From: Cetorhinus maximus
Taxonomy: Eukaryota
Direction of reading: 5' to 3'
NCBI RefSeq assembly: GCF_964194155.1
Contig: NC_135903.1
Coordinates: forward strand, 10,974,001-11,038,000
DNA: 64,000 nt
The notes under the pieces are model-generated. The model searched no databases. It saw only the letters and a list, made by a program, of their open reading frames with translations, and had not been told where the DNA came from. Positions 1 to 64,000 of the stretch are shown piece by piece. The position numbers and the translations under genes are program-made. The stretch's first letter is position 1, and every line of letters begins with the position of its first letter.

Positions 1-256
1 CCGACGGAGTACAACCAGCCACAGCCAGTCACTGCTCCATGCTCGATTCACTCCAGTGTTTCTTTCACTTCTTCCTTCGCTACGTCGTCCTCCTCAAAAC
101 CAGGTGAAAAAGAATTAAAAGTGAACACCTCAAAAGATCCGGGCCGCGGAGTCCCGGGAAAGGATACAGGGGGAAGAGAAAGTACCTTTGTACAAGAAAC
201 ATCCTCTTTACAGTTTCCTGGCGCGGAAAAACCCCTTCCCGAGAAGGAAATGAAAG
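1..256 (+). CDS. HOXB10: HoxB10 exon 1, 3' part (5'-truncated by window edge)
   Basis: Frame 1 is open from base 1 (PTEYNQPQ...PLPEKEMK). It ends at a phase-1 donor AAAG|GTGGGT (257) that joins in frame to the PG10 homeobox exon at 5620. Not in the ORF track. Confidence 0.75.
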
Positions 257-339
257 GTGGGTAAAATCATGAACGAAAGGAAGAGAAACAATTACAGGGC
301 AGTTGGAGCAGGAACACAGGCAAGCACTCTCATCTGCGG

Positions 340-470
340 CAAGGTGACTTTATTCAGGTCATAAAGGAGCCTTTTTGTCTCCAGCACAAAGATCCCTCAG
401 TACAAATTAATACCTTGAGTAATTTATAGGACAGGCCCCTTACGGCAGAGTAAATTACAAACACGTTTAA
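340..470. promoter_or_regulatory. Cluster of posterior-Hox/Cdx-type sites at the start of the HoxB10 intron
   Basis: TTTATT, GTCATAAA, AATTAAT, TAATTTATAG and GTAAATTAC within 130 bp of each other, just after the donor. Confidence 0.35.
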
Positions 471-948
471 GTGACCCTTTTAAAGATCAAAACAGCGGAA
501 GGTTCCTGTTCTGAAGGCCACTCCTTAGTTGCAGTAGAAATCGCTATAAAAGTCCCCAATATAAACAACTCACCTAGGCAAAAACAAATAAGCATTATCA
601 AACGCAAGGCATACTTAAGAAGGAAGCATAAAACTGCAGTTATATCAAGTACACATACAATTAAACTAGCGGTTATTTTACGACGGAAAACATTATGTAA
701 TTATATTCATTCATATAGCTTAGTGGTTTTATGAACATAAATATATAATCATGATTATGTGTAAATGTAATTATATGTAAACGTTCACAAAATTGCACAT
801 ATATCATATAATTATAATTCTGTTATATGGACATATCTATATGTTTATAGGTATATATAATTACACGTATACACAGAGGGAAACAGATTGAACTGATCGG
901 TTAATTAATAATCCTTGCCGTTAGTATGGTCTATCTTCACACAAACAG

Positions 949-975
949 CTGTGTATGTGTGTGTGTGTGTGTGTG
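949..975. repeat. (TG)n microsatellite
   Basis: Direct reading of the TG run. Confidence 0.9.
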
Positions 976-3621
976 GGTGGGTAACATTGCAACATAGCTA
1001 GTTTATGCAAGCATTCATAACAACATACGTTTATAAATGAAACCACAAGCCGTGCTCGGGTTTGAAGTTTCGATGCAAAGACTGCATTGGTGGCCAGCGA
1101 TATTTTAAATAAATAATTGTGGGTGTTGATATATTGGATTTGAGTCTGACATTCAGTGAGCAACAAAGCATTCGAGCGACAGTCTATCAATGATTGGTTC
1201 ATGTATTAAAACAAGCCAAAGATGCAATTATGAATTCCAAATGTTGAATATAAATAAATTGAGCTTCGTGGCACCATGTGATATCCACTTAAACTCTATT
1301 TGTTGCCATGGAGATAGATTATGGCACCTAAGAAAAATTACATCACACAGCGCTGCAGAGGCATTGCGGTAATATATGAAAACTCGCTGTTGAGTGAATT
1401 AGGAATTAAAGAACCACAGGGGCACCGACATGCACACTTGCAATCCGAGGTACTCCATTTGCTATTTCCTGGTAGGTGTGGATAATTCCGATTGCTGTGA
1501 TCTGATTCTAACAGAATCTACGAGAAATGACAATGAATATCAAAAAGGTTACTGGTAGCGCTTTGCCGATTCTTTCAGAAGTTAACTGTTGTCTGACAGG
1601 TAATTATTAAGCCACATTTCTGTATTTTCCGGGAAAACTTTTTAAAAAAGTAACTGTAGTTCCTAACCCCTCCACCACCCCCCCACCGCCCCCACCCCAC
1701 CAATGCTGAGCCGCTACACACGAGGAAAGACGTGGATAAACCTCAGGATGCAATAGCTCGGAGGAAGTTATAATTAACTTGGATCCACCAAAAAGGATTT
1801 CCTCCACCTACTCTCATACACATAAAATAATGAAACACAAGGCCACTTCATTTACATAAAAGTCGGCAAACACTTTGTAAAAGCGTTGCAATCCCTAACA
1901 GTTTAAGTACTAAGCATTAAGTAACAATGGGGCATACAAATGCCTTTATTGTTATGCAAATCTGGGACATGTTAAGCACACGTTAAACTTTGAAAATGAG
2001 GCAAAGTATTGTAAAGAGGCATAGGTGCCCCTTGCCCCATGGGATATATCCAGAGAGCACCTCAGAAGTTAAATTACCTCTCAATTAGGACGAGAGAATC
2101 ATGTGTTTCATTCTTGACACATCTTGAACTGTGTATGGACGCAACGATGGTATTTTTTGATAGCAATTGGACGAAATCAGCAGTGATCACCCAAATCACA
2201 GACTAGGTGATTCTGAATTAGTAAAATTTAGTTCAATCTGACAAATAAGCTTGGTTAGTGACTGTTAGGATTTACCGATGTATTTCCTCTGTAACTTTAG
2301 AGAATCTCCTGGTTTCTTTCTTATCAATTAGCTGATCTCTAAGGAAGCACTTAATCCTAGTCATATTTTAATTCCGTATAGTCCAATAAAATTGGGCAGT
2401 ACTTTTTAAAAACTATTTGTAACATTTCACCGCTGTGCTCCATTTATTGCACAGCTCAGTTGATATGTCCAGTTTCAGGGATTTATTTGACTTCCATGGA
2501 ATTTCCAATCTTGATTGATGACAAAAATCTTAGGAGAAAAGCTACACTCATCGACAACAACACTTCCGCCATCTTTGCTGCATTGAAATAACGTCAGCTT
2601 CACACAAAGAACCGAATGACGGCACAAAGTAGCTAATAAAGATGGAGGCCTTAAATTGAGTTGGGATTTTGGCTGTTTTAAAAATTGAACTTGTACGCAA
2701 CAAAGTGAAAGTTATTGCAAGTCACAGGTATCAGTTAATTTCCACACAATTTCTCTATACAGTACAACTTATTGTTACAAAATAATAAGGACAGTTATAA
2801 CATAAAACCCGATAGTAGAGTTCATACACATAACTAGTTGTGCAATAAGGCTTTACAGCATGCTCTTAACATCCTTCAATCAGTCAATAATTAGCAGGTC
2901 GCTTAAAATATAGTATACACTTACATTTTAAACTGAACTCCAGGTTATGTAGGATCGCATTTCTTGCTAAGCCCTTGCTGTTCCGGTCACTTCAGTCTTG
3001 TTGAGTAATTATCCGCATTTAAAATGCATTCAGGCCTATGTACTCACAAAACGCAGTTTCCATGTTCATCTAGGGAGCCACTCCAATAAGATATAGTATT
3101 TGAACAGAAAATGTAACACATGGTGCAACTTTCACCCACAGCATAAAAAACAACAAATTGACAACGCAACATTAGAAAAGAAAACTATCTGAAGGAGCCT
3201 AGGGTGATTTCAGACTGATTATCATATAGTTCCTTTCATTGTGGACCTTTTGAAACATTAGGTAGGCACATTTGAAAGGGAAATATAATAATTAAACCCC
3301 CTGTCTTTCACGTATTTTCCCCACAAACTATCAACCTGAAAAGTGTAGACAAATTCGCATTTATGCATTGCCACCGGATGGCCAAAACAAACACAAGGAA
3401 CTTCCCTAATATGCGGCTGGATCTTCAAAGGCCGGCCGTTAAAATTTGCGAATTGTTAGCTACAAGTTCTTGACTTTAAATAATATAAGAGGCAGAAAGG
3501 TACTGTACGAATGCGCTTATAACTAAGGAATTGTGACCTGACACTGAATATGGTAAACAAAATAACATCTTGAGTTCTAAACAAGAGCCTGGCCATGTAT
3601 AGACCAAAACCAACATCCGGC

Positions 3622-3826
3622 GGATGCTGAAAATCTAAAAGAAAAGCTGAAAATGCTGGAAATGCACAACAGGCCTTGCAGCATCTGTGGAGAGAGAGGG
3701 ATCCACTTAAGGTTTCAGGTCGTTCTGATGAAAGGTCACGATCTGAAACGTTAACTCTGTTTCTCCCTCTGCACAGATACTGCCAGACCTGCTGAGTTAT
3801 TTGCAACGTTTTCTGTTTTTATTTCA
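3622..3826. mobile_element. Fold-back (inverted-repeat) non-autonomous element, probably Penelope-like-derived, with central hammerhead-type motif
   Basis: Left arm ~3634-3722 is an imperfect reverse complement of right arm ~3739-3826. The centre reads CTGATGA-A-AGGTCACGATCT-GAAACGTT. It resembles an abundant shark repeat (from memory). Confidence 0.75.
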
Positions 3827-4021
3827 TTTATATGCTCTTTGAACTGTGATACTCAGATAGCCTTCTGAACCTGATTGAAATTTGGCCGGTAAGGAATTGT
3901 CCCCTGCACCATATACGCCGTTTCTTGCATGGGCCGAAAATTTTGACTATATCGGCCGCTTCTTTATGAGGTTATTAGTTTGGTAAGTTTACTTAGAGTA
4001 ACTGAATGCATAAACCTATAC

Positions 4022-4078
4022 AAAAACAGAAAATGCTGGAAAAACTCAGCAGTTCCAACAGCGCCTGTGGAGAGAAAC
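4022..4078 (+). mobile_element. Truncated second copy of the fold-back element arm
   Basis: AAAAACAGAAAATGCTGGAAAAACTCAGCAG...CTGTGGAGAGAAAC matches the left arm and the reverse complement of the right arm of 3622-3826. Confidence 0.75.
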
Positions 4079-4239
4079 CTATCTCCCCGCTGTTCCATGA
4101 ACTTAAACCCTTTCAATAAAGCCAAGAGCGTGTTCTATGTGAGGGTGTAACTTCCATCAACGAAATTACATCTAAAGTTTTCTGTCCTAAAAACCACCTA
4201 TTTAGTGGTTTACCGCACTTGCAACTGGGCTAACATTGG

Positions 4240-4287
4240 AACATGAAAAAATACAGCACCGACGGAGGTCATTCGGCCCACCATACC
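4240..4287 (-). mobile_element. 3' tail fragment of CR1-type LINE (HER1) or partner SINE (HE1)
   Basis: Minus strand reads TGGTGGGCCGAATGACCTCCGTCGGTGCTGTATTTTTCATG. This is close to the elasmobranch CR1/HE1 tail GGGCCGAATGGCCTCCTTCTGTGCTGT..TTCTATG (from memory). Confidence 0.5.
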
Positions 4288-5619
4288 GGGAAATGTTAAA
4301 GGTTAAATCCTAGTTTTATTGTAACTACAAGGATTTCAGAAAAAATACTTTTTAGTAGCAGAGGAGCTGAAGCAGTTTATGTTTTATCAATACGGACTGT
4401 GAACATGTTGAGAAACCCTACAATTGTATTTACAGTTTGGATACATTGACCTTTTTGGTCAGTAATGGCTCCTGGTTCTTACCATTTCAATTTATTACAA
4501 CGATATTGGATGCATGAATAACATTTGTCTCATATATAGCGAGGTTTACCTCAGAGATCGCGTTACATGTCTTTTTTTTAAAAAAAAACTACGTATAAGT
4601 CTAAAAGGTTATATGGAAACAGTTCAGCTTAAAGCATTTCGTCACAACGCTCACAATAGGATGGCAAATTGCAAAACATCGTATAAAAATGCGTTAACTA
4701 TTGCCTTAAAATTAACAATAATACAAAATGAAAAGCGTGGAGAAGCTTTATAAAAACTTTCATAACTTTCTGCTGAACACAACTGTCCCCATGTTTGTGT
4801 TTTCCTGCCCCCTGTTCGTCAAACGATTTCTCCTCCTCCCTTGCACAATCCATAACCTTTAAGTGAAAGTCCAGTATAAAGGCGAAATTATAGGGGTTAA
4901 ACGTTGTTTTGCAATACAACAATTCTGTTCTAAAACAATTCACAATAAGGCCGCTTGGACAAAATATTGACTTTGGGAAGTTAATAGGCGTTTGAATGGC
5001 CTGAGATATCCCAGGGAATAATTCCGTTTATCTTAACCTAGGTGAGCATTTTCTATCAGAAAATTAATATTATTAATTAGAATTTGAGATGCAGTTGTCT
5101 GTCATGGCCAAGCTATATTAACCGTGTTTTAAACGCAGTGATGTGTTTGCAATGAGGCTTTCGGGACAGCCATGTCTTTTTGTAATATTATCTGCCGTAC
5201 CTTATTCCATTGCTTTGCATCATTAGAAATCAATATTAGTGCAACCTGCATTAGAGATAACATTTTTGATCAAACCTTAATTAGGCCTTCACTGTAGTTA
5301 TTTGTCCATGTGTAGGAGTCCCCTTTAAGAAAAGCTGTTGGAACTTTTTATTTTGATAAGACATGAAGTTACATTAGAACAGGTAATGCTGCGTTGTGAA
5401 ACAACAGCCTGAGCTAATGAAAATCAGGATAAAACATGAAGGGTTCACATTCATCTTTCTGACTATGTGCCGACAATGTTACCCCCTCCCCGCTCTCAAT
5501 TGGGATACTTTATTGCAATCCCTGAGCCATGGTCTCGTTGGTGGTGAAAGAAAGGGAGGAAGAACAAAATCCATTTTATTCTGCAGGTCGTTTGACAATT
5601 TGTTTTTCCCGATTGACAG

Positions 5620-5891
5620 AGAGTACAAAGGCTGAGAATACGATAAACTGGCTGTCGGCGAAGGGCGGAAGGAAGAAACGCTGCCCGTACACCAAGCAAC
5701 AGACACTGGAGCTAGAAAAGGAATTCCTCTTTAACATGTATTTAACTCGAGAGCGCCGCCTAGAGATCAGCCGGAACGTGAATCTAACCGACAGACAAGT
5801 CAAAATCTGGTTTCAAAACCGAAGAATGAAACTGAAAAAGATGAGCAGAGAGCACAGAGTTCGAGAAATATCGGCTACTTTCCCCATTTGA
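5620..5891 (+). CDS. HOXB10: HoxB10 exon 2 (AbdB-class PG10 homeodomain)
   Basis: Acceptor ttgacag| at 5619. Encodes [70 protein letters not shown], which has PG10 signatures. Lies upstream of mir-196 and HoxB9. Confidence 0.92.
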
Positions 5892-6867
5892 AGAAAGAGC
5901 TGGTGTTTTTTAAATCAAAAAATATAGGAGACGGTGGACGATATAAAGCGTCTCGTTGAAGCAATTCGAGTGCTACAACAATATTGATGGATTTGGGGGG
6001 AGGGGTAGAGGTTGCAAGTTCAGAAGTCTAGTCACTAGAACAACATTGAGCCAGCAAAGGAGAAGGGACATAGCCGGATGAAGAGCTTGCAAGTTCAAAA
6101 TAACTAAACATAACAAAAAGATACTGATTTGCTGTTGAAAATGAACAGTCTGAAGACACTAGTTTACTGGACAAGTTCATTAATTGCCATCAGATAATTT
6201 AGTGTCCTATCGCTTAATTATGACGAAAGGAACTGGAAGAATGTTCCACAAAGGCAATAAAATCTGACTTGCATTATCCATTTTGTCCTATTTCTTGGGT
6301 TTAATCGATGTATAGTTAGTACCACAATTATGTTTTATGCTTACAAAAGTAATCATTTTAACGTCTGACGCTTCCTCTTATTGAATGGACACCAGAGAAC
6401 TCGACACCTATTATAATACGCCATCTGCGCAGATATACTTCACGCACGAGAGTGAAGCACTTGTTAAATTATACCAAGAAACTAGCCTCAAAATAGGCAG
6501 GCATATTGAAGCAATTAGAGGTCGATAATTATGGGAAATCCTCGGTCTACCAAAGGGTAAATTTTGAATTACTGCTTACTAATGGATAGAAGCATTATGA
6601 TTCGCCTTAAAACAACGCTTTTCTTAAAGTTATGGGAGGACGTAAAGGTAAAAACTCATTTCCATAGATGGTCGCCTCATCATGAATCCTTCTTGCTTCT
6701 TAGTATGTAAGAATAATTATTTATGTAGGTTATCGAATGGGCATCGCAACAATAATATCAAACAACGTGCAATTATTTTCGTTGGTGTCACGTACTTTCA
6801 GAAGATAATTTTACCAACTTAATGTTAAGTACAAACTTTATTATTAAAAATGTTTCTAAGAATTCTA

Positions 6868-6873
6868 AATAAA
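6868..6873 (+). terminator. Candidate HoxB10 polyadenylation signal
   Basis: AATAAA about 1 kb after the stop codon. Other AATAAA hexamers exist nearby. Confidence 0.3.
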
Positions 6874-8394
6874 ACTCGATTTTCCTGATAAATGCACAGC
6901 CTCAACCAACGGTTGAATCGAAGTACATGGAAATAACCAAACTATGAAAAACTGCATGTAAATTTCATAGCGACTATAATGCTTGCAGTTATTCAGCGTC
7001 GTTCACGTCAAAACACCGTAAAACGTTTCCACAATAAATTGTTTTGGGAATTAACTGAGTGTATTGCAGGTGAACAAAATATTCTACTGTTCATTCGGCT
7101 TTAAATAACGTCTAATAACTGAAGATTTATATTAAGTAAAGATTGCAGTGGAGATAAAACATTAATTGAATGCAAATTGATTAACATAAACATTTAAATA
7201 AAAGATATAAATATCAAGATAGAGCACTTTTTAATGATCTTATTGCAATTGTTATGAAAAGGCAGATTCTTATGCAGCTTTTGTGTTCCTTTGACTAACG
7301 TCAAAAGGCTAAAATATTCATGAGCTAGCCTCCACACCTGGCTCATATCTCTCAAGTGGAAAAACATTTGCATAAATTCCCGCCTGCTATTAGTTTGAAT
7401 TTATCATTGAAAACTGCTATTGACCTATTTTTAGTGGAGGTGTTTAACATGATTCAGTCTCAATTTTATGATTTCATTTCTCATTCTGTTCCACACTAGA
7501 GATGTGACGTAAAGCTTCCCATCGAAATGTGAATGGAATGTGAGAAACCAATAAATTAAGACGAGCTCACAATAAAAAATTGGAGCTTAAGTACATCGGC
7601 AAGCTAAAATAGTTAAAAGCCCAGACGAGTTCTTCGTCACTGTTCTAGAGGGTATCAGTCATTGTTTGAACTTCTCCTGGATAAATAATGTGCATTTACA
7701 GCAACCGGTTAAAACCCAGCTTCTAACATACCACGAGTATCGATTATACTTCTTTGCAGTGAACTACAGCCTTAGTGGAGATTATACACTATAATTAAAA
7801 TGTGTTTGTGCTTAAGAATAATGTGTCTTTTAAATGTTCATCAAATTGCCCGACAAACTGTGGTGGTCTGTCCTCTCAATTAGTTTGACGTGTGTGCTTT
7901 TAGATAGAGATTTTCAGATAATAAATGTGTAATGTCAGGTAAAATGCAATATTTATTTTTAAAAATATATAAAGAAACTTGTTATACCAAAGACTATTAA
8001 GGTTGTGCCCATCACATGTTGTCTACTGCTATGCACACTGAACTCCACACAACACTCAGTAAGAGAGTGGCATGAATGGAACTGTTAATATTTGGGGACC
8101 ATTCACAAAAAACGTTTTTAAATGTAATATTTCACTTTCTTTGGAGCATAATAAGTGTGGTATTTTTTCTGAATAGCATGTTCTGTATATTTCACGTCTT
8201 AAATTGGTTGCATTATTTCCTGGGCCTTATCACAGGCTAATATTAAAATGCAGATTTAAATATAACAATAAAATTGTGTTTGACATTTCTGTAGTTCTTT
8301 ATACTTTTATTTAATGTCCAAAAGTCTGTTAAGTTTTGTTGCGGCCATTTGCTCTTTAGTGGCTCTTTCATCAAGTCTGGCTCGTATATATCAT

Positions 8395-8680
8395 GGACGT
8401 TGGTTGGCTGATTGTGAACCCGTGAAATTGACCTGAAATGGACAAGTTGATGGTTGAGAAAAAAGGACAGGGAATTCCGATGCTTCCACCCCTAAAGAAA
8501 ACCCTGCAGTTTGAAATTTATTTGGTATCCGGTGTCGGTGATTTAAATACCATCGAGACGGTTGTAACTGACTGTGGGCACTGACGATGCTGCAAGGACG
8601 ACCACGTCCGCTTTTGTAAAGTTTTATGGCTTGTAAATATGTTTGGCAATTTGCTGTCATGTAGGACTTGTTGGACTTGG
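8395..8680 (+). promoter_or_regulatory. Putative promoter/conserved block upstream of mir-196
   Basis: TTGGCTG, CACGT, and GTAAAGTTTTATGGCTTGTAAATATG..GGCAATT..CTGTCATG (Cdx/Hox plus TALE TGTCA sites), as recalled from blocks upstream of Hox-cluster mir-196 genes. Confidence 0.45.
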
Positions 8681-9304
8681 GCAGTTTGGCACCGAGCGGC
8701 ATGCTACACAGCATAGCTTTGAGATCAGGAAAATGGCCACAGTTTTCTTTCTTCGACAAACTTCTAGTGGAAACTCGCTAACTGTTGTTCAAATTTGTTT
8801 TCAAGACTTTGGGAAACATGATGAAAATGGTAGGGCATTGTTGTCACGTTTAACGGTGTTTTGCCAGGAATCTTTAAGGCTGGTTACAGCCACATTGACT
8901 TTGTATAAAATGGAATGTTTGTTGTAGCAGCAGTCTAGCGACTGTGTTTGAAAGTGAAAACTTTGGCCCTTTACCATGGTAATGATGCAGTGCAGTGACA
9001 CCAGTTGCTTCAGCTTCTTATTTGTTTATTCGCCCGAAGCAAGGCCGAGATGGTGCAATCTTCCCTGTTGGAATAATTATACAGAGATAGATCCAATTTT
9101 GAAACCTCCTGTACCTGTGAGATTTCAAAATATCCTCCCTCCCTTTCTTTTCTTCGAAACATGAGACCTTTTTGTTAATTAATTATATCTTAAAGAATAA
9201 TGCCTAACAAAGATATATATATATATTTCACAATGATGGTCTTCATTTGAGCGTTTCAATTGAATTCAACTCGTTAGGGCCAGTCTATGGCGCAAGTGAA
9301 ATGG

Positions 9305-9388
9305 AACTGCTGTGTGACTTAGGTAGTTTCATGTTGTTGGGCTTCTGTTTGATCGCAGTGACAAGAAACTGCCTGAATTACTCCAGTT
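9305..9388 (+). ncRNA. MIR196A1: pre-mir-196 (HoxB copy, mir-196a-1 orthologue); mature 5p 9320-9341
   Basis: Exact mature TAGGTAGTTTCATGTTGTTGGG. The 3' arm GCAGTGACAAGAAACTGCCTGA is complementary, with basal pairing AACTG/CAGTT. Canonical position between Hox10 and Hox9. Confidence 0.97.
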
Positions 9389-12300
9389 ATTGTCATCGCA
9401 AACTTTTGGATGTTAAGTTAAAAAGAGGAACCTCTGGTATTTTACTACCCGAAGGAATGGTTTCTGTGACAAAACATTTTAGATATTGCGAAGAAATGGA
9501 AGATGGTGCCACTAGCAATGCCTAGCGCGGGCTGTTATTGCAGATTAACGGGTGTTCATCTATGTAATTGCCCATCTGTCCGATACATGGATAGATCTGA
9601 AATAACTGTTCTTGTGTATGGATAGCATGGTAAAGTTTTAAATAATTCAAATTGTGTATATTTTTTCTACTGCTAAATTTTGGAATTGCAACATAACTAG
9701 TTGGATGCGATTTTCTATTCTTTAGATCTAACTGCGTAGATAGAGTTAGATCGATCAATTATACGTATAATAAATAGATAGATTTTTGGTTAACAACACA
9801 GACAGGTAGCCTGCGCAGTTGTGTAAAGTAACTAATTTCTGCACGGTCCATATCCATCAAAAAAGTTACCCCAGGTTTTAAAAACAAACAAATGGAAAAC
9901 GCACCGAGCAAGGATGAAAGTGAGCAGATAAACAATACGATTTATTTCTGGACCATATTAATTTAGTTTTCGTGTACTTTTTGTACACTTGAAATATGAT
10001 CGAAGAAAAACAAATATTGAACACTGGCGGGTCATTCCCCAGTGTCAAGGTCTTGCAATAATGGTATGATTTTGTTTTGTTATAATGCAATGTGCCCAGT
10101 TATAAATGATAATGTAAATATTACTCAATCAATAACGATGGTTGTTCAGTCTATCACAACATTACTTTATATTAAATAAAAGAGGCCGCTTCGATATTAC
10201 TGCAGTTAGCTATATCTGACTAAATCGCATATGATTTTTAACTGGAGGCATCCAATTGCAGAAAAACATAAGGCAAGCTTCCAATTGGACTCTTTCCTCT
10301 AGATGAAGAGGCTTTAGTGTTGCCTTCATCTGTTCATTACTTCTTTTTAGTTCATATATGAAAGTATAACTTGAGCGAGTTTGCGCCGATGTTCTTCAAT
10401 TCGTTCACTTTCACTGTCAGTTTGAAAGTTAAGTATCGGCTACTGTTTAAAACACACGCAGCGATACACACATAGCGGTCACTTAGCCCGCCGAGTGATT
10501 TGTAGAATAGAACCTCATCAAAGGAAAAAGGAAAACCATGATTTCACATCTTAACAACAATTGGATCCCAGAGAATGTTCCAATTATAGACTGTAGCTGA
10601 TTGCCATTTTTCACCATCTGCTGTATACTATTTGGTGTGAAGATGTTTGATTTGTTTTCTTGCTTATCTGCATATTTCCAATGGATTATGAATTGAACTA
10701 AAGGGGAGAATGCAACAAATAAACTCTTAATTGTTAAGAATGTTGGAGCGTTTATAACAACTTTGAAACTAATAAAGTTGATAATATTGCACAATGTGCT
10801 GTAGAGGGAAGGGCAAACGGCCTCACTTCTTGTATAGTTAGGCCTAAGTTGAAACTCTTTCTTTAAATCTAAGTGTGGTATTTCCACCCAAATGGCCTGC
10901 AGCGACCCCGAACGACGGGTCTTTTGCTATTCATAATGTCAGTTGCTGTTGTTTGGAATCACTCCATTTTTAGGGTTGGCAGAGATCCGAATATGTCTTT
11001 TTTAAAAAGGTCTTTAAAATATAAATAAATTCGAAATTTACAAGAAAAGCCCAATAATTTTCCCTAATAAAAACATATAAACGTATTATTGTAACAGTTT
11101 ATAAGCAAAGTTACTAGGAATGTAGCAATGTGGTCGCTGATCTTTCTATATATTACTGTTAAAATTCAGTTCCCATTCTTCGTACCCAAGTTAAGTTTTG
11201 TATCTGTTCTCCTATAAAGATACCATCGCCTCTAATACTTGAAAACGCCTATCTTAATTCACCCCATAATACAGAATTATGCATTGTACTAAGCGATTAG
11301 GAGTGCATATTTTTACTTTATTGATAGTGAAACTGGATGTTATTAAGCAATTTGTTTAAACTGCGTTTATGCCTTTAAGACGTGTTTTAGTTGTAAAGGG
11401 AGAACATTTCAAGAGTCTATTGGATATCCAGAATTCCAGCAAAGACGGTGCTAGTGTCAGATTGTCCCTTAAAATACTGAGTTAAAAGACAGGCGAGTAT
11501 TTCTGAACAATAATTTGCACAGTAGAGTGACCGTTTTCAGTTTGATGAGCTACAAAGAAAATGAGTGGATAACTCGGCACACTGTGAGAAAATAGATAAA
11601 ATAATTTATTTGGTACATGAAATGACGAAAGTTAATTTTCTTATACTTCGCACAGATGAAGCTCTTTAGAAAATGCACATTTGTGGCATGTTGAAAATCT
11701 ATTTTCTTTCGGCAGAAATAAATATCTATAAATGGATTTTAAAGGACCCTATTGAATATTTACATCTCGAAATGTTAATGTTTGAATATATATACAACAA
11801 TCATCAACATGTGCAGATATGACATTTTACTGCTGACTGAAACATCCATTTGATGCCAATTTTCCGATTAGATCTGCCAGTCTAGCAGGCCCTATAATGC
11901 AAAAGTCTTCCGTTGAAATAACCTCCCTTTTAATTATTTAGGCTAGATAATATTCACGTTATACAAAAACATAGCTCTCAGCATCTTACCGATTTTAAAA
12001 ACAAGTTTTAAAGTGCGCAGTCTTGAAGTCTAGAATGGTGTCAAACCAATTTTAGTCTCGTTTACCCTAAACTTTTGAAACCATCAAAGAGGTGGAATAA
12101 GATAATAGGGGAGTTATTTTTTAATTTAATATAATGGCAGCCAAAGCAAGTCGAATCGAAATACAAAACAAATATGTATATATTGAGAAATACATATGAC
12201 ATGATGCTAACAGCCAATTTAAGCGCATGGGGAAGCTTTACACTGACCTGTCCTGATATTTGGATATACTCAATGGTATTCGCATCATAGAGGCTTACAG

Positions 12301-14134
12301 CCTAGCCAGCTTCTTGCAAGTATTTAAAAATATATTTTTACCACGGGAGGATTCTTTTGGAGATTCGGGATAATCACATTAACGAATGCTCAGTTGTTAA
12401 CCTCAGCCTATGACTTTCTCAATACTTACATGTTCACTAATGCTATCTTAATAGAGGCCACTGTTGTAAAAAAAGAAGCAGCGCTCCTGACAGCCCACTG
12501 CCTGTCACCATAACAGTCCAAACATTAAAACAAATGTTAGTCGAATAATTCCTGAGTCCAAAGAAATGAACAACTATTTATATTCAAATTAATCCCTTCC
12601 CGAATTGAACAACACATTTTGCTTCATCAATTTTATAGGATTAAATATTGACAAAAATATAGTTTAAAAGTGCATATAAACAATTCACCACTTGTTGTAA
12701 TTTTTCTTATTGCCTCCGCCATTGCTCGTCCTGCCGCTTGACTAATATCCAAGCCTCTTCAAACCCAACTTCTTTGCGCCAGCTGAATTATATCAATCAA
12801 GCTTTTTCATTCAAGCATCTAAATGAATTTGTTAAATGCAAAGTTAAATATTGTTAGTTTCCATTAATGAGTTACATTAAGAAAGTGGTTTTGTAAATTG
12901 GATAGCCGAACGATTTTTTACCTGTACAAATCCTCCGTTACCCAAATATTTTGTCAGTATTTGCTAATTTCACTAGTCGAAAATGATTTTGGAACTTCCA
13001 TTCAGAGTTTCTCCCTAGCTGCACGGCATAAATGCCTTTCTTGGCACTTATTTTCATGGAAAGGGCGTTTCCTAAAACAGATGGAAACGATAACAAGGGA
13101 AGACGTGGCTTTAACTTAACTTTAACTTGTGACAATTTATGTAGAATTTTAATACACTATAAATATTCACTCGTTCACTGTAGGTCAATGTTGCTTAAGG
13201 ATTGGTTCTCCGTTCCCCTTTGTTGTAAAGTAGTGTTGTGAGTAATTTAAAGTCACGCAGTTTAGTAATACAGAACAATATGTAACGTATCTTTAATATA
13301 ACCGTGAGCTTTAAAAAATCACAATGGGAACAAAAATACTTTGTTGGCTGGAAATGCAGTAGCTGGAACGAGAAACTATCTTAAATACAATTGGTTTTAA
13401 TCTTCCTCAATTGCGGACTTCTGTCCAAATTCAAATTTGAAGGAAATGTGACGGAATAGCTTCTCGCGGTTTGTGATGTGCATTTTCACCACAGTCTCTG
13501 CTGTATAATGTCTGCGGTTGTTACTCACAGAACGCACACATATTTCGTTCAATGGTACCAAAAACCTCGGGCTAATATTAGTAACTGAAATCTGGACGTT
13601 CCAAACCGCCAACCTCACCAGTTTCTTCTACCTATCAAAGGCAATATCACAAGAATTATCTGCTACATTGGTTGCATTTAACACTTCTTATGTTATAGGT
13701 TTAAGAAAATAACAGTAACAATAAGACTGGCGATTATGAGACCTGGTGTGAGAATTTGTCACCCGAGATAAGATTAATTAGGAAGCAAAATAGTCCCTTA
13801 AAAGATTGTCTTTTAAAGTTGATTACATTTGGTATTGTTAAGCATAGTTGCACAATATGTACATTATGTGCGGCACTGTTCGTTGTTTAATCCCAATTTC
13901 ACCTTTAAAAGTATTTAATACGGGGGAGGGGGCGATGTTAATTGTTTAACCCCCTTTGCGGATTGATTTACGTTTTATTGTCGCTTTGTCGGCCTCATGA
14001 AAACTTTAACCAATCGTTTCGCAGATAGCCCACAACATATTAGCTAACTCTACTTTGTTAGTTGAGAAGTTGAGAGAACAATTTCTCGTCTTACATATAA
14101 TTTCCCAATGAATCGAAGTGTATGATGTTTGATA

Positions 14135-14651
14135 ATGTCGATCTCTGGTGCTATTAGTAACTATTTTGTCGATTCACTTATAAGTCATGAAAGCGAGGGA
14201 TCGGCCGCAACAAAGTTTGCTTCGGGGCAGTATATAGTATCCAGACAGCCGGGGGTCCCCGAGCACCCCGAATTTCCTGCTTGTAATTTTCAACCGAAAT
14301 CTCCCGTGTTCGGTACCTCTTGGACCCCCGTGTACGCTCAGTCCTCTGCCAATGTCTCCACATTGTACCATCCATACGTGCAGTCTCACCCCATTCAGCC
14401 TGATAGCAGGTACATGCGGTCCTGGTTGGACTCGACCCCCAGGGCCGTCTCCGTACCCGGGATGCCTTCCAGCGGTCACGATTCATTGAAAACGGAGGTA
14501 CTCGCGGGTCACGGCGGCGAAACCCAACCAGCAGCGCTCCAAAAATTACATGGCGAGTATTTGGAGGGCGAAACCACTAGCTCCGGGAAAGCGCCGGGCT
14601 ATGAAGACAGTATATGTGAAGAGAAGGGAGACAAAGAGGCATCAGAACAAA
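14135..14651 (+). CDS. HOXB9: HoxB9 exon 1
   Basis: N-terminus MSISGAISNYFVDSLISHE and Hox9 activation-region motifs (CNFQPKSPVF, YHPY, RYMRSWL). Donor CAAA|GTAAGT. Confidence 0.95.
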
Positions 14652-15356
14652 GTAAGTTGCTTGGGAAATGTACTTGATTTATCTCAGAATCAAAGTAGTT
14701 TACGAACCTCACGCAAAAACGCGACTGAAATAAGGTTCCAATTAAAAGGCAGTTTGCTTCCAGTTTAGCCACAAGTATTTAACTGATTTTATATTGCTTG
14801 TTATTTTATACGCCTCCGTTCTGTTTTATGGGTAACACAAGCAACCACCTGCAAACCTTTAATGACGATTTTGCCAGTCTGTCTTCTACGAGGCAATAAA
14901 TAAATTAATGAATGAATAAAACGTATTCCCTCTTGTTATTTGAATTAATCTACTGAAGAATTGTGAACCAAAAAAAAAAAATGTGCGGCACACCATCTTT
15001 ATGTGAAGCCACAGAATAGGCAGAAATAAAGCAATTTGTACAATGCAATCGGGCCTTCCAGTTTTCTTCCTAAATGCATAAGTAATAATGAACAGCAAAA
15101 ATAAACCTAAACCAACCGAGGGCGCCCAACGGTTTCTAGTTTGGTAATACTCTTCACTGAGGGAAAAACGTTTAGGAGTATGACTACAGCACACACACTA
15201 TCTCAATTCTATCGACATCATTTTGAAAGTACCCCCCCCCCCCACCCCCCCCCCCCCTCCTATAACCATTGTAATGTTAAAAGTGCATTGAGAAAATATG
15301 ATCACAATATAAGTCTTATTCTGATCTGATTTTTTTTTTCCTCCGTTCATCTTCAG

Positions 15357-15598
15357 GCAATCCTTCTGCAAATTGGTTACACGCTCGGTCGACAAGGAAG
15401 AAAAGATGTCCTTACAGCAAGTATCAGACCCTAGAGTTGGAAAAGGAATTTCTGTTCAATATGTACCTCACCAGGGACCGGAGGCACGAAGTAGCTCGCC
15501 TTCTCAACCTGACTGAAAGACAAGTCAAAATCTGGTTTCAGAACAGGAGGATGAAGATGAAGAGACTCAGTAAGGAGCACGTAAAAGAGTTCGAGTGA
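15357..15598 (+). CDS. HOXB9: HoxB9 exon 2 (homeodomain); spliced protein 252 aa
   Basis: Polypyrimidine tract plus cttcag|. Encodes [79 protein letters not shown]; [13 protein letters not shown] is typical of HoxB9. Missed by the ORF track. Confidence 0.96.
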
Positions 15599-18500
15599 CT
15601 AGTTTTGAGTTTAAACTTTAGCGCGTAGCCGGTTTTTGCTGTCACTGCAATATACCCTCACTGTAGTTCTGAGAAAACCAACATGCTTCCACAGCACAGA
15701 ATGGCCAGAATGTAAGGTTTAAACATCCAGCAATTCGGCTATTTATTTCGAACATTTTAGTGCATTCATTCAGGGAATAGAGTCACGTGTAAAAGATTTT
15801 ATTGCAGGATATTAAGAGATACAACTTCCTCTCATTCTCATCCAGTATAACAGCCAGAGAGAGCAGCGAGCTTTTATTCCCGCCACCTTTTCTCTCTTCA
15901 CGGCTTAAAAAGAAACTTCGTGTTATTTATAAATTGCTGCAATTTCTGTGAATGCTTTGGCGTTGGCCTTTGCCGCGGGACCAGGATGGACCGCGTTCCA
16001 AAGCAACGCTTTGCAACAAGGACCCTTTTAACCTACGATTAAATATATATTTTTAATTTTTATTGTTCCCAATGATTTAACACTACTTTTTTTTTAATTG
16101 TTTACATGCAAAAACGAATGTTTATTATCCATTTCGAAGACATATTATATTGCGGTTGGTTTAAGTGCTGTTTTCCCGATTCCTTTATCTCTTTGATTTG
16201 AGAATTTGTTTGCTTCAATGGTATTGTGGCCACTGTTTAAACCGATTGTTGACCTACCTTAGGGTCTCTATTTCTGTAACCCTTAGTCTGTGTATTCCAG
16301 TGTGGGTCTGGCAGTTTTGTATTAATGTGCAGTACGATGCTCCTAAGGTTTAAATTAGTAGCACCTTTGTTAAGAGTTTGTACAACTAAGGGTAACTATT
16401 ACCACGTGGCTCGTTCTTAAAGTTGTTCTAATGTTGTAGTAAGCACGTTCAACTGTCGAAGCGAACATTTAACGATTCGTCGTATAGAATTTCATGACGC
16501 TTTAGAAATAAAACACTGTTTAGGGATAATATGGTGAATTATGATTGCCGAACAGGTTACATAAAAGGAGGATGACAACACGGATCAGCTCAGAGGAATA
16601 AATTTCAGAAACAATAACATTCCTGGTGGCAACTTGTTAAATATTTCTGTGTTCCTGTCTCTGTCCGATGTGGAACTGGTGTTTATATTCTTGTGTTTTG
16701 CAGGTTTTTGCAGATTTTACACTTAAGGTAAATGAACTAACTATTTTGCATTAAAAAATCCCAATTCTAGGTGACCTTCATTTTTAGTTATGTTTTCTGG
16801 AGCTATCCGACATCAGCAGCGCGCGGTTGCACTATTTTAATGTGATTTATTACTAATAATAATAATAAATTAAACCCATTGGATGATGTGAAATATTTTG
16901 AAACCACCCTTCTTTGTACACCTAACGCCGCAATCATTAGATGCAAATATGTGAATGTATTAAAAACGGCTGACAATAAAAAGCTGCTGAAAAATTTCCA
17001 AACGGATTTTCCCCGTGACCTTGCGTCTCCTGTTAAAGTCTTGCCTCATTCTTGGTTGTGAATGTGAACCTCTCTCTGTTGACTGATGCCTGAGAACCAG
17101 GCCCATTAAAACAAAGGAAATCGCTGTATTTATTAAATAAGCTCGATGAATAATTACAGACATTGAACAGACGTATTTAGGAACCTGAGCCTAAAGTCGA
17201 TTCCTAAAATCTGAACAAAACCAAATTATTTATCCGATAAACCACGAGACAATTTCTGGGGGTGAAGCCAGTGATCATATCGGACAAGGGACAAGAGGTA
17301 GTTCAGTATTTTAATCTCGTTTTCCCGATAAATCCTCTCTTAAGAGTGGACGCAATGGCGGGTCGTCAATAGAAAAGCACAGAGAGGCTGCATGCATGCA
17401 ACTACAGAGAAGAAGCATAAAACTAGGCAAACTGTCCCCGTAAATAATGTTAAATCAAAATGCCTCCGTTTTATGAAGTAATCTTAACCAGGGAGTCTCG
17501 CCGAATTTGACATATTCTTCAAGTTGTTGGTATGGATGCAAAATGCAGAAATTCGGACTTTATCCTCGGTCGACACCTAGTAAGTTGTTCACTTGTTTTC
17601 CATGTACTTATCATTAGAGGATTTGAAATATCCTGGGTTTTGTATTCTGTTGACCCATTCATTAACTCTGCATAAAATAAATTATAAACAAAACTCCTAA
17701 CCGCATTTATCTGATGGCTACTTTGCATATTTTATTGTCCAATGCATATCAGAAAGTGTGTGAGCTCATTTCTTCTTGCTTTGCACACGTTGATAAGCAT
17801 CGCAGCTTTGGAATAATATAAATTGCCATGGGGAATTCAAAAGCAGAATCTTCATGTCTTTCCACATGAAGGAGATTACATGTTCTAAAAGAACTCACAT
17901 ACACTATTAAGAAGAAAACATAACCTGTTGTCGATGTTCTGATACTTTACTTGCATTGTTCACTATCATAATCAATATGCTAATTAATATTCCTTCAGTC
18001 GACCTATTTAAGTTGAATTTTGAAACAAATGAGGCATCATTTCAGCACTCTTACTCTCTTTGAAAGGTTTAAGTCGACCAGCCTTTTTAGTAGGTAAAAA
18101 TACCTTATTATTAAAATCTTGTTATTCAATGTATATATACTCTGCCTGTCTGTCTATCTATCTATCTACATATGTATGCATATGTGTATCTTTATGCATA
18201 TACAAATATGGGTGTATACACACAGACATTATGGATGAAAATTGTAAGATGATTAAAATAAATGAACGCAGAAACCTATCAACCTATTTGCCAAGTATTC
18301 CATTGATATATGTGGCAAAAACCAAAATTAAAAAACGAAATCAAATATTACACAATCAACTAGAAGATATGTCATAAAAAATCTGCCCACAGACAACTAA
18401 TGGGGCATTTTAATGAAACGCCTTTAACTTAAACACATTCTAAACAAAAATAACATTCCTATGTGCAAATCTCTGCCAATAAGATGCCTATTTCAGCAAT

Positions 18501-18974
18501 TTTGAAATAAAGGTTGATCAGTTTCATCGGATGTCCATGGTAGATGGCATTTCTGTCCATTACACTCCTTGTTGCTATCTTATTGTTGACAACGCAACAA
18601 GGGATAATTGGACGGGAGGGAAGGGTGCTCGCCACATTAAAAGCCTGCTCTTTAGGTTAGTTCAGTGAAAGGGCTGCCATGGGTCTCTCATGTCCATATT
18701 AAAAAATAAATCCATGCTTAGGTATTTTAATATCTCCATATCAGGGAAAAAGGTTATGTGACCGTTTAAAAGAACTTCTACTGGGCTGGAATAAAATAAT
18801 TACTTTATCAGCGTGTCGTATGTTCGAACTAATATAATATCAGCTATTTTCAGTTCAACATTATTTTCCAAACACAAGAGACACGAACACTTTAAAGGAG
18901 AAGGCAGAAATGAGCCTAGCACGGTGGAGGAGGAGTTAGGAAGTTGTCTGTCATTATAGGAAATTCAGTGTGGT

Positions 18975-19305
18975 GTGCTGCAATAAAATAATATGACCGT
19001 TGTAAAAGTTTATAGGGTATAAATTTCTGAAGGTTAAGAATTGAACGTCTGTAAAACAAACACAGCAAAGGAAAAACTTTCAGAACCTATTAAATTAAAC
19101 TCACAACTGGAGGTGCCAAGCAATAAAAATATGGCTTTGTGTTTTGTTTCTGAAGGGAAATATATAGGAAACGGATTTGTTTAGGAAAATCGCGGTGAAT
19201 ATTGTGGTGTAACCAACATGCTTTTTCGACTCTAAAGAAAGCGACGCCCTCTTTTGTTCTACTTCCTAACCATTTCAGGCTGCCAGAAATTGCTGCAATA
19301 AAAAG
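18975..19305. promoter_or_regulatory. Cdx-site cluster / conserved enhancer between HoxB9 and HoxB8
   Basis: Three GCAATAAAA (18980, 19120, 19295) plus GTTTATAGGGTATAAATTTCTGAAGGTTAAG. Cdx-dependent Hoxb8 enhancers are known in this interval. Confidence 0.6.
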
Positions 19306-19726
19306 CTATACAGAGTCTGGCGAGACGTCTGGAGTAGGGTCTTTGGATGTGTTTACAACCCCGCGCCCATGCTTGGGACTTTATTCTAAAGCAGAATGCC
19401 CAATTGTTTAGACTCGGACTCGGAGACAATAGGGTTCTGAAAGCTTTCTTTCCCTCCCTTTTTTTCTTTTGCTTCTTCCCCTCCTTTACTGCCCTTCAGG
19501 AATTCAGGTTGTTAGCAATCCACTGCAGCACGGCACCAAGGATGTGGTTTATTGGTGCTGTCTCCGATTGTATTTGCCGATGGAATTGAAGAGCTTAAAC
19601 CTTCTTCCTTTGCCACGGTTTGGGTCTAATGAATTCTTTATAGTCAGATTTTATCGCCTATTGCGTATATTTGCTAATGCTTTTTCAGCCTGTTTTTCCT
19701 AAAGTCCGGAATAATTCGCCCTCATT

Positions 19727-19742
19727 CCAGTAGGTGGCAGCA
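19727..19742 (+). promoter_or_regulatory. CTCF site between HoxB9 and HoxB8
   Basis: CCAGTAGGTGGCAGCA, a perfect match to CCASYAGRKGGCRS. Confidence 0.8.
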
Positions 19743-22700
19743 TTGTTCCACCAAAACTCAGTCATGACGATTTTGCAGACATTAGTACAAGAACCTGGGA
19801 TTCAATAGATAACAACACTCATATAAAGGAGCATGCAACTCCCATTTCACTTTCCCCTGCCTCTCTTGCTTGATCCTCTTTAAATACAATGTATATACAT
19901 TTTAAACCCTACAAAGCTTTGCCCCAATTTTGCTCAGCATTTGGCTGCAAAATGTCCCTAATGTTAATTTGAAATTTATCTCTATGGTAATGTCTTCATC
20001 TGGGCGACGTTTTATGCAGTTTTATCATTTTCAAACTGCACTATAAGCCTGAGAAGACAGCAGAAAAGATACGTTCGTCCGTTTGCGGCAAGGTAGTCCA
20101 CATTATGGGACTAACGTCAATGCATAAAGACGGTCCTATTATAGAGAAATCACGAGGTTTGCTACACTCGGGAAATATATAAAATGTTAGGCATTCGCAC
20201 TTTTAAATGTACATTCACACAACTAAACATCTAACAAAGTGTGTGCGTGATTTGCAGTTGGATTTTTTAAAAGCATGCATGTATTGGGAAAATAATTTAT
20301 AGTACTTCTTGTTTATAGACATGTTATGTAGAAAAAATATCCGAAGTGGACATTTAAATCTCTGGATGCGTTGCTTCCAAATGAAGTTGCAAGCCCGTTA
20401 CATTTCTCACATCTCAGGGCACATACCTTTAGATTGAATCCATTCTCGACTGTTGTACAGATATTGATTATTGTTTGTGTGACTGTCTTCCTTTCAACAA
20501 ACCACACACACACATTTTCAGTATAATAGCCATCCGCATGGACATTTCCTCCAGACTAGCTCCCAGACCTTGCTGATTTATTCTTTCTCAGACTTTATTG
20601 ATTTCGTTTTTATTTGTTGCATGATTTTAAAACATGCACAATTTAGGTAACCACCCCTTTATCTGCTTGCCTCGGTATTTAAATCAAGCTTGAGTGCTTT
20701 TTCATACATAACCGAAAGGATGTATGGAGCTGCCTCATGTAATAGGATTTATACAGAACTGAACTGACTATAACATTATGTAAAAACAAAACTGGAATTT
20801 CGACCAAATGAAGGCAAGACTGTCCTTCAATAGGACTGTTCTTTCTCTGTCTCTGACCTTGTTTTTTTCTATTATAGTATTTCTCTTTGCCTCATTTTCT
20901 TACACTATTATATACTTTTCTAGATATCAGTTTGCCTTTAATTTCACTAAAAATAGAACTTAACACAAGGACACCGAATATAAAACATTTTTGGTATACT
21001 TTATTTTTGGCTCTTTAAAGCTTTCACATGATACTCCCAAGAACTAAAGACATAACTTTAGGTTACATAAAATAAATAAGATTACCGTTTTACAATTGCA
21101 ATCCTGCGTACTACGTGCGCACATGAATGAAGATGCTTGCGCGCGTCTACATCCCTTTATTTCCACCTATGTGCCTTTATGTATAGCACATTAGTAGGAA
21201 CATAACATGCCTGTGGTTTTAGATGTCAAATCTGACAAAGTTGGTAATGTTTTCACTTATGCACAGATGCCCGGCTTTCTATTAATTTTAGATTAAACTC
21301 CAGTGCGGTTCTTTGTGTCTGCTTAACGTATCAATAATATCTCAGCTGATTAAGTATAGATACACAGATACATAAATATATCCATAATACTTGTGCTACC
21401 CCATTTTCCATAATAGTCAACAGTTAGGGATGAATGAAAAATGAAATTAAAGCATCAGTATTAACACATATGATATCCTATCTCGCTGTGAGATAGGCTA
21501 TTTATCTGATATTTATCAGAAGAATAGACTCTGCTTAACTCTGCTTCGGCTGCAAGTATAGAAGAAATCTATAGAAACCCATTTGTGAACAGACTCGATG
21601 GAAGGAGCTTTATTTTCTGAATTAATTTGCAACTAACTCCATTAGAATGTGTATGTTTAAATGTGCCTACGTTCATGATAGGTACTTGGAATATCATATT
21701 ACGCATGTGTGTGTATGTGTTTGTCCGTGTATATGTGTGTGTGTACCTATATGCAGTGAGGAAGATTTATAGAAAGAGATTTTCAAATGCAATTCACAAA
21801 ATGTGAATGAATTTACAATTGAATTTAGGAAATATGTTTGAACGCTTTCGAACAAAATGGAACCACACCCATTAAACGAATCATATTGCCGATAAAGAGA
21901 TTAAACACATTGAAATACAAGGAAAAACAATATTGAATAAACAATGCAGAGCCACTTAAGGCACGTCATGGCCGTAATACCTAATAAAACAGCGATCACG
22001 TGGGCCCTTGCGGACCGGACAGCCGACAAGTTGTAGATATTGTTTACTTCTGTCGTCAGAAATCATTTTTTTCTAAAAACTTCAAAAAGACCTTCAGATA
22101 ATTAACCAGTTACAATGACGGCCGCTAGCTGATCACGTCCTAACAAAGCATTTGTCTGAAAACTTCACGATGTTTTAAAGAATCTGGTTGGTCTATGTTG
22201 CACCAATAGCACATTTTAATCAACTATTTTTTTTATATCACATTAAACCGTAGCAACTGTTCCGTTATATTTAGCGCTAATCGCGTTAAGGTCGAGGCAA
22301 ATTTCAACAGAATTTAAGCGGATATAGACCATGAAACTAAATACCATTCCTAAAAACGAAAGTAAAAGTTAATATTACGAACGGAACATTGTCCTTTAAT
22401 CTTGAGAAAACAAAGAAAATCAAATTAAAATATTTTAGACAGAGTCAGAGAAACTCCAGGTGCCGGTAGCCAGAGATGACAAAGTTTTCAAGAGAAAAAT
22501 TTCAATTCATTATTAAGCTATTGAGTTCATTCAGTCCTATTACGAACGGAATTTTTTCAGAAGGCCAATGCTACTTACAAAAAAAAACAAATCATTTACA
22601 AACATGAACGTTCGTAGAATGGAATCGGTTTTTTTTTATATTGATGAGGTATTTCACACCCCTCATCGCCCCTTTAAAAGGCATTCAATCGCCTTTTTAT

Positions 22701-24924
22701 CACAATTATCTTATTTGGGTTCATTTGACCAGTTGACCAAATTTCACAGGCTGCACGCGCATGAAGTTAATAACATTTTCTTATCATTGCTTTTCATTGT
22801 TTTACTACCTCCGCTGTACTCAGTAACTTTAGTGGATGATACTTTTACAACGTCGATGCGTTCTCGCCAGCTGAGGTATCCCATAATATTACAGAGTGGA
22901 ATGAAAATCTGCAGCCCAAGAATCACCAGTGTTTCTGCAACACGGAATTATTGACAGACTATGTAGGATGTTTTCTATACATATATATATGTATATACTA
23001 GAGATAGATCGAGGGACAGAGTGATGCATAGATCAACTAACAATAGGTAGGTAGAGAGACTGAATAATTGAAAGATGCACAATCAGTATAGGAATATGTA
23101 AAGTTACAATATTGTTCTATAGTACGTGTTAGTTGTGTTAATATTTGAATAGTCTCGCATTGTCGCTGATACCCGACAGTTTTATTTACACTTGGCGTTC
23201 TAACTTACTGACTAACTTTTTAACTGTGGCGAAGGCGTAAGCTCTGCTGATTTGGGTGAGACTTATGTTTAGATATGGGCATTCCGAGTGCTAACCCAAA
23301 ATAAGCCATTTGTAAATAATTGAAATGCGTGATTAGATTTAGTATGCTTCGGGAGACCTGCCAAGGTGAGACAGATCGATTGTAAATTATATTGACTACT
23401 CTTCACAAAATCAAAGTATCAAAGGAGACTGGTTCGGCATGACAATAGCCGATTCCTTATGACTTGGAGATAGGAAATGGCTTGTTTTCAATTGTCACCA
23501 ATAAACCATGAAGCTTAAAAATTATGCTGGTTTACCATAAATCATCATTATGGTGTTTCGTTAGTGGTTTAAAACTAAATGGTCAGATTGAAAATATGAT
23601 CAAAGGTTACAATTCTTTCCCTCAAGTTTCTACTCCATTTTAGAATGTAATGTCAACTCTTTGTCGACGATTTCAGCTATATATACGTATTATATATATA
23701 CAGCTTCATGCATATCTATCAAACCTATGTTAAAGAGAAAATATATTCGAAGCAAGTTCATGCGCGCCTTTAGCGAGCGTTGTGCTACCTTGCATGAACA
23801 TTTATTAGGAATGACTGCATTTGCTTTCACTAAGAAACCTCTGGTTTGGAAACCAAAACTCGTTTAATTGGATCAAATTTGTGGTATAACATGTCATCCA
23901 ATAACAAATAGACCATAATAGTTGTTTTGTATAAAAAGTGTTTCATATTTAAAATAGTAAGCGGGATAGAGTGCTCTCTTCAGAAAGCCTATATTTTACT
24001 GCTCCGCACAGAGCCTCTCGTAAAAGCTCTAACTGCCGTTCACTGCATGTTATAAACAATAACAGGCTGTGCTTTTATTACGCTTTATAGTTCCTTAATC
24101 TCTTTCCTATAGTTCTCAGATGACTGTTACTGTTCCATGGTCCGTCCAAGTACCAGATAAAAGGCTTTATTAATAATAGGAAAACGGGTCATTAAATTGT
24201 TAAATACCACCAGATTTCCCTCTTCCTTAAGATAAAACATTTTTTAAAAATCCCAAATAATTTGCGTTTGTCTACTCCTGGACTTGTCGCTACGCTGCGA
24301 TAACTTGGGAGGAAAAATAGCAATTAGATCCAAAGTTGATAGTAATTAGATTTTCGCTTTGGTATTGTACATGTCTTGTTGATGTAACTCTGACCTTTAA
24401 AAGAGACGCATATTCTCATTAAATGGTTTGGAAATTAACGTCTGAATGTCTATCCTTTACTTCAGAACAGCGTGGATACTTCCCCTTATCAATCTTTTGG
24501 TGGCGTATGTATTTCATCTGTTGTAAAGCGGCTGATATCCCGGTAATGAACATGGTTGAATATATTAATCCGCATATTCCCCCCTCTCTATCTTTCTCTC
24601 ATTCCCTCTCTCTCACCATTCCCTTTTCACGCGGTGCAGTGTCCGTACGGAGTAAGCGAAGCCAATAGGACGTGGTTGAGGTAATAAATGCAAATTATCA
24701 TGAAAAGAGACGGCAAAATATGAAACAACTCATTTGGGCTGAAGTAAATCACAGAAAACTGTTTATGAGTGAACCTCTTCACGAAGATGTGATACCAGGA
24801 CACTATTTGTTGAGATCAATAAGATGAAGGTTTAATTTTTTTAAAAAGATCTTGGCTTGTTTGTTTGTCTGATTAGCAAACACTAAGTTCCCTCGGTTGA
24901 GCAGAAAGATCCTGGTCTATCCCA

Positions 24925-25351
24925 ATGAGCTCCTACTTTGTGAATTCGCTGTTTTCCAAGTATAAAAGTGGGGAGACGCTGCGCCCCAATTATTATGACT
25001 GTGGGTTCGCCCAGGACCTGGGCGGTAGACCCACGGTAGTTTATGGACCCGGCACCGGTGGCAGCTTCCAACATCCCGGCCAGATCCCGGATTTTTACCA
25101 CCACGGCGCAGCTCCTCTCTCCACCTCCGCGTACCAACAAAACCCGTGTGCGGTGACGTGTCACGGGGATGCCGGCAGTTTCTACGGCTACGATGCCCTG
25201 CAAAGGCAGCCAATTTTCGCCGCCCAACAAGAGGCCGAACTGATCCAATATCCCGACTGCAAGTCGACGGCGAACAGCCTGGGAGAAGAAGCAGAGAATT
25301 CAGAACAGAGTTCATCTCCGACACAGCTGTTCCCGTGGATGAGACCACAAG
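24925..25351 (+). CDS. HOXB8: HoxB8 exon 1
   Basis: [42 protein letters not shown]...[10 protein letters not shown]. Donor CAAG|GTGAGG. Confidence 0.97.
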
Positions 25352-25734
25352 GTGAGGCTTTGGCATGGGCTAGCAAGAAATAAAGAGGGAGACAGAAAGG
25401 AGAAGGATAAAACACACGCACAAATGTATAAACATAGAAAAGTTCATTTCCTGAGCCAATAAAGGAAACGTTGAAACTTTAGTGTTTTATGATTCTAAAG
25501 TTCAGTACCTTGTAAATTACTTTATACTTTAATGATCCTGGAGCGGTTTTTTAAGTGTGGTATATTGCATGCTGTTTGTAGTTTTATTGCAGTTTTATGG
25601 CGTATTTTTCCTACGGTACTGAATACTGTTTAATAGTGCTTCAATCTTGTTTTAGAATCCTTCGTATAACAACTACAGAGCCTCATTGAGCTTTCTTTCT
25701 TGGTTCCTCCCTTTCTCTCCCATCTCATTCCTAG

Positions 25735-26018
25735 TAGCTGCAGGACGGCGCAGGGGAAGGCAAACATACAGTCGCTATCAGACACTAGAACTTGAAAAAG
25801 AATTTTTGTTCAATCCATACCTGACTCGCAAACGGCGGATCGAAGTGTCACACGCCCTGGGACTGACCGAGAGGCAGGTCAAAATTTGGTTCCAGAACAG
25901 AAGAATGAAATGGAAGAAGGAAAATAATAAAGACAAGTTTCCCAGCAGTAAATCCGAAATAGAAGAAACTCCAAAGGAGAAGGACGTGAAAGAAGACGAA
26001 GAAAAGGATCAACAATAA
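25735..26018 (+). CDS. HOXB8: HoxB8 exon 2 (homeodomain); spliced protein 236 aa
   Basis: [72 protein letters not shown]. Tandem TAGTAG acceptor, so the exon may start at 25738. Confidence 0.96.
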
Positions 26019-26383
26019 TAAAAAAAATAATTTAAAACACAAAACGTTAACCCGAGGGGAAATGAATAGAATAATGTAGACAGTTTTTAAATAGTGCGGG
26101 TGTGAGAAGCAGAACAAATTTTACTGATTACTGTTTGATAAACAATATTGTACGCAAATGTATGGAGGTGCAGATTAAAACGAGTATTCCAACTTTTTAC
26201 CAGATATATACATGTGATTGTGTAGCACTCTAGGTGTTTCAAGTGGATTATTGTACAAGTATTTAACGTGAAGTTCATAGATCAATGTTCTAGTGAGTGT
26301 GAGTGTGTGTTTTGAAATACTGCTGTAGGATATTGAAGCCGTGTGCACTACTTCAGCTAATAACCATTAGCTTAAAGAAAAAC

Positions 26384-26405
26384 CCCGACAACATGAAGCT
26401 GCCTA
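26384..26405 (+). promoter_or_regulatory. Near-perfect miR-196 target (cleavage) site in the HoxB8 3' UTR
   Basis: CCCGACAACATGAAGCTGCCTA pairs with all 22 nt of the miR-196 at 9320-9341, with 3 G:U pairs. Confidence 0.92.
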
Positions 26406-26588
26406 TTTAAGCTTTAGCTATTTTAGATTGTGTTATTGTTTACGTCTTTGTTGTATTTATAAGATTCCTTTCTCAAAACTAGCATGTGCAGAAGTAAAGG
26501 TTGCCTTTTTTTAAACAGTACAAGAAGAAACTGGTCCTTAAGTTTTAACTGTGGGAGAAGTCTACTGTATACGTGAATTGCTTTATTT

Positions 26589-26639
26589 GGGGGAGATGGT
26601 GGGGTGGGTGGGGGGGTGGGGGGTGGGGGGGTTGGTGGG
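26589..26639 (+). repeat. G-rich tract (G-quadruplex-capable)
   Basis: Eight runs of 3 or more G separated by short linkers. Confidence 0.8.
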
Positions 26640-26998
26640 AGAGAAGAACCGGTGAACCATTAATGTTATACACGGGATTGGGCTATTGTTTGAACATGCA
26701 AGCGGCGGAAAAGGGTACAATAAACTTTACAAGCGAAAACAGAACTGTGAAATTGCTCGGCTTTTTTTTCCCTAAATTGAGTTTATTTGGATGAAAAGAT
26801 TTGGCAAAAGAGACTGTGCATATTTTGTCGAGATGGACAGACAGATAGATGGATAGGTAATATTGTTGAAAACTGAGCATTAAATATCAATAACACATTG
26901 CTATCGCACCTGACTCAATTTGTCTTTGTGACTTTTTTATTAGTGATCTGTTTATGTTTGCAGTTCACTTGACTCATTTGCACTCATAATTCCTTCTT

Positions 26999-27075
26999 CC
27001 CTCCCACCCCCACCTCCCTCCCCCCCCCAATCACCCCCCTCCCCCCACCCCCACCACCCCCCACCCCCCCAGCCC
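26999..27075 (-). repeat. C-rich tract (G4-capable on the minus strand)
   Basis: About 75 nt of C runs with 1-3 nt linkers. Confidence 0.8.
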
Positions 27076-27509
27076 ATTTAAAAAAGAGCAAGTTGAAGTT
27101 CATCTGGGGTGGTTGTGACTAACATTGTGTGCTGATACCTGCTTAGTTTGTTGGTGTATAAATAACTATTGTAGTTTTCGGAAAATAGGTCCCAAGTACT
27201 CTCCTCCGGCCAGTGATCCATATTATGGTAGATATCGATTATTGGAACTCAGAGTGCGCAATGTTAGAATACAACTGAACCTAAAGAAAGCTGTTTTGAC
27301 AAATGTGTTTTCCACTGTAAACTGAAGCAAGCTACAGGAAGCGAATTGATTTATTTAAATTCCCATCTAAATGATCGATCAACCCAGCCTATAAACTGTT
27401 TGCGTCCTATTCACCCCCTATTTAAAGTTAGTCACATTATGACTTGGATGCAGGAATTTTTCTTTTGATTGAGAGAATTTTTTTATCATCCAAAGAAGCC
27501 GCGGGTAGC

Positions 27510-27671
27510 CTGATTCTCATTGGCCCCCCGTGTCACGTGCCGGTGTCACGTGCATCGGGAGGAAAAAGGGGGTTCTTTTGGTGTAAATCTGGACTCTAAT
27601 TCCGTAATATATCACCGTACCTCGTAAAACCGACACTGAAACGTCCCGGCCTACAAATCACCAGCCAAATT
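27510..27671 (+). promoter_or_regulatory. HoxB7 proximal promoter / 5' UTR conserved block
   Basis: ATTGG (reverse CCAAT), two GTGTCACGTGC E-boxes, then GGTGTAAATCTGGACTCTAATT..GTAATATATCAC..CTCGTAAAACCGACAC..CTACAAATCA, as recalled for Hox7 leaders. Confidence 0.8.
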
Positions 27672-28071
27672 ATGAGTTCATTGTATTATGCGAATGCTTT
27701 ATTTTCGAAATATACAGCCGGAACTTCTGTTTTTCCAACGGGGGTATTTTCGGAACCAACTTCTTGCGCCTTTGCCTCAAACTCCCAGCGGTCGGGCTAT
27801 GGCTCAGGGTCGGCTTCTTACGCAGCCACTGTGCCGGGTTTGTACAGCACAGCCAACAGCCTTCACCACCAGACCCCGACCATGTACACGTCTCCTTATG
27901 GCCTCAACGCGAACTCCTTTAACATGCACTGCTCTTCATTCGATCACAACATCTCATCACTGATGTGCGGCGCTGGGGACTCCTGCAAGCAGAGTTGCAG
28001 CAAGTCGGAGCAAAGAGAGGCAGACCCCCAGTCCGAGAACTTCCGGATCTACCCTTGGATGAAGAGCTCAG
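27672..28071 (+). CDS. HOXB7: HoxB7 exon 1
   Basis: [14 protein letters not shown]...[12 protein letters not shown]. Donor TCAG|GTATGT. Confidence 0.97.
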
Positions 28072-28084
28072 GTATGTGAAAAGT

Positions 28085-28185
28085 CACATAAAATGAATTC
28101 TCTTAGAGGGACCGTCAATTACTTTATTGCATTATGGTGTCGTGTTCATTTATGACGCTCACGAAACAGGGTTATAAAATGCAAT
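28085..28185. promoter_or_regulatory. HB-1-like homeodomain/Cdx site cluster in the HoxB7 intron
   Basis: CATAAAA, CAATTACTTTATTGC, TTTATGAC and TTATAAAA just after the donor. Confidence 0.45.
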
Positions 28186-29453
28186 GCACTCCCCCCTCCC
28201 CCTGTAAGCAATCAAGTCGCTGACTTGGAAGTATATTATTAGCTCCATGTGACAAATTGTCAAATCTATCTTAAAATAAAATAGCAGACAGGGATCTTGC
28301 AAAGTTGTCCATTGTAGGACAACTCTGATTGCACACTTCAAAGAAACCATCATTTTTGTTCTCGCACATTCTCGCCAATCTGTGCTCTTAATTCCAACAA
28401 AAACAGTGTTGCACCCGGAATATCCCCTGAGACTTAACTCGCCCCTTTTTCCTTTTTCTCTTTATTTCCATTCATTGCAATTGCTCTTCGGTTCGAAGTT
28501 TCTTTCCGTCTGTCTAAGTTGCAACGTGCTTTGAGTGTTGTGATGCGGCTAGAAAGGGAGGGTGTAGTGGTAGGAGCCGGGAAAGGGGTACTGCTGGTGA
28601 CTGAAGCGGAATACATCAAGAATGGCAACAAGATGACAAATGGAGGCTCCAAAAAGTGCGCAAAAACTAGCATTAAATATTTATAAAGATATTTCAGTTC
28701 AGTGGGAATTACTTAAATGCGCAGCCTACCGTTGTGTTGGTCCCAGTCAAAACAATGCGGCAGTTTGTACATGTGTAACATGTAAGGTAAAGGAGGGAAG
28801 TCGGGGGCGGGGGGTGGGGGCGAGGTGGGGAGCCCTTAGACAATTCTCCCATCTTAGCAGCTCTTTCCAACCAGGCAAGTGAGAGGCTTCTTTCAGTGCC
28901 TGCTCCACATTTGCATTATTTTCTCCCGAATGTTGGCGAAGTGCAAAGTTGCGGACTGTTTACTGAATTTGGAAATTGGTGCTTTCCTGCACAACTGTGC
29001 AGACAAAGTGAACCAAGCTGCGCTTTCAAACAAATCGCAGTATCCATTTTCTAACTACCTGTCAGTTTCAGGTTACATAACATTAATTCACCAAATGCAG
29101 ACTGCGGCGAGGATGTAGGACAATGATCATCTATCAATAGATTCTAGTTGTGAAACTAATACAAGCATTCTTGTTTCAAAATAACAGTTAAATAGAAAAT
29201 TAGAGTCAATATGCTTTTGAGTTTCATTACATGACAGTTGTTTCAGGCCTGTAAGTGCTGTGTAAACAATTTAAATACTTCCCTGTACAGCGTCATCCTC
29301 CGTCTTTCTTTATCAAGCATTGATATAAACTTTAATATTGATTGTAATCAGTTTCCGACACTAATTTATTGTATCTGTCAGGGGGATATTCTGGGTATTA
29401 TGTTGAAATTAGTGGCAAAAGTAGTGTAGGAATGAACAATGCTGAATTTTTAG

Positions 29454-29771
<318 letters not shown>

Positions 29772-29883
29772 AGGGGGGGGAGAAAAACAAACTTCTAAAA
29801 ACTCAAAAAGAAGCATAAACTTAGAAGACTTTTTTGAACAAATGGAACAAGTTGTTCCTCATTTCTTAACACTGAAACAGAAT

Positions 29884-29891
29884 ACTACCTA
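29884..29891 (+). promoter_or_regulatory. miR-196 8mer seed site in the HoxB7 3' UTR
   Basis: ACTACCTA, complementary to miR-196 nt 1-8. Confidence 0.75.
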
Positions 29892-30335
29892 AATCTGTAA
29901 CAGTTTTACTTGTAGTTTGTTTTGTACAGATTAGAGGGAATAACCCAAATCTATATTGTACAAGTACAGTTATATATAGTCTGTGCGTTAGCTTTTTTGA
30001 TGTGGTGAACTGTGTTACTGTAATTAGCTTTGCTTTATCCGGTGTATTTAAAGGAAAACAATGTCAGTGACTTTATATTTGTTACTGTATTGATGTAATT
30101 TCTTGTCATTAAGAATAGTTTCCAAAAAGAGCTGTGTGTAACCCCAACCCGTGTACAGATTATTGACATGTGTCCCGTATAAACTCATGTTATAGTTAAA
30201 TATATAAAATGGTGTTCTGGTGGAAGTATTGAGTGTAACTTCTCTGTACATTTTTTGCTATTTAAATATGGACCATTATGTTTGCTCAGTTGAAATTTCG
30301 CGCTTTAGTTATGAAGGATGTAAACTGTTCTGTGA

Positions 30336-30341
30336 AATAAA
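30336..30341 (+). terminator. Candidate HoxB7 poly(A) signal
   Basis: AATAAA followed by U/GU-rich sequence. Confidence 0.55.
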
Positions 30342-30396
30342 ATTAGGATTTTTTTTTCGTTATTGTGTTTTTCTATTAAAGTTGATGTTTTTTGCG

Positions 30397-30417
30397 ACAC
30401 ACACACACACACACACA
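30397..30417. repeat. (CA)n microsatellite
   Basis: Direct reading. Confidence 0.85.
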
Positions 30418-31614
30418 GACAGTTAGAATCACAATCTAGCCCTCAACGAAAAGATATAATGCCGAGAGACAGAGTTTAAGAGTCAGGACCAATTCCTCGA
30501 TCAGAACAACCCAATTAAAGGAATATTTTCTCTTGGACTCATTTCGAGTTTTGTGCTCCAGTGTATAACACTCAAGCCTTCAAAAGCAGCTTTCCTGATT
30601 AAACAATTCCACGCAACAAAGGCACTGGAACCACCCCGAACGTTTTCGTGAGAGTTGGAAACCTATCTAAATAAAGCGACAGCACTCTGTGAAAAGAATG
30701 TAGCCAGGTTAAGTGTCGGATAAGACGGAAGAGCATTTCAGTAATTTAACAGTTGCAGAATTACTATTAAACGATGGATTTAACATGTGCATTGTACGTA
30801 ACTGCCCTTTATGCATCTAACATGTATCCCTCGCCAATGAAATATTTCAGTGGCAAAGCGAGTAAAATATTCTTCCAACACACAATGAAAATATATGAAA
30901 TTGTTAGGGGCATTTTGACACATACAGACACACGATTGAATTTTTAAAATATATTAATTAACTAGTTCTGATGTTAAAATATTTAAAAGTTCTCTTAATA
31001 TATTCTTAGGCGCATTGCGCCAAGTAGATAGCGGCGGTGAGTCCAGTCAATTAAGCAGGGTCACCGAGATTCAGGTCGGTTTATCTTCGCTCTTGTCCTT
31101 TTCAATTTAGAGTATATAGGACGAGTGAATCCGTCTGATTTGATCTGGAAATCCGTATATTATGGTATTAACGATGCACTCTTGTTCCTCCAAAAAGAAA
31201 AATCAAGATAACATGAATTAAAATTAATTTGGGGCTGATCATTTTTCAAACTATGAAAACCGGCTTTCAAAACGAGCCAGGTAAATTTCGTTAAACGGAA
31301 CATTTTATTCACTTAACGACAAACCGAATTAATAATTCCCATCGTCTGTTTCTGTCGGTTTCACGTAAATCGCACGAATAACAAAGGCGCGGAAAAGGAA
31401 GAAGTCAAAGGACTATTTGATTTTCGCAAAAGCGATTTTTTTTTAAAGTTTCTATAGCTACCCTGCTTTCTGTTGAAAAGAGGCGAATATGGGAAGCAGG
31501 CAGAGAATGGGGGGGCTTATTTGATGTGGTTTGTAATAAAAAATAGATAACCCAGGCAAACAGTGCCATTTTGTAAGAAAACATTTAATAAAAATATTCT
31601 TTTTACCATTTTGC

Positions 31615-31830
31615 TTTAGCACAAAACATGGCGGCGAGGGGGCCTGTTGTTGGTAGTCATGAAGAAATGCAATAAATTCCTTGTTGTTTTATGAAAATTT
31701 ACAACTTTGTGATAGAACTTTATGAGTGGATCGGTCCTTCGATTGGCCGCTGCCGGTCATGTGGATAGCAACCGTGAACATGAACTTTTTATGATTTCCC
31801 ATGTGAGTATATTGCAGTATTCTTTTGGCC
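31615..31830 (+). promoter_or_regulatory. Highly conserved Hox7-Hox6 element (distal HoxB6 promoter region)
   Basis: AACATGGCGGC (YY1-like), GCAATAAATTCCTTGTTGTTTTATGAAAATTTACAACTTTGTGATAGAACTTTATGAGTGG, ATTGG plus GTCATGTG, and AACCGTGAACATGAACTTTTTATGATTTCCC. Matches a recalled ultraconserved block with paralogues in other Hox clusters. Confidence 0.8.
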
Positions 31831-34800
31831 ACCGTACCTTGGGTCGGTCCTGTGTCCTCCTCAGGGCTTCTATAGGTTTTTTTTTTCAAACTTTGATAGT
31901 TACTATTGGAGGTGCAAACACACACATAGGCAGAGACAGAGACACACACACACACAAACACGCACACAAAGTAAACAATACTTTTTTTTTTGCAATCTAC
32001 CACTTGTCTGTCGATTGGGAATTTCAGCGATGGATGGAGTGGCGCAAATCTCAATGATGTGGATGATATCATTTTTCAAAGAGGCTCGAATTCCGATTTC
32101 CGTGTAAATGACTGATACATGAACCCCGGTTAGTCTGCGGCCGCAGGTTAACCGACGGCTATCAGTTTGGGACAATATTGTTCGTGAAAAAAAAATCGCG
32201 CTGGTTCCAAAGTGAGAGAAGGATGATCGAAACAAAATCACAGATGCTGTTGCAAAGGTAAGACGAATGTTAGGACGTATTTTCCAATTGATTTTTGATA
32301 ATTGTATCAAATGATTTTGTCCAGAATTTCAGCGAAAGATGTCACAGAAAATAGGGACTTGTTGACGTCAGTTAGAAAATATATTTGTTGCATTTTATTC
32401 TAATGAATCTGTGTTTAGAGAATGCAATTTGAATGAGCTGTGGAAAGTTATTTCTTCAATTTAACTGGGAGACCGCAAGTTTTGGGATTGCTATTTTTCC
32501 GCAAGCGATTCTGTTTCACGGGTCTGTTGTATAATTAGGGAACCAGTTATCCAGAATAGCTGTGGTGTGTTGACAAACCTATAATTGTGTTCGGGGACGA
32601 ATTTTTCTACATTGTAAGGTTAAATGAGCTTCGCGATTGTTAATCTTTTCTCGAGGGTCGCTCATTACGTGAATAATTTTATCCAGGACAGCAATTAGAA
32701 CGGGCAATGTCACCGAGGCTGACGCACTGACGTATTTTATTTTTGTTGTAATAGTAATATTTCCTTCCATTGTGCTTCACGATTGTTAATAATTTGATCT
32801 GAGCCGAGCACTTGATGCTGGAGTTACAAATTCAAACGTTTACAATATGCGACAGTTGTTTTTTTTCTGTTGGGCAGCATTAGGGTTTCAGCTTACACTG
32901 TTAGTGGATAACAGTCCGATGATATAATATAAGATGGCGTTTAGTTGACCGTGGTTTAGAATGTTTAGCAACCAAGAGGCCCAGTAGTTCTGCATTGATA
33001 TAATATAAATCTATCAGCGTTTTAGCTGTTGGGGGTGTGGGGGGGTGGTGGGTAGCGGTGGTTGCTGGGTGAGGAGGCGGGATTTGTTGCTCTCTGCTGC
33101 CACCTTGCGTTTCAATCGGCCGAGGAAGTCGGAAAATAAGGAGCAAAAGGGACATACTGCATTTTGTCTGCAGAATTTGCTGCATAAACGAGCACCGATG
33201 ATGTATATTGTCGATGTGTGTGTGGGTGCATGCGGATTATATATATGTGCATATCAAGAAATCTCTAAGTTCGCAGCGATTTTCATTATTGGTCTTTTAT
33301 CAAGTTACATATTTGCTTTCCCTTTATTTCTGTCTCTCTCAATGCAACAATTGCGCTAAGTAGAATCGAGCTACGAACGTTTGTGATTTTATTTCATTGG
33401 CGATTCTGTTCAAAGAAAAAAATGAAATCCGAGTATATGTAAAAGAAAAGATACAGTACACTGTAACCTTGACGCAGAGATGTGCCCGAATGTAAATGCA
33501 TTGTGATGGTCAGGGTCTCTCTCCCAAACTCTCTAATAGCAACCAATTCTTATTAAATAGAAATGCTGTAGACGAAAGGTTATTGGTGAAATCGAATTTT
33601 GTGTCAAGTTTAATCTGCAGCTGAGACTTGTAAAATTCCTGTGCAAACAGATCTCATAGGAGTAAATTCCTGGCCACATCCGATTAGCAGGAAATTGCTA
33701 GCAAGGCCCGAATTTGCTATGCATCCCTGGACAGATAGCAATGCTGCAATGCTGTTATGTGTATGACCCTTCCTTTGTAGCGTAACCAGACCGGTTACAA
33801 ACGAATTTCTGCCTTTAATGTCCCGACGTATAAACAATAAACACGATCCACAGAACTTCCATCACCCCGTTTAATTTTACCTTCCCACACTTTCAAAGAA
33901 GATTTTATACCCTCTTCCTGACAAAGATATGTTGAAATTGACACCGAAAGTAAATGGCGATTTCGATGGCCAGTAAAGGGGAACATAGTCGGGGTGGTTA
34001 GGACTATCTAACTAAGATTTAAACCTAAAACGTTTGGTGAAATGAGCAAATATAAAATTTTCTATTTTATAAAATATATCTTATTCAATAATTAAAACTC
34101 AGGTGGAAACATGTGCATGTTTAAATGGCAACTATTAAATTTCTTGGAAACCCAGCTTTGGAATAATTGTGCTCCGAATAAGACATAGTGTTACAATATT
34201 TGTCACGTCTGGCTTTAGAATTCTACATCTATTTTCCTGAATTTATTTTTTTTGCATAATTATGAATAAATAAAATAAACGTACATTGATTGGAACTCAC
34301 CCTTTAAATTTATAAGGCTTAAGGCAATAATATCATGCAATATCAATCATTTTAAAAATAAGAGCGAAAGTGAAATAAAATCAATTTAAAGTTACAATAA
34401 AAATGTGTACTTGGGTGTCAAGTGCCTAAGCAAGAAGAGAAAGAAGGTTTATCAAATAAACTAAACATCAGATAGCAACTGATTTCAGTCGGTTGCCCCC
34501 GTATATTAACGTTCTTAGAAAGGTTGCAAAGTGAATCCAAATCCTTCTTATCACTGCTCAAAGTTTCCTTGGAAATTAGAACAATGATTTTTTTTAAAAA
34601 GCCGCTGCTTTACGTTGGAGACGCTTGGTTTGAATCTAGGGACTGGCCGCATTTACAGGCAATTCCAAACTGGGACTCTCTCAGGTGGAAAAAGTTTATC
34701 CACTTCTCCTTTAATTATACTCTCTCACCATGCTCAAACCACCATGTTTCTCGAACAAGAAAACAACCCCGCTTCTGAAAACGAGCCAGTACCAAGACAT

Positions 34801-36602
34801 GAGTTTTTCTTTAATTTCTGCCATGTGCTCACTAATCAGTTTATGATTCTTTGAAACAGATGTTTGAAACCAGGAAGTGATGCCTTCCAGAGGAACTGCT
34901 AAAAATAAATCCTTAAAGTCCAACACAAACTCTCTGACACTTGTAGCATTTAATAGTTATAAATGGTAAAATAATTATATCTATTCAAAATATATTTATG
35001 CATTTTTATATAAAATGAAAATGGCTAAAATTGTTTTTTAAAGAAATTGCTAATCACGCAGGCGGACACAACGTATCTGCATATTTTTAAAAAATAAATA
35101 CCGTATGGTGAATTTCACAAGTAAATCTAAAGCGGTAAACGTAAAAGGGTTGAAATTTGAACAAATACACATTACGAATTTCAAATATTACAATGCAAAA
35201 TATTTTATTTCTATAAGGCATAGTTTAAAAGTACAACATAATATGAAATACAGAAATCGGAAGAACAAACTTTCAATGATATCTGAAGTACTGCGCACCC
35301 ATCTGAATATGTAGGAGTTTCCACCTCGTGCACTCCTGAATATCGCCCAGCTATCTATGAAGCACTTAACACAACTGACTTTAAATACTATTCATACCTA
35401 TATGTTAAAAATTCGGAACTAGTCTATCAATTGTGTACTCACTGAGATAAACAGTTACATATCTCCACACTTTAGTCAGCGAAAGTCCTTCTTGCTGCTT
35501 TTGGACGCAACCAACGTTTTACTTTGCAAAGGCGGCAATTGTCTAACGGGTTGGGCTTTTAATGAATTTTAAACTATTTTCTGCATTGTTCTGTATTTGC
35601 CTTTTTTTTTAGCATTCTTTAAACATGCTCTTCACAGGTGTTATTCCGGAAATGTTAAAATATAAAATTGGAGGTTCCTCGCAGTGAGCGTTCTGCGTCC
35701 TACTCCGCTGATGATTCCCTTTCGGGTGTTTGGTTTAGTTGCCTTTTCTTTTTGGAAAGTTTCTTCCGTTCGTTTTGTGGTTTCAATTAAAGATTAAAAG
35801 TTCGTGTTTTGATCCCCTTTTCTGGTGCCTCAAAGTTAAACCGCATCGCTGAACCACATTCTTACACAGAGAGAAAACTGTAACACAAGCACAACAAACG
35901 ACTATCAGGAACTCTGGAGTGCATAATATACAAGCCACCAAGATATTTCTATACATTCAGCACAATATGCGAACGAAACTATTATGGTGAATATCATCCA
36001 GAGCTGGAAATATTGATGGAAACATCTTATATGTAAAACGTACCGAATGCATCTTGAATTTCACAATCATATTACAAGCCAGACCAGCAAGAAACATAAA
36101 ACCGACCTCCGATTGAAAAAGGAGAAAGCAATAAAATTGAGTTAATAAGTGTTTAGTGCATTATTATCTGAATCCACGGATACTGCGTGGCGTTTTATTT
36201 TGCTTGTTTGTTTAGTTTGAGTGGGCAAATTATTTAGCTGTTTGCACAGGCGCTTAAACAGATGCAGAACTTCAAGCATTCTTATACATCGGATTCATTT
36301 CAGTACAGAATGAATCTGAAGGTTATGTGTTTCTGTTGATTTTTTTTCTCTCTGTGTTTGGGACTTTTTCCCATCACATGTGCCGGTTTCTGCTAGCGTC
36401 TCTGATTCATGGATAAGTCCCTCATGGGTGCTATTTTCCTATCAAACAGTATTGCCATTGGTCAGTCGATGATCAGATGGTTATATTTCCTGCTGTCCTT
36501 TCTGGCACTTGGCCATCCCGAATCAAACCCATCTCGCTAACTGCTAATAGCACAGGCACTTGGACCAATACACAACAAATCATAACAGAGCACAGCCAAC
36601 AA

Positions 36603-37035
36603 ATGAGTTCGTATTTTGTGAACTCCACTTTCCCCGCGACTCTTGCCAGTGGGCAAGAGTCATTCCTTGGGCAGATTCCGTTATATTCCTCCGGTTACGA
36701 CCCTTTAAGACACTACCCGGCCACATATGGGGCTACAAGCATGCAGGATAAAAGCTACCCGTCACCCTCTTACTACCAGCAAGCCAACGGAGCATACGGG
36801 TGCAACCGGACACCCTGTGATTACGGTGCCCCTAGTTTTTATCGGGAAAAAGACCCTTCATGCAGCGCCTCCTCCAACAGTTCCAAATACCACTCACTGG
36901 AAGATCCAACGCATTATAACCCCGAACAACGCAAATTCGAGAGTGCACAAAACAGAATTTTATATGGCGAGGCGGATGATCAGAAGAGTTCGCTCCCCGT
37001 GTACCCCTGGATGCAAAGAATGAACTCCAGTGGTG
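36603..37035 (+). CDS. HOXB6: HoxB6 exon 1
   Basis: [39 protein letters not shown]...PVYPWMQRMNS. Donor GGTG|GTAAGT. Confidence 0.96.
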
Positions 37036-37497
37036 GTAAGTTTACACCTTTATACTTTTTGTTTTACATATTTGTTGGAAAAAAAAACTTTTTAAAGCAA
37101 GTTTACAATGAACTTAGCAAGAAAGAGATGAGCAGCTAAACCCTTAAACCCCTTTCTTAGAAAAGAAAATTAAACGTTCGGTTATTTCTTTAATACCTTT
37201 CACATTAAATTATGAGTTGCTGCATATTTTGAGATACTGAATAATTCATTAAAACTCGACGTTTGATACAGGAGATTAATATGTATATGTATATAAAATG
37301 CAATGCTGACCTTTAAATATGAGGCATGATCTGTTACTTTTCTTCCCATAAAGATTTTACTGTACAGCCAACAGGCCCACCGGTTATAAAGCCTTAATCG
37401 AACAGAATGTAACCATACCATGAATGGAAATCATTATTTAGTGTTTTCGGATCGAAGGTGCTCATCAAACAGTTTATTATGAAACTGAGTAGTTTAA

Positions 37498-37926
<429 letters not shown>

Positions 37927-38380
37927 AAACAAGAAGAAACAGAAAGAAAAGGGAACGCTATGCAGTTCTTTAATTAAAAAATGAATAATGAATATTAAAG
38001 TTTACATTTTGTTTGCTGTTGCGCACCAGTGGAGTTGTACATTTCTGTATTTGTTGTGAGATTTATTATAAAGTTATGCATTCCTTTGGTCTAGCCAAGC
38101 AGGCAATGTTTCACATTGGTGTCAATAGTTTAAAAAGACTAGGAGAACTCCATGAATTCTGCATCTCAATTGAGTTGTTGCAATATTGTGATTTTTTTTT
38201 GACGTTCGTCTCAGCTCTCTAGTTAATGATGGTGTATGTTTTGTGAAATGTGAACAACTATTTTTGATTTATTTTATCTATGTACGCGTGCGTGTGTGGA
38301 AATGTGTGTGCGTGCTTGTGGAAATCACACAATGAGGTCTAAATATTGTATTTTGATTGTTTTCGTAACGGAGCGAGGAA

Positions 38381-38386
38381 AATAAA
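38381..38386 (+). terminator. Candidate HoxB6 poly(A) signal
   Basis: AATAAA followed by a U-rich downstream element. Confidence 0.5.
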
Positions 38387-40044
38387 AGCAAATGTCTTAA
38401 AAATCGAGTAAGAGGTTATTTTTTTATTTGTGTTTTGTTAAATTAATGTGATTGTAGCATGCGTGATAAATTTTAAAAACCGAGACATCCTTATCTGGAA
38501 TAATAATAAAAAGTTTTTCTTAAAAAAAAGGTGTGTATTTTTCAATTTAAGAATCATAACATGCATGGAAACCAAGTGATGATCTGACTGACATACATGG
38601 TATAAAAACTACATTTTCAATATCGCTACTCCATAGCTTATCTAAGTCTAGATTGTAATCTATCACAAAACAAAAAGTTGACAGTCCTCATTGAATTTCT
38701 GGTAATTGATTTATCTCTATGATTTCCCTTCGAATTTAAATTTCATTCCAGTAATCAGCTTACTGCCCGCATCTAAAAATCAGACTGGATTATAGAAACA
38801 TTATTGGCTAATGATGCTAGGCAAATCTTTGAAATTCGCAACCAGTTTATTACAGAAAGGAAGCACAGGATATTGCGGCTTTTAACAACTGTTTTTTTCT
38901 GGTTTCAGTTATTTTATTCTCTGTTGCACAATCAAGTGAATGTCCTTCTCGGCATACGTCTATCTAAATGTACACCGCAGTCATGCCATCGTCTTATTAA
39001 AGCACTTTTTTTTTTTAAAAAAGGGATGTTGAGCATAAATGGCTTGTAGCCATAACAATGCATGTCCGCAAAAATCCACCACATTCGGTATAGTGCATAT
39101 TAGAACTTTAAGCCTTCCTCACATAATATAGAACAACATTGTGCCCCCAAAAATGTTGAAGTCGCCCTGCTAATTATTCACCGAACCCTCTATGAGGTGA
39201 GTTGTGCTGAAGGACTTATGCGGATCCGGTAAAAGATCGTATAACGATAGTGGGGTTATGCGTATTGCATACAAAAACCCATGTCTCCGGAATGTCAATT
39301 AATATTGTTCATTTAGCATTTAAGTCAGGATAACTGCATGATAATTTTTAAAAGAGCATATTAACACCGAATGGGGGAAGTGGTACAAGATAGTTCAAAC
39401 GTTTATTTTCTTAAGTAGGCTCCTTCAAAGCATAGTAATGGAAAGAAATGTGCTATCCGAGCAGCCCATAGACTGCACCATGGTACAGATTAGAACTTTC
39501 TAAGATTTAGTCCTTCCCTGTTCTTGAAAAAGCCTGTGCATTTTGAAGACAAAAGTTTAAAAAAAAAATCTAGCCTACTTTATTCGCAAACATTTTAGAA
39601 CGAATTTCAGTTCGCAAACACGCAGGAACGATAACATTTTGCAAATACTAATGCGCACATCGACAGGACCAACCGTAAGTCGATGAACGTGTGCATTTAA
39701 CTGACTAGTCAAGGATGGCAAGTTAATTGTTTTTAAATGTATCTGGTCAAAAAACGAAATAAATTGCTCGACTCCAAGTATAGCTATAAAACGTGATTTC
39801 CAATTCAATTGCAAGATAATTGAATAGCCGTTTTATGTTCAGCATTTTTGATTTTTAGCGCTTTTAAACAACTGCACTGTCAAAAGTTAAATAAGATATG
39901 TAGCAAACTGTAATACAATACCGAAAAGTATTGATTTGAGGTAGGTAAATCTAAAAGGTAACTTTTTGTTGTTTTATTATTCATATAATAACACCAATGT
40001 TAATAGATAAGCAATGACCTTAATTCGTGTAATTTAGACGGAGC

Positions 40045-40060
40045 CCAGTAGGTGGCGCAC
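40045..40060 (+). promoter_or_regulatory. CTCF site at the Hox5|6 position
   Basis: CCAGTAGGTGGCGCAC, a perfect core match 300 bp upstream of the HoxB5 ATG. The position is equivalent to the known 5|6 boundary of HoxA/HoxC. Confidence 0.85.
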
Positions 40061-40089
40061 TCTGCAAACCTGGCCACCATTTGGAACCT

Positions 40090-40345
40090 TGCATTCACAT
40101 GGCGTAACGATTCTCGGATCGTCATTATTTGTAACCATAGAGCATGAATTACCCCTTGAGGTCATCAGTGAGAATTTACGACTGGTCAACAAAAGCACGT
40201 GATTCCGACTCGCACCCCCCATATTTGGCCGCATACATAGAAGCGAACGAAGTACAGTCATTTCTATAATTCATTAATATATCATAAATCGTGCAGGACT
40301 GGGTTATAACGACTAACAACCACAAATCAACCCAAAAAAACCCAA
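40090..40345 (+). promoter_or_regulatory. Ultraconserved Hox5 promoter / 5' UTR block
   Basis: GATCGTCATTATTTGTAACCATAGAGCATGAATTAC..TTGAGGTCATCAGTGAGAATTTACGACTGGTCAACAAAAGCACGTGATTCC..CCCCATATTTGGCCGCATACATAG..ATCATAAATCGTG, as recalled for HOXB5/A5/C5. Confidence 0.85.
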
Positions 40346-40880
40346 ATGAGCTCTTACTTTGTAAACTCATTCTCCGGTCGCTATCAAAATGGCCCGGATT
40401 ATCAGTTACTTAATTATGGGACGAGCAGCTCCGAGAACGGACCATACAGGGATTCAGGCACCATGCATTCAGGCACTTACGGCTACAACTACAATGGTAT
40501 GGACCTTAGCATCACCCGTTCAGCCTCATCTAACCACTTTGGAGTGGTTAATACAGAAAAGTCCAGAAGCTATCCTCCAGCTACAGAAACCAGGTTCAGG
40601 CAAGCAGCGAGCTGCACCCTCTCATCTCCAGAACCCCTTCCTTGTTCCGGCAAGGACAGTCACGGAGTCAAGGGTTCCCCATCCGACCCGACTACCTCCT
40701 CTAGTTCAGCAAGTAATTTTACAGAAATGGACGAGGCCGGAGCATCCTCGGATGCCGAAGAGGGCACTCCAGCCAACAACAACAACCATCCCAGGGCACA
40801 GCAAGAACCAACACAAGCAACAACACCAGAACAGCAGCCACAAATATTTCCTTGGATGAGAAAACTGCACATTGGCCATG
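40346..40880 (+). CDS. HOXB5: HoxB5 exon 1
   Basis: [25 protein letters not shown]...YGYNYNGMDLS...PQIFPWMRKLHIGH. Donor CATG|GTACAC. Confidence 0.96.
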
Positions 40881-41357
40881 GTACACTTTCATTTTCTGTT
40901 TATCACTCTAAATATTGCTCTGTGGTCAGATAATTCATGGCGTCCTATTGTGCAACCTAGGTGACACAAAATATGAACAATTTATGTTTCTTTGCTCTAC
41001 AGAAACTAAACTAAACATTTTTCCGCAAATTTAATTTAAACCATTAAACAACAATTTTATTATGTGTATGCAAAGATAATGCGCAAGTTGACCAACAAAA
41101 TTCAGTAAATATTAAAATAATTATATTTAATGCGGATAAATTGTAAATATTGTATGATATCCATGATCCTAGTGTATAGAAAGCTAAGACTTGTACTGCA
41201 CGATCAGCATAATAACAAAGGGAACTGTGCAGCAACCCTAGACAGTCAGTGTTGCTGTGACCCATTTTCCATGGATCTGCTTGCAATTTCAGACATTTGT
41301 TTAAAGGTATGGGCATGTATGTGCGTGTGTGTGACTGTTCATATCTGGTGTAAGTGT

Positions 41358-41396
41358 GCGTGTGTGTGTGTCTCTGTGTGTGTGTGTGTGTGTGTG
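41358..41396. repeat. Interrupted (TG)n microsatellite in the HoxB5 intron
   Basis: Direct reading. Confidence 0.85.
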
Positions 41397-41644
41397 CAGA
41401 TAATTAGAAGCACAGCCGTCAAGACACAAGTTACATAGTCAGACAATGAAAAGGAAAATGATAATTAATAGCAATTCAGATTGGGACAATATACTTTCAT
41501 TTTGACATAATGTCCAGAGAGGCCCCGGGGAAGGGAATATTCCAACACTCATGGTGCAAAATTCTATTTTTTTTAAATGATTTTTTAAAGGGGGTTAGAT
41601 AATTCAGCATGGATAAAAAAAAACCTTCCTGTATTTATTAGCAG

Positions 41645-41895
41645 ATGGTATGGGTGGACCCGACGGGAAAAGAGCCAGGACTGCTTATACTCGTTTTCAG
41701 ACGTTGGAGTTGGAAAAAGAGTTCCACTTCAACAGATATCTAACCCGACGGCGGAGGATAGAGATTGCCCATGCTCTGTGTCTCTCAGAACGGCAGATCA
41801 AGATTTGGTTCCAGAACCGGCGGATGAAATGGAAAAAGGACAACAAGCTGAAAAGCATGAGCATGACGGCCGGAGCAAGCGCCTTTCAACCCTAA
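41645..41895 (+). CDS. HOXB5: HoxB5 exon 2 (homeodomain); spliced protein 261 aa
   Basis: Acceptor TAGCAG|. Encodes [32 protein letters not shown]...[21 protein letters not shown]. Confidence 0.95.
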
Positions 41896-43439
41896 CAAAT
41901 CAAATGTAAAAATAACAGACACCGTGCACCAGTACTGTACAGCGAGGCACCTTTTTCTCCGCGTGTTGTTAAATATTAAAGATGAATTAAACTTTTCTGT
42001 GGTAATGCTAACATTTTTTCTCCCTTTAACCTGTGTTGTCCTTTCGCTGTTAAATGCTTGTTGCTGTCTTACATGTGTCTGTGTCAGTGAACTGTTGGTG
42101 CTCTCTTGAAAAAGTAGCATGGTTTTTGTGGATTGTAAATGGTATAACTTATTTATAATTGACACAAGTTGTACAATTTGATCTTCTTTCCCTCCCACAC
42201 GCTGATAAAAAGCTAAAATCTTTGCTCTTGCACTATCACCCCTCACAAATATAACCACGTTCATGTAAGTTTCTGTCCTTAATGCTGTCCGTGATTTTAA
42301 GCAACGTCTGTATGTCGAAATTCCATGTAGAATTCTAATCTTTGGTAATACATGTGGATAGATTCTGAAATCAGCGATGATTGTACACGATTATTTAGTG
42401 AGTTATAATGGTTGTAAATAATACAAAAAAAGTTTATAATGTTGCCTATAGCTAGTCTGTAATGGGCAGATTGATGAATGGCATATTTTCTGTGGAAGTG
42501 AACGACAACTATGTTTAGCTCCTACAGTATGTTGCCAACAAGCTTTTTGTATTTGTTTGTAGCTTAATTCGAAATAAAGTAAAAGTTTCTCATAACCACC
42601 CCTAATCTCTGAAGTGTAATATGTTGACCGTAAATAGGTTGGCATCTTATTACCCAGCGCAATGCGTTCTACTGCATCTGGAGAATACCTATTGTTAGTA
42701 TCTAGTACAATAAATATCATCATATGTGTTATATTTGAATATTGCTACGTGTCTTGTGATACCTTAACTCCATGTACTGTGCGTTTTATAAATGTACTTT
42801 AACGGCGTACATTGTGAATTTTGCTGAACATCTATTGATTGCTTCTCGTTTTATTACTGGCAATTACTTCTATAAGGTATTATTAGAAGGAAACCTTACC
42901 TGGTTCTATTAGTTAATCGTTCTGATTAATTCCTAAACCTTACCTAACTCTTGCTGTTTTGCTTACGCGGCTGAGTTGCTCGTTTGTATTTAAAGGCGGT
43001 ATTTATGTGATTTGACTTCTGGCATTTGGATCTAACTGAACCCGCCATCTTCTAGTTAAACACTTCAACAAGATTGTTTTCTATTCACTGTCGTCTTGTA
43101 TTTTTGGAAAAAAAAGGTGTCTCGGACTTGGTTTCTGCGGCATGCCCCAAGAGTCTTGTACAGTAACAAGGTGCACTGTTTCAAGTTTGTCTACATGACA
43201 AACTATACGCGTTCCTTTTGTAAATCTGGCTTCATTTTTGTGCAACAGGTAACCCTTAGTTTAGTTTAAACTCAACTTACCAAAAGAACGTCCAAGTGCT
43301 TATCGGTAGTTGATAAGTCACACAGCAAATGTTAGGTCTATCCTGCATAGTGCCTGCTCCCCTTGTGAATATAACAAACTACATATACAAGAAGTCGGTA
43401 TGACATTGGGATGTCAAATGAATTGGGTATTTATCTCAA

Positions 43440-43735
43440 AGTTAGATCGTAAAAATCGCCCATACCGCAGGCAGATACCCCTACTGGCTCTCAAAAGTCA
43501 CGTGGGGTCGTTAAAGTTAGTTTTATGGTTCTGGGGAGTTGACAAGGTACAATATATTTCACATTCTGTATAATGTTAGTGACGCTGAACTTTATCTGAC
43601 TGGGCTTGAAGAGACTGTAAGCATATAATGTGACTAGTCTTCCAGAGGAATCGAGCAGGACTCTTTTACCAGACCTGTAGTTTCCAAAATCTTTACTGAC
43701 TACAGTTAAAATCACATGGAACTGTACAGCTCAAG
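43440..43735 (+). promoter_or_regulatory. Conserved promoter and putative non-coding first exon of a long mir-10/HoxB4/HoxB3 transcript
   Basis: TCGTAAAA, GTCACGTG (core 43499-43504), AAAGTTAGTTTTATGG..GGGGAGTTGACAA.GTACAATATATTTCACATTCT, followed by a consensus donor AAG|GTAAGT at 43735/43736. Confidence 0.65.
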
Positions 43736-46700
43736 GTAAGTTACGTCGAACTACAAAGCAGGGCCCGTATGGCTCCTGACAGCAGGACGCAGGGAAGCTT
43801 CTAAAAACTTTAAAAAATGATAAATTGACAGTTGTGCAAAGATTTTAGCTTTTACAAATATATTTTTTCTATCCTTTAAACAGTGCATCGAGCCCAAAGT
43901 GTAAAAAAAGTAAGATCTGGTGGATGGGATTAATGGGCCTCGTTCCTAGCGCCTGATTATTTTACTTAAGTAGATTTAAATGTTCGTGATGTTTAATTGT
44001 GTTGACATTGAGTTTCTTTTATACATATCGCGTGGTTGAAAATTCGTTTCCTCTAAGTATTTAATATAATTACAATAATTTGCTTTGATTTTAGAGCTTG
44101 ATTTGTTAATCTTTGATTCGGAGCAAAGATTAAAATAAATATGAATTAGATGAACGGTTCAGCTGTGAGCAAAGGTGGGCCAGGAAGGCTCAAACATGTT
44201 CGGAGTTTTAGTTGTTAATGTAAACTTTACTCTTAGTAATCTAGTCGAGATACAAAATGTAGCTCAGCCTCGATGCAGTTTCTTCGTTTCTATTTTAGCT
44301 TAATCTTATTTTCAAAATATTAACAACGTTTTTGCAATTTCCTGGAAAAATCAATCTGCTGGAAAACGGGTAGTTCAACACTGTCCCGTGTGGATTAATA
44401 TAATCTTTTGTAGTCTATTTACATATATTGTTTAAAAAGGAAATGGGCCTTTTGAGGAAGGCCGTGTGCAGTCAAGGACACCTTTATATTATTTTTAAAG
44501 CACTTCCTTGGCTTATTAGTGTTCCGAATGTTAACCACCCCACTAATTGAATGCCGAAGGAATAATAACCACATGCCTTTTTGAATTAAGAGTCAAATTG
44601 ATCGCCATTGTTTTTATTGTTTAAAGGAAGGCATATTCAAATATATGTTTGTAATCGTATTGTAAGACTTTGCAAAGTTAAAATGAAAAAAAAAGGACTC
44701 TATTTAAACGCAGCCATGTTGACATGGAGTCTAATCTCAAAATGACCCTTAATGATATTTTGTGATTAAACTATCACCCCGCCCCCACCTTCCCCATTGC
44801 CTCACCTTCGGTATCTCGCAAACTTGTTTTCAACTCTGGATCAGTAGGTTTTAGTTAGGCTGTGGTTCCGAACCTTGGCCTAACTGAACTCTATTAGAAC
44901 TCATAATGCTTTCAAGGTGAGCAAAGGAACAGCAGAAATGTTAATCGGCGCTAGACGGCCTAAGATAAACGTCTAAAGGTGGATAGAGGCATCTTTTACA
45001 CCCATCGCTGATTGTAAAATTTGATGAACTAGTAAAATATTTTCAAACTATTAAGTGCGCCATACTTTCCGCAACAGCCCGGGATTCATACGTGAGACCC
45101 AGTCACTACTTTTAAATTATAGCCTTTAACTTTTTCAATGCTGTCAGTTTTGAATTATAGACTTTTAGCCTCTATAAATGTCATCGTTTTGAAATGTGAC
45201 TCTTAAGTACGACTAATTGAACGTTGCACAGACTTTTATACGAAAATGTTTCCTTTGGGGTTTCAAGTTGAAGTGAGAGACAGGGGAATGGGTGCTATAT
45301 CAATTTGTTAGGCTAAAGAGATTCTTAACACAAACAGATATCCTTTGATCCTACAGTAAAGAATTACCCGAAACAAGTATAGGCTAACGTTTTATAATTT
45401 AGTTAGATTTTATTTATACACTGCACTTACTGTATGTTACAGTGCTTATCAAGAGTATCACCCTTACTGTAATGGACTTCCTGTCATGATAATCTGACAA
45501 TTGTCTGCAAATTTTGAGGTTCTTTGTAAAGCTTACTTGTGCAGTCACAAACTAGTCTAAGGAGAAATGTAGATACATAAGAGGAAAATTATAGTTTGAC
45601 ATTTCTCATCAGTAAATGTCAAGTTTCTCACCCGTTGATAATCATTGTTGTGACACAGTCCTCGAATCCGTCAAGTTTTTAATTCTCGCCGCTTCCGCTG
45701 TGCAGTTGAGGGGCGGGGGAGGGAGCTTTTTAAATCAATGTTAGGAGTCAAAGTTTTTTTTCTCTCAGAATGTCGAAGTGTTTCTGTCATCTTTTTTATT
45801 GCCTTTCCGCGCTGATAGCTGAGGAAATCCAATGGGTAAACAGGAAAACACATCCCTGATGGAGGAAGTACATTGTGGTCTTGCGTTTCATTTCTCATTT
45901 TATTCAGTGTTCGGTGAAACTGAATGATTATTCTTCAATGTTCTGTCGTAAAATGGGAGATAGAAACAATTAATGCAATTATTTTTACAATTTCTAAATA
46001 CGTATTTTACATGTGGGAGTAATACAACAAAACTGGGTCAAGGTTTTGAGTTTGGGGTAAACCCGTTCTTTGCAATATTGTAGTGTTTTTCTCCGGAATA
46101 AAATAACCTGTCACTTTCAGATCCACTTCCTACGTCACCAACCAACTTCTATTCATTTCAGCCTTGATGGGGTCCTACACTTAGCCCTTCACTTAAATTC
46201 TTCAATCTGATTTAAAGACAGGATGCTCAGGAAATACTTTAGCATAATAGTTTATGATTAGTGTAAGAAAGAAACTGATAGAGCATAAATAAATACAGAA
46301 ATAGACAAGAATCTACAGTCTCTTGGTAGATACTGGTACATAATTAAAATATATCAAACCTGACCAAGAATGTTGCAGTTGAGTGTAAGAAAGGGAATGC
46401 TTAATAGCACCAAATATGTATGTAGCCTGGAATGTTCCCTATTGTAGAAAAATGCTGATTGGCTTCCAATTGGAGCTAACTCTGCTAGGGCGAAAAATCA
46501 TTGCAAATATTTCATAATTCATTCTTAAACACAGATAACCATTCCCACTCATTTCCAATCTATTTAAGGTTACCGGGCCTCTCCCCCTCTTTGTAAATCA
46601 ACACGGGCACCAGCGTTTATGGTGTGAATCAATAGTCAACTGTAACACAACTAATTTAGTTTCAGGGAAAGTGGCGTTGTTTCCTTCCCCTTCTAACACA

Positions 46701-49700
46701 GATGTATTTGCTCCTGATACTATCACAACAGAATTATCTGTTCCACAGAAACGTACAGGATCGATAATCATCCCTATCAGGTTAACTGCACAGTCTAAAG
46801 GTGATGTATTTTCTTTAAGGTTTTTAAGTGGCATGCATTTGGTGCGCTTATGGGCACTGAATGGATAGGAGGACTGGGTTAAGGTTGTAATTTAGGGGGA
46901 ACGGGAACAAAAGGCAGTCACACAAACGCGCGACGGAGTCATAAAGGTGTCAGATGATTATATTGTCGTATTAAACATCTAGTTGCAGACACATAGATAA
47001 AAGCATTCATATCTCACACGTTATCATTAACTCTACTCCGTTGTTTCAACCGTTAGTAACTGGGATCACTTTAGGCCATAAACCGGCACCCTGTTTCAGA
47101 ACGTGCGACCTAAGCGAGGCCAGCATACATATCATAGTCTAATTAAATGCAACACGGGCATAAGGTGAGATCTTAAATTACAGAGCACTATTATTTTCGA
47201 TGCATCTCCTTCACTTAATAAATTGCTAAATGAAAGAAAAAAACTATAAACCACAATATAATTGGTATCAGGCAACATAATAATCCTCATACTCTACAAA
47301 AGGCTTTGTTTTTTTAATGGCAGACAGGCCTTGAAGATTTTTTTAACCCCTGATTTAAATTTAAAAAGGTTGATGTCTGACATTTGCTGTGCAGTTGAAC
47401 GAGACATTTTGCAACAGAAAAGCTTACTCGGTTAGTTTGAAAACAGTACTACCAATATCTCAAACTGTTTTATCCAGTATTCGTTCTCCACCGTTTAAAG
47501 AACAAGACGATGACTTAATTGAATTGAATTGAATTTGGTTTAATTTAATTTTGCATTGAATTTAAGATTCCAAAATTATTAAACAATCTGATGACAAAGA
47601 TAATATAAAACCCTTGTTAATGCTTCATCTCTTGAGGGATTGTTCTGATGACCTGCTTCTCTATATTAAATGTACTCCGCTTTTATTAAACAAGACACGA
47701 TTACTGCCAGCTTAACGTCACACGGAACGCAAAGAACAGAAAAACTGACAATGGTTTCGAAAAAAAAAACATTTGCTACTAACAACTTGAGATATTTTGC
47801 CGCAATAAAAATCGGACTTATAAGCAGAATTTGAAATAAATACGAACAGAATCTGGGGAGTTATTTTACACATGTAACGTGTCGGATCCGCCACCAGAGC
47901 CCGCTTCAGACCAAGTTCATAGTCATTATACGTCTCCTTTCTGCCCCAACGCTTACCAGCCTTTCCACTGCAGTTAATCTGGCAGAACAGAGTCGGAGGA
48001 GTCTGTCTGATATCTCCCCAAAATGTTCTACTTATGCACTATCAGCAGTTTCTAAGTGCTGTAGTCATTTGTCTCTTCAAAACTCACCCTTTCAGTTTGT
48101 ACATTTTTCCTGACGAATAATGATATAAATTCATTCAAACAATGCCGGTAAGAAAAAAATATAATTTTGAAGAGTTCAAACCCAACTTTCAAGAAATTCC
48201 AGTGTCTCAATAAAATCTTTCGGTTTCTAGATTATATGTCTTAAGTGAAGCAGCACTAAAGTTAAAATAAAATCGAGCCTCGTGGGGGTAAAAACAAAAC
48301 TGTACAGCAATACTGTCTGAGGATTGCGATGTTGAAACTGTTCATGGGGGCTTGTTAGTACAGCATTATAGCTAAGGGGTCAAAAAGTGGAGGGTCAAAA
48401 GTTTACGTCGTGCGTGACTTGGTGTTGTCTGCTTAGATAGACCCAGTTCGATGTCAATGGTAAAAGGGATGATCTTGGCTATCGGCACAGATGAGAAAAT
48501 GATACCAAGGTATGATGTGGAAGTGGAAGTAGGGTTTAACGATGAACAACAATCTACAAAGTATGTAAAATAAGACGAGGGAGACGGACAGAGACAGACA
48601 GGGAGAGAGAGAGGTGAGAGTGGGGGTGGGGGGAAGGCTAACTATCCTGATCACGATCTGTGCAAAAACAGGGAGGATTAATTGATCCCTTTTATAGGAC
48701 ACACTGCACAATAAATAGAAATCACCAGATCCACGACGGAAGTAGCTGCGGTATAGGTTATAAGAGACTTTGAAAACACAAATGGACGAGAGAAATAATT
48801 CCCGCCAGATGTAATCAGCTTTTAAAATCATTTAAGAGTCAAGTTGTATGGAAATAGAAACGGTTTATTTATAATGGGTGACATGACGGAAAGGGATGAA
48901 TAGTAAATGCTTGTGGTTATATCAGGACAAGAGACATAAGATAAGTCGAGTCAAGTATACATTATACAAGTCAATGTGAAAATAGCGTGTAAAATAGGAG
49001 TTCATATGTACAGTTATCATATTTTCAAACATATATAGTCCTGACATGTATAGGTGTAAATGGAGAAAGATAGGACAAGGGAGTCAAAAAGGTAGAGACA
49101 GAGTTTTTGGAATTAACTGACGAATTGCTAGGCTTTAAAGTGTCACATAAAGCAAGGTCAGTCACTGAAAACAGGAACACGAGACTCTAAAATTATTTTT
49201 CATATTCTTACACAGGGAAATATTAACTACTTTCATTTCTCCATGCATTTGCTTTTAGGTATTTCTCCCAGTTACCCGCTTATAGACCCTTAGAATAAAA
49301 TTTATCACTCGAAGCCCATTCAGGAAGATTACGGGAACTTTGATTAAATTTTACAAAAGTAAAGAAAACAATAAGATATATCTAGCTTCTTGTCATAGAT
49401 CTCAAAAGTAACTAGATGTCAGTCTTCTTTGATTATCGTTAATGCGCAGTTGTTGCTTCCTATATCAGCCAAAACACTTTTCAAAGTTGCAAACCACGGG
49501 CCCTAGTCTGATCATTTAAACAAAGTAAGCCATTTAAATCTGTCTGCAAGGCAGTGTCTTTGGGGTCGTTCTGCACACCGAAGACGTTTTAAATCTGTTT
49601 ACACTACAGTTGTTCTGCAATAAATCTGTTCAAAGTAAATATACAAGCTCTTAAATTTTGAATGTTTGAATGAACATTTTGTGTAGCAAACTACCAGAAG

Positions 49701-50004
49701 TATTTTCAAACATGTATTTATAGACAGTGAGGGAAGAATTAGGGGCTGCCTACATTCAGGTCACTTTGCATTGCCTGGCATCCACATCAAAACAAGTGTT
49801 TTTATATAGAATAATAATGTAAGCATGATATCAATGATTATACAACATACGTTTTCTTATTCTTACAGAGACAGCAGAGATGTACAGCTATCCTTTTCAA
49901 GTGCCATAACTAAAATGAAAACGAATTGGATTTAAGAGATTTTTTTGTCTCGATTAGATTATGTTAATGTCTTATATAACTTGCTTGCACTTTATAGATA
50001 TAAA

Positions 50005-50106
50005 AACGTTGCATTTCTATAGCGCCTTTCACGCTTCAGGATTCCCCAAAGTTTTTTATAACCAATGGAGTACTTTTGAAGTATGGTCACTATTAGAAAG
50101 TAGGGA
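50005..50106 (-). mobile_element. 3' fragment of a Deu/SacSINE1-like SINE (L2/CR1-type tail)
   Basis: Minus strand reads ..TTCAAAAGTACTCCATTGGTTATAAAAAACTTTGGGGAATCCTGAAGCGTGAAAGGCGCTATAGAAATGCAA, resembling the shark SINE tail ending GAAAGGCGCTATATAAATGCAAG (from memory). Confidence 0.6.
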
Positions 50107-51424
50107 TTATATATTTACTTTCCACTCCCTGATATAAAGGGAATACAAAACACTACTTTTGCATATGAAATATTTTGCAACGGTTTAAATTCGGTAGCAA
50201 AACAAGCTAGCTATATTCTGAAATGGTGAAAAGATCATGTTCACCTGAAATCACATGTGCGTTTTTTCGTTTTCTTTCAAGAAATTGACTGTTCGTAAGT
50301 TTTATGTATTTTATATAAATGTCTGTTCTGATACTTGCTTTTTTTAATACCTTAAATTCATTATTTTAAGCCAGTGTGGTTTCTGTAATTTACAGGGTTC
50401 TTTTTGAGAGGGAGGGGAATTAATCGTCAACAGGAACAGTAACAGAGTCATAGGGATGCTTATATCATTTAATGCAAACTATGATTGTGTTACTATGTGC
50501 AATGGGCAACAAACATATGATTCAAACAATAAATTGCGCCAAGAACATCGAGCTAACAGAAATTGATTCAATCGACGAATGTGTCAATATACACGCAATT
50601 TGCTCAATCTTAACTGAAACATTCACTCAAAAACAACATTCACCAACCCTTCGCATGAAATTAAAATTCCCACTTTGTATGTTAAATAACATGTTGGAAT
50701 TGGAAAATATTTGAACCTTTTCTTTAATCTATGTCTCCATATTTAACATTGTACCGACACGGTTTCACTAATCTGTCAATAGATGGAAAATGCATTAGGA
50801 GAAAATGGAGAAGCAAATGAAATACAGTTTGAGCAAGTTTGAATATAAGTTCATCGAGAAATTTGCTGACATTTGCCTGGAGGGGGTTGCGTCAAATGGG
50901 CGTATTCTCCTTAGTTTTAATTAGAAAATCCTCTGACGTGTTAAAACAATCATTTTCAACAAATTAAATTAATTCGCTGTTACACACACATGCACACATA
51001 TATAGAATGTGAAATGTGCTGGGACTTTTTATTTGCCTGATGCCTTATCAATTGATGTTATTCTTTGGCTTATCCAATGTAGTAATACATAAAATATTCA
51101 ACTGTGAAAAGGATAACATTTTATATTTATGCAACTAAGCATGCCCAAGAAAACAGATCTATTAATTACTTTTGTTATTCAAATTGGAATCTGAGTACGT
51201 ATCTGCCAATAGAGGACTAGAACTGTGACTTCTATAATAAATATTTGATGCTAATGGAATCACAGAACATGCAATGCTTGAGAGAATTTCCAGAGCCTTA
51301 ATGCTGTTTTGGGTAAACTCCTGCCTTGCTATTTTTCTCAAACGTAATGACCTGAGCAAAATTCAATATGACTGAGAGACCTATCCATACTATAGAACTT
51401 GTAGAGGGGGAGAGTCCAAGAGCG

Positions 51425-51441
51425 GGGTGAAACTCAGGTCA
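51425..51441 (+). promoter_or_regulatory. DR5 retinoic acid response element upstream of HoxB4 (B4U-type)
   Basis: GGGTGA aactc AGGTCA, followed by GCGTCTAACAAATATTAAAATG as recalled for the Hox4 upstream RARE. Confidence 0.88.
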
Positions 51442-53521
51442 AAGCGTCTAACAAATATTAAAATGTACTCGGACGCACGGCACGCCTTGGTGTTTAACAA
51501 AGACTGTCAGTGTATGAGATTAATACGAAAACTGAGGGAGAAAACAAAATGTTCACCAGGCCGGTTCTCGGCCATTTCTTAAAAAGCTGCTAGGCATTTC
51601 GAATGGGGAAAAAAAGAGGGCTGCTGGAAAGCTTTGCTCTAACTAGATGTTATCAGTGCAAGAACAGACAAAGGAGAACGAATATGTTTATGTTGAAGTT
51701 GGTATTTTCGGCCTCTCGGCTTGATTTTTTTTTTGCAAAGCCCAAACCGACGCGTTCTGTAATGTATAATTTGAGAATGTAGAGGAAGAAACACCAAAGT
51801 GTTTTTGTGTGTGTGTGAGGTTATGAATGTGATTTAACGCAATCAGAAAACTATGCTGGATGTAGGAGTAACTTGGTGACATGTTTAGCCTTGAACTAAC
51901 CCCAATAGATGGAGGGGCTGGGGACGATGTCAAGATAAGTGTGTGTATGAGTATGCTTAAGACAGAATTCCACAAAATAACTTTGCAAAAACGATCAGAG
52001 TATGTGATTTAAATACCAGTAATGCAAAACTAACCGCAATATTAAATGCCACCGTGTTTCTAACTATGTAAAAAAAATGCTGACATTTACGTTAAATCAG
52101 CTAGGTTATCAATGCTTAGTATGTTGGTAGTATTTGCATGTTCACTTGTTTAAATCATTATCATTGGCTGTAGCGAGTCCTTTGCTACAGTAAGGTTGAG
52201 GCCTGCGTTTCACTTCCCCTATGGCAAGCTACAAACAGGAGGGGGAAAAGGCCTCCCCCATCCCGCTGATGTTTGCATCCTCTGTTAGGATAGCAATCTA
52301 TAGCGAGGTTCTTTTGAAATGCAGAACAGATAGGGGACAGTAAATATATTCATCTTCCAAACTTCCGAAATGTCGACATTTTTATTACGGCGAGTTAAAC
52401 AAAGCACTTGGATTATCTTTTATGAAAAGACACCTTTGAAAAGGCTCTATGTTTCCTTTTTAACTACGGTGATAGTGAAAAGATGTTTAAAAGGCACAAC
52501 TGTAAAGGCCAAGGATATTGGATAAGAGTAATATTACATAAAATTCCGCTTCTGTTTTTTGGAAGGTTTGAATGACAGTGATCAACATGATCGTAAAGTT
52601 AGACCTATAAACAGGGCTTTTTTTTAAAGGCCATAAAATCTTTTTACATGCGTAGGGTGTACTGAGAGAAGTCTCTGCATCATTTTCATGTTTTATTACT
52701 ACCGGAAATAAAGTTCTTTGAAACAGTTTTCATGTTTCAAACAACATTGGTCCCTATTCATAGAAGAGTTTTATGTTAAAACAATTTGGTATTTCTGTTT
52801 CTCCGTCGTAAATGAATTTAGATTGACAAAGTTTTTAAATTATAATTTTGTGGGCAATTTATGCCATCCGTTCTATTTAAGAAAAAAAAAGGCGTAACCC
52901 TGAAGGAAATTACTAAGGTCGTTTTAGTTGGTCTTTTTAACCCCACTACTTGGACCGCATGCTACATAAAGATAAATCACCCAGGTACATCACAGTAACA
53001 CTCTTTATTTTGTATGAATTTATCAGAGTGGAGGATGCCATGATTTTCGCAATGTCTGCTGTAAGATTTATGTAACCATTGCGTGGAGGCTCCTCCACTG
53101 CTCTTGAATAAATTAAATATAAAGAAAATGTATTTGTCTCTGTTGCAGCTGGAAACAAACTTTTGGGAAAGTATCACATGTGATTTGTCCTCCTATCTAG
53201 CTGTTTTGTATGAACGCATGGGTGTTTGCTTGTGCGATGATTCGAAGTTGGCCCTGAAAGTGGATTGTTTGGATTCTTCCAGAATAATTGTTCAGAATTT
53301 ACTGACATTGCTTTCGTTGCATTTGCCTCACATTTCAATGTATAAAGAAGGTCCATAAACTGCACTACAAATCACTGAAAGAAACCGGAGAAAGGGATCC
53401 TCACTCAAGTTGTGCAGATACATATAAAACACACACATGTATGTACTCTTGGTTCAATGATGCGTGCACATTTACATTGGATGCTCTTGAACGTCTCTGG
53501 GCTACAAAAATGCTGAAAATA

Positions 53522-53612
53522 TGTCTGTCCTCTATATATACCCTGTAGATCCGAATTTGTGTTGACAAAGTTGTGGTCACAAATTCGTATCTAGGGGAGT
53601 ATGTAGTCGACA
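53522..53612 (+). ncRNA. MIR10A: pre-mir-10a; mature 5p 53539-53561, star ~53580-53601
   Basis: Exact TACCCTGTAGATCCGAATTTGTG and complementary arm CAAATTCGTATCTAGGGGAGTA. Located upstream of Hox4. Confidence 0.98.
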
Positions 53613-54867
53613 CAAACGCTACAACATTCACCCGGAAGACAGAAGAATATGTTCACGCCTAGAATCTTCTTCGTACAAATCGATAGTATAACCAAATAAA
53701 TAAAACCGAAACATAGTATTCATCTACCTGATTCTGCGGGTCAGACTGCTGCCTGGAATGACGTGCTGCCCTTTTTCCCCCCTTTTCAGTCTTGTTGCTA
53801 CAACTCTCAGCACTCTCTGGTGCTGTATTTGTTACGTCATTTAAATATGGAATGTTACAGTTACCTTTTTCGATAATCCCGCGCATAGCTCCGTTAAAAT
53901 GGCCAGCTTTAAAGGGTTTGTTATGACTTAGAAATTAATCAATTCGAAACCCCCACGCCTGTCGTTTGCTGCCCATGGAATCACAGTCTACCATGCATTA
54001 AAAGTATATGAACGTCTTCAATTATTTAACCCCAGTTAATTGTGGGGTTTTCCACAATTTTATATGTATCATTTTAAATAAAACTTTACAGCTATTTGTG
54101 TCATATTTGCTGGAGAATTCAAACATGACGACTTCAAAAATAAATGGATTTTGTAGCTCTATTGCATAGTGCACCTTTATAATTAAAGTCAACGAAAGCT
54201 ATTCAATGTGGCAAGAGGCAAACCTGTATTAACATTCCTCCCACACTTTGGGATCATGCTTTTAATCGAACATGAGCAACTTCGTTTAGACTTGCGTGTG
54301 AATGCTACTTGTGAAATATTTCTCTCTTTTTTAATTGTGCGTATTCTGGGCATGTTTCGAGGGGAATCGTTTCACCAAGAGATATTCTGGGTGAAAATCG
54401 CCAGTGTAATGCATTGCTAAATGCAATTTGTTGACTTAGGTGTCCTGAATTAGTTGATGAATTTTCTATTGATCCAAAGCAGCCCGATTTATCTTTGCCA
54501 GCTAAAACGCCTTCCTCCTCCCCAAGCTCTGCAAAGGCGTTAGCATTGCGATTACAGAAAGATTTACAAGCCCCGGATAGATTCTAACATATCAGATCGT
54601 ATTTTATGTTTTTTGAAAAGCTGACTCATTTTTTTGGAGTGATATCGACTAGCAAGAAACCATTGATGCATATAACAAAAACTTTTGGACGACGTTAACT
54701 CTGTTTAACGGGCTTGAAACAAAAAGGTCCTATTTGCAGACTTGCCAAGTTTTAGGAATTAAAAAAAAGGCACATTAAATGCTGTAATCAAAAATTGTTT
54801 AGGGGAGAAGCTTGGGAGCATTCAGCGTCCAATTCTATTTCCTTATCCGGGAATCGAACGGGACCTA

Positions 54868-54935
54868 CCATTGGCTGGCGGTGTCACATGAACGCCTAAC
54901 TTTGTTCACTTGACAGTAAAGTAGGAGGGTTTAGG
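54868..54935 (+). promoter_or_regulatory. HoxB4 proximal promoter block
   Basis: CCATTGG (NF-Y), GTCACATG (E-box) and CTAACTTTGTTCACTTGACAGTAAAGTAGGAGGG (TALE TGACAG), typical of Hox4 promoters. Confidence 0.75.
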
Positions 54936-55000
54936 TAACAGGAAAAACGGCTGGGTTAGAAAAAATTTTGAGTTATTTTGCATTTCAGATATTAAAGGTC

Positions 55001-55406
55001 ATGAGTTCGTTTTTGATTAATTCTAACTATGTGGACCCTAAATTTCCACCGTGTGAAGAGTATTCACAGAACAATTACCTACCAAGCCATTCTCCGGAAT
55101 ACTTTACCCGGGCACGGGAGCCCGGGTTCCAGCATGAGGCGATGTACCCGCGGTCAGCGTACAGCGAGCAGCCCTACTCCTCTTGCAGCAACCTCCAGGG
55201 CTCGGGCGAGCAAGTCGTGGCGCCTAGGGGTCACGTACAATCGCAGACCGGCCTGCAGAACCACTTAGCCAAGCATGGCCACCAGTGTGTCTCGGTGACT
55301 CCAAGCCCACCGCCCTCCTGCAGCCAGAACTTCAGCAACCAAAACACTCCATGTTCCAAAGAGCCTGTGGTTTATCCGTGGATGAAGAAATTACATATAA
55401 ACGCCG
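55001..55406 (+). CDS. HOXB4: HoxB4 exon 1
   Basis: MSSFLINSNYVDPKFPPCEEYSQNNYLPSHSPEY...KEPVVYPWMKKLHIN. Donor GCCG|GTGAGT. Confidence 0.96.
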
Positions 55407-55477
55407 GTGAGTCGTTTGCCTGGGCTTTTTACCACCTGAAAGCCGGGATCTATTGCACCCACTGTAAATAGCCATTC

Positions 55478-55545
55478 TTTAGATTTACGATCGCCTATCT
55501 GGAGGTCAGTAATCACATCCTCCATAAATTTTTATTGCAGTACAA
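55478..55545 (+). promoter_or_regulatory. HB-1 / conserved Hox4 intronic enhancer
   Basis: GATTTACGATCG...GTAATCACATCCTCCATAAATTTTTATTGC. Confidence 0.75.
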
Positions 55546-55737
55546 TTACACTTCTGGCCATGTGCCTTTGATGTGTTGTGTCCTAGCCGCTCAGATCTCT
55601 TTGAGCAGCAGTTAATGATAGAAGTGAACTTTTTACATTTTTCTTACGCTAATGCTTACTTTAAGTGCACTAGTTCTATTCCTTGTGAGATTCGTGGTGT
55701 TCAGTCAGTTATTTCTGTGTTGTTGCTTTTTGTTCAG

Positions 55738-56057
55738 TGAACCCTAATTACAAAGGAGGGGAACCCAAACGCTCCCGCACTGCTTACACGAGGCAGCAAG
55801 TTCTAGAGCTGGAGAAGGAGTTCCATTTTAATCGGTACCTAACCCGGAGACGCAGAGTGGAAATAGCCCATTCTCTTTGCCTGTCAGAACGACAGATTAA
55901 AATATGGTTCCAGAACAGGCGAATGAAATGGAAAAAGGACCACAAGTTGCCAAATACCAAAATCAGATCTACTACAGGCTCCTCATCCTCTGCAAGTCAT
56001 CAATCGCAAGGAAGCTCTCAGAACCAGGAGCCAAGTGGACCATCAGCCACATTATAG
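55738..56057 (+). CDS. HOXB4: HoxB4 exon 2 (homeodomain); spliced protein 241 aa
   Basis: Acceptor tgttcag|. Encodes [29 protein letters not shown]...[41 protein letters not shown]; RRVEIAH and PNTKIRS are B4-type. Confidence 0.96.
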
Positions 56058-58384
56058 CTGCTCTTGTGGGAGAGAAATTGGTAGACGCGCGCATAAGCAT
56101 AGGATTTTAACTGAAAGACTGTTTATTTATAATGGCAAACTCTAAACTGTAAATACTCCGATTTTGCCCACTCCTCTCACCCCTCCCCCATAAGTAATAT
56201 TGTAAATTGCAGTTTTCAGAAGAGATTGGCAAAGATGAATCCTCGTTTCATCTTTAATCACGCCAAAGTCTCCCCATTTGTCATGTTTACTTGGTGGTAC
56301 AAAGGATGAACTCTATGCCTACGATTACCTCGACAGCAAACGAACACTTTAATAAATGAGGCTCCGTTTCGTCAACCTGGGATGACAAACTGTCTTTTAT
56401 TCACACAAAAACAAACCCACAACAAGAATGTTGAATCAGTTCGGCAAGATGGCCCTTGTGGTTTTAAGCTCGGAGTCATTTTCCAATGGGGTTTACAAAA
56501 AGAAACACTTTGGGTATTTTCTTTGGAATATTACACTGACATGTACTCCATTTCCTCAGACGTTTTGATCCCAAATATGTTACTTTCGGTGCCAATAAAA
56601 ATGTATGTAGTTGGACTTTGAAAACAAACGTGTAAAAATCATATGTAGGAATAAATTATGTCAACAAAGTTATTTAAAGTGGTTATGAAAATGTTGCATG
56701 TGACTTGTACAGCCACGATACAATACTTGCTTCTGGCCTTAGTATTAGGAGATTGTATAATAGCCGAAAGAAGTGGAAGGTTAGGTAGATGAACTGTTTT
56801 CATTTCCTTATCACTCTTTATGACATTCCAAACTATGAAGTTTAGCAGCTACTTCGTTCGGGCCCACAGGAGTTTGTATTTTCGTTAGCAGTCTATGTCC
56901 TTGCATTGTTCTGTATGTATTGACTCTCATCCAGACCAAAATACGTGTAAATAGTAATAACCGAAATAAATTTTTTTCAAGGTGTATCTTTTCCTTTGTT
57001 TATTTATACCTACTCTGCCGATCAAACTCTCGAAGCAATATGATCTGGTAACATGACTGCAGATTTTTCTAAACTCATCCATCCATCTGTGTGAGTTGGC
57101 CAGAGTGATAACAAAGGACATTGGCTTGGTGGAAAAAAATGCCAAAAGGGGTACACCTCAAAACAAATGTAATGCTTATTCTATATTGTTAGAGGCTTTT
57201 ACACCTGTTTGTGAATATAGATGTATTGCACAATAATACATAGGAGTAATAAGTTTGGAAAACACTCTTTTGTGAAGACTTATTAATTCACTATAGTTAT
57301 CTGTTATTCCTTGATTGTTTAGGATCGTTACTATATCCCTTTTTTCTTGCACAATCCTTAATCTTGTAAAGTTAAATCCTTTTCTATCATTTATACCATA
57401 CCTCTTAGCATTTTTTTTCTTTGTGCATGTGTGTTTGGGTATTGGAAAGGGATTGGAGGGTGTAATGGTTCAAGCTTTGACAAGCAAATAGATAATCAAG
57501 AAGACAAATGACCTCTTTTGTCAGATGAAGCTCCGTATTAATTTTAATTTTCTTTCGTATAACACATTGCATATGCAATCTAGAATCTGAAAATGCAGCA
57601 AATTTCGAAAGAAAAGCTAACCGGAGTCCATATCAATGCACAGCGCAATATTCTACACAATGTTGGGAGAAATGTTCACTGGTTCAAGAGTTTAGTTCAC
57701 TGATGCACGTGTTTTGCCTTAGCCCTGTAATTTAACAAATAATGTTACCAAACTGCAGTTATAATGAACGATATGGTAATCCCACCCTACCCCATTCCCA
57801 CCCTTCAAAATTATTCATTTCAAATGCAACCTGCAAAACATCATTGATCTGAACACGATACAATGTGCCCTTTTTTGATGGTTGTTTGTTGTGTGTTTTG
57901 CAGCATGATGAGATTTCACATATTCAATTGCTACAAAAGAAACAGGAATAAAGTTTGATTTTCTGAAATCACGTTTTGCCTTTGGAGACAACAGAAAGAT
58001 TTACAATCTGTCGCTTATATGAGAAAATCCTGTCTAACCAATGTATACGTGTTTTGTGTTCCCCCTCCCCCCACCCACCCCCCACCCCCCCTCCCGCCCC
58101 GGAGGTCCCACGAAACTGAGACGATGTGAAATGCAGCCTTTCCAAATGTAACATTTTCGTTAAGGTATATAATTCTGAAGTGTTTTGAGGAGTAATTACT
58201 TTAGTTAATAATATAAGAATTATTCATTGAATCTCGGCAATCGCTGCTCAATTTTCTCTATTCATAGACACAGATAACAGGCCAGCCAGCCCTACACCCT
58301 CTGCCAGACTGTTGCCAAAGGCTCTGAATGCATGCTATACAACTAAAGTTCACAGGCATTATTTGTACGCAGAGAGGTTCTGAA

Positions 58385-58440
58385 AATGTGAGAATTAACT
58401 TGAAATCATTAATCACTGCTTTCTTTAAATACTTCTCCCA
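58385..58440 (+). promoter_or_regulatory. CR3 / late neural Hox-autoregulatory enhancer shared by HoxB4 and HoxB3
   Basis: GAGAATTAACTTGAAATCATTAATCACTGCTTTCTTTAAATAC resembles recalled mouse CR3 (HS1/HS2 TAAT sites) 3' of Hoxb4. Confidence 0.7.
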
Positions 58441-58862
58441 TTGTTACTCAACAGCAAATCTGGATGGCTCTTCCCCGGGAAAAGTGGTGCGCGACCTGGA
58501 GGGTTCTTTAAAAATATGGGCAGAGCGTGGAATTTCTCAGTCAGATCGGAAGATTCCCTCTCAACCATGATTAAAAATCGTAAAAATGCTCAGGGTTCGA
58601 AAAAGGAAAATGCTGAAAGGAAAGGTAATAGCAAACAAAGTCAATTAATTTCCTCACTTTAAAATCGCTTTGTTGTTCTTTTGGCAATTAAATGTCAACG
58701 CATACTCGCTGTGCGCAACTTGAAACATACAAATATTGCATTGGCTGTAGAATCTGCTTCTAGTTAGCGTTTTGTTGCTTATCTTTTTATTGTGTTTTTA
58801 AACATATATGAATCTTACGGAATAAAAGCAGCGTGATGGTTGGTCAGCGGGACGGCCGAAAG

Positions 58863-58879
58863 GGTTCACGGAAAGGACA
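58863..58879 (+). promoter_or_regulatory. DR5 RARE 3' of HoxB4 (early neural enhancer type)
   Basis: GGTTCA cggaa AGGACA, about 2.8 kb downstream of the HoxB4 stop. Confidence 0.82.
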
Positions 58880-61029
58880 ACTTTTCTATCCGATTAGCTG
58901 TTTTTATTCTAGCAGTCTGACCTCTGAAACCCTTGACCTTTAAGACATGACTCTGTTCTATCTGAACATTCTCAATACTAAAGGATAAAAAAATCTAGGG
59001 TTACCCTTCGTTCATTCGACTTAAATTCGGTGCTGCGTCTCTGCAGAGTGTCCGTTCTGTTAGACTTGCCTGTGTGCAATTATTTCCAACTTCCATTAGA
59101 AAAGATGGACGATCTTGAATGTTTGTTTTGAAACCTCTTTTCATTTTTAATATTCAGTGACAGCTAAGAGTAGGTTGTGGAATGAATTTTAGATGCATAT
59201 GTGTGTATGTGTGTGCGTGTTGCAATCACATTTAAAGATGGTCTCTAAAACATCCAACCATTGAGAAGAAATGGACCATTGTTTTGCTCTCAGCCTGTCT
59301 TCTCTCTGCAGAAGATTTAATATATTGACATGCCCTGAAATTTTATTTCAACATGTTTGTGTATTCATGACAAGAATAGGATTTTAGGCTGACTTTTTTT
59401 TATCTTTATATTCGGTTTCCTTGCGGACAATGAGCATCAGGCAAGAGGGAGAGGCAGAGACGGATAGAGAGAGACATTCCGTGGGCACAACGTGTTGGGC
59501 TTTTCAAACCAGTTTATTCTTATCAAAGCCCCGCTACAGAAGTGAACGCCCTAATCCAAACCTTATTGTTACTCAGTGCCCCCCTTCACTAAGAGTAGAA
59601 AATAGATATCACCTTTTCACGATTTAAGAAGCAACTACCGTGGAATACAAATTCTATTAAGAGGGCGTGAAACTGAAGCCCAGTTTCCGCACCTTTTCTG
59701 AATTCTTTTAACTCCAATTTATTAATGTGACGTTTGTGCTTTTTTTCTAGGCAATAAACACGTAAATGCAATAATTTAGCATGCAGTTTAGAAAAAGTTT
59801 CAAATGTATGTTGAAAGCAAGTAAACGAAAAGGATGGCTTTGTTAGTTAAGAAGTCCCCGCCCCGTAACTCTTTCCTTTTCGAATTATTTACAAGGCTTT
59901 TATAACTAAATATGCTTTATTTTCTTTTTAAGCCTCTGGAATTTTCTAACATCATTTTAGAATGCAATAAATATGACGGATGGGATTTATAAGGACAGCA
60001 TTAAATTATGTCATTATAATTTTCTGAAAACTGTGGGGATTCTGACGAGAACAAAGGCCGAGTCCCAGGTAATATTTTGGGCCACTTAAGACGGATTTTT
60101 TAAACTTGTAACGAAACAACCCCTAGTGCTATTGTAAATACACCTACCGCAATTTATATTGCTGGTCTGCACATTAGGAATTACCCGCAGAGAGAATATT
60201 GAAACAAGACCAAGTTAGACAGCACTGTGTCAAATTGGTTTCTCGGAGAATGATTCTCACTAAGATTATTGCTTTTTCCAAAGCATTGCTGCTGCCAGAA
60301 AAAATAGCGAGGATCTCCCACCCCTATGCTCACCTTCTTGCCAATAACTGAGATTCAGTGTCCCCTAGCATAGATTTGCTAGAATCGTTATAATGTCACA
60401 AATGCAAAACACATCGGAATGGATTTTTTTTAAAAATATGTTATTCTTCTAACTACTCGAATTTTTTAGGGAGGTATTTATGTTGCTGGTAGCGACTGGT
60501 TGCCAGGTTGTAACAGAAGGAATAAAAGTGTCCTTGTGTAAGTGAAAAGGGATCTTTCTTGTAAAAGATATATTGGTTCCACAGTAGTACAAAGAGAACT
60601 GTGCGACAGAAAGGAAGGATATGAAGGGTAAAACGGAGAGTGTAAAACTTGGAAAGACAATGCATGGGAGAAGCAAACTGGTGGTGGAATGAAACAGGCA
60701 GTTCCTCGGTCTAATATATATGATGAATAGAATACCATCGGCGCCATAAAAGATGGTCATGGTTGTGAGTCTGAAGAAGCGTCTCAGGGTGCAAAAAACG
60801 AGACTTAGAAACCTCTGAATCCATTGATACAGTCACACTTCCATTTAGTTCTCGCCTTACAGAATCTCTGCAAGAGCCTCTGAATCCCGCTTTTTAACAA
60901 GAATCATTAGCAATGTATTGATACGTTTTTGAGAACAAAATCATGGGGAATAAGGAGAGATATGAAATATTTTCCGCTCTCCCAGTGGAAGGTGACACTT
61001 CTCCTTGGAGTATGAATTTGAAATCCCCC

Positions 61030-61236
61030 CTTCCCCCTCGATCACGTGACTCATTAAATAATTAATGCAGCTGTTGCAGAATAGATATGTATTCGTCGGT
61101 AAATCGCCGACATGGTCTCCCTATGTCTGACGTGAAAATCTACTGTCCTTTTAAAAACAAGCCTTTAACTTGAGAGAGAGGCTGGAATAAAACAATTTGG
61201 GAAGAGAGACACACCGTGGGTTGGATTATTGTAAGT
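61030..61236 (+). promoter_or_regulatory. Putative HoxB3 upstream promoter and non-coding exon
   Basis: GATCACGTGACTCATTAAATAATTAATGCAG (E-box, AP-1 and TAAT sites), followed by donor GTAAGT at 61231. Confidence 0.5.
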
Positions 61237-64000
61237 ACAGCTGCAGTGCCTCGTGTCTCTGTATGTAAATATTATGTGTGTTATTTATGTTTTACAGGAC
61301 TGTCATAACATTTGACAAATAGTGTCTTTCCTCCTATTTTTCAATTTACCACGGTGGTATGTTTGTTTATTTCTCCATTTTCTTTGATTTTTTGTGTGAA
61401 TGTTTTTCTTCTTGCTTTCTTGATTTATTGCAAAATATGTCAGCAACACTATGGGTGCCATTGTGTGTAAGTTGTGTGTTGTTTATGTTCGTCTGTGTGA
61501 TAAATCATGCTCTTTGAGAATGATGTGCAAGTGATGATATTCAGGAATGAGGAAGGTTGTAATCCTCTCCCCAGAGTTGATTATTGCGGGCCATTTGTAG
61601 CAATAGATCAGAGGATAATATGAAAGCTATAGCTGGGGGTCTTAAATTACAGCATCCGTGATTACCAATTATGGATAGTTTTGTATGAATTCTTTAAAAC
61701 ACAACGCCTCATTGGAATAAAAACCTAGTAAAGGAGGCGCTTTGGGTGACCAGAAATGAATTGCGAAACCCAATTTTGAAAATGAGCGAAGACTAACAGA
61801 CTTCCACAACGCCTCGGTCCTTTTATTCTGCGGTTGGACGCCAGCCAGTCAAATTGAAGCCATTAATAGCAGCGTAACATTTAACACCGATCGTTAGTGC
61901 AAACCTTTATGTAGTAAAATTAGAATAATTCAGTGATTGGCATTAAATATTAATGGTTGCAGCAGGCAAGGAACATCAGTATTGAAACACGCGTGCCTTT
62001 CAAAATACCATTATCTGTCAGCTGAATAGCAATCTTTTTCTTATTGAGGGATACTTAATGGTCGTTTTTAATTATGATTATCTGAAGTGTTTTGAAGTGT
62101 TTGTTTTGATAATTACAGACGGCTTCGTTGGAATTATCTATTGTATGTCCTGTTAGCTCAACACAGATGAAAATCTCAAAATGTTTCTTAACCATTTAAT
62201 TATTTAATGTACAAGGCACAGACGTCAATGACAGACACTATTACTTGAGAACAAACTACAAGTAACATGGAACAAATTTGGAACTTGCTAATGGTGTAAT
62301 GCATTTTATCATAAATATGATGTATCTTCTTTGTTCTTTTGTATTTGACATTCATATATATGTTTCACATAGTCATATATATATGTTACATAAAGTAAAG
62401 GTAGGCAGTCATTGAATGGATTGACAAAGTCTATATGTTTTATAACAAATTGTGGCACATAATCTGTTTTCCTCAATCTCTGAATAATAGTTATGTGCTT
62501 GTAAATGAGGTGGAAAACAATGAAAACACAGAGTTGCTCTATGATTGGCAGGCCTTCGGGATGTCGATTTTCTTCATTTGCCAAAAAAAAAGGCTCCTGA
62601 GAAAAGAGAAAGGGGTAAGGCATTAGCAAATCGATATTAGAACACAATTGGATATTGCTTAGCTTCCATAGGAAAGATGTGTAAATTTCTTTGCAAGTCT
62701 GACCCTAGATTCAATTGAGGCTTTATTAATTGGTAACTCCCAGCACCAAAATGGAAAAATAATGTGACTCTGTGCCCTCAACACACATGAATCATGCTCA
62801 GTCGCTCTGCATTCGTTCAGAGGCGCTGATAGCAATGTGTATTTTATTTTAGAAATAATTTATACGATGGAAAGGCAAAATACGCTCTTACATTCTGAAA
62901 ATGTTAAGGCTTAATGGCTGTTTCTTCTATCCGTAGAATTTACAACCACTTCCTTACATACGATAACTATGCTTTAAAACAAGCCTGACAATGCCGCGCC
63001 GATCCACACAACGAAAAGCCCCTCCTAAAGGCTTTGTTCGTTCGACTCTCTTTAACGAGCGGTGGCGACTTCTTTAGAAAGCAACACATAAAGACTAGAG
63101 CTAATCTGTTTCAAAAATAGGAAAACTCCGAAAACACAGTATTCGAAACCGTGCCGAGATATTGAACAATATTTCGTATCTTATTATTTTCAGTTCTTGG
63201 AATTTTTATCAAAATGTCTGCTAATTTTTTTCTCCCACAGATCGCATTCCACTGCATGAAAAAAAACACAAAATTATGCAATCACGAAGGGAAATTGCTC
63301 AAGTTCTGTGATCTCTGGACTCTTTCCCCCTTAACTTTTTTTCCCTCTCTATCCATCAGTTGACAGAATTAACTTTGTGAACGAGTCTAAGATTTATTTA
63401 TGGTGTCTCATTTCATAATTGCTTTGCTCTCTCCCTTATCTACATCGTTCATTTGCGTTGATATCCTTCAAGCTTAACAGATATACTTTAAATGAAATCC
63501 TTTTAAAGGGATGATAATGTATTAAGGGTTGCAAGGAAACAACCCTACATACTCTCAGAATAGACGTTGCTCTTATAAGATGGCTATTTAATATACAGGT
63601 AATTACACTCCTCATAATAAATCATGTCCCTTCTCCCTGTTAATATATTTTGCTTGGCTGTATATGGCTATTTAAAATTGATGAAAAATTACGACTATTT
63701 TCAATGGGAACTGTACCACAGCCTATCTCACACTACGCAGAAGAGTGGGTGAGGATGTCAATGCATTTACATTTCCCAATATTTGAATAGTGATAGGAAA
63801 CAAAACTAAACATACAACCATTACAATTTATAAACAAATCGCTTCTTAAATAATAGTCAGGTGGTTAAATAATTTATACTTCGTTCATACATAGAATGAC
63901 AATATTGAAAGAAAAACTTAATGGAAAATTAATGGTAAGAATTAATGCAGCACGTGCGATAAGATCATGGGTCATAAATAAAACCCTACAAACATCCTAA

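Follow-up and report, generated by a model that had tools for sequence, protein, structure and literature searches.

Does an intron of a Hox gene of Cetorhinus maximus carry a self-cleaving RNA, or is the hammerhead-like motif that it contains the remnant of a retroelement? The first-pass annotation of this locus had recognized a minimal hammerhead ribozyme and had raised the possibility of self-cleavage inside a Hox pre-mRNA. We favor, with a probability of about 0.88, the reading that the motif is a minimal hammerhead ribozyme (min-HHR) in the pLTR of an abundant Penelope-like element (PLE) with RT and GIY-YIG, that it arrived by an old, likely 5'-truncated inverted insertion, and that its predicted state in the HoxB10 pre-mRNA is inactive.

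A minimal hammerhead motif on the sense strand of HoxB10

The window, i.e., the whole 64-kb stretch of DNA that was analyzed, contains seven homeoboxes, all on the + strand, and the gene order is 10, mir-196, 9, 8, 7, 6, 5, mir-10, 4. Paralogue identities were taken from homeodomain signatures, and with these the order 10-9-8-7-6-5-4 is compatible only with a HoxB cluster. Rfam located the mir-196 precursor at 9311-9384 and the mir-10 precursor at 53532-53607, each at the position expected for HoxB. The exon 1 ORF of the Hox10 gene starts at -467, within the upstream stretch (L061), and ends at about 256, and the homeobox exon begins at 5620. A donor (AG/GT, 256/257) and an acceptor (5619/5620), both predicted by hand reading, preserve the frame and define a phase 1 intron of 5,363 nt (257..5619, + strand). 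The hammerhead motif is on the sense strand of this intron, as annotated, since the exon 1 ORF and the homeobox exon are both on the + strand.

We then read the motif (3722..3755, + strand) base by base and found every letter and coordinate as annotated. It is composed of GTT (3722-3724), CTGATGA (3725-3731), A (3732), AGGT-CACG-ATCT (3733-3744), GAAA (3745-3748), CG (3749-3750), TT (3751-3752), and AAC (3753-3755), and the cut is predicted after 3752 if the RNA folds as a dimer. The core elements CUGANGA, GAAA, and UH are present in type I order, and all the catalytic letters are intact. Stem I indeed has only 3 bp, stem II has 4 bp including one G-U, and helix III is missing, with a palindromic AACGUU at 3747-3752. 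The CG of the palindrome is the majority in both subfamilies of the repeat family described below, and A3732, the extra base expected of a min-HHR, is an A in 30/30 and 28/29 rows of two classes.

A descriptor requiring CUGANGA, an optional extra base, at least 4 pairs in stem II, GAAA, UH, and at least 3 pairs in stem I matched a single site on both strands of the window, at 3725, with 0.03 expected by chance (100 first-order Markov simulations). The proposed type I topology, with AACGUU replacing stem III, is upheld. The annotation had also suggested searches with hammerhead models, and these were silent: at gathering score, the only Rfam families in the window were mir-196 and mir-10, and a relaxed threshold of E ≤ 10 gave no hammerhead within 3500-4200. 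We did not count this result as a refutation, because a motif devoid of helix III need not fit the Rfam hammerhead models.

The motif is part of an abundant Penelope-like element

A genome search with 3724-3825 yielded 1,662 candidates, and the 40 that were scored showed 85 to 93% identity to the sense arm of the HoxB10-intron insertion. A GIY-YIG-like ORF piece was found upstream of the repeat in 1 of the 30 loci fetched by repeat similarity. The DNA of that piece alone was then used as a query (7,146 candidates, 40 scored, 30 fetched), and the hammerhead repeat was located downstream, on the same strand, in 28/30 of the resulting loci, or in 27/29 once the query's own locus was left out. The Penelope origin is borne out by the refuting conditions that the annotation had set: the repeat is homologous to the ends of RT/GIY-YIG elements, and the core is retained as the majority sequence of the family. 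Most of the loci picked by GIY-YIG bear a sister form of the motif; in the subfamily of the window's own motif, GIY-YIG is directly upstream in 3/28 copies (L024, L023, and L009).

Analysis of the loci L031 to L060 revealed broken ORF pieces with RT motifs, a CX4CX2C linker (in L032, L033, L046, L059, and others), and a GIY-YIG region. These pieces support, in family copies, an RT with a C-terminal GIY-YIG as a single ORF. Pfam matched RVT_1 (E = 9e-5) and GIY-YIG (E = 0.011) on the ORF pieces, both under the curated cut-offs, which counts against our reading, and found no match on the first GIY-YIG fragment. The succession of RT, a CX2-5CxxC linker, and GIY-YIG is given as the definition of Neptune/Nematis PLEs in the available text of 10.1101/2021.04.23.441226, and the longer family copies resemble these elements by motif, not by tree. 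Metazoan PLEs are described as carrying min-HHRs in their pLTRs, with thousands of them in the genomes of fish, coelacanth, frog, and reptiles (Cervera and De la Pena 2014; PMC4209133, in the parts available). Judged by its sequence, the motif in the HoxB10 intron is the minimal hammerhead of a PLE pLTR and belongs to a known kind.

To estimate abundance, we drew a random sample from the 3.99-Gb genome at even intervals, comprising 59 stretches of 10 kb each (590 kb in total). A profile search found 53 family pieces, distributed over 30/59 stretches, which extrapolates to about 3.6e5 pieces genome-wide. The exact pattern of the window's subfamily had 116 matches in the genome, and its reversed control had 0. 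The core letters, all intact in the HoxB10-intron copy, were so in 9/39 alignable random copies only, and the full descriptor was passed by 1 site in the 59 random loci, two figures that count against our reading; extrapolation from this single match gives about 6,800 intact copies genome-wide.

We also evaluated base pairing over 35 rows, comprising 28/39 random copies, 6 copies selected by similarity, and the window copy; the other 11/39 random rows, truncated or badly anchored, were omitted from this count. The closing pair of stem II was G-C in 17 rows, A-U in 10, and G-U in 5. One stem I pair was unpaired in 12/35 rows; in the commonest subfamily, it is a C-A mismatch. Altogether, 85.7% of the helix cells were paired, with 12 both-side changes, and none of 500 shuffles scored as high, on rows that are related and represent about two events between subfamilies.

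Repeat-like sequence covers 293 of the 64,000 bases of the window (0.5%), versus a mean of 45% in the random stretches, in a comparison that detects only repeats represented in the 590-kb sample. All 293 bases are PLE pieces within the HoxB10 intron, and no other repeat piece was detected in the window, another point that counts against our reading. Gnathostome Hox clusters are reported to be under structural constraint and poor in repeats (10.1101/2025.06.08.657570, available text). Elsewhere in the intron, at positions 4225-4310, the summed contig depth was high in each of the four sequencing runs, which points to another short repeat missed by the random-sample comparison.

An old insertion of two head-to-head arms

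The insertion consists of two pLTR arms arranged head-to-head, an inverted (antisense) arm at 3605..3723 on the - strand (nhmmer match 3726-3605, E = 1e-21) adjoining a sense arm at 3722..3826 on the + strand (nhmmer match 3716-3843, E = 1e-32). The inverted arm is 5'-truncated inside stem II, lacks the CUGAUGA half-core, and differs from the subfamily majority in 21 of 128 columns. It also bears a 30-nt "tail" (3605..3634, - strand) that is absent from the sense arm. Divergence from the family majority is about 8% and 16% for the two arms. A third piece of this family, an antisense pLTR fragment that stands apart and is devoid of the hammerhead core, is located at 4014..4076 (- strand; nhmmer match, E = 7e-15). 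The window contains no RT or GIY-YIG sequence and no ORF remnant, and inspection by eye of 3571-3625 and 3816-3870 did not reveal a target-site duplication.

An adjacent inverted, 5'-truncated copy and a 30- to 40-bp tail on one end are features described for insertions of EN+ PLEs (10.1101/2021.04.23.441226, available text). The HoxB10-intron insertion is alike in its inverted truncated copy at the 5' end and its one-sided tail, but it is entirely ORF-less. Among 141 matches in 118 loci, we counted 12 head-to-head pairs, of which 6 were in random loci. In four head-to-head insertions both arms reach the hammerhead region (L076:6872-7134, L087:1970-2210, L104:538-715, and L110:3675-3884), and their junctions cluster immediately 5' of the core.

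Stem I is limited to 3 bp, as its fourth pair gave way to the inversion junction; intact family copies have 4 to 5 bp. The stem II changes of the HoxB10-intron copy with respect to the family are one G-U and a shorter loop; by eye, the G-U was seen in 7 and the short loop in 8 of the 100 exact matches listed, and both together in none.

A branch-point-like motif, a pyrimidine tract, and CAG lie in succession at 3751..3776 (+ strand) and could form a cryptic acceptor; the 3' half of the ribozyme overlaps the branch-point-like motif, and most of this stretch is predicted to be base-paired in the hairpin described below. Among random copies that include this site, the AG is present in 33/48 and the following ATG in 44/48; the family ATG reads ATA in the HoxB10-intron copy (window 3751-3779). 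The sense arm ends one base before a second acceptor-like AG at 3826.

We found the insertion at the same site in three organisms: A, the source of the window, and B and C, single contigs of which span the unique flank into the element. The background divergence is about 3.4% over 3200-4400 (1.2 kb) and is patchy. As the divergence of the arms is several times the distance between species, the insertion is much older than the species split, and most of its decay preceded the split. The differences from B and C were concentrated at 3348-3599 (18 listed for each), and almost none were seen at 3200-3347, a stretch that is possibly a conserved intronic element upstream of the insertion.

The core is predicted to be sequestered in a hairpin

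The two arms are predicted to form a long RNA hairpin (3667..3794, + strand), with 75% complementarity over 57 nt and a fold-back z score of -6.63. The first-pass annotation had suspected a competing fold-back and inactivity; the fold-back is confirmed, and inactivity is predicted. In this hairpin, GAAA (3745-3748) and C3749 are paired to bases of the inverted arm, with a predicted unpaired probability of 0.0 at 3745-3749. The predicted probability of the ribozyme fold decreases from 5e-3 in the bare 36-mer to 2e-8 with six more upstream bases, ∼1e-10 in the nascent RNA 3600-3760, and 2e-16 in 3600-3830, where the fold is about 22 kcal/mol uphill. With the same method, it is 7e-6 to 1.5e-4 for three solo family copies (5 to 7 kcal/mol uphill), and these values are meaningful as a comparison between the HoxB10-intron copy and solo copies, not as absolute values, for nearest-neighbor folding takes no account of tertiary contacts, proteins, or A-to-I editing.

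We then searched the 64-kb window for a second core that may serve as a dimer partner in cis and found none, the inverted arm and the 4014-4076 fragment being antisense and core-less. In a predicted cofold of two motif copies, the minimum-energy fold was not the dimeric hammerhead. The available text of PMC4209133 reports no cleavage by single min-HHRs and only low cleavage by dimers. An anole lizard PLE hammerhead is reported to cut only with the element's protein, and the lizard PLE hammerhead to be dispensable for insertion in vitro and to leave no matching read ends (PMC11167929, available text).

The copy in the HoxB10 intron is likely inert, because its stems I and II are weakened, its core is buried in the hairpin, and the window contains no second core. 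The earlier proposal of a self-cleaving RNA in a Hox pre-mRNA is unsupported: the motif belongs to a repeat with several hundred thousand pieces, this copy has lost stem I and II pairs, its sequestration is predicted to be complete, and a dimer partner in cis is missing.

We propose that two motif copies present in tandem on a transcript of the parent element would pair via the palindromic ACGU, rebuild helix III, and cut. In the HoxB10 intron, transcription would reach the inverted arm first, and this arm would anneal to the 3' half of the core once the latter is made; with no second core in the gene and with weakened stems I and II, the intron would be spliced normally. By masking both the ribozyme and the cryptic acceptor, the hairpin may explain why a sense-strand copy is tolerated in a repeat-free cluster.

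The strength of the hairpin, its retention in three species in a repeat-poor cluster, and the masking of the acceptor-like site are also what one would expect if the insertion had a host role, not as a ribozyme but as a double-stranded hairpin or DNA element (an editing substrate, or an element with a splicing or enhancer effect). We regard such a role as improbable, since a hairpin follows from the insertion mechanism itself, this one has decayed to 75% complementarity, and the same layout is found at random loci.

Conservation of the motif and co-option

In organism B, 1/72 nt differs across the motif region, and in organism C, 0/57 nt differs (three samples, whose contigs end at 3753). Compared to the background of about 3.4%, these values go in the direction of constraint, which counts against our reading, but the difference is not significant (P = 0.29 and 0.15, respectively, from two close relatives). 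Within the sense arm, changes are fewer in the first 44 nt (2/44) than in the next 61 (8/61), again without significance (Fisher P = 0.19). In an earlier comparison, these 44 nt seemed to match the family perfectly (0 differences; Fisher P = 0.02), a result that we rejected as biased, since resemblance to the HoxB10-intron copy had been the criterion for choosing the copies compared; the exact-pattern search shows two stem II changes in that stretch.

These signals bear on the idea that the insertion was co-opted. According to it, the sole surviving transposon family of the HoxB cluster would have been kept as a hairpin-gated hammerhead, the hairpin acting as a switch that hides the ribozyme until it is opened by a protein, by editing, or by pLTR RNA pairing in trans, and cleavage of the HoxB10 pre-mRNA would lower HoxB10 output. 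The core is intact on the sense strand, it belongs to the only repeat family detected in the cluster despite a repeat cover so far below that of random stretches, it is common to A, B, and C with hardly any difference across the motif, and the start of the sense arm has the fewer changes. We nonetheless consider co-option very unlikely. None of the conservation signals, across species or within the arm, is significant, and the unique flank is equally conserved in places (4/247 at 3799-4045 in B). The site was chosen for its intact core, and chance survival alone is expected to leave thousands of intact copies (the ∼6,800 extrapolated from one match). Lastly, the predicted barrier is about 22 kcal/mol, and there is no partner in cis.

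A chance match unrelated to ribozymes, with which the silence of the Rfam hammerhead models and the C-A mismatch in stem I of the commonest subfamily would agree, is largely refuted already and has a negligible probability, given the 0.03 sites expected, the location in PLE ends, which are described as carrying such motifs, and the alternation of G-C, A-U, and G-U at the closing pair of stem II.

Relationship to known hammerhead systems

We compared the HoxB10-intron motif, taken as a decayed PLE min-HHR, with published systems, as far as these are covered by the available parts of the sources. It is like the min-HHRs of PMC4209133 in its type I topology, the lack of helix III, the palindromic 15.2-16.2 pairs, the extra base between positions 9 and 10.1, and the short helix I, and the family is likewise present mostly as single dispersed copies with some inverted pairs. 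Three differences were noted. The pair 10.1-11.1 is A-U, both in this copy and in its subfamily, and not the usual G-C, which is described as highly conserved although not obligatory and is present in the sister subfamilies; helix II has 4 to 5 bp in the window's subfamily versus 7 to 8 bp; and helix I has 3 bp in the HoxB10-intron copy versus 4 to 5 bp. Sharks are not named in the available text of PMC4209133 or in the two supplements searched.

Non-LTR retrozymes (10.64898/2026.07.22.740005, available text) are alike in being noncoding and PLE derived and in having a type I hammerhead; they are reported from one chondrichthyan genome, and about 43% of the Xenopus copies are intronic. Active ones are tandem units with at least two complete hammerheads, whereas the HoxB10-intron insertion has one core and is inverted, not tandem. 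The amniote intronic hammerheads (in a RECK intron and others; PMC6155905, available text) share the intronic location and the retroelement-derived context, but they are full motifs with tertiary contacts and deep conservation, whereas the HoxB10-intron motif is minimal, multicopy, hairpin-locked, and without significant constraint. Our literature searches found no work joining hammerhead ribozyme, intron, Hox, and retroelement, and none on hammerhead ribozymes in shark Penelope elements, "shark" in one matching review designating a shape.

The insertion is most likely one more decayed copy of a described motif class among several hundred thousand pieces and, as such, matters little. It offers a modest example of the kind of insertion tolerated by a repeat-free Hox cluster and suggests the idea that inversion neutralizes sense-strand PLE ends in introns. 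Were the co-opted state real after all, it would amount to ribozyme control of a Hox transcript.

Some random copies of the family vary at core position 6. It is a C (CUGCCGA) in 5/39 copies, which form one closely knit subfamily (L089:6540-6584, - strand; L087:2056-2100, - strand; L087:2094-2138, + strand; L108:646-690, - strand; L075:3062-3106, + strand), and a U in L091, L073, L092, L083, and L087:8663. A natural A6C hammerhead variant is reported to favor Mn2+ (PMC7151607, available text). The position 6 variants may represent either a tolerated variant of the core or a sign that these PLEs spread without an active ribozyme.
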